Source: an uncultured virus (IMG/VR IMGVR_UViG_3300049570_000094)
Lineage: Duplodnaviria > Heunggongvirae > Uroviricota > Caudoviricetes
Length of the DNA: 64,000 bases
Strand: one strand, 5' to 3'
IMG/VR virus record: IMGVR_UViG_3300049570_000094
Shown: in pieces, positions 1 through 64,000 of the stretch
Layout: every line of letters begins with the position of its first letter
How positions within the stretch are numbered: position 1 is the first letter of the stretch
Position numbers and translations under genes: made by a program
Notes under the pieces: model-generated
Told to the model about the DNA's origin: nothing
Seen by the model: the letters and a program-made list of their open reading frames with translations, nothing else
Database searches by the model: none

Positions 1-2
1 AA

Positions 3-140
3 TTCACTTACATCGGCGAAGTTTGCGAATATCTGGATCGTCTACAAGTTCTGGAACAACCGCCGGAATTGGAGGAATTGTTCAAGGCGTATTTCCTGCG
101 TGAAACCGGGAAGGAATTGAGCGAATTCATTGAAGTCTAA
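3..140 (+). CDS. 3' end of a hypothetical protein (5'-truncated by the window)
   Basis: Open frame FTYIGEV...EFIEV ending TAA at 138-140. Confidence 0.6.
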   Translation, partial: FTYIGEVCEYLDRLQVLEQPPELEELFKAYFLRETGKELSEFIEV

Positions 141-159
141 TTACACTGTAATAAGGAGG
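138..159 (+). promoter_or_regulatory. SD-linked palindrome, copy 1
   Basis: TAATTAC-ACT-GTAATAA then GGAGG; ATG at 167. Confidence 0.8.
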
Positions 160-166
160 AAGCGGC

Positions 167-364
167 ATGAAAGGGTTTACGTATTCAAAACGTCGAAGGT
201 TTGGGGGAGGCTATACGAATAAAACGCGGCATGGAGTTGCGCTGGTTAACCCGTATCTTCGAAACAAAAGATCGTCAACTTCTTATCGGAAAGGATCGCC
301 GACGCCGCATCTGGATCGCGCTCTAAAGCAAATTTCTCGCGGCGGTAATTGGGAACTGAGCTAA
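167..364 (+). CDS. Small basic hypothetical protein
   Basis: Strong SD AAGGAGG; 65 aa. Confidence 0.7.
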   Translation: MKGFTYSKRRRFGGGYTNKTRHGVALVNPYLRNKRSSTSYRKGSPTPHLDRALKQISRGGNWELS

Positions 365-383
365 TTACAACGTAATAAAGGAG
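362..383 (+). promoter_or_regulatory. SD-linked palindrome, copy 2
   Basis: TAATTAC-AAC-GTAATAA-AGGAG; ATG at 391. Confidence 0.8.
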
Positions 384-390
384 ACATGAA

Positions 391-621
391 ATGTCCAGAA
401 TATTTTTTATGTTTTTGTGGTTCTGCTTGCTCATGCAGGCGTTGTTTTTAATTCTGCTGAATCCAACAGACGTTGGTTATCTGCTTTTGTTTTTGCCTGC
501 TGTCTTTTTCTTTTTGGCGACACAAACGGCCACAGTGGGTTTCCTGATTAAGAAAGATGCGGAAGAACGGGAGAAGGAAAATGCAGGATCAAGTGACGAC
601 GAGCGGGACAAATCTGCGTAA
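391..621 (+). CDS. Small membrane protein (two hydrophobic helices, charged tail)
   Basis: SD AGGAG; two long hydrophobic stretches. Confidence 0.75.
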   Translation: MSRIFFMFLWFCLLMQALFLILLNPTDVGYLLLFLPAVFFFLATQTATVGFLIKKDAEEREKENAGSSDDERDKSA

Positions 622-763
622 ATTCGCGGAGCGAGTGTTTGATTGCGCATGGAAATTGGCGATCAAACAGGCAATAAAGCAGGTGGAAGGCGGGGAGCCT
701 TTGTCATCGGGCGAATATGTTGTGCTGCGAGCAAAGGCGCTGGCAGGTTTTAAGTTTGTTTGA
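581..763 (+). CDS. Hypothetical protein
   Basis: ATG 581 after GGAGAAGGA. Confidence 0.6.
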   Translation: MQDQVTTSGTNLRKFAERVFDCAWKLAIKQAIKQVEGGEPLSSGEYVVLRAKALAGFKFV

Positions 764-768
764 TGATT

Positions 769-792
769 AAATTATCGAGTAATAAACGGAGG
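769..792 (+). promoter_or_regulatory. SD-linked palindrome, copy 3 (T.G wobble variant)
   Basis: AAATTAT-CGA-GTAATAA-AC-GGAGG; ATG at 799. Confidence 0.7.
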
Positions 793-798
793 ATTATT

Positions 799-1176
799 AT
801 GAATGCAGACAAACTTGTAAATTCACAGAAAGTGAACGTAGCCCTTCTTACTCAGGTTCGGGATTGGCTAGCTAAAGGAGGGCAGCAGCTAAAAACGCCG
901 TTTGGTAGTCGGGATTTTGATTATCAAATATGGGATTGCGGGACGCATTGTTGCGTCGGCGGAGCCTTGGGTTTACTCGCGGGTAAGCAACCAAGGGATA
1001 GCGCGCACGTAGCGAGAGCGGTCGGTCTTGACGCGGAGCTAGCAGAGGCTTTGTTCTATCCGGGAGAAGTGATTACAGGATCAGGGAAACCCGCATACCT
1101 TCTCTCTGCACAAGAAGTAGCGAAATTATTGACAGGGCTTATCGAACGTAACGTTCTCGATTTTGGCTTGGTCTGA
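799..1176 (+). CDS. Hypothetical protein with CGTHCCVGG motif
   Basis: SD GGAGG at 788-792. Confidence 0.75.
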   Translation: MNADKLVNSQKVNVALLTQVRDWLAKGGQQLKTPFGSRDFDYQIWDCGTHCCVGGALGLLAGKQPRDSAHVARAVGLDAELAEALFYPGEVITGSGKPAYLLSAQEVAKLLTGLIERNVLDFGLV

Positions 1177-1189
1177 AATTTCCTTCATC

Positions 1190-1213
1190 TAATTACCTTG
1201 TAATTAACCGGAG
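1190..1213 (+). promoter_or_regulatory. SD-linked palindrome, copy 4 (perfect 7-bp inverted repeat)
   Basis: TAATTAC-CTT-GTAATTA-ACC-GGAG; ATG at 1221. Confidence 0.8.
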
Positions 1214-1220
1214 AAATCAA

Positions 1221-1472
1221 ATGAACCACAAGACCATCGCAATGCTCGTTGTCGGTATCGCCTTCAATGCCAAGGCGCTCACGCTGGAAGGCGGTTACGC
1301 AATCACGGATGGCGGCAAGCGCGTACACTTCGAACCGGCGCAGATCGTCAAGCAGAAGCGCGCTCCCGATGGCCGCTGCACGTATGCGCTGGCGAAATTC
1401 AGCGACGGATCGAAGGTGGAATTTCGCTGGAATGCGAAGGATCGTGCGCCGACGTATCGGAGCATGTCGTGA
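1221..1472 (+). CDS. Small exported protein (signal-peptide-like N-terminus)
   Basis: MNHKTIAMLVVGIAFNAKA has an A-x-A cleavage pattern. Confidence 0.7.
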   Translation: MNHKTIAMLVVGIAFNAKALTLEGGYAITDGGKRVHFEPAQIVKQKRAPDGRCTYALAKFSDGSKVEFRWNAKDRAPTYRSMS

Positions 1473-1747
1473 ACGAGCAAGTATTCGTCCATTTTACGGG
1501 CGCGTACGGCAAACGATTTTTCCGTTGCACCGATCAATTCCGGGAGCCGAAGAAAGGCGAGTGGTATTTATCCGGAGGAATTATCGAAGCATGGGAAGCG
1601 CCGTGCGATCTTTCAACGAAATACTGGATTGCAGAGGAAATCCAGCAGCCGCCTCCGGAATTCGTGATGCTGCACGGAATGCGGTACCGGCGCGACGATG
1701 GTTATCATCACGAGCGGATTAACCGGAAGCACGGGAGAACAGCATGA
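1469..1747 (+). CDS. Hypothetical protein
   Basis: GTGA overlap with upstream stop; GGAG upstream. Confidence 0.7.
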   Translation: MNEQVFVHFTGAYGKRFFRCTDQFREPKKGEWYLSGGIIEAWEAPCDLSTKYWIAEEIQQPPPEFVMLHGMRYRRDDGYHHERINRKHGRTA

Positions 1748-1881
1748 AAACTTACGGCAATAAATGGATGAAAAGTTTTCTTCGCAATAATCCGCAAGTA
1801 GCTGCTTATTTGCGTGCAAAGGATCGCAGCACAGCGCGGCAAAAAGCTGAGCGAGCTGCGCGGAGAATTGCAAATGTCTAG
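1744..1881 (+). CDS. Small basic protein, 45 aa (not in the ORF track)
   Basis: GGAGA SD, ATGA overlap; MKTYGNKW...RIANV*. Confidence 0.65.
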   Translation: MKTYGNKWMKSFLRNNPQVAAYLRAKDRSTARQKAERAARRIANV

Positions 1882-2107
1882 CGTGCGCAAATATGCAGCC
1901 GAACACGGCTATATCAAGAACGAGCAAGGCTTCAATGCTCATCCGCCAAAGGAGGCCGAAGGAAAGAACGTAGATATACTGTTGACCGGGACGATGATCG
2001 AGCATCCCGAAGGATTCGAAATTAAACACAATCAGAATCCGCACGAATGGGACTGGCAGGATCAGCGCGGAGTGAATGTCGAATATTGGAGGATCAGCCG
2101 TGGCTAG
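1874..2107 (+). CDS. Hypothetical protein
   Basis: GGAG SD before ATG 1874. Confidence 0.65.
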   Translation: MSSVRKYAAEHGYIKNEQGFNAHPPKEAEGKNVDILLTGTMIEHPEGFEIKHNQNPHEWDWQDQRGVNVEYWRISRG

Positions 2108-2630
2108 ATGCGATCGCGTTTCTTTCGTCGGCAATTTCCGTTGCGACCGAAAGGCCGAGAAGAACGGGCGCTGCAAGGTGCATAACTATCCGCAGCACAA
2201 GAACGCTCCCAAATACGATCCAAATAAGGAGCCAACGCGAAAGGACGAAACAACGGAGGCTTTGAAGAAGCCTGTCACCGTGGCCGTGGGCGACATTCCG
2301 GCCGAACCCGAGCCGAAACTTCCCATGCACGTTGACGATTGGCTGGACAAAATCGAGTTCGGCTATTCGCGCGGTGAAATGCTGGCGCGCGTGTTCATCG
2401 AATTCTTCCGTATGCCTGCATGGAAGAAGGCGAATTACGCGCCGTTTCTCGCTGGCTTCAAGGTGCTTTGCAATTACAAAGGCGAGAAAATGCGGCTTAT
2501 CGGTGCGTCGCGCATGGGAGACGTGTGGTTGACTCGCGACTGGAACCGTGATTGTGGTTACGATCTGCGTGTGAACGTAGAGGACTGCACGGATTTCAGT
2601 GGAACCTTCTTTGGCAAGGAGATTGTGTAA
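2100..2630 (+). CDS. Hypothetical protein with N-terminal C/C/C/H Zn-binding-like motif
   Basis: GGAGG before GTG 2100; C..C..CxxH; GASRMGDVWL motif. Confidence 0.7.
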   Translation: MARCDRVSFVGNFRCDRKAEKNGRCKVHNYPQHKNAPKYDPNKEPTRKDETTEALKKPVTVAVGDIPAEPEPKLPMHVDDWLDKIEFGYSRGEMLARVFIEFFRMPAWKKANYAPFLAGFKVLCNYKGEKMRLIGASRMGDVWLTRDWNRDCGYDLRVNVEDCTDFSGTFFGKEIV

Positions 2631-2696
2631 CGGAGGAATGGAGAGCAAAATAAAAGTCGTAAAGTAATTTACCTACCAATAATCAAGGAGCACATC

Positions 2697-3395
2697 ATGC
2701 AATCGTATGAACAAGCTGCCGTAAAACTCGGCAATCGTGATTCGCGCAAGCTGGCAAATCACACTTACGTCCAGCGTCGGGGCGAAGATATTGCGGTGCG
2801 TCTGCACGCAACCGACGTGGTGCTGTATCACAAGGACGGAACGATCACGCTCAATTCGGGCGGCTGGCGCACGCCGACGACAAAGGCGCGCATCAATGCG
2901 TACATTCCGGGCCGAGGACTGCACCAGAAAAATTCGCTGTGGTATTTCAGCGATGGCGATATCTTCGAGGACGGAATCCGAATCGATCAAAGCGGCTATC
3001 CGTTTCATTCCGTTATTTCCGGCGAAGGAATGCCGACGCGCAAAGCGCAGATCGAAGCCGAAATGCGCATGAAGAAAAAGCGTGTCAAGGAATACATCGA
3101 CGGATTCTGCGAGCACATCACGCAAGGAAAGCTGACGCTCCCCGGTGGCGGCGATTGCTGGTACTGCCTGATGTTCGAAAAGGCCGGGCAGTCGAGCGAC
3201 GATCACATTCGCAATCACATGAGCGAAGAGGAAAAGTATTACGTGCCCTCGCTTCTTTTCAACGCGATCAAGGCGAAGGGATTCTCGCAACCGGAATTCA
3301 CATTCCAGATGATTATGGAGGACGGCAAGCGCGGCAAGTTGTACTGGAATGTGCGTCGCGTTCTTCGCGACTATCTGATGAAAAGAGATGTTTGA
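2697..3395 (+). CDS. Conserved-type phage hypothetical protein (LNSGGWRTPTTKARIN)
   Basis: AAGGAG SD; 232 aa; degenerate palindrome at about 2665-2683. Confidence 0.8.
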   Translation: MQSYEQAAVKLGNRDSRKLANHTYVQRRGEDIAVRLHATDVVLYHKDGTITLNSGGWRTPTTKARINAYIPGRGLHQKNSLWYFSDGDIFEDGIRIDQSGYPFHSVISGEGMPTRKAQIEAEMRMKKKRVKEYIDGFCEHITQGKLTLPGGGDCWYCLMFEKAGQSSDDHIRNHMSEEEKYYVPSLLFNAIKAKGFSQPEFTFQMIMEDGKRGKLYWNVRRVLRDYLMKRDV

Positions 3396-3444
3396 AAACG
3401 GTTAGGTGTGCTTTGAAAAGAGTGCGGTTCATTTAGGAGGGCAA

Positions 3445-4554
3445 ATGATTTACGCGGAATTCGACTGCACCCGCTCGCGTGGCGGCATGGGTTTTCTTTT
3501 GGGTTCCTCCAATGGAGCGTTGAAGCTGCGCGGTAAATCGTATGCGAGTGAAACGGGATCGGGATTCATCTGCACGCATGACATGATGGAACATTGTGCG
3601 GAGGATGAAGGAAAGATCGAAAACGAATTCCGTGCGCTCGGGAGCGCGCCGTGGATTCGTGGAGGGATATACAGGAATTTGTTCAGTCCTGAGAGTTCGC
3701 TGTTTCATGCAACAGGTCACGATATCGGAACGACGCTGGAATCGTATTGCAACCTTGAGAAAGGAATTCCGCCCCCGCCTGAATTCGATGCGAATTGGAC
3801 GAATGAAGAAACGATTATGTGGGAGCAAATTTGGTCGGCTGCGGAGGATAATTGCCATAATATTCGTGTCCGTGAAAAGTGGCTGCCGTGCGCGATGCTG
3901 TGGGCGAAGCACGGCTACCGTCGCGCGCAGGAACGCTATCCGAATCGTAAGGCCGCGATTCGTGTATTTATCGAATTGCAGGATTTCTTCGAAACGGTGC
4001 TGTTCAATTGCAAGTCCGGCTGGTCATTGCTTGTCGCTGTTGACGAGCAAGCCGGAGAATTCGATTCGCAATTGATCTTCGATGAAGTGCCGAAGGGTGA
4101 AACGGAATTCGAAGTTCGCAACGAATCGGCACTGATGACGATTTCTCGCTATCGTCACTGGAAGCATCAGGAAGATGAAGCGCGGCTGTTGCGAAACAAC
4201 GATCAAGTGGCGAGGACATTCGAAATGTCTAAGGTCACATTTGGTAAGGCGGCGCAGGTGATGACGTTCGCAGATACCGACATAGATGCAATGCGGTGTC
4301 CGGTAGAGGAAATCATCGACAAGTATTACGAAATGATGAAGAAGCAATGGAAGGCAGGCAAAAAAGTATTTCCTGATGACGCGGATGTGTTCGACGCGAA
4401 CACTTTCTTTAACCGCGCATACCGGATGACACCGAACATACAGCGGATTCCGAAAAGCGAAGCGAAAAGGCTGTGGCAGAATTGGCAGCCGCAACGCAAG
4501 GCATTCGAATATCTGAATTATCCGGTCATGAAGAGGATGAGACATGCACATTGA
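3445..4554 (+). CDS. Hypothetical protein (HDxxEH possible metal-binding motif)
   Basis: AGGAGG SD; long ORF. Confidence 0.8.
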   Translation: MIYAEFDCTRSRGGMGFLLGSSNGALKLRGKSYASETGSGFICTHDMMEHCAEDEGKIENEFRALGSAPWIRGGIYRNLFSPESSLFHATGHDIGTTLESYCNLEKGIPPPPEFDANWTNEETIMWEQIWSAAEDNCHNIRVREKWLPCAMLWAKHGYRRAQERYPNRKAAIRVFIELQDFFETVLFNCKSGWSLLVAVDEQAGEFDSQLIFDEVPKGETEFEVRNESALMTISRYRHWKHQEDEARLLRNNDQVARTFEMSKVTFGKAAQVMTFADTDIDAMRCPVEEIIDKYYEMMKKQWKAGKKVFPDDADVFDANTFFNRAYRMTPNIQRIPKSEAKRLWQNWQPQRKAFEYLNYPVMKRMRHAH

Positions 4555-4579
4555 TGAAGCGAGAAAGGAGGAGACGTGC

Positions 4580-4954
4580 ATGCACGTGAAACTTTGGCTG
4601 GATGATATTCGTCCAGCTCCCGCCGGTTGGCGATGGGTGAAAACGGTCGAGGAAGCGCAAGCATTTCTCGTCCGAGGAAATGTCACACATGCGTCATTGG
4701 ATCACGATTTGGGAGCGTGCGCTGAGTGCATGCGTGGCCGAACGCCGGAGCAATGGCTAACTGAATTCAAGTTTGAGCAGATGCCGAATTGCGAGCATTT
4801 CGGTACTGGCTACACGCTCGTTTGCTGGATGGAGAAAAACGACATCTGGCCGTCTGAAATGTGCGTTGTGCATTCTCGTAATCCCGCGGGCCGCTTGCGC
4901 ATGATGCAGGTGATTACGAAGAAGTTCTATCAAGGCGGTCGAGTCAAGGCGTAA
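4580..4954 (+). CDS. Cyclic-phosphate-processing receiver-like domain protein
   Basis: LWLDDIRPAP, SLDHDLG, GTGY and HSRNPAG motifs typical of this stand-alone receiver-fold family. Confidence 0.8.
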   Translation: MHVKLWLDDIRPAPAGWRWVKTVEEAQAFLVRGNVTHASLDHDLGACAECMRGRTPEQWLTEFKFEQMPNCEHFGTGYTLVCWMEKNDIWPSEMCVVHSRNPAGRLRMMQVITKKFYQGGRVKA

Positions 4955-4973
4955 TTACCAACGTAATAAGGAG
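4952..4973 (+). promoter_or_regulatory. SD-linked palindrome, copy 5
   Basis: TAATTAC-CAAC-GTAATAA-GGAG; ATG at 4981. Confidence 0.8.
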
Positions 4974-4980
4974 ATTCCAA

Positions 4981-5601
4981 ATGCAACAGATTACGATTGA
5001 CGTGTATTCGTTCGATGAGTTGGACGAACAAGCCAAGGACGTTGCACGCAATCACATGCGAAACGGTTACGGACCGTGTGATTGTGATTTCGAGCAAACA
5101 ACGGAGGATGCCAAGGAAGTAATGAAACTGCTCGGCTTTGAAGAAGCGAGTGAAATTGTTTGGTCCGGCTTCGGATCGCAAGGCGATGGTGCTTCCATTG
5201 AAGGAAGTTGGTGGGCGAAGAATTGCCAGTTCGGCAAGGTTGCTGAGCACGCGCCGAAAGATTCAGAGTTGAAGAATATCGCTGTAGATTTCGAAGCGTT
5301 CGCAAAGAAATATCCGACTGCGAACGTCAATCTTGGACGCGGCAATAATCGTTACTGCCATGAACATTCCGTGACGCTTGAAGTGATTATGGAATGGGAA
5401 GGAAACGAAAACGTTTTCGGGTCTGAGACGGATCAGTTCAAGGAAATTACCAAGCCGATCGTTGCTTTGATGCGCTGGATTTATCGGCAGCTTGAAGCAG
5501 CGAACGATTACTGGTATTCGCAGGAGAATATCGACGCACTCCTGAGTGCCTTCACCTTTACGAAGGGAGGCTTGCGGAGCGTATCGCTCCCCAATAACTG
5601 A
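4981..5601 (+). CDS. Conserved phage/plasmid hypothetical protein (VYSFDEL...WSGFGSQGDGAS)
   Basis: SD; recognisable family motifs, function unknown. Confidence 0.8.
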   Translation: MQQITIDVYSFDELDEQAKDVARNHMRNGYGPCDCDFEQTTEDAKEVMKLLGFEEASEIVWSGFGSQGDGASIEGSWWAKNCQFGKVAEHAPKDSELKNIAVDFEAFAKKYPTANVNLGRGNNRYCHEHSVTLEVIMEWEGNENVFGSETDQFKEITKPIVALMRWIYRQLEAANDYWYSQENIDALLSAFTFTKGGLRSVSLPNN

Positions 5602-5603
5602 CC

Positions 5604-5894
5604 ATGATAAAGGTTCGCGAACTGAAAACGGTTTTCAATCATTGCTTCGGAGTGCAATACGCCGTGCGAATTAGCCAAGTCGCTGCGATGAAAATCTGTG
5701 GCGCTAAAGGCATTCGTCTGCCAAGGATGGGATACGAAACCAAGATCGCCAAGAAGAGGATGAACCCGGATTGGGAAGTCAATCTCTATCTGGAAAATTG
5801 CTCAGGCGATTTCTTCCTGACGTGCGCGCAGATGCCGCGTGATAAATGGGCCGAGTTATTTGACTGTCATGTGCAGGAGAGAAAGCATGATTAA
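5604..5894 (+). CDS. Hypothetical protein
   Basis: Tiles tightly with neighbours. Confidence 0.65.
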   Translation: MIKVRELKTVFNHCFGVQYAVRISQVAAMKICGAKGIRLPRMGYETKIAKKRMNPDWEVNLYLENCSGDFFLTCAQMPRDKWAELFDCHVQERKHD

Positions 5895-6093
5895 GAGCGC
5901 GAAAATACTTGTTCTCGATAAGGACGAGAACGTGCTTGAAGAATATAGCCCGTATCTAACTCCGCGTGCCAAGAAAACAGAAGCATCCGCGCTTCGTGCT
6001 ATAGCCGGGTTCGCTTTGACTTCGATATTGATCGACTTTCCAAGCAATTGGAACAAGATCGAAATCGAGCTGACCAAAGGAGAACCACAATGA
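5887..6093 (+). CDS. Hypothetical protein
   Basis: AGGAG before ATG 5887. Confidence 0.7.
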   Translation: MIKSAKILVLDKDENVLEEYSPYLTPRAKKTEASALRAIAGFALTSILIDFPSNWNKIEIELTKGEPQ

Positions 6094-6296
6094 TTACGGG
6101 CACGCATCATTTCATCAGCCGCAAGGCTGCGGAGAAATATTACGAGTTCACCGGCGATCCGAAAGCGTATGTAGCCGAGGCAATCGCTTCGGGCCGGATC
6201 GAAATAGGTGAGCCCAAAGTTGATCGCCTGCGTCAGACATTGGAAGTTGACGCTGACGGCCGATATCAAATCCGTGATTTGAAATACCGTATGTAG
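6090..6296 (+). CDS. Hypothetical protein
   Basis: AAGGAG SD, ATGA overlap. Confidence 0.7.
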   Translation: MITGTHHFISRKAAEKYYEFTGDPKAYVAEAIASGRIEIGEPKVDRLRQTLEVDADGRYQIRDLKYRM

Positions 6297-6306
6297 GAGG
6301 ACGTGC

Positions 6307-6591
6307 ATGATTGACAATATCGTTGGCTTGTTCGATCGGAAAACAAAGAAGGAGGACAAGCCGGAATACGTTGCATTTCTCGGCGAGATTGACGACGGCA
6401 GAAATGAAATAGAGTTTGAGATTCACGCCGTCGCAGCTCCCAATGCAACGCGCTATACGATCTGCGATTTGCCGTTTACTGTGGAACATACGACAAAGGT
6501 TTTTCCGCTCGGACATACGGATCAGGAAGTCCGGCAATGGGCCAAGGATGAAATACAGCGGCATGTGAAGTGCCGTGTCACAATCGTTTAG
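6307..6591 (+). CDS. Hypothetical protein
   Basis: AGGAGG SD. Confidence 0.75.
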   Translation: MIDNIVGLFDRKTKKEDKPEYVAFLGEIDDGRNEIEFEIHAVAAPNATRYTICDLPFTVEHTTKVFPLGHTDQEVRQWAKDEIQRHVKCRVTIV

Positions 6592-6603
6592 GAGAATAGG
6601 CAG

Positions 6604-7023
6604 ATGCAAAATACAACCACAGTTGCAGCAGCAATCTCCGACGCTGTAATGGCGCGGAGTAATTGCATGAAAAACGGCAACAAGGAATGGCAGTCTCGTT
6701 GGGAGCAACGACTGTCACAGTTGCAGGATTGTTTGCCGAGCGGAAGCGGCGTGGATTTGGGAACGAAAATTGGATGGCACGTTGCAAAGGCGAGTTCCAA
6801 TCTCGTTTTCCAAATGGACTTCCATCACATGACCGGCGACGGCGTGTATGACGGATGGACCGAACATATGGTTTACGTCACTGCTACGTTCGGAAAATCT
6901 TTCGATATGCGATGCACCGGGCGTGACAGAAACAATATCAAGGATCATTTGTGCGAAATGCTGGCAACAGCTCTACGCGCAGAAGCGCCGCCGTATCCTT
7001 GGGATAAATCGGAGGCGTTATGA
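6604..7023 (+). CDS. Conserved phage hypothetical protein (LPSGSG...FHHM...YDGWTEH)
   Basis: AGGAG SD; family-like motifs. Confidence 0.8.
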   Translation: MQNTTTVAAAISDAVMARSNCMKNGNKEWQSRWEQRLSQLQDCLPSGSGVDLGTKIGWHVAKASSNLVFQMDFHHMTGDGVYDGWTEHMVYVTATFGKSFDMRCTGRDRNNIKDHLCEMLATALRAEAPPYPWDKSEAL

Positions 7024-7442
7024 GTCGCCGGGCAATGTCGCTGTTTGAATATCGCAAGGATTGCGATCGTAAACCGCGACGATTCAATTACACGCCGAAG
7101 ATCACCGTTTCAATTCCGCAGTTCAAGGAACGATTTAAGTATTCGTCGGCCGAGCACGAGCAATTTGCTCGTGACTGCCTGAGCCAGTATGCTTTTTGTA
7201 AGAAAGCGTGGGCGAGGGAGCATGCCGCAGCGACTTCGCAGTACGGCAGCACGCCTACGCTTATTTCTGGAATTGGCTACGCGGGACTCGCTCCCGATAA
7301 TGTAAAGGACAGGTTGCGCATGTATTCGCGCGACGCAGCGACATGGGCCAAAGCGTCGGAGGCTCACTGGCGCGCAGCGGGAAGACTGAAACCGACGTGG
7401 CTAAAACTCTTTAACGAAACAAAGGAGTCTCTAGAGATATGA
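7020..7442 (+). CDS. Hypothetical protein
   Basis: GGAGG SD, ATGA overlap. Confidence 0.7.
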   Translation: MSRRAMSLFEYRKDCDRKPRRFNYTPKITVSIPQFKERFKYSSAEHEQFARDCLSQYAFCKKAWAREHAAATSQYGSTPTLISGIGYAGLAPDNVKDRLRMYSRDAATWAKASEAHWRAAGRLKPTWLKLFNETKESLEI

Positions 7443-7744
7443 GCGATTTTGTGGAAGGTCAGAAGCACATGGCGAAAATGATTCTCGAAATGCTGCGTAA
7501 GCGTCCGTTGGACGAGGAACGCGGTGTTGCGGAGAACAAGATTCAGAACATGATCGAGAATTTCAACGCACTTCCGGATGATCGGCCGGTTGTGGGTTTT
7601 GTTCGATTGTTCCGTGGCATTCCCGATCTGGAACGGAGGGAATCGTGTTTCGCCGGTACGGCGGATGAAGTGATGAAGGAATTTGCGAAGAACAATCAGA
7701 CTCCTACGGGTCCGGTGTTCACTGCAATTCCTGTGTACCGTTAA
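7439..7744 (+). CDS. Hypothetical protein
   Basis: ATGA overlap. Confidence 0.7.
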   Translation: MSDFVEGQKHMAKMILEMLRKRPLDEERGVAENKIQNMIENFNALPDDRPVVGFVRLFRGIPDLERRESCFAGTADEVMKEFAKNNQTPTGPVFTAIPVYR

Positions 7745-7749
7745 TTCCT

Positions 7750-7769
7750 CAATTACCATGTAATAGGAG
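7750..7769 (+). promoter_or_regulatory. SD-linked palindrome, copy 6
   Basis: CAATTAC-CAT-GTAATA-GGAG; ATG at 7776. Confidence 0.75.
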
Positions 7770-7775
7770 AAATTT

Positions 7776-8174
7776 ATGAAGGCTTCTTTTTCGTCTCTGT
7801 CTGTTATTCTGGCTCTTGCTGTTGTTGGTTGCGCGTCTCTGCCGGTTCCGGCTGATGCGTCGGAGTTTCGTATCACTCATCTGAGCGGCGGCTACGAAGA
7901 TTATTTCGGTGAATTCGTGCAGCTCAATATCGGCACGTCGTGCGGAGGCGGCGGTGGCGTGGAATTTCATTTCACGAGCGAGCAGCATCAGGACGGCATG
8001 AATAGCAAGATGCGTCCGGCTCAGATTTCCAGTGTCCCGAAGGGATGCACATACGGCAATTGGGAAATCTCGCTGTACTCGGAGGACACCGGGTATTTCT
8101 ACGAGCAGTTTCCGTGTTATGCGTGGTACTCGCTTGGAGCGGACACGCTTGAGTTGACTTGCACCACGTACTAA
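7776..8174 (+). CDS. Putative lipoprotein or exported Cys-containing protein
   Basis: Hydrophobic signal with lipobox-like VVGC; four further Cys. Confidence 0.7.
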   Translation: MKASFSSLSVILALAVVGCASLPVPADASEFRITHLSGGYEDYFGEFVQLNIGTSCGGGGGVEFHFTSEQHQDGMNSKMRPAQISSVPKGCTYGNWEISLYSEDTGYFYEQFPCYAWYSLGADTLELTCTTY

Positions 8175-8235
8175 GCGCTGTGTAGTTGCCGAAACGAAGA
8201 ACCCATTTCCATTAACCGTGTAAGGAGCTAACGAT

Positions 8236-9345
8236 ATGGAACTTATGCAGGCGAGCAAGCAGTGGTCGTCGCGTCCGGAAGATGAGCGTTTTCTGACGCT
8301 GCCGGATATGTTGAAGCATTTTCAGGACGTGTACGATTGTTCGCGTGCGATGACGGAATCCTCGCGCAAGATCAATCTCATTCCGCTGGATAACGACAAG
8401 TCGCACAAGGCAATGGTTGTGCAGGCGGGGAAATACGAACAGCAGGTTTGTCCGACGCATTGGGCGTTCGGACAGTTGGCGACGCTGGCGGGAGCGCCCG
8501 CTGGATACTTGCGGAAGCTCCCGGCTCCGATTGCTGCGGACAATCTGAATTACGGAATGAAATTCCTGCGCGACGTGGAGGATGTTGGAATTCTCCTGCA
8601 CGAAGGCAAGGAAATTGTCACTATGCGTGCGGCTACTGGCAGCCGTTACGGCCGTATCTGGAACAAGGATATTCTGTCGGGCATGGTGCGCTTGTTCGGT
8701 GACGGCGTTTCCGGTGATTGGAAAGTGCCGGGCGAATGGGGCAAGGACGTTGTTGTGAACGAACGTAATACGACGTTGTTTGCGTCGGATCAGGATATGT
8801 TCGTTTTTCTTGCGGACGAGAAGCACAAGATCGAAGTGCCGGGGCGTCGCGATGGAAAGTCCGGGCTCATGTCACGCGGCTTCTTTATCTGGAATTCGGA
8901 AGTCGGTGATTGTACGTTCGGTATTTCGACGTTTCTTTTTGATTTTGTCTGTGGCAACAGAATTGTCTGGAATGCTCAGAATGTGAAGGAAATTCGTATT
9001 CGGCACACGGCTGGTGCTCCGGATCGGTTCTTGGAGCAGTTGCAGCCTGCGCTTAATTCGTATGCGAACGGTTCGGACTCGAATATTCTGGAAGCGATTG
9101 AGTCTGCGCGCGCAAAGCGCATCGGAAAGGATTCTGAGGAAGTAGCAGAATTTCTTGCGAATCGTTTTACCAAGTCGCAGACCACTGCAATGATGAAGGC
9201 GCACGAAATTGAAGAGGGTCGTCCGGTCGAGACTCTTTGGGATGCTGCTACGGCGGCGACGGCCTTTGCGCGTTCGATTCCGAATCAGAATAATCGGGTT
9301 GAAGTCGAGCGTGAAGCGGGCAAGATTCTGGAATTGGCGAAGTAA
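8236..9345 (+). CDS. DUF932/DUF945-like phage protein
   Basis: GFFIWNSEVG, FVCGNRIV and IRIRHT motifs. Confidence 0.8.
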   Translation: MELMQASKQWSSRPEDERFLTLPDMLKHFQDVYDCSRAMTESSRKINLIPLDNDKSHKAMVVQAGKYEQQVCPTHWAFGQLATLAGAPAGYLRKLPAPIAADNLNYGMKFLRDVEDVGILLHEGKEIVTMRAATGSRYGRIWNKDILSGMVRLFGDGVSGDWKVPGEWGKDVVVNERNTTLFASDQDMFVFLADEKHKIEVPGRRDGKSGLMSRGFFIWNSEVGDCTFGISTFLFDFVCGNRIVWNAQNVKEIRIRHTAGAPDRFLEQLQPALNSYANGSDSNILEAIESARAKRIGKDSEEVAEFLANRFTKSQTTAMMKAHEIEEGRPVETLWDAATAATAFARSIPNQNNRVEVEREAGKILELAK

Positions 9346-9349
9346 TTTC

Positions 9350-9889
9350 ATGAAGAAGGGTTGTCCGTGTGGTCGTCCTTTAGATAGCAAAGGTGCTAAA
9401 GGGCTTTGTCACCGATGCTATGAGAAGAAACGCTACGCGGACGACCCGGTTCGCGGTCGCAGAATTAATTCGGCAAGTTACAAGAAACATAGGACCGTAA
9501 GACTTGCTGGTCAGAAAAGATGGAGGAAAGCTAATCCAGAGAAAAAGAAAGCCTCAGACAAGGCATACGCTCAGACAGGAAAATACTCCGCTTATCAGAA
9601 AGCGTATCGTCAAAGGAACAAGGCTGCTTTACGAGCAAAGACGATTGCTAAGAAATTCAAAATTCCGGTCGAGCTATATCTAAGCATGATCGAGTCGCAC
9701 AAAGGACGGTGCGCTATCTGCAATGGAAAGCCGAGCAAAAAGAAATTTCTGTGCGTGGATCACAATCACAGGACAAAGAAAGTGCGAGGACTTCTTTGTT
9801 CGCAGTGCAATTTGGCGCTAGGGTTGCTGAGAGATAGCGAAGCGTTGCTTAAAGCTGCGCTGAGATATCTTAATTACCACTGTAATTAG
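9350..9889 (+). CDS. Free-standing endonuclease VII-type (His-Me finger) homing endonuclease
   Basis: CAIC...VDHNH...VRGLLCSQCN-LG; basic N-terminal arm with Cys pairs. Confidence 0.88.
   Translation: MKKGCPCGRPLDSKGAKGLCHRCYEKKRYADDPVRGRRINSASYKKHRTVRLAGQKRWRKANPEKKKASDKAYAQTGKYSAYQKAYRQRNKAALRAKTIAKKFKIPVELYLSMIESHKGRCAICNGKPSKKKFLCVDHNHRTKKVRGLLCSQCNLALGLLRDSEALLKAALRYLNYHCN
9871..9888 (+). promoter_or_regulatory. Palindrome, copy 7 (perfect), overlapping the endonuclease stop
   Basis: TAATTAC-CACT-GTAATTA followed by an extra GGTAATTAGG. Confidence 0.7.
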
Positions 9890-9941
9890 GTAATTAGGAC
9901 TCCCTTGCACAAGGACGTGCATTCCTTTCTTGGAGCTAATA

Positions 9942-10175
9942 ATGGCTGACGAATATCATGATCTAACAAACGAAAGGAACTGGCCGCTCAGCCGCAATCG
10001 TTTACAGAAATTAAAAGAGCGGCATCCAGACGTGTACGCAACGTACAACGAGCGCGTAAACGCAATTCTTCGAGCACAATCACAAGCGCAGGATGATGCG
10101 TACGAGTTATCACCTGAGCGATTGAAATCGCGCATTGACGAATTAGAAATTCGTATCAGTCAACTGGAGAAATAA
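9942..10175 (+). CDS. Hypothetical protein with coiled-coil C-terminus
   Basis: GGAG SD. Confidence 0.65.
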   Translation: MADEYHDLTNERNWPLSRNRLQKLKERHPDVYATYNERVNAILRAQSQAQDDAYELSPERLKSRIDELEIRISQLEK

Positions 10176-10478
10176 ATGGCGCAGTTCTTGGCGGCGATTA
10201 AAGGCAGACGCGGAGAGGCAACACGGCTCGGTGATAAGAAGTCGGGAATTACCGGACGTGTTAATGGCTGGAACGGAGGCGTTACCGTCTATGCGACTCA
10301 TGTTGAGGGGAAGGGCGATCAATTCGAAATCTTTGCTACCGGAGGCAGCAACAAAGGTGAACAATCCGACTTTATCGGATTAGTAGATCAGAACGGCAAA
10401 TTTTACGTTGCCGAGAACATCAGAAAACAAATCGAAGAAGCTGCGGTAAGGGCGTATATTCAATCGCAACAGCTCTAA
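10176..10478 (+). CDS. Conserved phage hypothetical protein (ATRLG..SGI...VNGWNGGV...FATGGSN)
   Basis: GGAG SD. Confidence 0.75.
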   Translation: MAQFLAAIKGRRGEATRLGDKKSGITGRVNGWNGGVTVYATHVEGKGDQFEIFATGGSNKGEQSDFIGLVDQNGKFYVAENIRKQIEEAAVRAYIQSQQL

Positions 10479-10487
10479 GGGGCCGCT

Positions 10488-10898
10488 ATGAAAATCTCGC
10501 AAATCCGCTCCCTGTCCATCGGCAGAGGCGATAAGTTTTTCATGGAAGAGAAACGACAAACGCTCAACGGATCAGCCTTGATCGCGTCGGCTACCGCGTT
10601 CACGGTCAATCCGGGGAAGCGTCCTGTGAAGCATGAAGGCTTTCTGTTTGGCACGATGGAAAGATCGGGCTATTTCAAGATTTGGTTCTTCATGCTTTCC
10701 GATCATTCAATTACGGAAATCGAGGGAAATGAAAAATACACGACCATCGCAGAAATCGAAGAAAAGATTCATTCGGTCGAAAACCAAGAAACACGGAACA
10801 AGCCGAACCGGCTCGTCTACTCAACATCGAACGGACTCGAAATCATTACCAAGGAAGCGTGTGGAATACGAATGGCTGATGGTAGAGGACGGATTTGA
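10488..10898 (+). CDS. Hypothetical protein
   Basis: AAGGGG SD; tiles with neighbours. Confidence 0.65.
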   Translation: MKISQIRSLSIGRGDKFFMEEKRQTLNGSALIASATAFTVNPGKRPVKHEGFLFGTMERSGYFKIWFFMLSDHSITEIEGNEKYTTIAEIEEKIHSVENQETRNKPNRLVYSTSNGLEIITKEACGIRMADGRGRI

Positions 10899-11109
10899 AG
10901 CGCAGCTTATTTGTTCGCCGGAAGAAGCAGCGCTGGTGTCCGGCCTCATGGTCCGAGGCGGTCACAGTTTCCAGTGCGTGAAATGGAAAGACGGTTACTG
11001 GAAGGTCAGCGGATTTTTCACCGGCCCGTTCATTTTGCAAAATGCTTACGATCGAGCTGCCGAATATTTGCAGAATGAGAGATTCAAAGTCACCGATCCG
11101 TTATACTGA
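10879..11109 (+). CDS. Hypothetical protein
   Basis: Fills the gap; start uncertain. Confidence 0.55.
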   Translation: MVEDGFEAQLICSPEEAALVSGLMVRGGHSFQCVKWKDGYWKVSGFFTGPFILQNAYDRAAEYLQNERFKVTDPLY

Positions 11110-11120
11110 GCGAGGGAGTC

Positions 11121-11489
11121 ATGGACATTCAGCTTAACGAGTTTGAGCGCGCCTATTTCGAGGCCGCGTTATGGACCGCCGAGTTGGAGAGTCATTCGGT
11201 GGATGAAATTGACAAAAGGCATATTGAAAACTCGCGTAAGGAAATTGCTGCGTTCCGGGAAACCGCTGCTTACAAGGATGCCATTGAAACGGGCCTTTGG
11301 ACCGAGGCCCAAGCCGGTCATGATTTTTGGCTCACGCGAAATCATCATGGTGCGGGATTTTGGGACAGGTATTCGTCGGGTGAGGGTTATGATCTTGGTC
11401 AAAAGCTGACTGAGCTGTCGCATAAATATCCTGAAATATTCGTCTTCGAAGGTCTTTACGACGGCGTTGTCAGGATTGGAATTGAATAA
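11121..11489 (+). CDS. Conserved phage hypothetical protein (GHDFWLTRNHHGAGFWDR)
   Basis: GAGGGAG SD; family motif. Confidence 0.8.
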   Translation: MDIQLNEFERAYFEAALWTAELESHSVDEIDKRHIENSRKEIAAFRETAAYKDAIETGLWTEAQAGHDFWLTRNHHGAGFWDRYSSGEGYDLGQKLTELSHKYPEIFVFEGLYDGVVRIGIE

Positions 11490-11565
11490 TGAGCTTGAAA
11501 TTAAGACTCGTCTGCATGTTGATTGGCGCGGTTGCTGCTTTTATCCTGATAAAATTAGGAGCGAT

Positions 11566-11790
11566 ATGATGGCTAAGAAATCGGTGACAGGAACCATTGC
11601 GCAGTTAGCGGATACTGCGCTTGTTAGTGGAACACAGCTTTCAGTAACGGACTGGTCTGTCCTGACGCGAATCCTTCAAGGCGCGAAATGCGCGCGCATA
11701 CTCGGCGAGCAAAAGCCGGAAAGCGGAAAAGGCAGAACGTCGAAGGTTTGGGAAATCGACGCAGAGATATCGCTCAAGGTGTCGAAGTGA
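11566..11790 (+). CDS. Small putative winged-helix-like DNA-binding protein
   Basis: AGGAG SD; GKGRTSKVWEI wing-like C-terminus. Confidence 0.55.
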   Translation: MMAKKSVTGTIAQLADTALVSGTQLSVTDWSVLTRILQGAKCARILGEQKPESGKGRTSKVWEIDAEISLKVSK

Positions 11791-12008
11791 AAGGAGACAT
11801 TAACTGGCGCATTTATTTCAAGGTGCCGTCAGATATCGTTCTCAATCCGAAAACGAAAGAGACAATCGGAAAGAGGCTCGTTGGAATGGTTGAAGCGCCG
11901 ACTAAGGAGGAAGCGGAAATACGTGCTGCTAGAGGAAACTGGCGCAACCGATATATTCCGGATGAAGTTCAGCTTCCGAAGGAGCCTGTGTACCGCGCAG
12001 AAATATGA
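11787..12008 (+). CDS. Hypothetical protein (VEAPTKEEA motif)
   Basis: GTGA overlap. Confidence 0.6.
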   Translation: MKGDINWRIYFKVPSDIVLNPKTKETIGKRLVGMVEAPTKEEAEIRAARGNWRNRYIPDEVQLPKEPVYRAEI

Positions 12009-12304
12009 GCAAAGCAATTGGAGGCATTCACCCAATCAGGCCGTCTTGGTTGGCGAAAATGGCGGGGCATGTTCTGGCTGAGCTGCCAAAGAATCCGCTC
12101 TATGTTTCTTGGTATCTCTTCCGAGCTGCAAACACAATTTCAACTTACGAACGACTTCTGAAAGAAAACGGGATCGTGATCCCGGAAAGGACAGACCAAT
12201 GGATATCATGTCGGCACGATTTACCCCTTCAAGCCGTCCGAAAGTGTCGGACGAGTTATGGGAAGAAATCATCGCGAAATTCCCGAGCGGCCAGCTCCCG
12301 GTAG
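12005..12304 (+). CDS. Hypothetical protein
   Basis: ATGA overlap; 3' end overlaps the next ORF. Confidence 0.5.
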   Translation: MSKAIGGIHPIRPSWLAKMAGHVLAELPKNPLYVSWYLFRAANTISTYERLLKENGIVIPERTDQWISCRHDLPLQAVRKCRTSYGKKSSRNSRAASSR

Positions 12305-12636
12305 TGGATCACTGCTATTGCCTTCGATTCGAAACGATGTTCGGGGAGCCGTTCTATATTCCGGATTTCGTTCTCACGAACAATATTCCGGTCGGCTGGA
12401 AGTCGGCAAAGCCAAAAGACCTAGTAGCATTTCGGCAAATGCTACTAGCACCGAACCGAGGATCAAGGCTGCGTCAACGGTTGCAGTCCTATTTCCTGCA
12501 AAAGCTGGAGTCCGTTGTCGGTTATGTGGCATGGAGGCCGCATGATGAAACATCAAAACCGTGGATGTTTAAAGGTCTAATGCCGGATTTCAAATTCGGT
12601 AATACGCCTGACGAGGCGATGCGAGGATTTCTATGA
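12199..12636 (+). CDS. Hypothetical protein
   Basis: AAGGA before ATG 12199. Confidence 0.65.
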   Translation: MDIMSARFTPSSRPKVSDELWEEIIAKFPSGQLPVVDHCYCLRFETMFGEPFYIPDFVLTNNIPVGWKSAKPKDLVAFRQMLLAPNRGSRLRQRLQSYFLQKLESVVGYVAWRPHDETSKPWMFKGLMPDFKFGNTPDEAMRGFL

Positions 12637-12923
12637 TTCTTTCGTCGTACGAAACGCTGGCACTGGTTGGATGGGCATGCGTATTTCAATTGCGTGCGCT
12701 TGAAGTGATCGAGGATCAGGAAGCAGGAACAACGCTGACGCTCGGTGACTTCGTAAAGGACGAAAGAGTGGAAGGACTTTTTGACAAAGGATGCAAGCTT
12801 GGGGACGGCACGGAAAAACTCTGCGAAATCGCTCTTGAAACCATCCATTCAATTTATCCTCATAAATTGGAGATCATCAAAGATGGCGATCGGACCCACT
12901 ATGTCATTTTGGGAGAAAATTAA
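12633..12923 (+). CDS. Hypothetical protein
   Basis: GAGGA SD, ATGA overlap. Confidence 0.65.
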   Translation: MILSSYETLALVGWACVFQLRALEVIEDQEAGTTLTLGDFVKDERVEGLFDKGCKLGDGTEKLCEIALETIHSIYPHKLEIIKDGDRTHYVILGEN

Positions 12924-13194
12924 GTTCTATGTCTTTCGCAGACGTGAACTGATTCTTGAGGAATTTGCGAATGGGAATCGTCGCACGGTTCGCACTTTTA
13001 TTGTGGTTGGCGATCCGACTGCGCCGTGGGGTCGGCCGAGATATTTCTACATCCTCAAGAGTAAGAGGACAGGAAATCAAATCGTATGGAACAACGAAGG
13101 AAAATGGGTCGAAGGAGACGATCTGCTTTATCGAAACACACGGCTCCTTAGCTTTCCGCACTTCCGGAATCTCTCGGTTGGAAACGATAGTTAG
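12901..13194 (+). CDS. Hypothetical protein
   Basis: Tiles with neighbours. Confidence 0.6.
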   Translation: MSFWEKIKFYVFRRRELILEEFANGNRRTVRTFIVVGDPTAPWGRPRYFYILKSKRTGNQIVWNNEGKWVEGDDLLYRNTRLLSFPHFRNLSVGNDS

Positions 13195-13204
13195 CTTCAT
13201 CTAT

Positions 13205-13534
13205 ATGCCACGATGGACTGATCGCTCTTTTGTGGATGAAAAAATCCTAATGCGAATCGTAGAAGTCGAGCGAGAAAAAGAACGATCGCTTTGGCAGTGG
13301 CATGTTTCTGTACGTTCAGCCTTCCAGTTGGAAGGCCGACATTATTCGCCAACAGCAATTCATACGGACATTGTTCTAATGGCGATAGCAAGGAATGTCG
13401 CTGATCCATGCAATCGCAGCGGTCCTGAAATGTGGAACGACGCATGGGAGCGGCGTTTAATGTGGACGGAGTTGCAGAGTATTCGCAGAGAAGTTCTGCG
13501 GCATGTCGAAGGTCCTTCGCGCACTCTAAATTGA
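13205..13534 (+). CDS. Hypothetical protein
   Basis: Fills the gap; start uncertain. Confidence 0.5.
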   Translation: MPRWTDRSFVDEKILMRIVEVEREKERSLWQWHVSVRSAFQLEGRHYSPTAIHTDIVLMAIARNVADPCNRSGPEMWNDAWERRLMWTELQSIRREVLRHVEGPSRTLN

Positions 13535-13545
13535 CAAGGAGAGTG

Positions 13546-13791
13546 ATGGCCGAAAAGGTGCGGGTCGTTCTCAGGATGAAGAATGACCAGCTTTACGTAA
13601 GGCCCGCTGGTTTCCAACAAGGTGTGGAAGTACATGGACGGACAATCATCTATGGGAGCGCAGTGGACGAATTTCTGGACCGCCTGCCTTGGGCGGTGTT
13701 TAAGGACGTAGTAGCGGGATGGAAATTGGTAGCGGAAATTCCGAGGGAGGATTACGACAAATATCGAAAGCTGTTTGCAAATCGGAAATAA
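13546..13791 (+). CDS. Hypothetical protein
   Basis: AAGGAG SD. Confidence 0.7.
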   Translation: MAEKVRVVLRMKNDQLYVRPAGFQQGVEVHGRTIIYGSAVDEFLDRLPWAVFKDVVAGWKLVAEIPREDYDKYRKLFANRK

Positions 13792-13802
13792 CGTGGTAAA
13801 TT
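13774..13802 (+). promoter_or_regulatory. Putative sigma70-type promoter with extended -10
   Basis: TTGCAA-16nt-TAAATT with TG upstream of the -10 (TGGTAAATT). Confidence 0.5.
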
Positions 13803-13863
13803 AATTCTCATGATCTACGGGCGGCTGGACCGTTTCCAGTCATATCACTTGGAGCAAAAGGAA

Positions 13864-14367
13864 ATGGCAAAGCAGAGCGAGCACGCACGATTTTTCGGCG
13901 GCACGAATATGGGTGATCTGATGATCCGCGCTGCGCATCGCGGCTTGGGTCAGATGATCGGTGAATACGACTCCGCAAATGCGCCTACCACGGATGCGGA
14001 TACGACCGCCCCGAAGCGGGGTCGTCCCGCTACCAAGACTGCGGGAACGGGCCGTCGCGGCCGTCCGCCCGGCAGTGGCAAGCGACGAGGCCGTCCGCCC
14101 GGTTCGGGCGCGAAGCGCGGTCGTCCGGCGAAGTCGGCGACCGGCAAGCGCCGGGGTCGTCCGCCCGGTTCCGGTACGAAGGCCAAGACTGGCGCGAAAC
14201 GCGGTCGCCCGGCCGGGTCGGGTCGGGGTCCGGGGCGTCCGGCCAAGGTAGTCCCCGCCAAGGCTCCGCGCAAGGCAGCGAAGGCCGCTCGCAAGATCGT
14301 GAAGAAGGTCGCGCGCAAGGCTTCTGTACAGAAAGCGGTGAAGGTCCCTGAGGCCACTGCCGAGTAA
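13864..14367 (+). CDS. AT-hook / histone H1-like DNA-binding protein
   Basis: Six (K/R)RGRP motifs plus PGRP, then a K/A-rich tail. Confidence 0.85.
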   Translation: MAKQSEHARFFGGTNMGDLMIRAAHRGLGQMIGEYDSANAPTTDADTTAPKRGRPATKTAGTGRRGRPPGSGKRRGRPPGSGAKRGRPAKSATGKRRGRPPGSGTKAKTGAKRGRPAGSGRGPGRPAKVVPAKAPRKAAKAARKIVKKVARKASVQKAVKVPEATAE

Positions 14368-14386
14368 GCGTCGAGGCTGCTAGACT

Positions 14387-14428
14387 AGAAGCCGGGGAAG
14401 GGCGATCTTCCCCGGCTTCTTATTTCTG
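14387..14428 (+). terminator. Intrinsic terminator
   Basis: AGAAGCCGGGGAAG/CTTCCCCGGCTTCT 14-bp stem, then TATTTCTG. Confidence 0.85.
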
Positions 14429-14492
14429 AATTGACCAAAACCTGTGAAGGTTATCCGCGCAAGGAAATTGCGTGGTTAGGGAGGCTGTTCAA

Positions 14493-14798
14493 ATGAGTGA
14501 AGCAAGAAAGGATCGTCGCGGGACACCGAGCAATAAGCGTCCAAATCATAATCAAGGAAAGAAAGGTAACGGACTTAGCGAACGTTCACTAGCTAGATTG
14601 AATGGATTCAGTCAAGCGCTTGAGGCTCCGAATCCGCAGCCGATGTATTTCTCGTCAATGAAGCTCGGCGTAAAGCCGACGAACTACGAAAAGAATAGAC
14701 AGCTTCTTTGTCGCTTACACGATCTGAAAATCCAGCATAGGAACCAAATCCGCGCTGAGCGTACAGCAGCGGCTTTGAAAGCCTATGCGAGCAATTAA
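14493..14798 (+). CDS. Basic hypothetical protein
   Basis: GGAGG SD. Confidence 0.65.
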   Translation: MSEARKDRRGTPSNKRPNHNQGKKGNGLSERSLARLNGFSQALEAPNPQPMYFSSMKLGVKPTNYEKNRQLLCRLHDLKIQHRNQIRAERTAAALKAYASN

Positions 14799-15066
14799 GC
14801 TTGACGGCGGAAGTAAACCAGCGCAGCCAGCTCCCAAAAAGGAAATTGTTTTTGAGGATGAAGCAGATTCAAGATATGGCTTCTATCGAGCGAAAGAGAG
14901 TCATGTAATTACGCGGTACAAGATTCCTTTTCAAATCGAGAAAGGTCAGAAAGTCGAAGTAATCGAGGACAAGGGGGACAGGGTGCTTGTTCATTTGGAC
15001 GCTTCTCGTACGATCTACTGTGATTCGGATAAATTCTTCCGGGATTTCGAGCGCGTCACGCGTTAG
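14785..15066 (+). CDS. Hypothetical protein, possibly an SH3-like beta barrel
   Basis: IEKGQKVEVIE pattern; followed by a terminator. Confidence 0.6.
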   Translation: MRAIKLDGGSKPAQPAPKKEIVFEDEADSRYGFYRAKESHVITRYKIPFQIEKGQKVEVIEDKGDRVLVHLDASRTIYCDSDKFFRDFERVTR

Positions 15067-15072
15067 CACACG

Positions 15073-15110
15073 GCGGCTCCGTCATTTTTGGCGGGGCCGC
15101 TTTTATTTCT
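15073..15110 (+). terminator. Intrinsic terminator
   Basis: GCGGCTCCGTCA/TGGCGGGGCCGC stem with G.U pairs, then TTTTATTTCT. Confidence 0.75.
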
Positions 15111-15123
15111 ACAGAGGAAAAGA

Positions 15124-17187
15124 ATGAAACACGATATTGAGCTGCAACCTGCTTCTGCGGATATTTGGGCAACCAAGTATCAGTTGAAAAGGAAAGACGG
15201 ATCGGCAGTCGATGAATCTGTCGAAGCCACATTTAGGCGCGTAGCAAAAGCGCTTGCGTCTGTCGAAAAAACGCAGCATCACATTTGGGAAGAAACCTTC
15301 TTCAACACGATGATGCAGGGAGCGACCCCAGCGGGCCGAATTATTTCCAATGCCGGGGCTCAGGAGCACAAGCCGAATGCGTCAACGATCAATTGCACAG
15401 TGTCATCCACCATCCACGATTCAATGCACGGAATTCTACAAGGCGTGTATGAAGGTGGAATCACTCTCGCGGCAGGCTGCGGAATTGGCTACGACTTTTC
15501 AACGCTACGTCCTCGCGGGGCATTCGTTGCAGGCGTCGGCGCGAAAACTAGCGGCGCTATTTCCTTCATGAATATCTACGACGCCATGTGCTTTACGGTT
15601 GCAAGCGCAGGCGGACGTAGAGGCGCGCAGATGGGGACGCTGGATATTCGGCATCCGGATATCGAGGACTTCATTACTGCAAAGCGCGAAGATGGCAGGC
15701 TTCGTCAATTCAATTTGTCCGTGCTCATCACGGATGATTTCATGAAGGCTGTCGATCTGGACGAAGATTGGAATTTGATCTTTCCGCTTAATCCAAAGGA
15801 ACATGCGGAAGGTGTGGAAACGGTGTGGGCGTTCTGGCCGAATATCGAACCCAATTACGTTGTGAATGAATTCAGCGGCGCAGTGAAATGCCGCGTGTAC
15901 AAGACGATCAAGGCCCGCAAACTTTGGGACTTGATTATGGACAGCAATTACAATTTTGCTGAGCCGGGATTTATTCTGATTGATCGCTACAATGCGATGA
16001 ACAACAACTGGTTCTGCGAGGATATTCGTGCGACGAATCCTTGCGGCGAACAAGGTCTGCCGCCGTACGGCGCGTGCTTGCTCGGTTCAATAAATCTCAC
16101 GAAGTTCGTCGTCAATCCCTACAGCGATAACCCGAGTTTCGATTGGAGCGCGTTTAAGACGTGCGTGAAGAATTTCACGCGCATGCTCGATAACGTAGTC
16201 GAATTGAACGGGCTTCCTCTGGAAAAACAGCGCGAAGAAATCATGCGCAAGCGCCGTCATGGAATGGGTTATTACGGACTCGGCTCGGCAATGACCATGA
16301 TGGGAATGGTCTACGGGGACGATAAATCCGTCGAGTTCACAAGCGACGTAACCCGCTGTCTTGCAATTATGGGACTCTGGACCGGCGTGCATCTTGCGCG
16401 CGAAAAAGGAATGGCTCCCGTATTGCAGGAATCATTCAAGGTTACGGGAGCGATGCTTAATCGGAATCCGCAAGCTGCGCTGGAAGGAATTAAAGCGGGC
16501 GAGCTGGTGACTGGACTGGAATTGCTGTGCCACTCAGGCTACATGCTGCAAATCAAGAATTGGGACCGCGATCTTTGGGATCATATCCGCACTCATGGTT
16601 TGCGCTTCACGCATCACAGTTCGATTGCGCCGACTGGCACACTTTCTCTTTCGTTCGGTAACAATTGCAGTAACGGAATTGAACCGACGTTCGCGCACGA
16701 ATACACACGCAACGTGATTCGTGAAGGACGTAAGACGAAGGAAGCGATTAAGGTTCAGAGCTACGAATTGCTGGTATGGGAGAAGGAAACCGAGGGCGTC
16801 ATCGAGTTTCATGGTCCTACAACGGACAGCATTTCTCCGAGCGATCACATGCGAATTCAAGCCGCAGCTCAGCGCTGGATCGACTCGTCCATTTCCAAAA
16901 CGGTGAACGTTCCTTCGGATATTTCGTTCGAAGATTTCAAGGACGTTTACAAGATGGGTTACAAGCTTGGCTGCAAAGGTGTCGCTACGTTCCGATTTAA
17001 TCCGGAAGCTTTTCAGGGCGTGCTCGTCAAGGAAAATGATTTGGAAAATACGCTCTATCGTTTCACTACAGAGGACGGGCATGTCGTGACTGTTAAAGGT
17101 CACGAACAAGTTTGGTATGACGGTGCGCTGCATACGGCTGCAAATCTGCATGACGCACTTAAGGAGGGTACATATGGCAGGTTCTAA
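15124..17187 (+). CDS. nrdJ: Class II (adenosylcobalamin-dependent) ribonucleotide reductase, large subunit
   Basis: PAGRI, STINC, RRGAQM, ATNPCGEQ, SIAPTGT, ISKTVN. Confidence 0.95.
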   Translation: MKHDIELQPASADIWATKYQLKRKDGSAVDESVEATFRRVAKALASVEKTQHHIWEETFFNTMMQGATPAGRIISNAGAQEHKPNASTINCTVSSTIHDSMHGILQGVYEGGITLAAGCGIGYDFSTLRPRGAFVAGVGAKTSGAISFMNIYDAMCFTVASAGGRRGAQMGTLDIRHPDIEDFITAKREDGRLRQFNLSVLITDDFMKAVDLDEDWNLIFPLNPKEHAEGVETVWAFWPNIEPNYVVNEFSGAVKCRVYKTIKARKLWDLIMDSNYNFAEPGFILIDRYNAMNNNWFCEDIRATNPCGEQGLPPYGACLLGSINLTKFVVNPYSDNPSFDWSAFKTCVKNFTRMLDNVVELNGLPLEKQREEIMRKRRHGMGYYGLGSAMTMMGMVYGDDKSVEFTSDVTRCLAIMGLWTGVHLAREKGMAPVLQESFKVTGAMLNRNPQAALEGIKAGELVTGLELLCHSGYMLQIKNWDRDLWDHIRTHGLRFTHHSSIAPTGTLSLSFGNNCSNGIEPTFAHEYTRNVIREGRKTKEAIKVQSYELLVWEKETEGVIEFHGPTTDSISPSDHMRIQAAAQRWIDSSISKTVNVPSDISFEDFKDVYKMGYKLGCKGVATFRFNPEAFQGVLVKENDLENTLYRFTTEDGHVVTVKGHEQVWYDGALHTAANLHDALKEGTYGRF

Positions 17188-17794
17188 AGAAAACGCAGCC
17201 GTTGTAATTGGATCGAAGATCGTTAAATCCGAAGTCGTGAATCCTACAAAGGATGCAGCGATTCCGGCAGCTATTCCGACGAAATCCATGTCTGAAAAGA
17301 TTGAGCGCCCGAGTACGTTGAGTGCGAAGGTCTACAAGATCAAACCGAGCGAGCATGCTTACTACATCACGATTAGCGATATCGTGCTGAATGAAGGTAC
17401 CGAACATCAGATAGTTCGCCCATATGAAATCTTTATCAACACGAAAGACATGAGCAATTTCCAGTGGATTGCAGCGCTTTCTCGGATGATTTCAGCAGTG
17501 ATGCGCAAAGGAGGCGATCTAACATTTGCTATCGAAGAACTGATGGCAACGTTTGATCCAGCCGGAGGCGCGTGGGTTGAAGGAGCTTATGTGCCTAGCA
17601 CAGTTGCTTATATCGGAATTGTGATCGAGCGTCATTTACAGTCGCTAGGTTTACTGCCGAAAAAAGAAGCTGCTGCGCCACAAATAGAAAATCCGCCGAA
17701 AGGCGGTTACTGCAACAAGTGCCACTCCTATTCTGTTGTGAAGCAGGAAGGCTGTGACATATGCGTTAATTGTGGCGCTTCAAAATGTGGCTAG
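17174..17794 (+). CDS. nrdJb: NrdJb / TSCPD-domain RNR small partner
   Basis: YITISD, PYEIFIN, LSRMISAV; C-terminal CxxC...EGC..CxxCG.SKCG. Confidence 0.9.
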   Translation: MAGSKENAAVVIGSKIVKSEVVNPTKDAAIPAAIPTKSMSEKIERPSTLSAKVYKIKPSEHAYYITISDIVLNEGTEHQIVRPYEIFINTKDMSNFQWIAALSRMISAVMRKGGDLTFAIEELMATFDPAGGAWVEGAYVPSTVAYIGIVIERHLQSLGLLPKKEAAAPQIENPPKGGYCNKCHSYSVVKQEGCDICVNCGASKCG

Positions 17795-17871
17795 CGCTTT
17801 TGTAACAGGGAAGTGGTAAGATAATCGGCGGCGATATCCGTCGCCGTTAGTCCAAAATCAGGAGTAATATC

Positions 17872-18279
17872 GTGAAAATTCAGAAAGGCAAATTCGGTGG
17901 TCCCGACGTTTCAAAGGCTACCGAAACAAATCAGATTTTCTTCAAGGATGCCGAAGGCGTCATGAAGGCTACGTTCTCGGGCGCTCCGGGCGAAGTCGGT
18001 ATTTATAAGCTGTCGGCAAATCAATCTGTAGCTTACAAGACTTGCAGTGTCGCAAACACGCAGAAGTCGAACGGTGATGTTGGTTGGGGAAACTCGCACG
18101 GAACTTTCCATGCAGGTGGCAAAGCTGCCGGGCAGGGCGCGCAAATCGCGAACTTTAATCCCAATCAAAACAAGGGCGCTAATTTCCCTAGTTACGAAAC
18201 AGCTCCGTATCTCATCGTCAAGATTGGAGCGGATGGCGCACCAATGACTGTGATCTTCGGCGAAGGTATTGCTGTCTAG
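17872..18279 (+). CDS. Hypothetical Gly-rich beta-type protein, apparently monocistronic
   Basis: AGGAG SD, GTG start, own upstream hairpin and downstream terminator. Confidence 0.8.
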   Translation: MKIQKGKFGGPDVSKATETNQIFFKDAEGVMKATFSGAPGEVGIYKLSANQSVAYKTCSVANTQKSNGDVGWGNSHGTFHAGGKAAGQGAQIANFNPNQNKGANFPSYETAPYLIVKIGADGAPMTVIFGEGIAV

Positions 18280-18291
18280 AAAAACGAGGCG

Positions 18292-18329
18292 AGGCACGCT
18301 CCCGGCAATCGGGAGCGTGCCTATTTCTG
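18292..18329 (+). terminator. Intrinsic terminator
   Basis: AGGCACGCTCCCG/CGGGAGCGTGCCT, then ATTTCTG. Confidence 0.8.
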
Positions 18330-18345
18330 TAATCAGGAGAAATTC

Positions 18346-18534
18346 GTGGGCGAGCGCAAGATCATTATTCAAACGCGCAAGCATCCAATGCGGGATGCGT
18401 CTCTGGCAGTAGATGCTTTCTTTCAAAAGCGATTCGGCTATAACTGGAAGAAAAAGCATCGCAACGGTGAAATTCCACAAGAAGAAATAAATAAGGCACA
18501 GGCCGAATTTCAGGAAATGATGAGGAGCCTATGA
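18346..18534 (+). CDS. Hypothetical protein
   Basis: AGGAG SD. Confidence 0.65.
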   Translation: MGERKIIIQTRKHPMRDASLAVDAFFQKRFGYNWKKKHRNGEIPQEEINKAQAEFQEMMRSL

Positions 18535-19418
18535 GTGACTTCAAGCCGATGCTCGCGGGGAAATTCGATCCGAACAAGATCGTCTATCCTGCGCTTGTGA
18601 GTCCGAAGCTGGACGGTATTCGTTGCTGTATCTATCAAGGTCAAGCCTTGACGCGATCGCTAAAGGAAATTCCGAACAAGCATATCTTTGGCGCACTGTC
18701 GGCGGTCCACCTTGAAGGTTTGGATGGGGAACTAATTATTGGAAGTCCGTGCGCGCACGATGTTTATCGTGTGACGAATTCAGCCGTTATGTCGTTCGAT
18801 GGCGAGCCGGAGTTCAAATACTTCGTGTTCGACAATTTCAATTCGAGCGGCGGATTCGAAAAGCGCAATGATATTGCGCGGCAAATGGCGTTGGAACTTC
18901 CTGCAATGATCGAGTGGCTTCCGCAGCACAAGGTCACTTCACTGGAAGAAATCCTATCTCTGGAAGAGAGCTGGCTACTTGCTGGTTACGAAGGAATTAT
19001 TATTCGATCGGCCGACGGCCCGTATAAATACGGACGCAGCACTACGAACGAAGGTTGGCTTATCAAGAAAAAGAACTTCCATGATTCCGAGGCCCGCATC
19101 ATCGGATTTCAAGAAATGATGCACAATCGAAACGAGGCTTTCCAAAACGAGCTTGGGCGCACTGCGCGATCCAAGGCTGCGGAAGGCATGGAAGCAAGCG
19201 GGCTTCTCGGTGCTCTGTTTTGCGAAGAGTTGTCTACCGGCATCACATTCAATCTCGGCAGTGGTCTTGATCTTCGAATGCGCGAAGAGATTTTCAAGAA
19301 CAAGGACTACTACATGGGAAAGATTGTGAAATTCAAATCATTCAAGATCGGCGTAAAAGATGCGCCGCGTCATCCGGTGTTTCTCGGATTCCGGGACCCG
19401 AAGGATATGTCTAGCTGA
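18531..19418 (+). CDS. lig: ATP-dependent DNA ligase (minimal type)
   Basis: KPMLA, SPKLDGIR (KxDG), LDGEL, VFD, GYEGII, PRHPVF. Confidence 0.95.
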   Translation: MSDFKPMLAGKFDPNKIVYPALVSPKLDGIRCCIYQGQALTRSLKEIPNKHIFGALSAVHLEGLDGELIIGSPCAHDVYRVTNSAVMSFDGEPEFKYFVFDNFNSSGGFEKRNDIARQMALELPAMIEWLPQHKVTSLEEILSLEESWLLAGYEGIIIRSADGPYKYGRSTTNEGWLIKKKNFHDSEARIIGFQEMMHNRNEAFQNELGRTARSKAAEGMEASGLLGALFCEELSTGITFNLGSGLDLRMREEIFKNKDYYMGKIVKFKSFKIGVKDAPRHPVFLGFRDPKDMSS

Positions 19419-19431
19419 AAGAGGAATTACT

Positions 19432-20019
19432 ATGTTGTTCGCACGCCTTTTAATTCTGTTGCCGCTCGTTGCAGCGGCGTACATCGGCAAATCTCAGCCA
19501 CTTCCGAATCTGACTGTAAATCTGCCTCTGCCGCCAGCGATCGAGCAATCGGCTTTCACCGAAAAGGAATTGAAATGTGCGGCCGACATGGTGTTCGGCG
19601 AAGCAGGAGGCGAACCATTCGCAGGGCAAGTAGCGGCAGCAGCCGTTGCAATTCGACGCTCCCTGTCTGCGCAGTGGCCGTTTGATTTATGTAGCGTAGT
19701 CAGGGAGCCGAATCAGTTTTACGGTTATGCGCTGCGAAAGAAAACCGATGAGCAATCCTTGGCAAGCGTGAGATACGCGGTTGCTCATCTATGGGATTTT
19801 CCAGAGGCATACTATTTCCACAGAAAAGAAATCAAGGGGAATTATGCGTTTCAATACACGATCGGAAACCACACGTTCTACCGCAGGAAAGTACGTCGCA
19901 GCTTTGCTGCTAGCGACGATCACTATCACATGGCTATCGGCGCGAGCATTTTACACACTTCATCCGGTAGGAAAAGAGATAGTTTATCGGCAAGTACTGG
20001 AGCCATATCCTTGCGTTGA
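19432..20019 (+). CDS. SleB / Hydrolase_2 family cell wall hydrolase
   Basis: Signal/anchor N-terminus; GEAGGEP..GQVA, VV...QF, IGNHTFY. Confidence 0.85.
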   Translation: MLFARLLILLPLVAAAYIGKSQPLPNLTVNLPLPPAIEQSAFTEKELKCAADMVFGEAGGEPFAGQVAAAAVAIRRSLSAQWPFDLCSVVREPNQFYGYALRKKTDEQSLASVRYAVAHLWDFPEAYYFHRKEIKGNYAFQYTIGNHTFYRRKVRRSFAASDDHYHMAIGASILHTSSGRKRDSLSASTGAISLR

Positions 20020-20218
20020 ACGCGAAGATGGTTCACTTGAGCAATTAACCGGCTTGAAATCTCCGGTCGATGAAGCGGATATGTTTCTGCTTCCGCGCCT
20101 TTGCCAAGGCGAATTTCAGTTGGTGTCGTTTGACGGTGAATTTGTCGGCTCTGTTTCCTTCTTGGGAAAAGGAGCTGTGGTCGTGGAGTTCAAAGGAGCG
20201 AGGATCGGAATTCGATGA
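19844..20218 (+). CDS. Membrane-anchored hypothetical protein
   Basis: AAGGGG before ATG; N-terminal hydrophobic helix; ATGA overlap with next gene. Confidence 0.6.
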   Translation: MRFNTRSETTRSTAGKYVAALLLATITITWLSARAFYTLHPVGKEIVYRQVLEPYPCVEREDGSLEQLTGLKSPVDEADMFLLPRLCQGEFQLVSFDGEFVGSVSFLGKGAVVVEFKGARIGIR

Positions 20219-20775
20219 AACCGCAGGTTGTTATTGGTATTGCGGGACAGAAACGCGCAGGCAAGGACACGGCAGCGAAAGGTGTTATGAACGGGCCGGG
20301 ATGGAGCAGGGAAAGTTTTGCAGCGCCAATTCGGACGGCAGCATGTGCGCTGTTCGGAATTGATCTTGAAGAACTGGATCAGACAAAGCACGAGGCGCGT
20401 GCAGAATTAGGCGGGAAATCTTTGAGAGATTTCATGCAGCTTATGGGAACTGAGTTCGGGCGCAACATGATTGATCCCGGCATGTGGTTGCAGTGCTTGC
20501 AAACGCGAATACAAAATCACAAGAAGGTCATCATCACCGATGTTCGGTTTCCGAACGAAGCTGATTTCGTGCATACGCTCGGCGGAATCGTGATCGAGAT
20601 TCAGCGGCCGTCGATTCAGCGCACTGATTCACACGCCAGCGAAACTCCGCTCCCGCGTGAAGTAATTGACTTCATTATCCAGAACGATTCCACGGTAGAC
20701 GTGCTGCAAAAGCGCGTCAGGGAGCTGGTCAAGCAATATTTAGGGAGAAGCAGCAAATGCACCAATGGATCATAA
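20215..20775 (+). CDS. Deoxynucleoside monophosphate kinase
   Basis: GQKRAGKDT P-loop, QLMGTEFGR, ITDVRFPNE, HASE. Confidence 0.92.
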   Translation: MKPQVVIGIAGQKRAGKDTAAKGVMNGPGWSRESFAAPIRTAACALFGIDLEELDQTKHEARAELGGKSLRDFMQLMGTEFGRNMIDPGMWLQCLQTRIQNHKKVIITDVRFPNEADFVHTLGGIVIEIQRPSIQRTDSHASETPLPREVIDFIIQNDSTVDVLQKRVRELVKQYLGRSSKCTNGS

Positions 20776-21320
20776 CCGCTGCGAAGAAGAGACTTGATCT
20801 TGATCGTCCCGAAGAATTTCCTTGGGATGTGGAATGCACGGCTGCTTCGCTTTCGAAAATTAATCGGTACACTGGACATTCTCCGTGGCCGTATTCCGTG
20901 GCTCAGCATGCCGTTCTTGTTGCCGAGTACGTTCTAAGCATCACTAACGATGCCTTTATCGGTATGCAGGGTCTTCACCATGACGATCCCGAAATCGTTA
21001 CAGGTGATATTTCATCGCCGGTGAAAGCTTGGCTCAAGCAGCATACGTTTGCGCTGAAAGATTTCGAAACCAAGCTGGAACAAATCGTCGCGGAGAAATT
21101 GCATTTGCCGTGGCCGTATCATCCGATCGTGGACGAAGCGGACAAGCGAATCGCTCTGAACGAGAAGCAGGTTTTCTTTCCGGAAATTCCGGACAAGTGG
21201 CAATCCGAGCAAGAAGGTGTGCAGCCGCTTCCGGGTGTGAAGATTGAATACTGGTCAGATACAAAAGCGCGCGTGGAATTTCTGACCATGCACGCTAGAC
21301 TGCTAAGGAGGATGACATGA
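20757..21320 (+). CDS. HD-domain phosphohydrolase (5'-deoxynucleotidase YfbR/YfdR-like)
   Basis: NRYTGH, YSVAQH, LHHD..E...GDI..PVK, AD. Confidence 0.88.
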   Translation: MHQWIITAAKKRLDLDRPEEFPWDVECTAASLSKINRYTGHSPWPYSVAQHAVLVAEYVLSITNDAFIGMQGLHHDDPEIVTGDISSPVKAWLKQHTFALKDFETKLEQIVAEKLHLPWPYHPIVDEADKRIALNEKQVFFPEIPDKWQSEQEGVQPLPGVKIEYWSDTKARVEFLTMHARLLRRMT

Positions 21321-22336
21321 CGTTGCTGGCAGAAAAACTTCCGTTGCACCACACCGACGATACCGTTGTAGATGCAGCGCGAGTGTCCTTTGCAAAACGC
21401 GCAGAATTGTTTTCCAACGACAAGAACATTTCGTTGTTAAAGCATTTGCACAAGAACGGGCACTGGTCGCCGTACGGCCATGCTCGCGAAGCATTCGTCT
21501 TGTCCCTGTCGAATGACGAAGCTGTGTTCTTCTTTGAGAATGCAAAGCTGGCTGGCTTCTCATGGATCAGAGAAGAAAACAATATCGGTAACGTTCTGGC
21601 CGGAAATCCGGCGAAGTGGTTGTTCAATGGGTCATTATGGGCGTGGCACGAAAATATTAAGTGGCTTCCGTATCCTGTTGCGCGAGATATAGCGACGGCG
21701 CTCTGGAAGCATTATCCAGAAGCATCCAAGATTCTATTTGATGATCGTTTAATCCACTTCGATAAGCCTAACCTTGTATATGCAGATCATGTATCGCATA
21801 TGCCGGATAGCGCAAAGTACGCGAAAGTGCTTTACGCATCGCTGCGAATTCGCGCACCGATTTGGGTCGCACGCCAGCTCGTCAAGCATCAGGTGCATTT
21901 GTGTTGGAATGAGGAATCGCGTCGCTATATCACGGACGATCCGACGTTCTATATTCCTGAGCTGCGCAAGAAAGCTGAGAACGTAAAGCAAGGATCGCTG
22001 GATGAAGAAATCGAGAATGCTCCTTGGTACAAGGAACAGATCGAGCGGCATCACGCGAATGCGAACCAACTTTATCAAGATCAACTCGCCGATGGCGTCG
22101 CTCCCGAAGTTGCGCGCGGTGTTTTGCCGTTGAACACTGAAACGAATTGGATTTGGACAGGCAGCTTGAACGCATGGGATCGCGTGTGTCGGGAGCGGTT
22201 GCCGTCCGGCGCGCAGAAAGAAACACGGCTGGTAGTTCAGCAAATCAATCAGCAGTTGGAATATTTGTACACGTGCTGGAAGGAAATTCGTGAAATGAAT
22301 TTCCCCTTGGAGAATGAGCCTGCGTGGATTCTGTAG
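21317..22336 (+). CDS. thyX: FAD-dependent thymidylate synthase, enlarged
   Basis: VVDAARVSF, HWSP, APIWVARQLVKHQ...WNEESRRY, APEVARGVLP, AQKE. Confidence 0.92.
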   Translation: MTLLAEKLPLHHTDDTVVDAARVSFAKRAELFSNDKNISLLKHLHKNGHWSPYGHAREAFVLSLSNDEAVFFFENAKLAGFSWIREENNIGNVLAGNPAKWLFNGSLWAWHENIKWLPYPVARDIATALWKHYPEASKILFDDRLIHFDKPNLVYADHVSHMPDSAKYAKVLYASLRIRAPIWVARQLVKHQVHLCWNEESRRYITDDPTFYIPELRKKAENVKQGSLDEEIENAPWYKEQIERHHANANQLYQDQLADGVAPEVARGVLPLNTETNWIWTGSLNAWDRVCRERLPSGAQKETRLVVQQINQQLEYLYTCWKEIREMNFPLENEPAWIL

Positions 22337-22539
22337 CTCGCCAGCTTACAGTCAAGGAACTTCGTTACGTCCTCTCGCAAATCCCTGCAACCGAGGATGA
22401 GCGAGTGCTTGACGTTTTCATGCCTTATTACAAGCGGACGTTCCCGCTGATTGCCTATGATGAATTGAAGAACATCGAGGGCCAGCCTGTAACTGAAAAT
22501 TCTCCGCTTGTGCTGATTACAGGGCCGAAACCGAAATGA
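22324..22539 (+). CDS. Hypothetical protein
   Basis: LTVKELR..L pattern; tiles with neighbours. Confidence 0.6.
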   Translation: MDSVARQLTVKELRYVLSQIPATEDERVLDVFMPYYKRTFPLIAYDELKNIEGQPVTENSPLVLITGPKPK

Positions 22540-23192
22540 TCTTAGAAAGCCGAGTGCCGTATATGACCGACTCGGAATTCAACGCAGCCGTGATCGGGCT
22601 TATGTCCAGCACTGCACTGACAATGAATGCCGAAAATGAAAAATACGTGTCCGAATCTATTGCTAGAAAAAAGCAAGCGGAACTTGGATACGTACCGCCG
22701 TCGAGCGCTATCGACATAGGCGTTGGTCAGAACGACGAAATCTCGATGGGTGAAGCAAGAATTATTCGGGAAGAGTTTGCAAAGGGATTTGAGCTGAAAG
22801 CAATTGCCAAGTCGATGAAGGTGTCTGTCAATTTGGTAATCGCTGTAATTGAAGGTAGAGTGTGGCCTTACGCTGGCGGTCCTCTGAAACCTTTAACGGG
22901 GATCGGACTCAATGAAACCGGATACACGGCCAACCAACGTAAGTTCATTGGCGCGGTGCTTAAGCTTGCAAAGCGAGAATTTACCGTGCAACAGTTCGAA
23001 ATTGTCGTGGACAATAACGGACTACTTAGCGCCGATGTAAGTCGGCTAATTCTGAATTTGGAGCGTAGTGATGGAAGAGAAACCGCAAACCGCAGACGTG
23101 CTCTCCTTAGCAGCCATTCGAAAGGCGAGGACCTTGAAAAACGAGCGGCAGCATTCAGACGCCGCATTGGAGGAAAGACTAAAAAAGGATGA
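22536..23192 (+). CDS. Putative HTH DNA-binding protein
   Basis: IREEFAKG..LKAIAKSMKVSVNLVIAVIEGRVW resembles an HTH. Confidence 0.6.
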   Translation: MILESRVPYMTDSEFNAAVIGLMSSTALTMNAENEKYVSESIARKKQAELGYVPPSSAIDIGVGQNDEISMGEARIIREEFAKGFELKAIAKSMKVSVNLVIAVIEGRVWPYAGGPLKPLTGIGLNETGYTANQRKFIGAVLKLAKREFTVQQFEIVVDNNGLLSADVSRLILNLERSDGRETANRRRALLSSHSKGEDLEKRAAAFRRRIGGKTKKG

Positions 23193-23463
23193 AGAGGGAT
23201 ACACTGCGGTTGTTCCGTTTTTCTATGCTGTAGTGTTCTTGCAGTTCTTGACTGAAATGGACCGCTTTCCGGATCATCGGAGGGAATTGGCGCTTGCCGT
23301 TCACCATGCGATTCCAAGAGACGTGTTCAAACCTTTGCCGCTTACCGTGGATGTTTCGGTAAGCTGTGACGAAGCTTTGAAGCAGCTCGGTTATTACGAA
23401 TGCTTTGAAGCGGTGAAGGAAAAATACAAAGAGGCACTAGATCGAGAGGGACTTTTGACATGA
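23068..23463 (+). CDS. Hypothetical protein (true start probably further downstream)
   Basis: Fills the gap; ATGA overlap at 3' end. Confidence 0.5.
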   Translation: MMEEKPQTADVLSLAAIRKARTLKNERQHSDAALEERLKKDEEGYTAVVPFFYAVVFLQFLTEMDRFPDHRRELALAVHHAIPRDVFKPLPLTVDVSVSCDEALKQLGYYECFEAVKEKYKEALDREGLLT

Positions 23464-24026
23464 CACAGTTTTTCGAAGGCACGGAAGGTATCAAGGTAGA
23501 AAAGATTTTCGGTCATAACGTGGCCGTGACCTTCGATCGCTGGCAGCTTCTTCTTTTGCAATTCACGAAATTGGTAAATTACTTTTCCGACCAACTCGTC
23601 AACGAGTGGGGCGGGCATTTCGTAGAAGAAGCCAGCACGCCAGCTCCCGAGGCTGTGTTCCGTTTCCGACAGTGGATCGAGGCTCAGGCTAGCGAAGCCT
23701 CATGGATCGAGCGCCACTTCCGGGAGCTGCCTTGGGGTCCGACGAACTGTAAATTGTCAAATGAACCTAGTGACGAATTGGGTGCGCCGTACGAAGCGTA
23801 CTTGTCCTGTGGCGAAGGATTCGTTACTATCAATCAAGCGTCTCGTTTGCTTTGTATTGACTCTGCAAAGCTTGTGGAGTTAAAATTGCAGCTCGTCTAC
23901 GACGATCTTGTTGTTCTGAAAGCTGTAGAAGGAATGCTTCGTCCGCGAGAAGAGTGGCCGAAGATTGAAGTAAAGCAGGGCGGGCAAGGGCGGTCTATAC
24001 GTCCTGTGAGAATCAGACCGCAATAA
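23460..24026 (+). CDS. Hypothetical protein
   Basis: GAGGGG SD. Confidence 0.75.
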   Translation: MTQFFEGTEGIKVEKIFGHNVAVTFDRWQLLLLQFTKLVNYFSDQLVNEWGGHFVEEASTPAPEAVFRFRQWIEAQASEASWIERHFRELPWGPTNCKLSNEPSDELGAPYEAYLSCGEGFVTINQASRLLCIDSAKLVELKLQLVYDDLVVLKAVEGMLRPREEWPKIEVKQGGQGRSIRPVRIRPQ

Positions 24027-24055
24027 TCATCGTGATGAATTAACAGGAGCTACAA

Positions 24056-24499
24056 ATGACTCAGTTTCTTGATATTGCTGACGAAGATACCGAAAGCGTT
24101 GCTGAGCAACTTTCTCAGACTGTCGAGCGTACCGACTACAACGTGATTGCGAAGTATTACAACACGAAGGCTGTCGGCAAGATTTTCCATTTCGATTTCC
24201 CGCGTACGAAACTCTCGTCGCTCAAGAAGCAGCTTGAATTGCGCGGTCTGATTATCGACGCCGACGTTACGGTTGCTGTTCGTCCGATTTCGGATGAAAA
24301 GGATGCGCCGACGCACGCTTTCCTTCGTAGGCTGACGGACAAGGAAGCGCAGCTCATCACGATCAAGGTTGGCCGTCGCAAGAAGAGTGACGGTGAAGGT
24401 GGTGAAGGCGGCGACGCGAAGAAGGATGACAAGAAGGGAAGCGACAAGAAGCCTCCTGCGAGCAAGGGCGCGGTGACGACTACCGGCAAGAAGAAGTAA
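24056..24499 (+). CDS. Hypothetical protein with Lys-rich tail (possible nucleic-acid binder)
   Basis: AGGAG SD; VGRRKK and basic tail; own terminator. Confidence 0.8.
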   Translation: MTQFLDIADEDTESVAEQLSQTVERTDYNVIAKYYNTKAVGKIFHFDFPRTKLSSLKKQLELRGLIIDADVTVAVRPISDEKDAPTHAFLRRLTDKEAQLITIKVGRRKKSDGEGGEGGDAKKDDKKGSDKKPPASKGAVTTTGKKK

Positions 24500-24532
24500 C
24501 CCTGTACACGTAGCATTTCTGTAAAGAAGTCT

Positions 24533-24566
24533 GAGGCCCCGCCGATCTGGCGGGGCCTCTTGCTTT
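24533..24566 (+). terminator. Intrinsic terminator-like hairpin
   Basis: GAGGCCCCGCC/GGCGGGGCCTC, then TTGCTTT. Confidence 0.75.
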
Positions 24567-24628
24567 GGGCTAGGCTGTCCAGCCTGCTTGCGCGAAGGGC
24601 GCGCAAGCCATTTCTGAATTAAATAATA

Positions 24629-24964
24629 ATGCAGAAGAAATTGCGTCAGCGCCTAGAAATAGGCCGTCCGATCTTTTTGATTAATTCCGCAACTTCGAAA
24701 CACGATATCAGTAAAAGTCTTGAGCTACAGGACTTTCAGTGTTCTGTAGATCGCTTGAGTTGGACCGTGCGTTGCGGCAACGGTCAGCTCATCAGTGGGG
24801 GAATTCGGGATAGTAGGCAGATTCCTTTTTTGCCGGGTGCGCAAATTTGTCTTGCGCTTCCAGTGAAACTGCATCTGCGTAAAAGAAATACTGTCGCACC
24901 GGATTTCATCATTGAAATGCCGTCGTCCTATTTGGCCGTCTCAGAACTGGCATCCATTCGATAA
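24629..24964 (+). CDS. Hypothetical protein
   Basis: 111-aa ORF ending 1 nt before the primase start; no clear SD. Confidence 0.55.
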   Translation: MQKKLRQRLEIGRPIFLINSATSKHDISKSLELQDFQCSVDRLSWTVRCGNGQLISGGIRDSRQIPFLPGAQICLALPVKLHLRKRNTVAPDFIIEMPSSYLAVSELASIR

Positions 24965-24965
24965 C

Positions 24966-27900
24966 ATGCAATATCTATTCTACAAGGGTCCAGAGAAGAA
25001 AGGGGTGTGGCGTGCTCTGGACGTCGAAACGCTGCAAAAGCGAATCCCAACAGCACCGAAAATCGCATTCACTACGATCCTTTCGGTCAGTGAAAAGCCG
25101 GGAAGGAAAGAATCTGTAAGCGATGAAGCTCTGTACCAAGGTCCGCTCTATATCGACATTGACAACGATAAAGCGCCGACTAAGGAAGAGAACATTCAGA
25201 AATCCATTAAGACGGCGAAGAAAGTCGTCAACAAGCTTTTGAAGAATGGAGTCGAGCCTAGCCAAATTCTGATTTGGGCGAGCGGCAAGAAAGGATTCCA
25301 TATCATGATTCCGATGCACGTCTTTACGAAAGATGTGCCACTTCGAAAGCTTCCCCTTGCATACAAGTACATGCTCGGGCAAATGAAGCTGCTAGATATG
25401 ATTGACGACACCGTGTATTCGCACGGTCGCGGTCGTATGTGGCGCGTGGAAAATAAACAGCGAGAAGATAACGGCGCGTACAAAGTCGGAGTCACCGTCA
25501 AGGAATTGATGGAAATGACTCCAGAAATTTACGAGAAGTTGTGCAGCGCACCGAGGGAGCCGATCCGGATCGCTCCCGATACGAAGAAGAACGCGTACCT
25601 ATCAGCCATGTTTAGCATGGCCTATGCGAAAGCGCAGGAAGCAATCAAACCAATTCAGGTCTATATTGATCCTGAAATTGTTGAAGGACTGCAAGGCGCG
25701 TTTCCTCCGTGTGCTGAGTCGGTATCAAAAGGTGAAAACATTGATCCCGACAAAGGCTATAACGAAATCTCTACGCAGTTCGGTAAAGCGGTAGCGACAT
25801 TCAAACCGGATGATGCGGAAGAAGTCATCAATGACTTCGCGCATACGATCGAGGGCGATAGCTACAACACGCCTGAGAAACGTTACGAACACACAATGAA
25901 GGCGTACCGCATTTCTGCGCGTAGCAAGGATTACGCGTGGTCGTGTCGGTCAATGCTTTCCGTTCTAAAGGACAAAGAAAGTCCGTGTCTTGATTGCCCG
26001 ATCGCTTTCTTGCTCATCCAGCAAGACGATTTAATTGCGGAGGCTGCGCGTGAGCGAGAAGAAAAGAAGTCTGCCGATAACGCTAAGCGTAAAGCTGAAA
26101 ATGAGCGCGCCTTCAAGATACCAGCCGCACAACGTACGGCTGAGTTTCGAACCAACGGACACAGCCATCCAAACGGAAATGAACCGCATCGCGAAATTCT
26201 GGCTCATAAGTCCGACGATGTTTTTGGCGGTACAACAATTGATCGAGTCACAGAAGTTAAAGGCTCAGACATTTCCGAGCCTAGAGACGACTTTGATGAA
26301 GCTGTAGAAGAAATCATCGAGCAAGCTGAGGGTGCGGCCGAAGCCGCAGCCGAAGCCGCAGGAGGCGGGGACGAGCCTCCTGACGATGACGATAACGACA
26401 GGTTCAAAACTAACAGCGAAGGATTGTGGCCTGACAAGGAAGGTTATTCTTTTCGAACTTCTGACGGCGCATTGAGACGGATCAGTAATTTCACGTTGAA
26501 TCTTACCGCTCAGTTTACCGAATGGATCGAGAATCTAAATCAGGAACGACGATCAGCAGTATCAGCGGAAGTGCTAATTGACGGTAAAGTGAAAGGTTCA
26601 GTAATCCTTGAAGAGAATGCTTGGAATTCCAAATCTAGTCTAATTGGATTTATGTCAGGCATTGCAAATGCAGGTTTCTACGGTAAAGACGACGACGTTC
26701 AGAGGATCAAGATCGTGCTGATGGAAGATTTGGAAGAAAATGTGAGAACTATTCGGCGCGTTACGTCGATCGGAATTCATCGTGCGCACGTCGCCGACAA
26801 AGACGTGTTTACATACGTCGAACCCGGATTCTCGTTCGATAATCTAGGCAATCTACAAACATACCAGCTCGCAGGGCAGGTGCCCGGCGCACCGAAGCTG
26901 TTCAATACAACCGGCCTTGTCGCCGGTAGCGACAAAGCTAAGGATGCAATCTACGCACTGACAAAGATTAATTCCGACGTGAAGATTGCACAGATTATTG
27001 GATGGTACTGCGCGGCGTTTCTCAGGCAGCATATCCACGCAGCATACGGACAATTTCCCGTTCTCGGATTCAGCGGCGCTGCCGGATCGGGTAAAACTAA
27101 TCAGGCAACAATGGTTGCATGTTTACACGGCGTAGACTATCGAGAGAATTCTTCGCCGGTCAGTCTGCCGCAGGCATCGAAATTCGCCGTGTGGAAATCC
27201 ATCCGTGACTCCATGACTGTTCCGCGCATCATGGAGGAATACAACAAATCCAAGCTGCCGCGTACATTCATCGAGTACGGTGAAATCTTCAAGGACTGTT
27301 GGAATCAATTCTCGGTCCAACGTGGCACGCTTTCCAATTCCAAGAAAACGGGCGATAACCAAGTCGGTGCGCATGTCAGCGAATTCCCGCTGAGCGCTCC
27401 CATAGTCATTTGTTCGGAACAGGCAGTGACAATGCCTGCGCTCGTTGAACGAATGATCCAGATCGGTTTCACGAAGCAAGACTTGGACATTCCGGGAGTT
27501 CGCGATTACTTCGAATACTGCACGCAGAACAAAAAGCACTTCAACGACTTCGCGCGATCCGCGTACAACCTTGCGGTAATGGTGAAGGTCAGTGACGTGC
27601 GCGAAATGATCGAGGCAAACAAGGTCTACGTGCCGCGCGGCGTAGGTGATCGTCCGCATTTCTCTTTCGCTGTCATTCTGTCCGGCTTGGACTTTTTCGA
27701 AGAAGTTCTCAAACGCGCGGACATTGATCTGACCGAGCGTGTAAACGAGCTGCGTAACGCTATCTATTACATGCTTAAGAGCGATGCCACGGTGCTTGCG
27801 ATGGTGAAGCAGCGTAGCGAAGTCGATATCGTCATGGAGAAAATGGCGACGATGGCGGCAATGTCCGAGACGGAAGGTTCAATTCCGTGGCTTGTCGAGC

Positions 27901-28175
27901 ACGTGCATTACATGCGCGTGGATGATTATCTCTATCTCGATGGACTTGTCGCGCATGCTCAGTACCGTTCGTTCTGTCACCGTGTCGATAATGCTGTTCC
28001 GGTTATTGACGAATACGGGCAGTTCCGAACGTTGCTTCGTGGCGAAGCCTATGCAGAGGATTTGAATGCTCATCTGGAAGGATTCGCGCGCGATCGAGCA
28101 GTGCTCAAGTTGCACTTGCCTAAAATGGCGGAAAAGGGAATCGAAATTGCTGCGTTCACAGGGAGCGGCGAATGA
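24966..28175 (+). CDS. Primase-helicase fusion (AEP-type primase plus P-loop/DUF927-like helicase)
   Basis: YIDID and SGKKGFH primase motifs; Cys cluster; Walker A GAAGSGKT. Confidence 0.88.
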   Translation: MQYLFYKGPEKKGVWRALDVETLQKRIPTAPKIAFTTILSVSEKPGRKESVSDEALYQGPLYIDIDNDKAPTKEENIQKSIKTAKKVVNKLLKNGVEPSQILIWASGKKGFHIMIPMHVFTKDVPLRKLPLAYKYMLGQMKLLDMIDDTVYSHGRGRMWRVENKQREDNGAYKVGVTVKELMEMTPEIYEKLCSAPREPIRIAPDTKKNAYLSAMFSMAYAKAQEAIKPIQVYIDPEIVEGLQGAFPPCAESVSKGENIDPDKGYNEISTQFGKAVATFKPDDAEEVINDFAHTIEGDSYNTPEKRYEHTMKAYRISARSKDYAWSCRSMLSVLKDKESPCLDCPIAFLLIQQDDLIAEAAREREEKKSADNAKRKAENERAFKIPAAQRTAEFRTNGHSHPNGNEPHREILAHKSDDVFGGTTIDRVTEVKGSDISEPRDDFDEAVEEIIEQAEGAAEAAAEAAGGGDEPPDDDDNDRFKTNSEGLWPDKEGYSFRTSDGALRRISNFTLNLTAQFTEWIENLNQERRSAVSAEVLIDGKVKGSVILEENAWNSKSSLIGFMSGIANAGFYGKDDDVQRIKIVLMEDLEENVRTIRRVTSIGIHRAHVADKDVFTYVEPGFSFDNLGNLQTYQLAGQVPGAPKLFNTTGLVAGSDKAKDAIYALTKINSDVKIAQIIGWYCAAFLRQHIHAAYGQFPVLGFSGAAGSGKTNQATMVACLHGVDYRENSSPVSLPQASKFAVWKSIRDSMTVPRIMEEYNKSKLPRTFIEYGEIFKDCWNQFSVQRGTLSNSKKTGDNQVGAHVSEFPLSAPIVICSEQAVTMPALVERMIQIGFTKQDLDIPGVRDYFEYCTQNKKHFNDFARSAYNLAVMVKVSDVREMIEANKVYVPRGVGDRPHFSFAVILSGLDFFEEVLKRADIDLTERVNELRNAIYYMLKSDATVLAMVKQRSEVDIVMEKMATMAAMSETEGSIPWLVEHVHYMRVDDYLYLDGLVAHAQYRSFCHRVDNAVPVIDEYGQFRTLLRGEAYAEDLNAHLEGFARDRAVLKLHLPKMAEKGIEIAAFTGSGE

Positions 28176-28468
28176 AACGCTATCAGCTCTGCGAGTCTGT
28201 TCCGGAAGAACATTTGTATCGAATGAGCGAACGGCGTCATAAGAAAGCCATCGCTTTCTTTATGGCAAACAGTTTCTATTGGAATTCACTGACGAGTTGT
28301 TGGGAACGCAATGAGTCATACCTGCCATTATCCGAATTGCAAAGTCGAAGTGCCTCCGGCAATGTGGGGCTGTCCGAAGCACTGGTATTCCCTACCAAAG
28401 AGGCTGCGGAGCAAGCTATGGAACGCATATGTCCCCGGTCAGGAAATAACGAAAACGCCGTCGCGTGA
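28172..28468 (+). CDS. Hypothetical protein
   Basis: GGAG SD and ATGA overlap; overlaps the next ORF. Confidence 0.4.
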   Translation: MKRYQLCESVPEEHLYRMSERRHKKAIAFFMANSFYWNSLTSCWERNESYLPLSELQSRSASGNVGLSEALVFPTKEAAEQAMERICPRSGNNENAVA

Positions 28469-28550
28469 GTACGTGGCGATTGCGGAAGAAATTCAAGAAT
28501 GGTGCCTAGAACAAATAAGAAAGAAGGAGCAAGCGCGTGACGGCGTATAG
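28311..28550 (+). CDS. Small Zn-finger-like protein (HTCHYPNC...MWGCPKHW)
   Basis: C-x4-C...C-x2-H motif. Confidence 0.75.
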   Translation: MSHTCHYPNCKVEVPPAMWGCPKHWYSLPKRLRSKLWNAYVPGQEITKTPSREYVAIAEEIQEWCLEQIRKKEQARDGV

Positions 28551-29412
28551 TCTGGAAAATAAGATTGCAAAATACTGCACCGGCGAATCTAAAACCTTGT
28601 CCGAGATTTCGGATGCGGTAGGTGCCTCACCGTCTGTAGTATTAGCGACGCTGCGCTGGATGGTATCGAATCGGCAAATGCTGCGCGTCGTTAACGAGCA
28701 AAAGGCGCGTGCAGAATTCATGACGATTCTTAAGCCCGACGACGCTAAGGATATTGTCGTGCATGAGCCTAATCCGCCGAAGAAGCCTATTGAGGCTGCA
28801 CCGTCGAAAAAAGAATTGTGCTGCGATCACGGTGTTAATTTGCGCGTGTACTGCGCAGACTGTGATGAGAAGCTGAGAACTGAGACAGCACCTAAGAAGG
28901 TAGCGCCGCCCAAGGCTGTCTCAAAGCCTGAGACGAAGCCAGCGCACAATAAGCCGTGCAAGCACGGCACGCCTCCGTACACTTTCTGTAACGATTGTTT
29001 TAGGGCCGCTAATAACATGGACGGCCAGCAAGACATGTGCGCGCACGGCATGCCGAATCACGGCTGGCAATGCAGATTTTGCATAGAAGAGAAATCCAAG
29101 AAGGAGAAAAAACCTGTGGTGCAAGTCGATCCTTCAACTTTACCGGATGCGCGGCCTACAAAGCTGGACCGGCGCGGTGCTGAATTCAAAGCTGAAAAGC
29201 GCAAGCTGGTTCGTCCTCATTCGATGATTACGGAAATCTCGGCCGAGCTGAAAACAAACGGAACCGTTTCGATTTACGAAATCCTACCGGATAGCAGCAA
29301 GCCGAATGGAATCCTCGTCAATCAGGAGTTCAACATTCCTGTGGAGTGCATTAACGCGCTTTGTGAAGCGCTTCAATCTCTTCGTCAACTGCACAAACGA
29401 TACGAAGGATAA
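28537..29412 (+). CDS. wHTH plus triple CxHG-CxxC Zn-finger protein
   Basis: AAGGAG SD; KTLSEISDAVG HTH; three Cys/His repeats. Confidence 0.75.
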   Translation: MTAYSLENKIAKYCTGESKTLSEISDAVGASPSVVLATLRWMVSNRQMLRVVNEQKARAEFMTILKPDDAKDIVVHEPNPPKKPIEAAPSKKELCCDHGVNLRVYCADCDEKLRTETAPKKVAPPKAVSKPETKPAHNKPCKHGTPPYTFCNDCFRAANNMDGQQDMCAHGMPNHGWQCRFCIEEKSKKEKKPVVQVDPSTLPDARPTKLDRRGAEFKAEKRKLVRPHSMITEISAELKTNGTVSIYEILPDSSKPNGILVNQEFNIPVECINALCEALQSLRQLHKRYEG

Positions 29413-29415
29413 GTC

Positions 29416-30984
29416 GTGAGCTACACGCTCAAACAATTTTTCGAGGAAGCACAGGTTCCCAACATCCCGGAGTGGTTCGGGGAAATTGTGCTGCGCCATC
29501 GCAAAATAAAGGATTTCAAACCGCGATGGGAACAAATCCTTGATTTGAACATGATGTTCGCGTATCCGAATTTGCGCAGCGCGCTTTTCAGCGAGCAAGC
29601 AACCGGAAAGACGCTCCCGGCACAAGCATTCGCAATCTATCAAGCGGCTGTTGGGAACGGCGCTGTGTGCTTGATGCCGCGCACACTGTTAATTCAGTTC
29701 GAAACGAATCTGTTCTTTACGTTCGAAGGAGTACACAAGCACCTTCGCTGCGAGATTTACTACGGCAATAAAAAGCAGCGTGACGAAATCTGCGGACGAT
29801 GGGCGCAATATGGCGCTCCCCAAATCGCACTGACGACATACGGCATGTTCATGAAGGAGTTCATGCTGTTTCGTCATTTCGATTACAACTGTCTCATCGC
29901 TGACGAAGCAAAGTATCTTGGCAACGAGAACAGCCAGACTTATCAGGCGATGAAAGAGTTTGTCGGTCTGGAAGGGGAGCGGTACTTCCTTGCGATGAAT
30001 GGAACGCCTGCCGGAAATACGCTGATTGATCTGTACGGCAACATTAGATTCCTGACTCCGAGGGTTTATCAGAATCGTCAGGAGTTCGACAATCTGCACG
30101 TGATCTACAAAAAGATTCGCGTGCGAATGAAGAACCACGGCGAGCACACGAAGCTTCGCAAGAAGGAAGTCGAAGTTGTCGAGGACTACGATAATCTGGA
30201 TGCGCTGCAAAAGAACCTTTACCTACAAGCACGTCGCACAGAGAAATCGTCTTTGAATCTTCCGGCGCTGGATGAAATTCCGGTGCCGTTCGATCTGAGT
30301 CAGACGCACATGGAAGCCTACGATCAATTCGTGGCCGAGCGTCTAATGGAATTTGATGACGGATCAATTCTTGATGGCACGTCATCGAGCGCGCTTCGTA
30401 CGATCGCATTCCAATCAATTGTGCGTCCTGAGCTGCTTGGCTTAAACGAAGAAAGCATGCTCATGGAACTGATTGAAAATCTAATTGAGGGAGCTGGTGG
30501 CAAAGTCTTTCTGATGGCGCATTTCCAGAAGTCCGTGGAAACGTTCCGGGATCGCTTCGCCAATTTGCAGCCAGCCGTGATCTACGGAAAGACACGCAAT
30601 CCCGAAAAGGAAAAGCAGCGTTTCATTAATACGGATAGCTGCAAACTTCTAATCGTGAACTATGAAGCGGGCGGCGTCGGGATCGACGGATTGCAGGACG
30701 TGTGCTGCACCGGCATTTGCGGTGAGCCAACAACGGTTCCGAAAGCATACGATCAGGCGCGTGATCGAATTCATCGCAGCGGACAAATCAATCCGGTGCA
30801 TATGTATTTTCCGAAAGCGCGTGGCACGGTCTATGTGAAAGCGATGAACGATCTGCGCAAGAAAAAAGGATGGATCGACCGAGTTGTGACAGTCGGCGAA
30901 ATCAGGAACGAACTGAAAGGTTTCGATCCCGAGGACGAAGATGAAATTGTTTCCGACGAAATGCTTGACTCGGTTGTGTTCTGA
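29416..30984 (+). CDS. SNF2-like superfamily 2 helicase
   Basis: ATGKT, IADEA, NGTP, GGVGID, QARDRIHRSGQ. Confidence 0.92.
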   Translation: MSYTLKQFFEEAQVPNIPEWFGEIVLRHRKIKDFKPRWEQILDLNMMFAYPNLRSALFSEQATGKTLPAQAFAIYQAAVGNGAVCLMPRTLLIQFETNLFFTFEGVHKHLRCEIYYGNKKQRDEICGRWAQYGAPQIALTTYGMFMKEFMLFRHFDYNCLIADEAKYLGNENSQTYQAMKEFVGLEGERYFLAMNGTPAGNTLIDLYGNIRFLTPRVYQNRQEFDNLHVIYKKIRVRMKNHGEHTKLRKKEVEVVEDYDNLDALQKNLYLQARRTEKSSLNLPALDEIPVPFDLSQTHMEAYDQFVAERLMEFDDGSILDGTSSSALRTIAFQSIVRPELLGLNEESMLMELIENLIEGAGGKVFLMAHFQKSVETFRDRFANLQPAVIYGKTRNPEKEKQRFINTDSCKLLIVNYEAGGVGIDGLQDVCCTGICGEPTTVPKAYDQARDRIHRSGQINPVHMYFPKARGTVYVKAMNDLRKKKGWIDRVVTVGEIRNELKGFDPEDEDEIVSDEMLDSVVF

Positions 30985-31068
30985 CTAGCCGAGTGCTAGT
31001 CTCCAACGTGTTCCGGATTAGCTGGAACATAGATGCTGATGTAATACCAAACCAAAGAGGAAATTGAA

Positions 31069-31929
31069 ATGGCTATGACCAAGACAAGCCCCGCTGTTAA
31101 TCTCGGCGCGAAGAAAGACGCGAAGGAAACTCCTGCGGATGAAAAGAAGAAGCCGGCTGCGAAGCCCGCATCTGTCGAAGATCATTCGGAGGACGCTGGC
31201 GAGGAATCCGTGACGCAGACTGCGGAACGGACTGCAAAGCAAACCCCGACTTCCGAAGCTAGCGATAGAGAAACGTTGCCTGCGCGTGTTACTTCGTCCG
31301 CTGTTGCAACGCGCGGCGGTCAGGATTTGATTACCGCTCCGAAAAACGATCCGGACGGTTTCGAAGATTTGGACGATGAAATCGGATTTGGTTCTTTCCC
31401 GATTCTCACGCTGTCCAACGGAACGTTCAATATCGGTGACGAAGATATCGGTAATACCGTTGAAGTGATCCTTCAACAGTCGAGGCGCAAGCACCTTTAC
31501 AAAGAGGGCGGCGTCGAAGATACCGATTTCGTCGTGTATTCGTACGACGAAGTGCATGACATGGGCGGCAAGCCTCTGGAAGCGATCTTCGAAGAGTGGG
31601 CGGCGGAAGGTGTTGACCGCTCGAAAATCGAGCACAAGAAATACAGCGAGGCAGTTGGCCTCATCATCAGCGACAAGCACAAAGGCGAACTGGTTTTGCT
31701 TTCTGTTCCGCCTGCGTCGATTAAGCGGTTTGCTGGCTACCGTTCGGAATTGAAAGTCATCCGGAAGGCGCAGCCGCAGCAAGTCGTGACTCGTCTCGTT
31801 GTTGGCTCGGTTATCAAGGCTGGCAATGGCAAGAAGTTCAATCCGTGGCAGTTCAAGTTTGTTCGCCGCGTGACCGAGGACGATCTTGCTATCGCGTTCG
31901 AAGGGACCGAGGAAGCTGACGAAGAGTAA
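31069..31929 (+). CDS. Putative single-stranded DNA-binding / replication accessory protein
   Basis: Lies between helicase and polymerase; acidic tail TEEADEE; own terminator. Confidence 0.65.
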   Translation: MAMTKTSPAVNLGAKKDAKETPADEKKKPAAKPASVEDHSEDAGEESVTQTAERTAKQTPTSEASDRETLPARVTSSAVATRGGQDLITAPKNDPDGFEDLDDEIGFGSFPILTLSNGTFNIGDEDIGNTVEVILQQSRRKHLYKEGGVEDTDFVVYSYDEVHDMGGKPLEAIFEEWAAEGVDRSKIEHKKYSEAVGLIISDKHKGELVLLSVPPASIKRFAGYRSELKVIRKAQPQQVVTRLVVGSVIKAGNGKKFNPWQFKFVRRVTEDDLAIAFEGTEEADEE

Positions 31930-31937
31930 GTAGCACC

Positions 31938-31974
31938 GGAGCGCTCCCAAATTGGGAGCGCTCCTTTATTTCTG
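31938..31974 (+). terminator. Intrinsic terminator
   Basis: GGAGCGCTCCCA/TGGGAGCGCTCC, then TTTATTTCTG. Confidence 0.85.
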
Positions 31975-31994
31975 TATTTGAAAGGGGGCGGAAT

Positions 31995-32186
31995 ATGGCG
32001 GACGATATCCGCGAGAATTTGCAGAACAATCCGGCTGCAATGCAGGCGTTTCAATTCGTCTGTGGATTGACGCCGGATAATTTCCTGCGCTTTACGCGCA
32101 TGTGCATCGAATACCGCGAGGCTGTAGATCAGCGCGCGATCACTCACGTCAGCAAACACTTTCGTAATACGAAGCCTGAGGATTAA
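31995..32186 (+). CDS. Hypothetical protein
   Basis: AGGGGG SD. Confidence 0.65.
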   Translation: MADDIRENLQNNPAAMQAFQFVCGLTPDNFLRFTRMCIEYREAVDQRAITHVSKHFRNTKPED

Positions 32187-32188
32187 TC

Positions 32189-35100
32189 ATGGAGCCGATT
32201 GCGCGCACCATTCTGGACCTGCATGGCGTAGTGAAGCATTGCTACCATTCGGGCGAGCCTATCGAAACAACGAGAAATCAGAAAGGCGAACGCATTCCGA
32301 CTGCGAAGAACGCAATCGAAAACTTCGTCAACTATTACCTAGAGAATGTCCTGACGAACTTCGATCCGGTGAACGTCGTCGCGGTGTCGGAGGGAGCGAA
32401 CCACAAAATCCGTCGTCAGAATTTGAATGCGCAGTACAAGCGCAAGAAGGAAGAGGACGACGAAATCGAGAAGCGCGAGAAGGACGAGGCAATTGTCGTT
32501 GCGCAAAAGCTTCTACTTGGTCTTGGCTCAATTCTCGTCAAGGCTCCGAATACCGAGGCTGATGATGTAATTGCGCTGCTTGTCGAGCGCACGCCCGGCC
32601 CGAAGATGGTCTATTCCGTTGACAGCGATTTGCTGGCGCTGCATCGTGAAGAAGTTTCGATCGTACTGAAAGGTCAGCCGACAGACGAATTTAAGGGAAT
32701 GAATTTGGATGAAGTGTCACCGAAGCTGGTGACGCTCTACAAATCGCTCATTGGCGATAAGACAGACAATATCGCTGGCGTGACCGGGATCGGTGAAGTC
32801 ACATGGGCGAAGTGGGTTGAAGCCTACGGCTATGACGGACTCATGGAAATGTATGAGTGCGTTGCGAGTAACAAATTTGATCCGATCATTGAGTGGGCGG
32901 ATCAGAACAACGACAAGCTGCTTCGCAAACTCTACGATTCGCGCGAACAGTGGCGCAATTCTTTTATCCTGACCAAACTGCATCCTGAGTGGTGCGAAAT
33001 GACGTTTGCTAACAAGCAGACGAAATTGCAGTGGGGCAAGCGTCTGCCGGATCGTAAGCGTGTCTATGATGCGCTTGCGTCTGTTGGTCTGGAACATTAC
33101 ACCAGCAAATTTGATCGGTTCTTTCCGACGCAAACGCTGATTACCAAGGACAACGAAGATGAGCTATCTACGTTCGCGGAGGAACTTAAGAGCGCGCCGT
33201 TTGTCCCGTTCGACTACGAGACTTTTGATGCGCTCAAGCACGAAGCTTACAAGGCGGCAAAAAAGAGCGGTCGCTACGTCGATGTTCTTAATCAGCAAGT
33301 CACTGGATGCTCATTCACGTATGGCGGGAATTTCCAGCACTCTTTTTATATCTCCGTTCGCCATCGAGATACTAGAAACTGCGACGCTTCACGAATTAGC
33401 GAATTCTTTGAAGAACTGCACAACGGCGCAGAGCCAAATCTCGTCGCTCATAATGCTCACTTTGAGCAGACCGTCTCCATTCAAAACTTCGGCATCCGTT
33501 TTGACCGGGTGCTCGATACGATCGTCGGATCGAGCTACGCGAACGAGAACGAGGAAGATCGACTCAAGCATTTGTCGAAGCACTGGTTGAATTACGATCA
33601 GGCAACGTACGAAGAGACAGTGCCGAAAGGCTGCGACATGCGAGACATTTCCGGAGAGGAAGTGCTTTCGTATGGTTGCGACGACGCGTTTGTGTGCGCG
33701 CATCTGTTTGTGCTGTTCCGCCTGATTATGGAAATCGAGCAGACGTTCGAATTCTTTCAAGAGAACGAACCCTATTTCGATTCCATTCTGATTCCTTCTT
33801 TCATCAAAGGCATTCCGATTGATTGGGATCGTCTCGATGAAATCGACGCAGAGGACACGGTTCGCTACAACGAAGCCGAAGCACTTGTGCGCGAGCTGCT
33901 TACGAAGAATTGCAGCGAGATTAACGAGGAAGGTTTCAAGGTGCTTTGGGAAGAAGTGCGCGAGTACGAAATCGCTGCGCGCAAAGCACGCAATTACAAG
34001 AACGAACAGAAGAACAGCGCAGGCGACACGAAAGCGAACGGTGATCTGTTTCCGATTAAATCGGATGCGGATATCGAAAAGGAACTGGTCAAGATCAAGG
34101 AAGATACATACCGAGCCTGCGCCTATCAGACGCCGATCGCGCGCACTGTGCGTTTCAACAAGACCGGCATTTCGCAAGCCGCACAATCACTCGGCCTGCC
34201 CGCGATTCGGTCACTCGCTCCCGATCGACTGGAAATGTATGTCGATGGAATCAGCGCGCAATTCAAGGACAAAGAGCCGAACGAAAAGCAACAGCAATTC
34301 ATAGTGTTGCTTGGACAGTGCATGCGCACGTTGAAAGAGGATTTGGATGCGAACAGCGATGAATTGCTGTACGAATCCTCTGCGGCTTTCATGGAATACA
34401 TGGAGGCCGTAGTTCAATCAGAGCCGGACTTTCTGGAAGGCGACGAATTAAATGTCGGTTCGACAAAGCAAATGGCGCAGTTGTTCTACGGCAAACTCGG
34501 TCTGCCGATCAAGGTGCGCAATATCCTGAAAGAAGGTGATGAATCGGCACGCTCCCAATTCGACCTTGAGGGAGCGCCTTCCACAAACGAAATCGCGATC
34601 CGTACGTGGCTCGCGGAATTGGACAAGGAAGATTGGAAATACAAAGTGCTCGATGGAATTCTGACGATGAAAGGTGTTCGTCAGCGTCGCAGTTTGTATT
34701 ACAAGCCGTATCGTCTGTGGAAATCTCCGCAGGATGGCCGAATCCATCCGCAGTTCAAGAACTGTGGAACGGTCACTCGCCGTCCGTCCGGCACGTCGCC
34801 GAATATTCTGCAAGTATCAAAGACGAAGGACGATGGCCGCATGCGGTCAACGTTCCTTCCGCAGAACGATGATGAGCTGGTGGTGTCGATCGACTTCGTG
34901 CAGCAGGAATTGGTGATTCTTGCTGCGCTGTCTCAGGACGTGAATTTGCTGAGCTGCTACGTCGGTGACGAACGCAAAGACGTTCACTCAATGACGGCGT
35001 GCGCGATCATGAACATGCTCGCGAAGAAAGATCGCAAGCCGGAAATCGACTACGCTCGATATATCGAGCTGTACGAAAGCGGCGACAAGGAAGCTTTCAA

Positions 35101-35704
35101 TATTCGAAAGAAGTACGCCAAGACGACGAACTTCCTTATCGTGTATGGCGGATCGGCCGATGGTTTGTCACGCAAGACAATTGTTCCGCGTGCGATGGCC
35201 GAGCAGTTCGTGGACGGATTCCACAAGACATATCCGGCTGTGGAGAAATATCAGGAGAAGGTTATTCGCTTTGCGCGCAAGCACGGTTACGTCAACACCG
35301 TGTTCGGCAATCGAAAGCATTGCGATGGAATCTTCGACAAGAACGACGGTATCGCTTCCAGTTGGGAGCGGCAGGCCGTCAACTACACGATTCAGGGATT
35401 GGCTGCGGACATTGCAAAGATCGTGGCTCGCGAATACTACATGCGCCAAATCGAACAGCGGTTTGGCGCGACGATCTACGCAATCATTTACGACGAAGTT
35501 GTTGCATCGGTGCCGAAGGCGAACATCGCTGCGTACGTCGAAGAAATGGCCGATATCATGGAAATGGAAATCGTCCCCGGAGTGCGTCTGCGCACGTCGG
35601 TTTCGATCGGCAAAAACTTCGGCGATCAGGTGGAAATCGGTGAACGTCCGACTGCGGAAGCGGTTAACGAAGCAATCTACGAATTGGAAAAGGAGGCAGC
35701 ATGA
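32189..35704 (+). CDS. polA: Family A DNA polymerase with 5'-3' and 3'-5' exonuclease domains
   Basis: EADD, DSD, GDKTDNIAGV; FDYET, AHN, YGCDD; TRRPS..PN, DFVQQE, KTTNF, NYTIQG..AD. Confidence 0.95.
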   Translation: MEPIARTILDLHGVVKHCYHSGEPIETTRNQKGERIPTAKNAIENFVNYYLENVLTNFDPVNVVAVSEGANHKIRRQNLNAQYKRKKEEDDEIEKREKDEAIVVAQKLLLGLGSILVKAPNTEADDVIALLVERTPGPKMVYSVDSDLLALHREEVSIVLKGQPTDEFKGMNLDEVSPKLVTLYKSLIGDKTDNIAGVTGIGEVTWAKWVEAYGYDGLMEMYECVASNKFDPIIEWADQNNDKLLRKLYDSREQWRNSFILTKLHPEWCEMTFANKQTKLQWGKRLPDRKRVYDALASVGLEHYTSKFDRFFPTQTLITKDNEDELSTFAEELKSAPFVPFDYETFDALKHEAYKAAKKSGRYVDVLNQQVTGCSFTYGGNFQHSFYISVRHRDTRNCDASRISEFFEELHNGAEPNLVAHNAHFEQTVSIQNFGIRFDRVLDTIVGSSYANENEEDRLKHLSKHWLNYDQATYEETVPKGCDMRDISGEEVLSYGCDDAFVCAHLFVLFRLIMEIEQTFEFFQENEPYFDSILIPSFIKGIPIDWDRLDEIDAEDTVRYNEAEALVRELLTKNCSEINEEGFKVLWEEVREYEIAARKARNYKNEQKNSAGDTKANGDLFPIKSDADIEKELVKIKEDTYRACAYQTPIARTVRFNKTGISQAAQSLGLPAIRSLAPDRLEMYVDGISAQFKDKEPNEKQQQFIVLLGQCMRTLKEDLDANSDELLYESSAAFMEYMEAVVQSEPDFLEGDELNVGSTKQMAQLFYGKLGLPIKVRNILKEGDESARSQFDLEGAPSTNEIAIRTWLAELDKEDWKYKVLDGILTMKGVRQRRSLYYKPYRLWKSPQDGRIHPQFKNCGTVTRRPSGTSPNILQVSKTKDDGRMRSTFLPQNDDELVVSIDFVQQELVILAALSQDVNLLSCYVGDERKDVHSMTACAIMNMLAKKDRKPEIDYARYIELYESGDKEAFNIRKKYAKTTNFLIVYGGSADGLSRKTIVPRAMAEQFVDGFHKTYPAVEKYQEKVIRFARKHGYVNTVFGNRKHCDGIFDKNDGIASSWERQAVNYTIQGLAADIAKIVAREYYMRQIEQRFGATIYAIIYDEVVASVPKANIAAYVEEMADIMEMEIVPGVRLRTSVSIGKNFGDQVEIGERPTAEAVNEAIYELEKEAA

Positions 35705-35943
35705 GCCATCCAGCATTCGCAACCATGTCCAGACCACAGCTTGACGCGGAGATACGGAAAGTCATCCAGAAACATCCGGTGATTTATTCTGTGCAGAAAG
35801 CGGCCGATCATATGGGCTGGAATGAACTTCACAAACTGAAAGTGATGTTTCTGTATCAGTCCAGTTTGCTTGAAGAAGCGATGAATTCGCTGGATTCCAA
35901 TAAGAGTTTCTTTAGGAGACGCGAGAATGAGCCTAGCAAGTGA
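35701..35943 (+). CDS. Hypothetical protein
   Basis: AGGAGG SD, ATGA overlap. Confidence 0.7.
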   Translation: MSHPAFATMSRPQLDAEIRKVIQKHPVIYSVQKAADHMGWNELHKLKVMFLYQSSLLEEAMNSLDSNKSFFRRRENEPSK

Positions 35944-36187
35944 CAGCTTGAGAAAGCCGGAACTTACAATTAATGATCTTGATATTCCGATTAAGATCAT
36001 GTGGACTGACCTAACCGGAAAAAAGATCACGTCTGAGACGACGCCTAGACAAGTGCTACAGAAATTGTACGGAGAACGTAGATTAGAAGAATTCCAGCCA
36101 AGAAGTCTTCTAGATTTCGAGCAAGGAAAGTTGCCTGCACTCGAAATATTCGATCCGAGGGAGATAATGCACCGTGACCGATATTAA
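35927..36187 (+). CDS. Hypothetical protein
   Basis: AGGAG SD. Confidence 0.65.
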   Translation: MSLASDSLRKPELTINDLDIPIKIMWTDLTGKKITSETTPRQVLQKLYGERRLEEFQPRSLLDFEQGKLPALEIFDPREIMHRDRY

Positions 36188-36569
36188 ACTGCCCGACAAG
36201 AAATCCTACTCGCTAGTAGAGGCTTGCACATTGGCGAGAAATATCTTCGAAGCGTACGCTGCGATTCATCGTGACAAAGGCACGCCCGAGGCAAATGCCA
36301 AAGCGAGATTCAATGAAGACTTGGCAAAGCGAATGAATTCCGCTCTGTCCAATAACCCTATTACGCCTCCGGACTTTTGGGCAGCGGTTGACGAGGACAA
36401 CCGAGACGAGAATTACGGCATGCAGTCGATTGATTATGCGCTGAGCACCAACGACAACAATGATGGTGAGTTGTCGAGAGACATGGTGAATCAGTACATT
36501 AACGACATGGCGTGCGAGCCTAATGGGAAAATTCTGCATCTGCATCCGCTGTATAGGAGGAAGCAATGA
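36174..36569 (+). CDS. Hypothetical protein
   Basis: GGGAG before GTG. Confidence 0.65.
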   Translation: MTDIKLPDKKSYSLVEACTLARNIFEAYAAIHRDKGTPEANAKARFNEDLAKRMNSALSNNPITPPDFWAAVDEDNRDENYGMQSIDYALSTNDNNDGELSRDMVNQYINDMACEPNGKILHLHPLYRRKQ

Positions 36570-37048
36570 AAATCTATCTCGCATCGTCATGGAGAAATGC
36601 AGCGCAAGCGGAAGTGCTGCAAGAGCTGCGTAATGCAGGACACACGGTTTACGATTTCAAGAACCCGAAAGAAGGCGACACCGGATTTGGCTGGAAGCAA
36701 GTCGGGATCGCAACAGCCGCAGACGGCAGCGTGACGCCGCGCGAACTGGAACAAGGACTCTCGCATCCGCGAGCCGTGGATGGCTTCCAGAATGATTTCG
36801 GCGCAATGCAGTGGGCCGATGCTGGCGTGCTGTTGCTGCCGTGCGGACGCAGCGCGCATTTGGAAGCGGGCTGGATGGCGGGAGCTGGCAAGCCAGTTTT
36901 CGTGCTCGCTCCCGAGAACACTGTTGCTGCGCGGATCGAGCCAGAATTAATGTACGGATTGCTTGAGCCGCGTATTTTCCTTTCGGCCGAGCAATTGATT
37001 GTCGCGCTGTACGATATGGAATATGCCAGCCATGTTCGATCTGCATGA
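36566..37048 (+). CDS. Nucleoside 2-deoxyribosyltransferase-like protein
   Basis: KIYLAS, D..AMQWAD, GRSAHLEAGW..GAGKPV. Confidence 0.8.
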   Translation: MKIYLASSWRNAAQAEVLQELRNAGHTVYDFKNPKEGDTGFGWKQVGIATAADGSVTPRELEQGLSHPRAVDGFQNDFGAMQWADAGVLLLPCGRSAHLEAGWMAGAGKPVFVLAPENTVAARIEPELMYGLLEPRIFLSAEQLIVALYDMEYASHVRSA

Positions 37049-37238
37049 TAGTCCAATAAACGTCTAGTACATTTTCGAGAATCAGGAAGTCGCAATCTCG
37101 CTGAGTAATCGACCACTGCCTAGAGTCGGTGACGGTGTAGAAATCGGACTGAACGTATTTACCGTTTCCTCAGTGATTCATCGTCTCTCGCAGCACGAAC
37201 CGAAGATCAGAGTGTTCTTGAAATTGCCACGCTTATGA
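37023..37238 (+). pseudogene. Small gene interrupted by an in-frame TAG (37065-37067)
   Basis: MPAMFDLHDSPINV*YIFENQ...LPRVGDGVEI...IRVFLKLPRL*; fills the gap exactly and ends in an ATGA overlap. Confidence 0.6.
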
Positions 37239-37717
37239 CTAGAAATCAGGAATTATGCTGGCTCGCTGGACTGTTCGATGGAGAAGGCTGTATTAGTCTG
37301 TCTCAAAGACGGCCACAGAAACATACTAGGGCTGTCAGTTTTAATTACAGGTTGATTTGCAAAGTGACAATGTGCGACAGAGCCAGCGTACGTAAATTTT
37401 GGGAACTTACTGGCCTTGGTACTTTGCAAAGTCAAAAGACTCAGTATGATTACTTCTCTCGGCCTTATACGTGGTTTGCTAATTCAGAAGATTCCAGACT
37501 GTTTCTGGAATTAATGCTTCCTTATCTTTTCACTAAAAGAAAAGAAGCTTTATTAGCGCTCGAATTTTTAGAGCTTCCTCATGCTTCTAAAGGTGGAAGA
37601 GGCGGATCAAAACAAGTCCAATCCAAACTGGAACGGAAAAGATTTTCTTTATGGAAGAAGCTTAGGATGGCAAAATCCAGTAATAGGTCACGGCTAAGAA
37701 AAGGGGAATCGAAATGA
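37235..37717 (+). CDS. Free-standing single-motif LAGLIDADG homing endonuclease
   Basis: WLAGLFDGEGCI; PYL..K...A; AT-richer than flanks. Confidence 0.88.
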   Translation: MTRNQELCWLAGLFDGEGCISLSQRRPQKHTRAVSFNYRLICKVTMCDRASVRKFWELTGLGTLQSQKTQYDYFSRPYTWFANSEDSRLFLELMLPYLFTKRKEALLALEFLELPHASKGGRGGSKQVQSKLERKRFSLWKKLRMAKSSNRSRLRKGESK

Positions 37718-38616
37718 AACACTGCTACAAGCCGCACCGATTTACAAAAGTCGCATTAAATCAACTTCACACCCTGAATTCGATTATTCAAGAGTACAAA
37801 GATCAGGGTTTTGTAATGACAGTTAGGCAGCTTTTCTATCAGATGGTTGCTAGGGATTACATTCCAAACACCGAACGCAGCTACAAATCAATTATCCATC
37901 TTGTCGCGAAAGGTCGTATGTCCGGACTCATAGATTGGGATGCAATAGAAGATCGCACACGCGAATTCATTCGCAATTCGCATTGGGAATCTCCCGGCCA
38001 TATCGTGCGCGCGGTTGCGAATCAGTACGATCAGGACCGTTGGGTTGAACAGGACTACCGCGTATTTCTTGTGGTTGAAAAGGAAGCGCTGGTTTCCGTG
38101 TTCGAACGTCCGTGCCGCACGTATGACGTACCGCTTCTTGCAGCGCGCGGATATCCGTCGATTTCTGTTATTCGCGAATTCGCGGAGGAAGATATCATTC
38201 CCGCGCTCAGCGCCGGGCAACAGTGCATCCTCCTGCACTTCGGCGATCACGATCCGAGCGGCATTGACATGTCGCGTGATCTTGTAGACCGCATTACGGA
38301 TTTCGTTGGCGATGATGAAAGCGCATGGACGCTTGAGCGCTGCGCTCTGAACATGGATCAAATCCGCTCCCAAAATCCGCCTGCGAATCCCGCGAAGAAA
38401 ACGGACAAGCGTTTCGAGATTTACTATCGCAAGTTCAATACGCAATCCAGTTGGGAGCTGGATGCGCTTTCGCCGACGTTCCTCAGTAATCTCGCAGAGG
38501 AACAGATCAAGCAGTACATTGATTTCGAAAAGTGGAACGACACCATCGAAGAAGTTCAAAAATGTCGTGAGCGTCTATCCAAGGTTGCCGAGAAATTGGA
38601 TCAAGGAAAATTATGA
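37714..38616 (+). CDS. Topoisomerase VI-A / Spo11-like TOPRIM protein
   Basis: TVRQLFY, VVEK, RGYPS, GDHDPSG, WELDAL. Confidence 0.8.
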   Translation: MKHCYKPHRFTKVALNQLHTLNSIIQEYKDQGFVMTVRQLFYQMVARDYIPNTERSYKSIIHLVAKGRMSGLIDWDAIEDRTREFIRNSHWESPGHIVRAVANQYDQDRWVEQDYRVFLVVEKEALVSVFERPCRTYDVPLLAARGYPSISVIREFAEEDIIPALSAGQQCILLHFGDHDPSGIDMSRDLVDRITDFVGDDESAWTLERCALNMDQIRSQNPPANPAKKTDKRFEIYYRKFNTQSSWELDALSPTFLSNLAEEQIKQYIDFEKWNDTIEEVQKCRERLSKVAEKLDQGKL

Positions 38617-39407
38617 GTCATGAACTACTCGGCTACGATACGGAAACAACTTCCAATCAGCCGTCTACTACCCGCGTGGTGCAGCTTGCCGCGCTCCGTC
38701 GCAATCTAAAGGGAGAGATCAGCACAGTATTCAATCAGCTTTGCAATCCGGGTTGCGATATCTCGGACGGCGCAAAAGAGATTCACGGTATCTCTACCGA
38801 AATGGTGCGAGACGCCGAGCCGGATCATGAGGCGATGAAGCGCTTTTACGCCTACGTGTTTGCCAATAAGGATGAAATCATCATCGTCGGACATAACATC
38901 GTCACGTTCGACTTGACGATCCTGTGGAATCTTGGTGGTCCGAAAATTCCGATTCTATTTATCGACACGTTCGTTGCTGCGACTCGCGTATTTCCTGAAT
39001 CGCATTCACACAAGCTGGCTGATTTGGTGCAGTGGCTTGAGCTAGGCGACTTCACGAAAGCGCATGATGCGGAAGCGGATATCAAGATGGTGTTTCTGCT
39101 TTGCGATTACATTTTCAACGGACTGAAACATTCAGACAGGGACAGATACAATTGGACGTACAAAGATTTCGCCGAGTGGTGTATGCGTCCGCGAGTTCTC
39201 AAGCGTGCGCATTTTGGAAAGCATCACGGCAAGTTGTGGGGCAAACCGCTTCCCGGTGAAAGCCGAGCGAAATATGTGCCCGAAAGTTACATCCGATATA
39301 TCTGCGACAAATGGGAGGACCCTTCTCCCGATATGATCGAAACGATCTGGCAGAAGTATCGTTATCGTTTCAAGAAACTAGCCAGAAGGAGAACAGCGAA
39401 TGTTTGA
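38613..39407 (+). CDS. DEDDh 3'-5' exonuclease (DnaQ/ExoX-like)
   Basis: YDTETT, IHGI, GHN...FD, HDAEAD, FGKH. Confidence 0.9.
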   Translation: MSHELLGYDTETTSNQPSTTRVVQLAALRRNLKGEISTVFNQLCNPGCDISDGAKEIHGISTEMVRDAEPDHEAMKRFYAYVFANKDEIIIVGHNIVTFDLTILWNLGGPKIPILFIDTFVAATRVFPESHSHKLADLVQWLELGDFTKAHDAEADIKMVFLLCDYIFNGLKHSDRDRYNWTYKDFAEWCMRPRVLKRAHFGKHHGKLWGKPLPGESRAKYVPESYIRYICDKWEDPSPDMIETIWQKYRYRFKKLARRRTANV

Positions 39408-39921
39408 TACGCTATTGCCTGTGGATATCAAAGTCGATTTCGAAGCGCAGCATTTGTACTTGGAAGCGACTGGCAAATTCCCGCAGCCTGCGACGCATCC
39501 CGCATACGCGACAGTGGGATCAGCAGCCGTGGATTTGATTTCCACGCAGGAGTACATGCTGCGCCCCGGTGAGTGCGCTCCCATTTCTACAGGAATTTCC
39601 ATTCACATGAGGGAGCCGGGCTATGCGGCACTGGTGCTGCCGCGCTCAGGACTCGGTGCGAAGGAAGGGATCGTGCTCGGTAACAACATCGGATTAATCG
39701 ACAACGATTATCAGGGTCCGGTCACGTGCTTTATGTGGAATCGCGGCATCGTGTCGCACAATCCGACGCGCTTTAATTCACGCGAATTCCATATCAAGCC
39801 GGGCATGCGTATTGCACAGATGCTTTTCATTCCATTCGTGAAAGCGGATTTTACGCACGTCAATGAATTCATCGCTAACACGGATCGTGGCGTTGGAGGC
39901 TTCGGATCGTCAGGAGTATAA
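39400..39921 (+). CDS. dut: Trimeric dUTPase
   Basis: GSAAVDL, PRSGLG, GLIDNDYQG, RIAQ, RGVGGFGSSG. Confidence 0.95.
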   Translation: MFDTLLPVDIKVDFEAQHLYLEATGKFPQPATHPAYATVGSAAVDLISTQEYMLRPGECAPISTGISIHMREPGYAALVLPRSGLGAKEGIVLGNNIGLIDNDYQGPVTCFMWNRGIVSHNPTRFNSREFHIKPGMRIAQMLFIPFVKADFTHVNEFIANTDRGVGGFGSSGV

Positions 39922-39922
39922 A

Positions 39923-40261
39923 ATGAATCTGGCAAGGATTAATAACGCAACTCGCAGTTTCGGCCCGCCGCCCGGCGTCAGTGACAATGATTGTTCGCAT
40001 CTTCCGATTCGTGACATGTCGTACGGTTCTTTCAAAGGAATGCAGTCGGCGTGGATTCCTACCGAAGAGGAATTGAAGCTGCTTAATAACGGCGGCTGTG
40101 TGATTCTCACGGTGTTTTCCAGAGTGCATCCGATGGTGTCCCTGCACGCGGCAGGATCGGATGAAATTTCTCGCGTACAGGAAACCGCTCAGGAGAGGAA
40201 GAATATTTCCGGCATGTATCCGGATCGTGAGAGTGCAATCGACGCAATGGGGAAAGACTGA
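39923..40261 (+). CDS. Conserved phage hypothetical protein (SAWIPTEEEL..LNNGG)
   Basis: AGGAG SD. Confidence 0.75.
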   Translation: MNLARINNATRSFGPPPGVSDNDCSHLPIRDMSYGSFKGMQSAWIPTEEELKLLNNGGCVILTVFSRVHPMVSLHAAGSDEISRVQETAQERKNISGMYPDRESAIDAMGKD

Positions 40262-40458
40262 TGGCAGCAAAAGTAGCGCAGTTCGAATATTGGCAGAGTG
40301 TTACCGGGCAATGGTATTGGCGCTTGCGTGCAAAGAACGGCCGCATTGTCGCGCAGTCGGAAGGTTACTCGCGTAAGAGTTCTTGCTTGAAAACCATCGA
40401 GCAAATTCAGGACTCAGCGCATGGTGCAATTATCGAACAGGTAAAGGAGCCGAAATAA
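40261..40458 (+). CDS. YegP / DUF1508-like protein
   Basis: GQWYWRLRAKNGRIVAQSEGY..K..C...I. Confidence 0.85.
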   Translation: MAAKVAQFEYWQSVTGQWYWRLRAKNGRIVAQSEGYSRKSSCLKTIEQIQDSAHGAIIEQVKEPK

Positions 40459-40775
40459 TGCGTAGAGAATCGAACAAGTGGAACACGAATGCGATCGGTC
40501 GCGAACGCTTTGACAATCTCAAGAATCGAGCACGTACTTGGCGTTACAGCGATCCACATATCACTGAACCGGCAAATGTCACTGCCGCTCGCAAGCTGGT
40601 GGAAAAGTTCGATGAGAAGGCAGAGGCAAAGAAAGAAACGCATCGAGCACGTGTAGCGAAGCTGGTTGACGAAGTGACTCAGAAAGTTCTCTTTTCTGAC
40701 GATGCCAAGGTTGCACTGAAAGCCGTTGAGGCTTTGGAAGCGCAAGCCAAACGCGAAAAGTGGGTGAAGCGGTGA
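40458..40775 (+). CDS. Hypothetical protein
   Basis: AAGGAG SD; TAATG junction. Confidence 0.7.
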   Translation: MRRESNKWNTNAIGRERFDNLKNRARTWRYSDPHITEPANVTAARKLVEKFDEKAEAKKETHRARVAKLVDEVTQKVLFSDDAKVALKAVEALEAQAKREKWVKR

Positions 40776-41029
40776 ACGCGCAACAGAAGCGAGTCCTCAA
40801 GGTTCTGGATCGCATGAAGCAACTCGTCAAGGAAGATGCGAATAATGCCGATGCTTTTTCCGAAATGCTGGAAGAAGGGCTCGAAAATTTGAACAGTCAG
40901 GACTTCTTCGGCACAGAAGGTCAAAACGATCCTCGCGGAGATTTCCGTAACGGAGATTGGGGTATGTTTCACGCCATAGAAGGCGTAGATGATTCCAGAA
41001 ATCGCAACGAAGAAGGAGAGGAAGAATGA
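40772..41029 (+). CDS. Conserved hypothetical protein (DFFGTEGQNDPRGD)
   Basis: GTGA overlap. Confidence 0.7.
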   Translation: MNAQQKRVLKVLDRMKQLVKEDANNADAFSEMLEEGLENLNSQDFFGTEGQNDPRGDFRNGDWGMFHAIEGVDDSRNRNEEGEEE

Positions 41030-41289
41030 TAGAGCCCATGCAACCGACCGTAAAACTTGGTTCTAAATATAGAGACACTTTAACTGGCTTCGTCGGAATT
41101 GCTATTTGTCAGACGGCATGGTTCAACGGGTGCGATAGAGTTAGTCTTCAACCGCCTGTCGATGCCAATGGCAAGTTGCAGAAAACAGAATCCTTTGATT
41201 CAGTAACGCTGGAACTTGTCGAAGAAAAACCGTCTTTGAAAAAAGACAATAACGGTGGTCCTCGTAATGATCCTGAAAGGGGCATGTAA
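41026..41289 (+). CDS. Conserved phage hypothetical protein (D.LTGF.G...GC)
   Basis: GAGG SD. Confidence 0.75.
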   Translation: MIEPMQPTVKLGSKYRDTLTGFVGIAICQTAWFNGCDRVSLQPPVDANGKLQKTESFDSVTLELVEEKPSLKKDNNGGPRNDPERGM

Positions 41290-41615
41290 TGACAGCGAAT
41301 CCCGACAGCGTAAAGGAGAATAGAATTTGGTGGCTGGTGCTCGCTCTACTCGCAACGGCAACCGCGCTTCTCGTTCTCGGAATAATCGACAAGGGACAGT
41401 GGCAGATCATTGTGCTGACACTGTTCGGAACCTTCGTGACCGGCGTCGCTTTGAACGGGATCGCGCAAGGCGCTACGAATCTGATGCAGGCGAAAGGAGA
41501 CGCTGCAAAGACGACAGCTAACGCACAAGCGGAAGTATCACAGGCAATCGCTGGTGAAACAAATATGCGAACGCTGGCCGTACGGAACGCTACAACAGGA
41601 GCAAATACCACGTGA
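41289..41615 (+). CDS. Two-helix membrane protein (holin-like size)
   Basis: Two hydrophobic segments. Confidence 0.7.
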   Translation: MTANPDSVKENRIWWLVLALLATATALLVLGIIDKGQWQIIVLTLFGTFVTGVALNGIAQGATNLMQAKGDAAKTTANAQAEVSQAIAGETNMRTLAVRNATTGANTT

Positions 41616-41881
41616 CTCCGGAAAAATTCTTCCGCCAAATGGCAGCGGAAGAACTGGCAAAAGCGGAGGCTAAAAAGCCTCCGCTTTTGTCCGGTCCTCC
41701 GACTAAAGCCGATATCAGTAAACGAGTTGGAATCATTTCTGATCGGTTGCCGAATTACATCGGCGCTTATCTGCATCTTGCACAAATTGACGATCCACTT
41801 CGTCATGCGGTAAGAGAACAAGCCCATCTTTTACTTGATGTAATATACGATGCCTGCGAAGAACTGCGTCACGCAAAGTGA
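41612..41881 (+). CDS. Hypothetical protein
   Basis: AGGAG before GTG. Confidence 0.65.
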   Translation: MTPEKFFRQMAAEELAKAEAKKPPLLSGPPTKADISKRVGIISDRLPNYIGAYLHLAQIDDPLRHAVREQAHLLLDVIYDACEELRHAK

Positions 41882-42380
41882 TAACAGCCATGGAAAGGCT
41901 TTTGAAAAGCTGACGAACAGCGCATTCAATCCGCTTCATCTACAGCTCCCGATGACTTGGGAGCGGATTGTTGACTCAGCAGCAGCGGGCAATTTCATTA
42001 CTGCGCGTGAGGCTGACTTCCGGATGCGGATCAAATCCGCACTCCGGGGCCAGCCTTACGAATTTTTGATCGAATGCAAAGCGAGCACTATCGACACTAC
42101 GTTTGCGAAGTGCTTCAAACGACTTATCGGGGAAAAGCAATTGCCGAAGATGCGGCTCGCCGTTAGAGCGGGCGCGATCGGCCTGTACTTTTTCTATTCC
42201 GTAACGACCGATGAAATCGAGATATGGGATTTCCAACAGGTAGCGAAAGCCTATTACGAAAAGCGCGTGAAATTTGAGGAAGTGCCGCGCTATCTTGTTG
42301 CAGGCAAGAACTATCTGTACTTCGCTAGGCAAATGGTGGAGAAACCGTATCGGTTCATCAGGGACATATTAGGAGGGTGA
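41850..42380 (+). CDS. PD-(D/E)xK nuclease, RecU-like Holliday junction resolvase
   Basis: GKAFE, EADF, LIECK. Confidence 0.7.
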   Translation: MPAKNCVTQSDNSHGKAFEKLTNSAFNPLHLQLPMTWERIVDSAAAGNFITAREADFRMRIKSALRGQPYEFLIECKASTIDTTFAKCFKRLIGEKQLPKMRLAVRAGAIGLYFFYSVTTDEIEIWDFQQVAKAYYEKRVKFEEVPRYLVAGKNYLYFARQMVEKPYRFIRDILGG

Positions 42381-42381
42381 A

Positions 42382-43500
42382 ATGCTGGTTGCTTTCTGGA
42401 CAGACGCCCACTTGGGAATTCGACGCGCATCGCATACAACGGTAGCGAGCCAAGACTTGTTGAGAAAATTTCTGTACGAAGAAATCATGGAAATGCTGGA
42501 TCGCATTGATGCGAAGGCACTCGAAATGGACGAGCACATTCCAACTTACATGCTCGGCGATCTAGTCGATCTGTTTACGAACAAGGAAGAGATAATCGAC
42601 CAAGCAATCACGGTCGCGAAGCGTTGCGATGCGACACTGGCAGGGAATCACGATCTGCGCAACAACTCGGAAATCATGAGCACGTTGCAGCTCATCAAGA
42701 AACAGATTGAGCAAAGCGAGCACGAGAACATTTCCCGGATCATTATCAGTCCGAAACCGGGCGAAGGCTACTATCACCAGCAGTGGTTGGATCAGGAAAA
42801 CAACGTAGACATTACGTTCATTCCGCACTGCTACACTCAGGAAGCTTTCGAAGCGTCGATCCGTGGCGCAGAAGAAGCGCGTGATCCTGACGCATTCTCA
42901 ATTCTCTGCCTGCACTGCAATGTCGGCGAAGTTCACGGCGAAGCAGAAAGTGATTCCTCTACGCTGGTGTTGACTGCCGAATTGCAGAACGTCGTGAAAG
43001 ACTTCTCGCTGGTGCTTGTCGGTCATGAGCACATGCCGAAGCGTACGAAGAATATTCAGATACTCGGCAATTTCTTTCCAGTATCATTCGGTGAAATTGG
43101 CGATCGTTTTCTGTGGTGGTTTGATACCGAAAAAAAGACGCTGACCAAGGAATTGATTTCGGATAAGGACGATCAATACGTCGCAATCCCGGTGCAGGAC
43201 ATGATCGAGTGCGGCGGAGAAATGAGCGTCTTTCAACGCATGGTAGAAGTCACCGGCGAGATTGACGTCAAGGAATATCCCGAATTAAATCGGGCATTGT
43301 TGAAGTTCTGGAAAGAGAACGGTGATGTTCTCTTTGCCGTTCGAAACTCGGTCCAAGTACATAGACCGCAGGAAGCCAAGAAACGCACGTCCACGGACAA
43401 GCAAACTCTGCCCGAGTTCGTGAAGGCCGCAGCAAAGACGGCTGGCTTCGAAACCGAATTCGACGAATTGAATGCCGTTGTGGAGAATGAAGATGAGTGA
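42382..43500 (+). CDS. sbcD: Mre11/SbcD-like metallophosphoesterase nuclease
   Basis: DAHLG, GDLVD, GNHD, GHEH. Confidence 0.9.
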   Translation: MLVAFWTDAHLGIRRASHTTVASQDLLRKFLYEEIMEMLDRIDAKALEMDEHIPTYMLGDLVDLFTNKEEIIDQAITVAKRCDATLAGNHDLRNNSEIMSTLQLIKKQIEQSEHENISRIIISPKPGEGYYHQQWLDQENNVDITFIPHCYTQEAFEASIRGAEEARDPDAFSILCLHCNVGEVHGEAESDSSTLVLTAELQNVVKDFSLVLVGHEHMPKRTKNIQILGNFFPVSFGEIGDRFLWWFDTEKKTLTKELISDKDDQYVAIPVQDMIECGGEMSVFQRMVEVTGEIDVKEYPELNRALLKFWKENGDVLFAVRNSVQVHRPQEAKKRTSTDKQTLPEFVKAAAKTAGFETEFDELNAVVENEDE

Positions 43501-45655
43501 GATTCGTCTAAAGTCGATTCACTTGAAGAATTTCAAGAAGCACGCGGATCGACAAGTCCATTTCAGCGATACGCTGACTGTGATCTGTGGTCCGAATTAC
43601 TCCGGGAAATCGTCAATTCTCGAAGCAATTTTCTTCGCGCTCTTTGGTACTCGCGCAGTGCCGGGCGGTGCAGAAGTCATCAATCGAACAAATGGAGACT
43701 CGAAAGCGATCGTTACGCTGGATGTAATGATCGGCGAAGAGGAATTCCGAATTCAGCGCACACCAAATAGCGCAGCGATTTATCCGTTGTCGGGTCCAGA
43801 GTCGGCCCCGACAGCCGCAGGGCACACGGCCGTCACCGACTGGATTCTTACAAGAATCGGTACGGGCAACATCAAGCGAGCGCTCGCGCTGGCTTTCAGC
43901 TCCCAAGGCGAGACGCAGGCGATCTTGCAAATGGGAGCGCCAGCCTTGAACGCGCTGCTGGAAGAACTGACCGGCGTGAAATACGTCGATCGGTTAATTG
44001 ATCTTGCGGGCAAACGTGTGGACGCTGCGGAACGTAAGCTGGATGCGTTGGGTCCGATGGAAGATGATCCGGACGAACTGCAAACGATTCTGGACGATAC
44101 AGTACTTGCTCTGGAAACCAAAAAACTTGAGTTGTCCAAGCTGACGCCGAAAGTGCGTACTTTGCAGGACGACTTGGCTGCGATCCGAAAGGAACTTGAG
44201 GAAGCACGCGAGCACAATAAGCAGGTTGAAGAACGCAACCTGAAAATCCGCGAGTTACAAACGCGTGTCGAAACGTCGAAGTCTAGCTACGAATCGCTCA
44301 AGCGCGAGTTCGAAGAAATGGAAGTGCCGGACACGTCCGATCTTGAGACGGTGCTTTTACAGGCCGTGACGGAACTGGAACGCATGGAAGCAGAAGCCGA
44401 AGCGTATGAGAACGAACATCATGAATCGGACAAGCATACGGATTGGCTGGAAAAGAATGAAGATGTATTGCTTGAGAAAGCAGCCAATCTCGAAACTCAT
44501 GAAGTAATGAGTTCGACGTTGAAGAAAGCAGAAGCAGAAATGAAAACTGCGGCCGAAGCTTTTACTAAGGCCAAGCACGAAGAGACACAGGCAAAGAATG
44601 CTGAGAAGAACGCCATATGTGCAGAATGCCAGCGCCCTTTCGATCAGAAACACTTGGACGCGATTCAGACGAAATTACCGAGTCTGACTCGTAAGCGTGA
44701 GGAAACTCAGCGCGAATTCGAAAAAGTAGAATCCAAGGTTACTGAGCTGCGGACAGAACTTGCCAAGCTTTCGCGCAAACTTCCTCCGGATGATTGGAAG
44801 GAACAAATCGGTATACACAAAACTCTGGCCGCTGCGTCTGCTAATCGACTAGCGAAACTTCCGGTGCCGAGCGCGGATGCGTTGAACATCGCTCGCAACA
44901 ACGTGGACGAATTTAAAGCGCGCAAGCGCACTATCGCGCTGGAAACGAAGCGGTACACCGAAGCCCGCACACGCGTGGATCGAGCGAAGGAAGCTTTGGA
45001 CCAGAACAAAGCTGAACTGAACCTGACCAAACCGCTTACCTTGGTAGGCATTGACGGATTGCTGGATCGTCAGAGGAAGGCTTTCGAAGCGCTGACGACT
45101 ACGAACGAGTCGCGCACGGTTGCGGCCGGGGAAGTCGATCGCCTCAAGGATGACGTGGAGGCTCTAGGACTTCGTGTAAGAAAGGCTCGGCAGCATCGGC
45201 AAGAAAGTCTCAATGCGGAAGCCGTCAAAGCCCGATACATCAAATTTGGCCGCTGGCTTCGCGAGAACAAGGCCGCGTTTCTCAACGACACGTGGGCCGG
45301 ACTTCTCGCATTGGTGTCCGAGTTCTCTAGCGAAGTCACCAGCGGAACCCTTGAAGAAGTCGGGCGCGATCCGGACGGTGATTTTTGGTTTCGAGAAGAA
45401 GGACACGTCAGACCGATTGTAGCAGCTTCCGGAGGCCAACGTTCGATTGTTGGTGTAGGTCTACGTCTTGCTTTAGCGTCCCTTCTTCCCGGAGGAATCG
45501 GATTCATTGCTTTGGATGAAGCTTCCGCAGATTTGAACAACGAACACGCTTCGTCTCTAGCGGGAGCGTTGCGAGTTCTGGAACGTCAGATCATTGTTGT
45601 GACTCACAGAGAGTCAGAAGAATTCAGCTCTGACAACGTTGTTGTTCTGGAATAA
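43493..45655 (+). CDS. sbcC: Rad50/SbcC-like SMC ATPase
   Basis: GPNYSGKS, coiled coils, zinc hook CAEC, ASGGQ, LDE, VTH. Confidence 0.93.
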   Translation: MSEIRLKSIHLKNFKKHADRQVHFSDTLTVICGPNYSGKSSILEAIFFALFGTRAVPGGAEVINRTNGDSKAIVTLDVMIGEEEFRIQRTPNSAAIYPLSGPESAPTAAGHTAVTDWILTRIGTGNIKRALALAFSSQGETQAILQMGAPALNALLEELTGVKYVDRLIDLAGKRVDAAERKLDALGPMEDDPDELQTILDDTVLALETKKLELSKLTPKVRTLQDDLAAIRKELEEAREHNKQVEERNLKIRELQTRVETSKSSYESLKREFEEMEVPDTSDLETVLLQAVTELERMEAEAEAYENEHHESDKHTDWLEKNEDVLLEKAANLETHEVMSSTLKKAEAEMKTAAEAFTKAKHEETQAKNAEKNAICAECQRPFDQKHLDAIQTKLPSLTRKREETQREFEKVESKVTELRTELAKLSRKLPPDDWKEQIGIHKTLAAASANRLAKLPVPSADALNIARNNVDEFKARKRTIALETKRYTEARTRVDRAKEALDQNKAELNLTKPLTLVGIDGLLDRQRKAFEALTTTNESRTVAAGEVDRLKDDVEALGLRVRKARQHRQESLNAEAVKARYIKFGRWLRENKAAFLNDTWAGLLALVSEFSSEVTSGTLEEVGRDPDGDFWFREEGHVRPIVAASGGQRSIVGVGLRLALASLLPGGIGFIALDEASADLNNEHASSLAGALRVLERQIIVVTHRESEEFSSDNVVVLE

Positions 45656-46118
45656 AAGCAAATTCTCCGAATATTTCCTTAGCCGCAGATGCGTAAGCTT
45701 CTGCGGCTTTTTCTTTTTGAGAGAATGAGCCTAAATATTTTCCTTTTATAAAGGCTTGCCATTTTCTACCTTTCTTAGTCACTCCTTTGCAGCCTGTCTT
45801 GTTATTTTTTCTTATAGAAGTGTTCGCTTGATTATTGGAATTGCCAGCAATACGAAGGTTTGTAATTCTATTGTTGGCTTTGTTTCTATCTCTGTGATCT
45901 ATTTCTTCAACGGGAATATGTCCGTAGATATAAAGCCATGCTAAATCCTGAGCGTAATGCCTGTGGTTAAGAACAGAAATTCGCACATAGCCTTTTTCTG
46001 TGAGATTTCCTGCAACGGACCCTTCTCTTGGTTGCCCTCTTCGTTTACTGATCCTTGTAAAGATTCCAGTCTCAGGATCGTAACTAAGCACTGATTTCAG
46101 CTCATCTTGAGTCAGCAT
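45624..46118 (-). CDS. HNH homing endonuclease with AP2-like C-terminus
   Basis: YDPETG, IDHRDRNKANNRITNLR, TGCKGV, YLG.F....A..AY, FGEFA. Confidence 0.9.
   Translation of the reverse strand: MLTQDELKSVLSYDPETGIFTRISKRRGQPREGSVAGNLTEKGYVRISVLNHRHYAQDLAWLYIYGHIPVEEIDHRDRNKANNRITNLRIAGNSNNQANTSIRKNNKTGCKGVTKKGRKWQAFIKGKYLGSFSQKEKAAEAYASAAKEIFGEFAFIPEQQRCQS
45681..45718 (+). terminator. Terminator for sbcC inside the antisense HNH gene
   Basis: AGCCGCAGA/TCTGCGGCT, then TTTTCTTTTT. Confidence 0.65.
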
Positions 46119-46232
46119 TAGACATGCGCTCCCGGTCACAAACTGATTCTAGTTTGTTTCGCAGCTCAGTGCTACACTGAATTCACCGTGCCGGTGCGGA
46201 TCATCGGAAATAGACAGATAGGTAGATAGACC

Positions 46233-46463
46233 ATGTACGTTAAATTGATGAGTGGCGTCGATATGCCTGACGCACATTGGGCGAAGCCGTTTCAAGTAAT
46301 TGAATGCAAGAGCGTGCAATTCATTCGTGATAATGGCGGGCAAGGCCCCGCTGCAATCATCGACAACGATACGCACCAATTGCAAGGCAACGCTTACGTT
46401 CTAAACGCACAGGGAAAGACGATTGAGTCTTTCCCTTTTAGTTACACAGAGGAACCAAAATGA
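46233..46463 (+). CDS. Small phage protein (AYVLNAQGKTI motif)
   Basis: AGGT SD-like; recurring phage-protein C-terminal motif. Confidence 0.7.
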   Translation: MYVKLMSGVDMPDAHWAKPFQVIECKSVQFIRDNGGQGPAAIIDNDTHQLQGNAYVLNAQGKTIESFPFSYTEEPK

Positions 46464-46624
46464 TGTGCGCACTCGGTTGGGGCCTTGCAATTGCAGGTTG
46501 GGGTTGTTTCTCGTTTGCTCTTGCAAACAACGTCACCAGCAAGAAGGCTTTCGTCAAGAAATTCGGTGATCGCTGGAAGCAGGTTCGAAAGGAATGGGCG
46601 GCGGGAAATACGTCCGCTAATTAA
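46460..46624 (+). CDS. Small membrane protein, 54 aa (not in the ORF track)
   Basis: GAGG SD, ATGA overlap; MMCALGWGLAIAGWGCFSFALA... Confidence 0.6.
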   Translation: MMCALGWGLAIAGWGCFSFALANNVTSKKAFVKKFGDRWKQVRKEWAAGNTSAN

Positions 46625-46656
46625 AAGAAAGGCCCGCTTCGGCGGGCCTTTTCTTT
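46623..46656. terminator. Bidirectional terminator between the convergent replication and tail arms
   Basis: AAAAGAAAGGCCCGC-TTCG-GCGGGCCTTTTCTTT. Confidence 0.9.
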
Positions 46657-47995
46657 ATCGTGTCAGCGATTTTTGATACGAGAAATAATCGACCAGCATC
46701 GAGACAGGACCGCTCAGTCCGAGCAAGCCTCCGTTCGATGTAGATTCCAAACGGAAGAACGGACGGATATTAGCCGTAGTAGGAAGATTAGCATTGGTGT
46801 GTCCGCCTAGATTTGCAGTAAGAAAAACATTTCCGTCCTCGTCTAGTCCGTACATGATTGCAGTAGTGTTTCCTGTGCCGGTACGAATCATGGTCACTCG
46901 ATACCAAGTATTCGCAATAATTGGAATAGTCGATGGCGCGCCTACAGTTGGCGGCGCATAAACTGCCGAGGAAGTTGCGTAAGAACGAACAATATTCGGT
47001 TCGCCGGCATTCTGATTGAAAGGACGGATTCCAAATCCATATTCCGCAACAGCTCCTGCATATCCAGAAGTCAATCCGAATCGAAGATTGAATTCTCCCG
47101 CTGCAAGCCCCGATCCTCCCATCTTAAAAAGAACATCCAAAATCGTTGAGCCTGTTGCAGCTAAACGATAAGGAAAGTATTCAGTAACTCCCGGTGTGCT
47201 TACCGGATAAAAGCATCCAGCATCTAAAACAGCAATATCACCGCTGGAATAAACAGTAAGTTCCGCTAATCCCGGATGCGATTCGAGGTTTGTTCCCGGA
47301 TACCGAGACAGAATGTTGTTGACTTGTGCAGCGCAATTGACAGACGCGTTGCCAGAGACAACCGGATTAAATCGATAGCCTCTGTTCTTAGTTACGCCTG
47401 TGCCAGTCACACTGTTATACATGATTTCTTTCGGGGACAGCGCTGCGCCGTACGCAATGAAGTCGTCTTTGAACGACTGCATACGATTCGCAGGAGAAAT
47501 TAGCATCAGATTGTTTCGCGCTACTTCGGCCGTTGTCGCTCCCGTACCGCCGTTCATTGCTGCAACGGTTCCGGCTGGAACAACTGAGTTACCGCAGACC
47601 TGCAAAATCCAATCGTCAACGACTTCGAACGTAAGACCGGAAAATTTACCGACAGAAGAAACCAGCGACGACAGCGTAACTTCAACTGTGGTACCAAGAA
47701 TCTGAGTGATGTTCGAAATCACTCCATACATTCGATGCTTTAACGGCTTCGATTGGGAGAACAAGCAAACAGCGCTCCCAATATATGCAGACGACAAAAG
47801 AGCCGATTCGCTCGGATTATTATTTACAACTCGATACACGGTGTCAGAGACAACAGAGACAACCTGAAATTGCCAGCGCTCGGCCATCATCTGAAACACG
47901 TCACCTAGAAGGTTCTCTAAAGAGCGGCCGTAGTTGTCCGGACCGAAATCGGTATCCTGATAAGTCTTGCCGTTTATTTCGATTGAAAATGCCAT
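46655..47995 (-). CDS. Distal tail / receptor-binding protein, paralog 3
   Basis: End of tail operon; NGGTGAT motif; beta-rich C-terminus. Confidence 0.75.
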   Translation of the reverse strand: MAFSIEINGKTYQDTDFGPDNYGRSLENLLGDVFQMMAERWQFQVVSVVSDTVYRVVNNNPSESALLSSAYIGSAVCLFSQSKPLKHRMYGVISNITQILGTTVEVTLSSLVSSVGKFSGLTFEVVDDWILQVCGNSVVPAGTVAAMNGGTGATTAEVARNNLMLISPANRMQSFKDDFIAYGAALSPKEIMYNSVTGTGVTKNRGYRFNPVVSGNASVNCAAQVNNILSRYPGTNLESHPGLAELTVYSSGDIAVLDAGCFYPVSTPGVTEYFPYRLAATGSTILDVLFKMGGSGLAAGEFNLRFGLTSGYAGAVAEYGFGIRPFNQNAGEPNIVRSYATSSAVYAPPTVGAPSTIPIIANTWYRVTMIRTGTGNTTAIMYGLDEDGNVFLTANLGGHTNANLPTTANIRPFFRLESTSNGGLLGLSGPVSMLVDYFSYQKSLTR

Positions 47996-47999
47996 CGAA

Positions 48000-49220
48000 T
48001 TATCTCGAAAGAGTTTTACGAACGTCCAGCGTGTCAATAAACAGACCTTTCGCTGACCGACTAGTTGTTAAAGCGATTTCAAATGCCGGATACATCAAAT
48101 CGCGCTGATCCTGAGTTCCGTTAGGAAGAGTGCCAGTGTAGGTTGCAGCGTACACGTCATTAACGTAGAAATCGCACTGTGTTCCTTCCTGATCCGTTTC
48201 AAATGCAAGACGGCAATTCTTTCCAGTAGTCAAGCCTTGCGCAATGCGTACTAGCTTTTCTCGATAAACAGCGCCATGCGTACCGACAACAAGATTCAGA
48301 TATCCGCCATAAACCGGATTTAGTTCGAAACCAATTCCTGAATATCCGAAGATATTGTTCGTACGACTTGAGCCTTCGCCTTTCAGGCCCATTCGATAAA
48401 TCATCTTGCCATCATAGTCTGCGCGGATTACACATTCATAACGAAGCGCGCCTTTGCCTGTAGAAATCGAGCCGCGATCACCCCACGAAGCAATTGCACT
48501 CTGCAATGAAGCCTGATCCATGCACAGACAGATACCGCCAGCCGTTTTGTTAGGAGCGCCTTCGGTTAAATTCGAAGGATTAAGAGTGCGGTCTATGCAG
48601 TTGTAAAGAAACCAAGGCGTATTTTGTTGGTTATCACAATTTGGCGCATTCGTTCCAGTTGCATTCATTCCTCTCGGAACAATAAAGCATTCCTCATAAA
48701 TAGGAATCATCGCGTCCCAAAGTGACGAGCCTTCGCCTGCCTGTGCGCTACCAAATACAGAGCTAAGGTCTGCTCCATTACGAGAGAATGTACCGCCTGC
48801 TCCGGTCCCTCCGAACAGTGGATCGAACGCGCTAATAAGCGCTTTCATATCTGCACTCTCTCCGATCTTTGCAATAGCGGTTGTTCCCGTACCGCCGTTT
48901 GTTGCCGCGTCGATCGTCGCCGTCATTATGCCTGTGACCGGATTAAACGCGGTCACGGTTCCAGTCATAACGCTGGCGAAGCCTACACCAGTGCAAACGA
49001 TATAGTCGCCGACTTCGAAAAGGCAGCCTTGCAATCCGGTTAGAGACTTTCCCGCGCCGACAGTGAACGTCGGTGCGTTAGAAAGATTAGTACCGTACTT
49101 GTTCGTCACCTGACGAATAAGCTGTTCAATCGCGTCCGGAATACCAGCCAAGTAATTCATTCCGACGAAATTCGTCAGATCGAAATCCTCGCCATTCAAA
49201 GTGAAAGGATAAAGACTCAT
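48000..49220 (-). CDS. Distal tail / receptor-binding protein, paralog 2
   Basis: Shares N-terminal pattern and GGTGA with neighbours. Confidence 0.75.
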   Translation of the reverse strand: MSLYPFTLNGEDFDLTNFVGMNYLAGIPDAIEQLIRQVTNKYGTNLSNAPTFTVGAGKSLTGLQGCLFEVGDYIVCTGVGFASVMTGTVTAFNPVTGIMTATIDAATNGGTGTTAIAKIGESADMKALISAFDPLFGGTGAGGTFSRNGADLSSVFGSAQAGEGSSLWDAMIPIYEECFIVPRGMNATGTNAPNCDNQQNTPWFLYNCIDRTLNPSNLTEGAPNKTAGGICLCMDQASLQSAIASWGDRGSISTGKGALRYECVIRADYDGKMIYRMGLKGEGSSRTNNIFGYSGIGFELNPVYGGYLNLVVGTHGAVYREKLVRIAQGLTTGKNCRLAFETDQEGTQCDFYVNDVYAATYTGTLPNGTQDQRDLMYPAFEIALTTSRSAKGLFIDTLDVRKTLSR

Positions 49221-49223
49221 TAC

Positions 49224-50447
49224 TTAGCCTCTCGGACTGCCAAAGAAAGTTTTTACGTGAACGTAATCAAGATAACCATTAACGTTCGGAGTACCTACAG
49301 AACCGAATCCAAACGAAGGCATGTACAAATCGTTTACCAAGTCCAACGTAGTACCGGACAGAGCGATTGTCGCAGCCAGAGTTCCATTAACGGTGTAAAC
49401 CAAATTAGCACCGTCGTTAGTAACTCTAAGCTTGTACCATGTATTTGCTGCCGGAATTACTGCCGTAGTAATTACATCGGCAACACCGTTTGCATTCGCA
49501 ATGAATCTTGCAGCCAGACTATATTTCAACGTGAAACCGAATCCAGCGAACACGTCATGCTCGCCAAGATTTCTCGTCACACCTAGAGCGTAGTTGTAGT
49601 TAGCCACGTTCGTAGGAAGTGTTGGAACAAGGATGCAGAATTCAATAAACGATCCAGCTCCCGAAAACGTAGTTCCCATTTTTCCAATGGTGCCGTTTCC
49701 ATAGGCAAATTGAAATCCGTTTACTCCGCCAGAAGGATTCGTAATGATTTGACCGGGATGTTCTTCTGGACTTGTAGCTGACAATCCTAAAGTAAAGTCA
49801 TTAGTGGTATTGTTTTGCCACTCATAGAGATCATTAAATTCTTCTCCGTGTGTGAAGTCACAAAAGAAATCTGCTACGTCAGAAACATTGTGCGCGCCTA
49901 GATTCTTCTGAGCGTCCCGTTCATTGTTTGCACCCGTACCGCCATTTACAACTGTCTGCGGAATTCCTGAACTGACATATCGAGAGCCGAAAATAGTTAC
50001 TCGGGCATTTACAGTGGAAATCTTATTGGCTTCAATCGTGCCTTGGTCTAAACCGTAATTAATCGCATAGGCATAAAACTTTAATTTGCCAGTCACTTCG
50101 TCATAGTCAATGACACGCGCAGCAATTAATGTTCTAGTTAATCCAGTCGCTACACGGTTATAGATACGAATATCCGCTCCCGGCAGAAATGCTCGTCCGG
50201 GTTTCGCATAAACCGTCTGATAACCTTTTGCAATATAGACGTATGGTTTTGGCGTATTACGCGGATCGGGGGAGCGTCCGTATAGCGTCACGTCCAGCGT
50301 CGTGCGCAGATCGCTCCACGTTGTTTTGTACGTCTGATTGCCAACGGCCTTCATAATGTCCGGAAAACCGGACAAGTAATTCGTGCCGACAAGATCGTTT
50401 GAACTGAAAATTCGTTCGTCAAATTCCAGAGGAAGTCCGTATGTCAT
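49224..50447 (-). CDS. Distal tail / receptor-binding protein, paralog 1
   Basis: NGGTGA; lectin-like ANTWYKL...VNG C-terminus. Confidence 0.75.
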   Translation of the reverse strand: MTYGLPLEFDERIFSSNDLVGTNYLSGFPDIMKAVGNQTYKTTWSDLRTTLDVTLYGRSPDPRNTPKPYVYIAKGYQTVYAKPGRAFLPGADIRIYNRVATGLTRTLIAARVIDYDEVTGKLKFYAYAINYGLDQGTIEANKISTVNARVTIFGSRYVSSGIPQTVVNGGTGANNERDAQKNLGAHNVSDVADFFCDFTHGEEFNDLYEWQNNTTNDFTLGLSATSPEEHPGQIITNPSGGVNGFQFAYGNGTIGKMGTTFSGAGSFIEFCILVPTLPTNVANYNYALGVTRNLGEHDVFAGFGFTLKYSLAARFIANANGVADVITTAVIPAANTWYKLRVTNDGANLVYTVNGTLAATIALSGTTLDLVNDLYMPSFGFGSVGTPNVNGYLDYVHVKTFFGSPRG

Positions 50448-51329
50448 TTAGATAGCCTCATCAATGGTCATGGACGTTCCCATGCGATTGAAGAACGTAT
50501 GCTCGGAAGCGTCTACTTCGGTCAGATTACCGAAGCAGGATTCGAAGAACCAAGTCTCAGGATCAAGCGGCTGCAAAATGCAAAGCACTTGTCCCTTCTT
50601 GCCTGTACGCAAATGAATCGGACCAAAGATATTGAACAGCAATTCTTTGATCGGAAGAATTTCGAACTGCATGTAGATCGACTTGCGTTTGACAATACGG
50701 CCATAATGACGAACGCCTGAGCGCGATTCTTTTTCTTCTGTTTTGTCGATCGGAATCAGCTTCGCACCGTAGCTGATATTCATTGATGGCTGGTAGCCGT
50801 AACTATCCCAAAGACGTGCGATCGTAGGATAGTCATTATTCGTCGGATCGGAAATATCAATACGCATGTAACGGCCGATCACTGCATCAGTGTATGGCAG
50901 CATGGAGTGTCGATTAAATCCGATCGGCGTATTCTGTACGTATTCCTCAATTGATCCGCCCCAAGCAAACTCGCCCCAAGGCAAGAATCCATAACCCGAG
51001 ATAGGCGGAAACATCGTCATTTCGTCGGTGTCAAACACCGGAGCATCGACGCTCGGATCGCCATCCCAAATTCGAATTCTCCATGTGCCTGCATGCGTAA
51101 GATTGTGCTTGAGCATCGCAGAAAGAGAAATTGTACGCTGCTTTTGAAAATCCAGAAGCACCCATGTTTTAGCAGGGTCCGCCGTACTGAATTTAGCTGG
51201 CAAGTACATTTCCGGGGTCAGCAAGTTCGTAAGAGGAAAACCGGAAACTCCGGTATCTCCTGTATCGATAATCTGTGCGACCGATTCATAAGCGTTCGCA
51301 CCGATAATCATGTTCTGATTCAAACTCAT
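50448..51329 (-). CDS. Tail tip protein
   Basis: Position; WGEFAWGG, RYMRIDISD. Confidence 0.75.
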   Translation of the reverse strand: MSLNQNMIIGANAYESVAQIIDTGDTGVSGFPLTNLLTPEMYLPAKFSTADPAKTWVLLDFQKQRTISLSAMLKHNLTHAGTWRIRIWDGDPSVDAPVFDTDEMTMFPPISGYGFLPWGEFAWGGSIEEYVQNTPIGFNRHSMLPYTDAVIGRYMRIDISDPTNNDYPTIARLWDSYGYQPSMNISYGAKLIPIDKTEEKESRSGVRHYGRIVKRKSIYMQFEILPIKELLFNIFGPIHLRTGKKGQVLCILQPLDPETWFFESCFGNLTEVDASEHTFFNRMGTSMTIDEAI

Positions 51330-51330
51330 C

Positions 51331-53487
51331 TTAACCCCATACGTCGAATTGAATTTCGTTGGAATCGGTGTCGTAGACTTTTCCGATCACTTTGAAATCG
51401 TCTCCGTCTTGCATCTGGAAACGATCCGTTTGAATTGTGATCGTATCGCCAAGATTGATTCGCATACCATCTTTCAGTGCGACAGTGAACGTAAACCGTT
51501 CAACATCAGACTTTAGCATGGTAAGGCGTCGCTGCGCTTCCTGAGAAGGAGTCAGACCGACGCAGTATTCTTGTAAATAAATATTGTCCAGAATATGCGT
51601 GTTAGACGCACCGACAATATGATTGATAACTTTCAGAGTAATGTGATATTTGCCGTTACTATCATTATTAAAGTCTGAAAGGTTCAACTCAGTACCAATA
51701 GAAATATCGAACTGATCGTCATCCATCGTATTGTCAATGACGATAGATGCAATCGTGCCTGCCCCGTTAATGAGTGAGACTTCTACGTTGTTTCCGGCAA
51801 CGCTAGTAAATCCGAAACGGAATCTTCCGGGAGCGATCGCCGAGCCCGGATAGGTCAAGTCTTGTGAGACGCCTGCTTTAGTCGCAGCTCCCGGAGTTAA
51901 CAAAAGCTGTCCATTTGCATTAATTGTGGCTGTTGCAGGAGCAACGCTAATGTCGGTCCATGTTTCATTTAGTGGTTGCGAGAAATCCCATCCGGTAACC
52001 GTTGCGCGCTGGCCTTCAACAAGAACGGTATCGAATGTCAGGCTCGGTGCGGACGGATGATACTCAAGGATTCCGTCATCCGTAGCTGTAGCGCTGCGAT
52101 ACTCGCCTGCCAAAAACAATCGGTAGTATTTCTCTACCGATTGCAAAGACTGACCGAGATTCAGAGTTTTCCAGTTCTTCGTGTGTCGAATCGTAACCTG
52201 ATGACATGGAATGCCCCGGTTATCGTCTCCGGTTTGAACGCGTTGCAGCGTTCCTTCTTCAATGTAGTCATCAGTGAAAGTGAAAACCGAATCAGCATGA
52301 TCCGGCAAATCAATTCGACCGAACCGGAACATATTGTTCTGATCCGTAGCGATCCATCCGCCTACGCTAGAAACCAAAGCGTTGACAAGATCAATCACTT
52401 TTTCCTTATCAAGAACACAGATACCAAGAGGCGCAGGATTCTTTTGCGCGATATGAATAAGGTCAGCAGTAGAATAATCCACTCCTGCGTCATAATTCAT
52501 CAAGTCTACTAGCAGATTAGAAACTACGGTGGAAATGTTGTTATTCTGAATCGGGAGTGTGTCGATATCTGCGACGACTTCTCCGAGTGGAGGCGTGCCG
52601 AATTTGAACAAGCCTTCCGCTAGACACGTATCAAAGAATCCCGCAGCCGTGGTTGCCGCAAGCAGCGCTACAGAGTCCTCATAATCGCGTCCGTAAGCAA
52701 TCGTGACTCCTTGATCGGTTGCCCGGCTGACCGAATAAATCGGTTTGCGATTTCCGAATACATCAAAGTTCGATGCGTAGATTGACTTGCCGGAATTCAC
52801 CAGCACCAGCGGAAAGCTGTAGACGCGGCCGAAAATAATCGGCTTCGTCGTTCCGTACAAATTCTCTTCGCCGTCCAGACGGTTTACGTAGTCCTCGCCC
52901 CACGGCGGCGGATCGGTAATTCCGTCCGTGCCCGCTGGCGGCGGCGGATTATCCGGAGGCGGTTCGCCGTAGTCTCCGAGAATGGGATCACCCGGACCTA
53001 GACCCGCATACAAAGCATCCGGCAGACCGCCTTTGAAGAACTTGGTCTGTGCTTGCACGTCCAGTTCTTTCAATTTGTTCTTGACGTGGAAAACCGCTTT
53101 GTCAACAGAGATTTCCGGATAATCCTGTGTGCCCGAGAAAATCAAATTATCGAGCGTAAGCAGCTCGTCCACCGAGTCAATGTAGTACACCTTCACTCGA
53201 CGTCCATCGAATCCATAGAAACGATATTTGTCGAAAAAACCATCGGTGTTATCGGCTTCAATATCTCCGACACCGATATCGGCTTGTCCAAATACCGATC
53301 CGTCTTTGAACAAGTTTTGCTTGAACAAAAAGTTCTTTGCCAAATACGGATACGCCGGACTACTCATTACTGTGTAGGCCGGTGCATCCGTGATTAGCAG
53401 TTCGGTAATCTCGCCCGTAGCCGGGTTAATGTTTTCGAGCGAGACTACCTGATAACCGCCGCGTTTTTCGCTAGGTGTTTGACTCAT
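51331..53487 (-). CDS. Tail tip / hub protein
   Basis: Directly after the tape measure; KPIIFG, TCLAEG, LGDTI motifs. Confidence 0.8.
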   Translation of the reverse strand: MSQTPSEKRGGYQVVSLENINPATGEITELLITDAPAYTVMSSPAYPYLAKNFLFKQNLFKDGSVFGQADIGVGDIEADNTDGFFDKYRFYGFDGRRVKVYYIDSVDELLTLDNLIFSGTQDYPEISVDKAVFHVKNKLKELDVQAQTKFFKGGLPDALYAGLGPGDPILGDYGEPPPDNPPPPAGTDGITDPPPWGEDYVNRLDGEENLYGTTKPIIFGRVYSFPLVLVNSGKSIYASNFDVFGNRKPIYSVSRATDQGVTIAYGRDYEDSVALLAATTAAGFFDTCLAEGLFKFGTPPLGEVVADIDTLPIQNNNISTVVSNLLVDLMNYDAGVDYSTADLIHIAQKNPAPLGICVLDKEKVIDLVNALVSSVGGWIATDQNNMFRFGRIDLPDHADSVFTFTDDYIEEGTLQRVQTGDDNRGIPCHQVTIRHTKNWKTLNLGQSLQSVEKYYRLFLAGEYRSATATDDGILEYHPSAPSLTFDTVLVEGQRATVTGWDFSQPLNETWTDISVAPATATINANGQLLLTPGAATKAGVSQDLTYPGSAIAPGRFRFGFTSVAGNNVEVSLINGAGTIASIVIDNTMDDDQFDISIGTELNLSDFNNDSNGKYHITLKVINHIVGASNTHILDNIYLQEYCVGLTPSQEAQRRLTMLKSDVERFTFTVALKDGMRINLGDTITIQTDRFQMQDGDDFKVIGKVYDTDSNEIQFDVWG

Positions 53488-56400
53488 TGCTTTTTATTCA
53501 ACCGCTGTTCGCGACGGAATTTCGCCGCTTCTTCTGATTGCTGATTGAGCATTCCGGAAAGCTTCGTTGTCTGCTTTGCAAGAGTTTCGTGCATGGCCGC
53601 AATTTCCTCACACATACGCGTCATTTCTTCCGCAGCAGCCTTGGTCGCTTGCGCAGTCGCAGCCGAAGTCTCGGCCGTTGCCGTCGCAGTCGCAGCGTTC
53701 CTGTTTCCTTCTTCCTCTGCGTAGTCTGACGTATCGGCCGAACTTTCACCATACAGGTCACTGGCATCGAACGATTCGACAAAGAAACCCTGCGCCATTG
53801 CTTGCATCGCTTCGGTATCGAATTCGACTGTGGCGGACGCTCCCGCTGCTTGCGCTGAATTCGTCCCCTGAGCAATGTTTTTCAGCTCGCGCACGATCGG
53901 ACCATCTTCGCCGGTATTGTCAGCAACGTCCTGCATTGCTTCATTTCCGGTTGCGATAGTTCCATTCAAATCATCAAGCGTTGTCGCGCCCGTTCCAGTT
54001 ACCGACAAACCAACATCTGCAAGTACCGGAGCAAGAGCGGCCTGTACGTCTGCCGGGAGCGTACTTACGTATGTAGAAAGGGCTCCTGTATTTGTGTTTA
54101 ATTCTTCGTTATCACCTGAATTTCGAATAGCTTCGAGATAATCTTTAAGTTGATCTTTGATATCAGACGGAAGGTCAGGAATTGAATCGAATCCGTCTTG
54201 CAGAGCATCCGCAATTCCTCCGGACATGGTATGCACGTCGAATCCCATGTTCGTAAGCAGCGTGACGATATCAATGCCGAGTGCGTGCGACATTTGACCA
54301 AGCAGCGCCATCGACGCCGGATCGAGAGACGTAATCGCAACGCCATTATTCCATGCCGTCACAAGATCGGTCATGGTAATTCCCGCCGCGCCCATTAAAT
54401 CAATTACAGATACACCAAGCGATGCAGCAACGGCTGCAAGCTGTCCCGGAGTATCCGTTGTCAGCGTAGAGATATCGACACCCATTCCTTTCAAAAGATC
54501 GGTCACAGGAATATTTGCGATTTGCAATGCTTCCAGTACATTAATACCTAGAGTGTCGGCCATAGTATTCAGAGCATCAAGATTGCCAGCGATAATATCG
54601 TCAGCCTTAACTCCAAAATACGCAGCAATTTCGTCACCTTTTGCGCCTAGCATAGTCAGCAAATCCGGAATACTGACACCAAGTGCTTGTGCCATAACTT
54701 GCAAGTTTGCGAACGTGTCGTCGTTTAGATGATTGATATCTACCCCGAGAGAATCAGCCAACTCGCCGATAGTAACTCCGTATGATTTCATCAAATCAAG
54801 AATGTCTGCTCCGGTTGCAATATGCAACTGACCGATATCCTGCGCAATTTGCAAAGCAAGTTGGAAACGTTCGGCTTCGGTTAGCTGAGTAGTCTGCGCC
54901 CCTCCGCTATCTCCACCAGAACTTTCTGGGGGCTTCGGAATAGCTTCGAATGCGGTTTGCGCATCTTTTAGAGCCTGCGTGACTTCATTGAAAATCTGCG
55001 AATAGTCAACACCACTTCCGTAGTATTGTTGCGCGAGTTCTAGATAGTCCTGCGCAGCGCCAGCAAGATTCTGCATCGCTTCCGGATCGCCTCCGAGAGC
55101 GGCTTGCAAAGTCTGTTGATAGATATCTCGCGCATTCTCCATCCGTCCCTGCACATTTTGCGGAGACAAATCACCGATATTCAACTGGTCCAGCAGTTCC
55201 TTGATTTGCTTAATTGCGTCCTGCGCAGCTTCGTATTTGTCTTGCTCGGCCTGCCTCTCCGCTTCAATATTGCTCATCTGCGCATCGTGAGCGGACTGCT
55301 GTGCAGCTTGCACGTCTCTGCCTTGCTGACCATGAAATTGCTTAATAAGGTCAGTCAGCTCAGCTTTTAGCTGCCCCATGAGCTGCGCAATTTGATAGGT
55401 AGCGAGTTTACGAATTCTGTTGAGCTGATCTTCGCTTGCACCCAACGCCCGCGCCTGACGTATGTTCTCTTCCATCTGGCGATTCACGGCTTCCATTTGA
55501 TGCGTGTACGTTCGGCCTTCGAACTGCGCCATCTGTTCGTCAATTCCGAACATGAAATCGCTCAAAGCGTCTTTCAGTTTTTTAACCTGACTAAATGCTT
55601 CGGCAACACGAAGCCAATCCGCTGCCTCAGCAGAAGTCATATTCGGGAGCATCTTCTGGAACGCTTCCGCAAATTGATCGGCCGTAGTGTTCATGCTAAG
55701 ACCGATACTGCCTAGCAAAGCCTTTAGTCTAGTATCAGCTTGCTCCATCGCGTACTGCCCGGTATTAAACGCAATACCAAACGTATCGCTGAAATCTTGC
55801 ATTATCTGCTGTGCAGCTTGCAGACCGCCTAGTGAATTCACTAGGTCTGCGGACCACTCAACGTATTCTTCGCGAGTCTTGTTAAGATTCGCGCCCATTG
55901 GTCCGAGCGTTTCATTGACGAGATTTACCGACCCAATAATGCGCGTGTACGCATCTGACAAAGATTCGTCAGCATTCTTTAACTTGACGATCGTATCAAA
56001 CGTTTTTTGCAGAGCATCATCACCTTGAAAAAGACCGACGTTGCCCTTGATATCCATATAAGCATCGGTCATGGCCTTGCCTGCATCACTTACTGCTTCT
56101 GCGTATTTGTCCGCGTCATCAATGAAATTGTTAGTGTAGGCAGTGATATCCACGCCGACTTGTTTAAGGACAGCGATGATATTTTCCGCACCAAGACGCT
56201 CCGCGAATTGCTCCTGCGTCTCGTCCTTGTATTCCTTTCCATTGATCGTCGTTGTTGAAGTTGTTGGATTTCCTTTTTTATCAAACGACTGCACGAAAGT
56301 ACCGCCTACGATATCTCCCATTTCAACGCCGAATATTTTTGCGAATTGATCGCGTCCTTTCTTAATGGCATTGAAAAAATCATCGGCTGCTTTCTGAGCC

Positions 56401-59400
56401 TCGGGGTCTACTGGAGTATGGTGCTCGTCATAATACGCACCACCAAACAAAGGCTTTTGTCCTTTGGTCGTATACCACTGAGTCAGATTAGCGCCCTGAC
56501 CATTGATATCGAGCTGAGAAGCGCCGCCAATTACTTTGCCTTTCGTGCCAAAAAGCTTACCGCCCGAAACCATGTCGATGAGCATCGCAATAAGAGCGAT
56601 CCAGCCAACGACCGGAATTGCTCCCATCGCTCCGGCTACACCAGTAGCAAATCCGCCACCTGCGGCAGCAGAAGCAAGTCCTGCGCTAGCAGCATACGTA
56701 CCAATACCGTAAGCAGCGCCGCCTACAAGCCCTGTCGCCGTGTTGTAACGATTTTGGTAGCGGTTATATCCGGCATAAATTCCGCCTGCAACACCGACCG
56801 CCGTTCCAAATCCAGAAGGCGTCCATGTATTTAATCCATTTTCTCCTTGAATCCACGATCCCATCACATTAGAGCCGTAGTAACCATTGGCTCCGCCGTA
56901 CATGAAATTGTTATATCCAGTGACGGCACGGCCCCACATTCCGGAGATACCGCCGTTTTGAAACATATTGTAGGCTGAGCCGCCTTGAGTAATGTAATTC
57001 AACCAAGGACTGCCTCCTGATCCGGCTCCGCCTGTCAAACCTCCTGCATAACCTCCTTGATATGTTCCTCCGGTGTAATTTGCAGCCGCTAGTCCAACAA
57101 GATCATTGATGCCGAATGACTGGCCTCCGACATTAATGGAGCCTCCGGAACCGCCTCCTCCCATAGAATTTCCGCCGCCTCCAAACATGGAAGCAAAGCC
57201 GGCCATGATCGCATTTCCGAAACCTCCGCTATTTCCTCCGCCAAAACCAAGGAAACTGAACAGAGCATTTCGAATTGCCATTTGCAGCAAGTCATTCAGT
57301 AATGACTTGAAGGTGTCTTTAATCGAGTTCTTGAAGTCTTTGAAATTCTTAATACCGCCGGTAACGAAATCGGCAAAGACTTTCGACAGGTCACTTGCAA
57401 ATCCTTTGAACGCATCCTGCACTTCATGAATTTGCGCCAACTCTTCATTGAGTTTTGCCTGCGCTTCGGAAGCGGCAATAAGCTGCGGAGTAAGCTGTGA
57501 GAGATCACCATTTACCGCTTGCACAGCGATGTTATAGGCGTCCCAATTCTTTCCGCCCTGCGCGGCGTAACCAATCTGCTCCTCAAGCAGCTTATTCTGT
57601 TTTTCAATCTGACCGATCGGCGTATTTTCCCAAAGCTTCTGCCTAGACTTGGCATAATTCAGAGTTGTATTCGTGCTGCTTTGCTCAAGATCGTTTAGAT
57701 ATTTGAGCACTGCATTATAATGTTCCATCGGATCGACTGTTGCGCCGAAATCCGAACCAAGGTCCTTCATTACGGCTGATGCTTCTAGCATCAGACGATT
57801 ATTGTCTTTTACCTTGGGATCAAGCTTATCCCACTGATTTCCCATCGCAGCGATTTTCGCTTCGACGGTATCTGCCTCTCCGAAAGACGACCAAGTTGCA
57901 GAGGCGCTTTGAACAATTTGCGCAACCTTGGATGCAGCAGCAACAGCGCCGTTACCAACAGCTTCCAGTGCTTCACCAAGACGAGAAAGAACTTCGATCT
58001 TTTGCTCGTCCGACAGAGTAGATTCGTCAACCATCCGCGCAGCAATTTCGAAAGCATCGTTCGAATCGAGCGTTGCCTTGTTCGTGCCGTCGATAGTCTT
58101 TTTCAAATCTGAATAGCGAGGATCAAGACGACCAAGAGCGGCACTGACCGCTTCCATCGCCTTATCCTTGTCACTCCAATCCAGCGCAGCTTCGGCTTCC
58201 TCCGCAGTCGCACCGATGGCGTGCAATTTCTCTTGCATTTTCGCGCCGCCTTTAACCAGCTCGTCGCGAATTGCATTGTTCTGACTCAAGCCGCGATTCA
58301 AATCAGCAATCGCGCCTGTTTCACTGCCATAAGCAGTGATGATATTTTTCAGTTCGCTAGCCAGCTCCCGTAGGCGCGCTTTCGCATCGGCCGCTGCCTG
58401 AGCAACTTCCTGATCGTGTTTACTCTCCTGATCGTGTAGCCATTTGTCATAGTCTTTGGGAGCGAATCCTTCGGCGATTTGAGAACCCATTTCTGCCGTC
58501 TTACGGTTGTAGTCCGTGACGGTTTTATTCAGAAGTGCAATGCCGCCTGCAAGTGCTCCTGCAAAATCTCCGCTCTGAATTTTTCCAACAAGATCGTCCC
58601 ATGTAACGCCTACATCACCGATACTGATTTGCAGCGTATTGAGCTGCGCAATCAAGTCAGCGAAGTATGGATCGGCTTTTCCCTGCAAAGCAGAGAATGT
58701 TGCCTCAGCTTTATTCAGCTCAGCCTCTAGATCGGAAAGTTTATTTTTGTATGCTTCTATTTCCGAGCTATGATCGGTTACGTAGGTTTCGCCTTTGATC
58801 TTTTGCGTCGTGATAGGATGCGCCTGCAATTCAAGCAACTCTTTTTGAGTTGCCTGAATTTGCTCGCGAATACGCGCCATCGGACCTTCCATAGAAGATA
58901 CGATGCTCTTTGCCATTTCTGACGTAGCACCGGGCACTGCTTTAGCAGCTTGCTCGATGACTTCGAAATCGTCCTTTACTTGTTTCGCGGCCAACTGCGA
59001 TTGAGCGGCCATGTCCTTTAGGTTGGAATAGACGCCGTAAATTCCAAGCGCAACAATTCCAACAATCGGAACAATTCGACTCAATCCAGCAGCAAGTGCG
59101 CTAACTCCGGTAGCCGCAGAAGTTGCGCCTGCGCCTGCCGCTGCATTCGCTACAGCACCGGCAGCCATTTTTCCGCGCATCAAATCAATTAAGACTAGAA
59201 CGCCTTTGATTTGCGCTTCCAGCAGTCCGATGCCAAGCGCAATATCCTTGAGCACCGTAACCGCAACTTTCCATCCAAGGAAAGCGGCCGTCCATTCAAG
59301 AATTGTCGGAAGATATTTGACAAGCGTTCCGCCGATATTAATCAGCGTGGTCATGACCGACGCAAGTTGAGTCGCCATGCGCGGGCCATTCTGAATAATG

Positions 59401-61811
59401 TACGAAGTCAGCTCTTGAATTTTCTGAGTAAGCTGACCCGAGTATTGAGTGAAAGCTTGAATTGCAACACCTTCAATAGCATGCTGCAATTGAGAGAACG
59501 CAGTAACGGCATTGTTATTGATGATTGACGCAATTCGTGCCGTCGCTCCTTGAGAGTCCTTAATTTTCTTAAGATACTCGGCAAGGCTATTGTCGCTTGC
59601 ATCGAGCATCTTGATAAAATCAAGCAATGCGCCCGAGCTGCGACGATCAAAAATATCCGTAGCGAATTTCAGTTTATCTTTCGTATTGAGATTCTTCATC
59701 TTATCCTGCAATTCAGTGAATGCAGAAATAAGATCGAGCGTTCCTCCGGGTCCGCTCCAAACCTTCGACATATCAATGCCAAGAGCCTGCATCGCCTTTT
59801 GTGCTTTAGGCGTTTGCGTAGCAAGACTCTGAATAATATTTCGAAGATCGGTTCCCGATTTCGATGCTGAAATACCGACCTGACGAAGCAGAGCGATCGA
59901 CGCTAGTGTTTCATCCAGACCGATACCGGCCGCATGTGCAGTAGCACCGACTTGTCCGAGCGCTTGCGTCAGCTCAGAAATAGTTGTGGTAGATGCAAGA
60001 GACGCAGCCGTGATCTTATCCGCTACGGCCGTAGCATCATTCGCACTCAGACCAAACGCAGCCAGAGTATTGACAAGTTTATTTGCAGCGGCTTCGGTAC
60101 TAATTTCACCGACCGTTGCAAGATTCAGAACTGCCGGGAGCGTGATTAGCGCTTGCTGTGCATCCTGACCCGCTTGGCCGAGTGCTTTGAAAGCTTCTGC
60201 AACTTCCGCAGCGCTAAATTTGCTCGCCTGCGACAGCTTGATGAATTGGTCAATGTAAGGTTGCAGGCCCGCTCGATTCTGCGGAATTTCTGCAAACACT
60301 GATGTTGCAGAACGCAGGGCTTTTTCGAATTGCGCTCCGACAGTGATTGTTTCTTTTAGCGATTTGGTAATCGCATACGCTCCCGCAGCAACAGCCACGG
60401 TAGACGCAGCAAAGCCGCCGAACGCGATACCAGTGCCCTGCATACTTGCACGCAGAGCCGCCGCACCTTGCGTAGCGACATTGAAATTGCCAGTGACAGA
60501 TTTCAGACCAACAGCGGCACGCACTGCGGATTTGCTCAACGCATCATATTCAGCGCGAGCGGCAGCTACCCCGGACGCGAATTGCGTCTGATTGATTACT
60601 CCGCCAGTTTTTAGATTTGAAAGCGATGTTAATTTCGCTTTCAATTGGTCAATCGGCGCAAGTTGCGCCGTCACGCTGGACCCGACCAGTTTCAGATCGG
60701 CCGCTAGCTGCACGGCTTCCAGAGCGGCCTTCTGCTTGCTGGCGCTGAGCTGATCCCAACCAGCGCGCAACTTGAGTAGTTCCGCCTCGCTAGCTTTATT
60801 TACAGAAAGACTAGCCTGTACTTGCTGGATGTACTGCCGTAGCGCTGCCGCCGCCTCTTCGTCGGCCGTCGCCGAGCGCGCACGCACTTGGGAGCGCTTC
60901 GCCTCCGCATCCGTGGCCTTGACCAACGCATCCCGCGCGTTATCCAGCGCTACCTTGTATTGCTGCTCCGTGATGTAGAGCTGCTTCGTTTGCGGGTTAA
61001 TGCGTCCGCGTAGATTATTTAGAGCATCCGTTTGCTGGTAATAACGCTCAAGCGGAGAAAGCGCTCGCGTCATTAATCCAGAAATGGTTTCGATATCCTG
61101 CGCAATTTGCAGGTTATAAGTCAGAGACTTTTTCTGAGCCTCAGACAAAAGATTGTAACCGGCAGTCATCTTTGCAAGCTGACCCGGTGTTTTATTGAAT
61201 TCGGCATTTTGCTGACGTAGAGACGCCAGCATTTTTTCGGAATCGGTTCCGGCAGACGCAAAAGATTTCGAGTACACGGCCATTGCACGCGCCATGTCGT
61301 TCGCCGAAAGCTTTCCGTCCTTCATGAGAATGTTCAACGTCTTTTGCATTTCAGCTTCGCGCTGTGCAGACGTTTGAATATCTCGCATGATCTTGGAAAG
61401 CTGGCCGCGAGCATTCGCTAGCTCGGCAGCGGCCTTCCTTCCTTCGACCATTGATTTTGTATTTGCAGTATTCGAAGCCGTGTTGTCTTTGATTGCGCGC
61501 GACTGCGCGATAATCGCAGCAGACGACTTCGCTACATTCTCACGAAGCGATCCTTGCTGTTGTGCGATATTGCGAGTCGTGTTTCCTAGTTCGCGCAGAT
61601 TGCCACCGAATCCTTTAAGCAAAGAATTCAGGCCGTCAAGTGATTTACCTAACTCCCGGATTTGATTCAGAGCATCACTGGAAAAATCCAGATTCTTCCG
61701 AACACCGTCACCGGCAGTTTTGGCTTTGTCAGCCAATCCGAGAATAGATTCGCCAAGTTTGTCAACTCGGCCTTCCGCAGTCTCGGTACTAATTTCAATT
61801 TCGACAGACAT
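53484..61811 (-). CDS. Tail tape measure protein (2775 aa)
   Basis: Ala/Gln-rich helical; TP901-type core (FSAAEVAEA..LGQAG, SGTDLR); follows the chaperones. Confidence 0.95.
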   Translation of the reverse strand: MSVEIEISTETAEGRVDKLGESILGLADKAKTAGDGVRKNLDFSSDALNQIRELGKSLDGLNSLLKGFGGNLRELGNTTRNIAQQQGSLRENVAKSSAAIIAQSRAIKDNTASNTANTKSMVEGRKAAAELANARGQLSKIMRDIQTSAQREAEMQKTLNILMKDGKLSANDMARAMAVYSKSFASAGTDSEKMLASLRQQNAEFNKTPGQLAKMTAGYNLLSEAQKKSLTYNLQIAQDIETISGLMTRALSPLERYYQQTDALNNLRGRINPQTKQLYITEQQYKVALDNARDALVKATDAEAKRSQVRARSATADEEAAAALRQYIQQVQASLSVNKASEAELLKLRAGWDQLSASKQKAALEAVQLAADLKLVGSSVTAQLAPIDQLKAKLTSLSNLKTGGVINQTQFASGVAAARAEYDALSKSAVRAAVGLKSVTGNFNVATQGAAALRASMQGTGIAFGGFAASTVAVAAGAYAITKSLKETITVGAQFEKALRSATSVFAEIPQNRAGLQPYIDQFIKLSQASKFSAAEVAEAFKALGQAGQDAQQALITLPAVLNLATVGEISTEAAANKLVNTLAAFGLSANDATAVADKITAASLASTTTISELTQALGQVGATAHAAGIGLDETLASIALLRQVGISASKSGTDLRNIIQSLATQTPKAQKAMQALGIDMSKVWSGPGGTLDLISAFTELQDKMKNLNTKDKLKFATDIFDRRSSGALLDFIKMLDASDNSLAEYLKKIKDSQGATARIASIINNNAVTAFSQLQHAIEGVAIQAFTQYSGQLTQKIQELTSYIIQNGPRMATQLASVMTTLINIGGTLVKYLPTILEWTAAFLGWKVAVTVLKDIALGIGLLEAQIKGVLVLIDLMRGKMAAGAVANAAAGAGATSAATGVSALAAGLSRIVPIVGIVALGIYGVYSNLKDMAAQSQLAAKQVKDDFEVIEQAAKAVPGATSEMAKSIVSSMEGPMARIREQIQATQKELLELQAHPITTQKIKGETYVTDHSSEIEAYKNKLSDLEAELNKAEATFSALQGKADPYFADLIAQLNTLQISIGDVGVTWDDLVGKIQSGDFAGALAGGIALLNKTVTDYNRKTAEMGSQIAEGFAPKDYDKWLHDQESKHDQEVAQAAADAKARLRELASELKNIITAYGSETGAIADLNRGLSQNNAIRDELVKGGAKMQEKLHAIGATAEEAEAALDWSDKDKAMEAVSAALGRLDPRYSDLKKTIDGTNKATLDSNDAFEIAARMVDESTLSDEQKIEVLSRLGEALEAVGNGAVAAASKVAQIVQSASATWSSFGEADTVEAKIAAMGNQWDKLDPKVKDNNRLMLEASAVMKDLGSDFGATVDPMEHYNAVLKYLNDLEQSSTNTTLNYAKSRQKLWENTPIGQIEKQNKLLEEQIGYAAQGGKNWDAYNIAVQAVNGDLSQLTPQLIAASEAQAKLNEELAQIHEVQDAFKGFASDLSKVFADFVTGGIKNFKDFKNSIKDTFKSLLNDLLQMAIRNALFSFLGFGGGNSGGFGNAIMAGFASMFGGGGNSMGGGGSGGSINVGGQSFGINDLVGLAAANYTGGTYQGGYAGGLTGGAGSGGSPWLNYITQGGSAYNMFQNGGISGMWGRAVTGYNNFMYGGANGYYGSNVMGSWIQGENGLNTWTPSGFGTAVGVAGGIYAGYNRYQNRYNTATGLVGGAAYGIGTYAASAGLASAAAGGGFATGVAGAMGAIPVVGWIALIAMLIDMVSGGKLFGTKGKVIGGASQLDINGQGANLTQWYTTKGQKPLFGGAYYDEHHTPVDPEAQKAADDFFNAIKKGRDQFAKIFGVEMGDIVGGTFVQSFDKKGNPTTSTTTINGKEYKDETQEQFAERLGAENIIAVLKQVGVDITAYTNNFIDDADKYAEAVSDAGKAMTDAYMDIKGNVGLFQGDDALQKTFDTIVKLKNADESLSDAYTRIIGSVNLVNETLGPMGANLNKTREEYVEWSADLVNSLGGLQAAQQIMQDFSDTFGIAFNTGQYAMEQADTRLKALLGSIGLSMNTTADQFAEAFQKMLPNMTSAEAADWLRVAEAFSQVKKLKDALSDFMFGIDEQMAQFEGRTYTHQMEAVNRQMEENIRQARALGASEDQLNRIRKLATYQIAQLMGQLKAELTDLIKQFHGQQGRDVQAAQQSAHDAQMSNIEAERQAEQDKYEAAQDAIKQIKELLDQLNIGDLSPQNVQGRMENARDIYQQTLQAALGGDPEAMQNLAGAAQDYLELAQQYYGSGVDYSQIFNEVTQALKDAQTAFEAIPKPPESSGGDSGGAQTTQLTEAERFQLALQIAQDIGQLHIATGADILDLMKSYGVTIGELADSLGVDINHLNDDTFANLQVMAQALGVSIPDLLTMLGAKGDEIAAYFGVKADDIIAGNLDALNTMADTLGINVLEALQIANIPVTDLLKGMGVDISTLTTDTPGQLAAVAASLGVSVIDLMGAAGITMTDLVTAWNNGVAITSLDPASMALLGQMSHALGIDIVTLLTNMGFDVHTMSGGIADALQDGFDSIPDLPSDIKDQLKDYLEAIRNSGDNEELNTNTGALSTYVSTLPADVQAALAPVLADVGLSVTGTGATTLDDLNGTIATGNEAMQDVADNTGEDGPIVRELKNIAQGTNSAQAAGASATVEFDTEAMQAMAQGFFVESFDASDLYGESSADTSDYAEEEGNRNAATATATAETSAATAQATKAAAEEMTRMCEEIAAMHETLAKQTTKLSGMLNQQSEEAAKFRREQRLNKKQ

Positions 61812-61824
61812 TCGTCACCTGACT

Positions 61825-61859
61825 AGAAATAAAGAAAGCCCCAACACGTGTTGGGGCTT
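61825..61859 (-). terminator. Terminator-like hairpin between chaperones and tape measure
   Basis: AAGCCCCAACAC/GTGTTGGGGCTT, then TCTTTATTTCT on the - strand. Confidence 0.75.
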
Positions 61860-61865
61860 CCAGAT

Positions 61866-62258
61866 TTATCTACGAGAAGGTCGTCCAAAGCCTTTTCCGG
61901 GTTTCTTTGCCTTTTCCAATTCTCTTTCCTGCTTCGCCTTTTCGGCGTGATGCTCCATGTACTCAGCATCACACTCGAACATCATCTTGAAAAAGAACTC
62001 CTTGTCTTCATCAAAATCGAACTCACGGCAGTAGCAGGCAATTTCCGAAAGTTGAAGCGGCTGTTGCGCCATGAAATACTCGCGACGCCGATTCAAGTCC
62101 AAGAACGCTCTCAAGTAGTCATGCAAATACCAAGGCAGCGAAGGTTTGTCTCTCAGCGCTTGTGGAAGTTTTCCACTCGCTTCATACATTCCTTTTAATG
62201 CCTTTTCCTCTTTACCCCAAACTAGGTGCCACTTAATTGCGGCACGGAGTCTTTTCCC
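61866..62258 (-). CDS. Tail assembly chaperone, frameshifted C-terminal part (GT-like)
   Basis: The -1 frame is open from the slippery site through MYEASG... to the stop at 61866. Confidence 0.85.
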   Translation of the reverse strand, partial: GKRLRAAIKWHLVWGKEEKALKGMYEASGKLPQALRDKPSLPWYLHDYLRAFLDLNRRREYFMAQQPLQLSEIACYCREFDFDEDKEFFFKMMFECDAEYMEHHAEKAKQERELEKAKKPGKGFGRPSRR

Positions 62259-62677
62259 AAGTTGTCCTCCGTAAACATCAGGAAGGCGTTCTGATCTTCC
62301 GCATAACCCTTGATCTTGTTACGGAACAATTCGTTCTTCAACAGCTTCGCAGCCATCGTCTGATCGAACGTTCCGTTCTGATAGGGCACGCCGTCGATCT
62401 TCACTTCGGGAAGTTTTCCGTTTACTTCTTCCAGCTTCATGTCCTTCAAAACGGTCTGTGCATAAACTTCCTGCATCAGTTCATCCGAAAGATCATGCGC
62501 AGTATCGTCATCCTGTTCTAGCGACGCACGAACCGCCTTGTACTTACGACGAAGAACGCGACGGAAATTCGGATTCTGCGCACGTGCCACTTTAACCATG
62601 ACGCCGCGTGCAATTGGAAACCAAACACCTTCGACTTCTTTCTTCTCGTCAATTACGTTGTCTTTGAAAAGGTCCAC
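62222..62677 (-). CDS. Tail assembly chaperone (G-like)
   Basis: Between tube and tape measure; E.EGVW, VARAQNP.F; AGGAG SD. Confidence 0.88.
   Translation of the reverse strand: MDLFKDNVIDEKKEVEGVWFPIARGVMVKVARAQNPNFRRVLRRKYKAVRASLEQDDDTAHDLSDELMQEVYAQTVLKDMKLEEVNGKLPEVKIDGVPYQNGTFDQTMAAKLLKNELFRNKIKGYAEDQNAFLMFTEDNLGKDSVPQLSGT
62226..62258 (-). promoter_or_regulatory. Programmed -1 frameshift signal
   Basis: G GGA AAA heptamer at 62258-62252; hairpin GUGCCGC-AAUUAA-GUGGCAC 6 nt downstream. Confidence 0.88.
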
Positions 62678-62680
62678 TTA

Positions 62681-62783
62681 TTCGCTCCTGATTTATTTCC
62701 TGAGCGCTCCTTGGAAGTAGCTCCGCACTGGCGATAGGGAGCGATCTATCAAACCGGCCGTAGGCCGGCTGCCAGTGCGGAGT
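62681..62783 (-). ncRNA. Structured intercistronic RNA (three-way junction, loop complementary to downstream SD)
   Basis: 12-bp closing stem and two internal hairpins; loop AUCGCUCC versus GGAGCGA. Confidence 0.65.
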
Positions 62784-62795
62784 TCGGTATTACGG

Positions 62796-63989
62796 CTATG
62801 CCACCGGGAAGGTGTCGATTTGCACCATGCAATCCGTATCCGGATCGCGGAGCGCAGTGAACTGCGTATCCGCCATAACATCCGAATCGAGCTGTGATGC
62901 GTTGAAAGTGAACTTCTCGTATTTGCAACGCGGCGAAGTCCAGATCATCATATTTCCGAGCGAGTCAGCAAGCAGCATCGAGAACGCGAAAACCTGCGTC
63001 TGCTTGAACATGTCTGCCTGAGCCTTCGACTCGAAATATTGACTCGCGGTGTAATTCACCATGAGCTGACCGGCGACGACACCCACGTTACCGAGAACCG
63101 AAAGGCCCTTCTGTTCGCGGTGCTGATTATCCAGCTCCACGCTCAGCGAAGAAATCGAACCCTTGGTTCCGAACGCAGTGTTGTTCTGCGTAACGCTGCG
63201 AATGCTCGCAACGCAATTCAGAATTTCCGTAGTCGAAGCGTCCACAATCGACTCACCAGCGAACGTAGTACCTTCCGCGAGCGAGCCGCCCTTGCCGATG
63301 AAATTGAACGCGCCGGTCAAGATCGCTTTCGTCTGCATCTGCAACGAAACGCCCTTCACACGCATACCTGTAAAGATATGCCGCGTCATCACCGTTGTAT
63401 CATTGAATTGCTTGACGAGCGTATAGCTGCGCTCGGTAATTCCGTTGCGAAGCATCTTGCCGTCGATATGCGCAGCAGCAAGAGCCGGAGTTTCAGCAAC
63501 AGCAGGCTGCGGAACAACCGTCAACGTCTGATCGTCCGTAACTTCCGTAACGAGGAACACATCGTTCAGAAGCGGATTCGTGAAACCCGACAGCTTCAAC
63601 CACTGACCGACAACAACGCTAGCGAATTTGCCAGCCGTAGTAGACGTAAGATTGTCCGACGCAGCCGCAACCGTGGAAATATCGCCAGCCACACCGACAA
63701 TTGCCAGCGCACTCGACCATGTTCCCATAAGAGCCGATTCAATCAAATCTTCGAACGTGCCGTACGACAGCTCGAAATTGAATGCACCACTCGGAGACGA
63801 ATCGACAAGCACGGTGTCATCGAGCATTCGATCCGAGCGAATTTCTTTCGATTTCTCGAAAGACAGATTTTCGTCAAGGGACTCTCCGGTATAACGCGTT
63901 TCAATCAGCGCGGGACTAGCCGGAGTAGTGCCCCAAACACTTTCACGCACGCGATAGAGCGCAGTGCGGTTGGCCGATGCAAGACTCAT
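62796..63989 (-). CDS. Major tail tube protein
   Basis: ESVWGTTP, RYTGESL, SKEIRSDR, FELSYG, SYTLVKQF motifs of siphoviral tube proteins. Confidence 0.9.
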   Translation of the reverse strand: MSLASANRTALYRVRESVWGTTPASPALIETRYTGESLDENLSFEKSKEIRSDRMLDDTVLVDSSPSGAFNFELSYGTFEDLIESALMGTWSSALAIVGVAGDISTVAAASDNLTSTTAGKFASVVVGQWLKLSGFTNPLLNDVFLVTEVTDDQTLTVVPQPAVAETPALAAAHIDGKMLRNGITERSYTLVKQFNDTTVMTRHIFTGMRVKGVSLQMQTKAILTGAFNFIGKGGSLAEGTTFAGESIVDASTTEILNCVASIRSVTQNNTAFGTKGSISSLSVELDNQHREQKGLSVLGNVGVVAGQLMVNYTASQYFESKAQADMFKQTQVFAFSMLLADSLGNMMIWTSPRCKYEKFTFNASQLDSDVMADTQFTALRDPDTDCMVQIDTFPVA

Positions 63990-64000
63990 TTACTTTCAAA

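Follow-up and report, generated by a model that had tools for sequence, protein, structure and literature searches.

The gap between the tail tube gene and the tail assembly chaperone gene of an uncultured phage, read on the - strand of the 64,000-nt stretch of DNA analysed here (the window), folds into an RNA with a hairpin loop complementary to the Shine-Dalgarno sequence (SD) of the chaperone gene. The question raised by this locus is whether such an RNA has a function in the tail operon or merely reflects chance. For every few molecules of chaperone and tape-measure protein, tailed phages have to make hundreds of tube subunits, all from one operon, and the known device for tail stoichiometry is the G/G-T frameshift. 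We report that the element is real and conserved and that, judging from sequence comparison, it probably functions in setting how much chaperone is made.

The 397-aa ORF upstream of the gap is the tail tube gene (PF18906 Phage_tube_2, E 1.1e-30; also phrog_290), and tblastn with its product led to proteins annotated as tail tube in cultured phages of Dinoroseobacter, Pseudanabaena and Caulobacter (30 to 36% identity). Downstream lies a G-like chaperone gene (phrog_313), whose N-terminus and GVW motif are common to the relatives. Together these matches bear out the tube-to-chaperone location given in a preliminary description of the locus, in which moreover all coordinates (stems, loop and both GGAGCG sites) were correct to the base. 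The genes of this part of the operon are as follows.

62796..63989, - strand: tail tube gene, 397 aa, with the stop codon UAG at 62798-62796
62222..62677, - strand: gene for the G-like tail assembly chaperone, 151 aa, with a GUG start at 62677-62675 (phrog_313, E 4e-7)
62258-62252, - strand: candidate slippery heptamer G_GGA_AAA, in phase, which could lead into the -1 frame
61866-62189, - strand: 107-aa ORF in the -1 frame (PF23812 Phage_TAC_18)
61834..61861, - strand: terminator-like hairpin, 12 bp and then UUUAUUUCU, just 5' of the tape-measure ribosome binding site (RBS)

From 62318 the -1 frame stays open into the 107-aa ORF, a layout that would suit a G/G-T chaperone pair, and a 2775-aa ORF of tape-measure size follows. 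A read-through or extended tube product was ruled out as the role of the gap, since the tube and chaperone genes are just 118 nt apart. From the tube stop codon to the chaperone SD the intergenic RNA consists of the following parts.

62783..62795, - strand: spacer of 13 nt from the tube stop codon to stem P1
62782-62771, - strand: 5' arm of P1 in the minimum free energy (MFE) fold, CUCCGCACUGGC
62768-62754, - strand: hairpin P2, CCGGCC-UAC-GGCCGG, to which the MFE fold adds an A-U and a G.U pair out to 62770/62752
62750-62733, - strand: hairpin P3, GAUAG-AUCGCUCC-CUAUC, with the 8-nt anti-SD loop at 62745-62738
62732-62721, - strand: 3' arm of P1, GCCAGUGCGGAG, forming 12 Watson-Crick pairs with the 5' arm
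62711..62720, - strand: linker of 10 nt, CUACUUCCAA, pyrimidine-rich and without a U-tract
62710-62705, - strand: site 1, GGAGCG, an SD-like duplicate and 6-nt complement of the P3 loop
62706-62702, - strand: CGCUC, which overlaps site 1 by 2 nt and pairs with GAGCG of the SD in a nested fold
62688-62682, - strand: site 2, GGAGCGA, the chaperone SD and a 7-nt complement of the P3 loop

Site 2 is 4 nt from the GUG start (7 nt counted from the AGGAG core). An upstream ORF behind site 1 was considered and rejected, since no start codon (ATG, GTG, TTG) is present 4 to 13 nt behind this site in the window and a possible short ORF in one relative (L100) is not common to the others.

The MFE structure on the - strand is a three-way junction of 76 nt (-42.7 kcal/mol, z -7.64; -41.6 kcal/mol is also given for the junction itself), and none of 200 shuffled sequences was equally stable; a 131-nt version gave z -5.28. 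In the nested ensemble the P3 loop is fully exposed, with a probability of being unpaired of 1.0, and its predicted duplexes with site 1 and site 2 have energies of -10.2 and -12.4 kcal/mol, respectively. The anti-site occupies the 3' 6 to 7 nt of the 8-nt loop, with 1 to 2 nt to spare, and the connectors are 10 nt plus a P1 strand to site 1 and 32 nt plus a P1 strand to site 2; by geometric reasoning, the P3 loop and the downstream sites would thus have the layout of H-type pseudoknots. Loosely defined triads of a loop plus two complements are common in the window (59 in 2 x 64 kb, both strands). A complement of the SD window of at least 7 nt, placed in a potential hairpin loop at most 120 nt upstream, is present at only 2 of the 94 ORF starts with an SD-like site, the chaperone start being one of the two. 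Taken as a single sequence the case exceeds chance only partly, and it is the relatives that give the decisive support.

Relatives were sampled through the tube protein, for which 174 were found at E values up to 0.001; PF18906 was present in all 120 matches listed, and among the matches listed approximately 85 had 45 to 85% identity. An alignment (A1) of 39 tube relatives was used to collect 80 viral, 80 metagenomic and 35 genomic loci. The tube-gene end was readable in 169 loci, and once those with less than 150 nt downstream had been removed and duplicates of the downstream sequence collapsed, 123 distinct loci were kept (referred to by L numbers where needed). G001 and three IMG/VR loci represent the same phage as the window and added no variation; contigs from four public runs had short identical pieces over the element (X17) with no variants there, and a nucleotide search against cultured phages gave no match. 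In the tube-protein tree the window's clade comprises 8 distinct loci: the window, L084, L083, L006, L009, L163, L007 and L085, the last seven having tube identities to the window of 79, 62, 58, 56, 55, 53 and 50%, respectively. We also scanned viral contigs for the pattern of the loop and two sites, which yielded 63 stretches, roughly as many as chance would produce; screening these with the covariance models left three that are the window's own phage, one new locus (L245) and one marginal case (L213). L245 has the same module in a non-tail setting, ahead of sugar-modification genes.

The preliminary description had named loss of the structure in homologs as the outcome that speaks against a functional RNA; instead the fold is kept in the relatives through compensatory changes. 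All eight near loci have a perfect closing stem of 8 to 12 bp, of unrelated sequences, that encloses internal hairpins. The complementarity between loop and SD, likewise put up for refutation, is kept as well: in 7 of the 8 near loci a CUCC-type anti-site faces two SD-like sites, the exception being L163, which keeps the junction but has no CUCC anti-site and one SD-like site only. The spacer between tube stop and P1 is 7 to 13 nt in six of the eight, and since it is so short the fold probably starts near the downstream edge of the terminating ribosome. The linker from P1 to the first site is 7 to 15 nt in the relatives (with U6 after P1 in L006), and the P2 position holds a hairpin of other sequence and length, which is unalignable and was not counted.

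A covariance model built from the window and L084 (R1) was searched among 100 sources and matched L083 (E 0.013) and L006 (E 0.11); the rebuilt model (R2) matched L006 at E 1.4e-4 and L009 at 7.7e-4. With R1 and R2, L163 and L085 were not recovered and L007 was recovered weakly (E 0.13 to 0.36). Aligning the intergenic regions of the eight near loci with plain MAFFT (A2) gave a non-structural alignment, which was set aside. Alignment A6 has six sequences (it includes L245 and leaves out L007, L163 and L085) and, like alignment A8 below, was fitted to the structure of the model and leans towards it; with this in mind, 96.8% of its cells are paired, against 30 to 44% with slid partners. Changes on both sides are seen at 14 of 24 pairs, a number reached by none of 500 shuffles, and compensatory changes at 9 of the 12 pairs of P1 and 5 of the 5 of P3 (14/17 stem pairs); all P1 and P3 pairs in A6 are Watson-Crick. 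Among the unpaired positions, conservation is confined to the loop, (A)U(C)GCUCC, and its targets, while the junction strands and P2 vary freely.

The helix between loop and SD behaves differently from the stems. A6 is the only alignment of the loop-SD pairs that includes the window; in it 97.5% of this helix is paired, and of its 7 pairs 5 are invariant, 1 changes on one side and 0 are compensatory. The covariation put forward earlier as a check is thus present in the stems and missing from the loop-SD helix of this clade. Likewise, the earlier proposal of alternative pseudoknots that expose or hide the SD stands as regards the conserved complementarity of loop and sites, with other clades following the same logic, and gains nothing from covariation in the window's clade. 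Since none of the 7 pairs covaries, the pairing in this clade rests on conservation and on relatives that cannot be aligned. In L007 the anti-site and targets differ in concert, UCCGCUCC (GUCCGCUCC) with GGAGUGGA (GGAGUGGAC) and GAGCGGA, as they do in L085 (GUACUCC with GGAGUAU); L009 has AUGCUCC with GGAGCA. In all eight sequences with a CUCC anti-site the loop has predicted duplexes with the SD (-6.7 to -14.2 kcal/mol) and with site 1 (-6.6 to -13.2 kcal/mol), and in two relatives the plain nested MFE fold itself pairs the anti-site with the SD (9 bp in L007, 7 bp in L083).

We interpret the segment as a conserved, cis-acting structured part of the mRNA, a throttle that fixes a low rate of chaperone initiation and whose junction stabilises the end of the tube cistron, and we would give this interpretation about an even chance of being correct. 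The three-way junction directly behind the tube stop would form a stable 3' boundary of the abundant tube cistron, acting as a decay barrier and perhaps as a weak attenuator. The exposed P3 loop would pair, pseudoknot-fashion, with one of the two copies of its complement: pairing with the SD (7 bp) would block 30S binding, and pairing with site 1 (6 bp) would leave the SD free and, here, also compete with the CGCUC:GAGCG hairpin formed locally. The partition among these mutually exclusive states would then keep initiation of the chaperones (G and G-T) low and fixed relative to the tube protein. We infer that the loop-site helices form in vivo, that their net effect is repression and that the junction has a role in mRNA stability.

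The local hairpin, missed in the preliminary description, consists of CGCUC paired with GAGCG of the SD and of UCCA:UGGA over the start codon (-14.0 kcal/mol). With this nested fold the SD has a probability of 0.29 of being unpaired (71% paired) before any pseudoknot is considered, and forcing it open costs approximately 10 kcal/mol. Because of the hairpin, the role of a decoy is just one possible role of site 1, and because the SD is already masked by it, the P3 loop may be an activator and not a repressor. The local anti-SD and site 1 have 2 nt in common, so that loop:site 1 pairing could open the masking hairpin and turn chaperone translation on, as in an activator pseudoknot of the kind found in the IncI-alpha/IncB repZ system, where the pseudoknot is essential for RepZ initiation (PMC8053102). 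L084 shares the hairpin and L009 has it in a changed form, but it is absent from L083, L006 and L245. Moreover, site 2 is the SD itself and the better fit to the loop (7 bp and the lower duplex energy given above), and in the window's clade both targets are 3' of the junction, beyond the reach of a terminating ribosome.

This last point differs in other clades, where the same layout recurs at tube-chaperone junctions with other sequences: a stable hairpin with an apical loop and usually two copies of a target, one of them at or next to the chaperone RBS. In a sister clade (L012, L089, L090) the loop is UCCCCU with two or three copies of AGGGGA; eight loci have CCCCGU with two copies of ACGGGG, and 11 distinct loci, including the cultured phages Pan1 and R5C, have GUCGGG with CCCGAC. 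Inside this CCCGAC clade L036 and L114 have GUUGGG with CCCAAC, a double change from C-G to U-A, which in L036 was formally uncounted since the hairpin is misplaced in both alignments. phiCbK has AUCGGGG/CCCCGAU with four copies of CCCCGA, and L044 has CUCCGU with ACGGAG. A third model (R3), from the CCCGAC clade, also matches phiCbK (E 5.8e-4). Both in the CCCGAC version and in that of phiCbK the 3' target is adjacent to the SD, not on it, and the second copy is right behind the tube stop; specifically, in Pan1, L061, L168, L078, L169 and L118 the distance from the tube stop to one target is 0 to 2 nt, with the other target just 5' of the SD. In this arrangement terminating ribosomes could choose the target and so couple chaperone to tube synthesis, which extends the activator reading. 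In A8, the alignment made with R3 (12 distinct rows), 10 of the 11 hairpin pairs show compensatory changes; the helix from loop to 3' target is 89.9% paired, with 2 of 8 pairs compensatory, and both helices contain G.U pairs. The helix to the 5' target speaks against the activator reading, being only 75.7% paired and having no compensatory change. On balance we regard an activating or coupling pseudoknot as a minor possibility next to the throttle described above.

The recurrence can be expressed in numbers, with the reservation that the loci are kin, so that shuffle and permutation figures overstate independence and the number of distinct words (at least 8) is the more honest measure. Read in this way, exact-hexamer triads are present in 24 of the 123 distinct loci against 7.8 +/- 2.5 in dinucleotide shuffles (largest 16 in 100), and in a control region taken from within the tube gene the figure is 10/123; the SD-like words of the recurring versions account for 14 of the 24. 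The chaperone start was fixed by the GVW motif in 72 of the 123 loci, and loci with fixed starts, together with L084, phiCbK and Pan1, gave a set of 53 after keeping gaps of 60 to 300 nt. Among these 53 an MFE hairpin loop has at least one exact 6-nt complement in its flanks in 26 (6.7 +/- 2.3 with permuted loop letters; largest 13 in 500) and at least two exact targets in 16 (1.4 +/- 1.1; largest 5 in 500). Each SD window also matches the upstream region of its own locus more closely than the upstream regions of other loci: for complements the mean is 5.54 vs 5.03 (reached by 4 of 10000 permutations) and for repeats 5.87 vs 4.84 (0 of 10000).

These numbers bear on the possibility that the element is structural punctuation only, that is a stabilising 3' hairpin, a processing site or a leaky terminator that favours the tube mRNA, with a functionless match between loop and SD. 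Its extreme stability, and its position just past the stop codon of the tail protein made in the largest amount, would be as expected for such a structure, as would stems that are almost all Watson-Crick. Two relatives (L093, L097) have a canonical plain hairpin and U-tract at this place instead of the element, U6 follows P1 in L006, and the terminator-like hairpin ahead of the tape-measure gene would be a second structure of this kind. In the window, however, there is no U-run after P1 and the fold is branched, and a scan for intrinsic terminators lists nothing at 62721-62782. Punctuation also leaves the excess of loops with targets (16/53) and the joint change of the loop and both targets between clades unexplained. 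It is unlikely, we think, that the element is nothing but punctuation. The element is missing from several relatives of the same clades, in which the gap measures 9 to 35 nt, and it is therefore dispensable.

The folding energies open a further alternative, namely that the inverted repeats and the three copies of the motif (two direct, one inverted) act in the DNA, bound by a protein or extruded as a cruciform, and that the RNA fold is incidental. The opposite (+) strand of the window folds about equally well (-43.7 kcal/mol, z -6.15), and over the 53 loci the sense strand is the more stable in 33 and the antisense in 19 (p 0.06). The purely Watson-Crick pairing of P1 and P3 in A6 would suit a DNA element too. 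No 7-mer of the window is more over-represented than GGGAGCG (51 observed vs 7.9 expected), and the P3 loop sequence is an instance of this word. On the other side, the relatives keep the loop without genome-wide enrichment of its motif, a motif inside a hairpin loop would not be expected for a protein that binds duplex DNA, one target is always at the RBS region of the next gene, and the G.U pairs of A8 are found both in the sister-clade hairpin and in its pseudoknot helix. We give a DNA-level element next to no credence, and the throttle on the mRNA remains the reading that we follow.

No Rfam family accounts for the structure. A search of 900 nt around the element with Rfam 15 gave chance-level matches only, and these were elsewhere (E 1.1 and 3.1); the region alone gave a best E of 4.5 over 15 nt, with no c4 or other family, and none of 19 related loci had a match at gathering score. 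The preliminary description did not recognise a known riboswitch or ribozyme here, and the Rfam result for the region and these 19 relatives agrees with it. A self-cleaving ribozyme was considered as a role and found no support, given the lack of an Rfam ribozyme match and the junction nucleotides, which are not conserved. The window element falls into what we use as a working class, the tube-chaperone intercistronic loop-target element, defined by a stable hairpin between a PF18906 tube gene and its chaperone gene, with an apical loop complementary to copies in the flanks, one of them at or beside the chaperone RBS. A full-text literature search, covering listings and the starts of abstracts, turned up no description of such a tube-chaperone element.

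The Rfam result also bears on whether the junction, of approximately 62 nt, might be released or survive as a processed small RNA, as c4 of phage P1 does, and mask the chaperone SD, and possibly other GGAGCG SDs, in trans. The closed 12-bp stem would shield both ends of such an RNA and the loop would be fully exposed; in the same phage GGAGCG SDs are present at a few other genes, e.g. at 11558 and 23060, and in L245 the module is found outside a tail context. Against this, the region matches no c4 family, neither a promoter nor a processing signal was seen, and the targets are always within approximately 100 nt in cis. A trans-acting RNA appears highly improbable to us.

Comparison with the phage P1/P7 c4 antisense RNA, the loops of which are complementary to a downstream RBS region with a second copy of the target elsewhere in the transcript, is nevertheless useful. 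In both cases a structured RNA is encoded upstream in the same transcript and has loops that complement the downstream RBS; c4, however, is released by processing and controls immunity as a free RNA, whereas the gene context here is another and no Rfam family was matched. Translational riboswitches and RNA thermometers (thiM, preQ1-II, ROSE, fourU) are built as platforms of SD, anti-SD and anti-anti-SD sequences, and share with the present element mutually exclusive pairings that hide or expose the SD. In these terms site 1, the overlapping CGCUC and the P3 loop could be anti-anti-SD, anti-SD and competitor, respectively. The element differs from them in that it has no evident ligand pocket or temperature-sensitive mismatches, has no Rfam match, and is placed between cistrons within a structural operon of a phage and not in a 5' leader. 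Hiding an SD through alternative pairing is a familiar mode of control, and the element is therefore not a new category of control.

A further likeness is to the IncI-alpha/IncB repZ/repA pseudoknot, the work, reportedly, of Asano and Mizobuchi and of Praszkier and Pittard. In that system, too, the loop of a leader hairpin pairs with a short complement by the downstream RBS, translation of the upstream frame affects the fold, and the rate of initiation is set in this way. The differences are that the repZ pseudoknot is an activator countered by an antisense RNA, that it has one target and not two, and that it belongs to the replication leader of a plasmid, without homology in sequence or structure to the phage element, in which the target is the SD itself.

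Tentatively, and with more doubt than confidence, we suggest that the window element is one member of a widespread and undescribed class of phage intercistronic RNA switches, in which a loop toggles between two complements and makes translation of the chaperone and tape-measure genes dependent on the time since transcription or on ribosome traffic over the tube gene. Since the class reaches cultured phages (phiCbK, Pan1 and R5C; phages of Caulobacter, Dinoroseobacter and Pseudanabaena), it is directly testable. If an RNA does meter initiation at the tube-chaperone boundary, it would be a second, unrecognised layer of tail stoichiometry. Versions that differ in sequence and share the same logic across many siphophage lineages would amount to a natural set of compensatory mutants, and the element would give synthetic operons a small and adjustable device by which expression ratios can be set. 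The module may moreover be portable, as its occurrence ahead of the sugar-modification genes in L245 suggests.

A tractable model for the class of tube-chaperone elements in which a hairpin loop complements nearby target sites is offered by Caulobacter phage phiCbK, the spacer of which lies as follows.

L198 (phiCbK locus) 3316-3471, corresponding to NC_019405 58705-58860: tube-chaperone spacer element

This spacer holds a G+C hairpin of 11 bp with the loop AAAUCGGGG together with four copies of CCCCGA, two of which are at most 25 nt from the chaperone AUG, and the number of targets was matched by none of 300 permutations of the loop.

The same module is also present outside the tail genes, on a viral contig with 45% G+C.

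L245 (comparison locus) 364-471, the same as L264 approximately 3964-4076: module closed by a 6-bp stem, with two hairpins, the loop AAUCGCUCC and a pair of GGAGCGA sites

An AUG follows the second GGAGCGA after 4 nt. Upstream of the module is a 185-aa ORF without known family, and downstream come a 59-aa ORF and then GNAT, formyltransferase and Polysacc_synt_2 genes. R1, the covariance model built from the elements of the window and its relative L084, matched the module with an E value of 0.0023; since L245 was retrieved with a pattern in which the loop and the sites were fixed, only the junction constitutes independent evidence here.

Among the other loci, at L050 3698-3778, a small upstream hairpin carries in its loop (GACGGGAAC) the complement of the main hairpin loop (AUCCCGUU), an arrangement that represents a putative kissing-loop variant of the loop-target theme. 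In L084 (940-1100), the closest distinct relative of the window and derived from a 2.6-kb metagenome contig, the chaperone reading frame is broken after approximately 13 codons, with the N-terminus and the remainder in different frames, due either to an indel or to misassembly.

Two further features lie in and downstream of the chaperone gene in the window.

62252-62258, - strand: G_GGA_AAA heptamer, in phase, 36 nt upstream of the stop codon that ends the 151-aa chaperone ORF
61834-61861, - strand: canonical terminator-like hairpin, 12 bp followed by UUUAUUUCU, in the gap that separates the tape-measure gene from the second chaperone ORF

From 62318 the -1 frame stays open (61866-62318, - strand) and runs into the 107-aa PF23812 ORF; together with the heptamer this forms the layout classically associated with a G/G-T tail-chaperone frameshift, and the 107-aa ORF may therefore be produced only as a fusion. 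The terminator-like hairpin is immediately 5' of the tape-measure SD, AGGUGA.

Finally, among 6-mers and 7-mers, GGGAGC(G) shows the strongest over-representation in the whole window (e.g. 62738-62744, + strand, and 31938-31965), with 79 copies of GGGAGC vs 23 expected and 51 of GGGAGCG vs 7.9 expected (z 15). The copies, of which the P3 loop is one, are mostly intragenic, evenly spread and equally split between the strands (40 and 39), with no bias in orientation relative to gene direction in the window, and the 6-kb loci of the relatives lack clear enrichment. One possibility is that GGGAGC(G) constitutes a candidate modification or recognition site.
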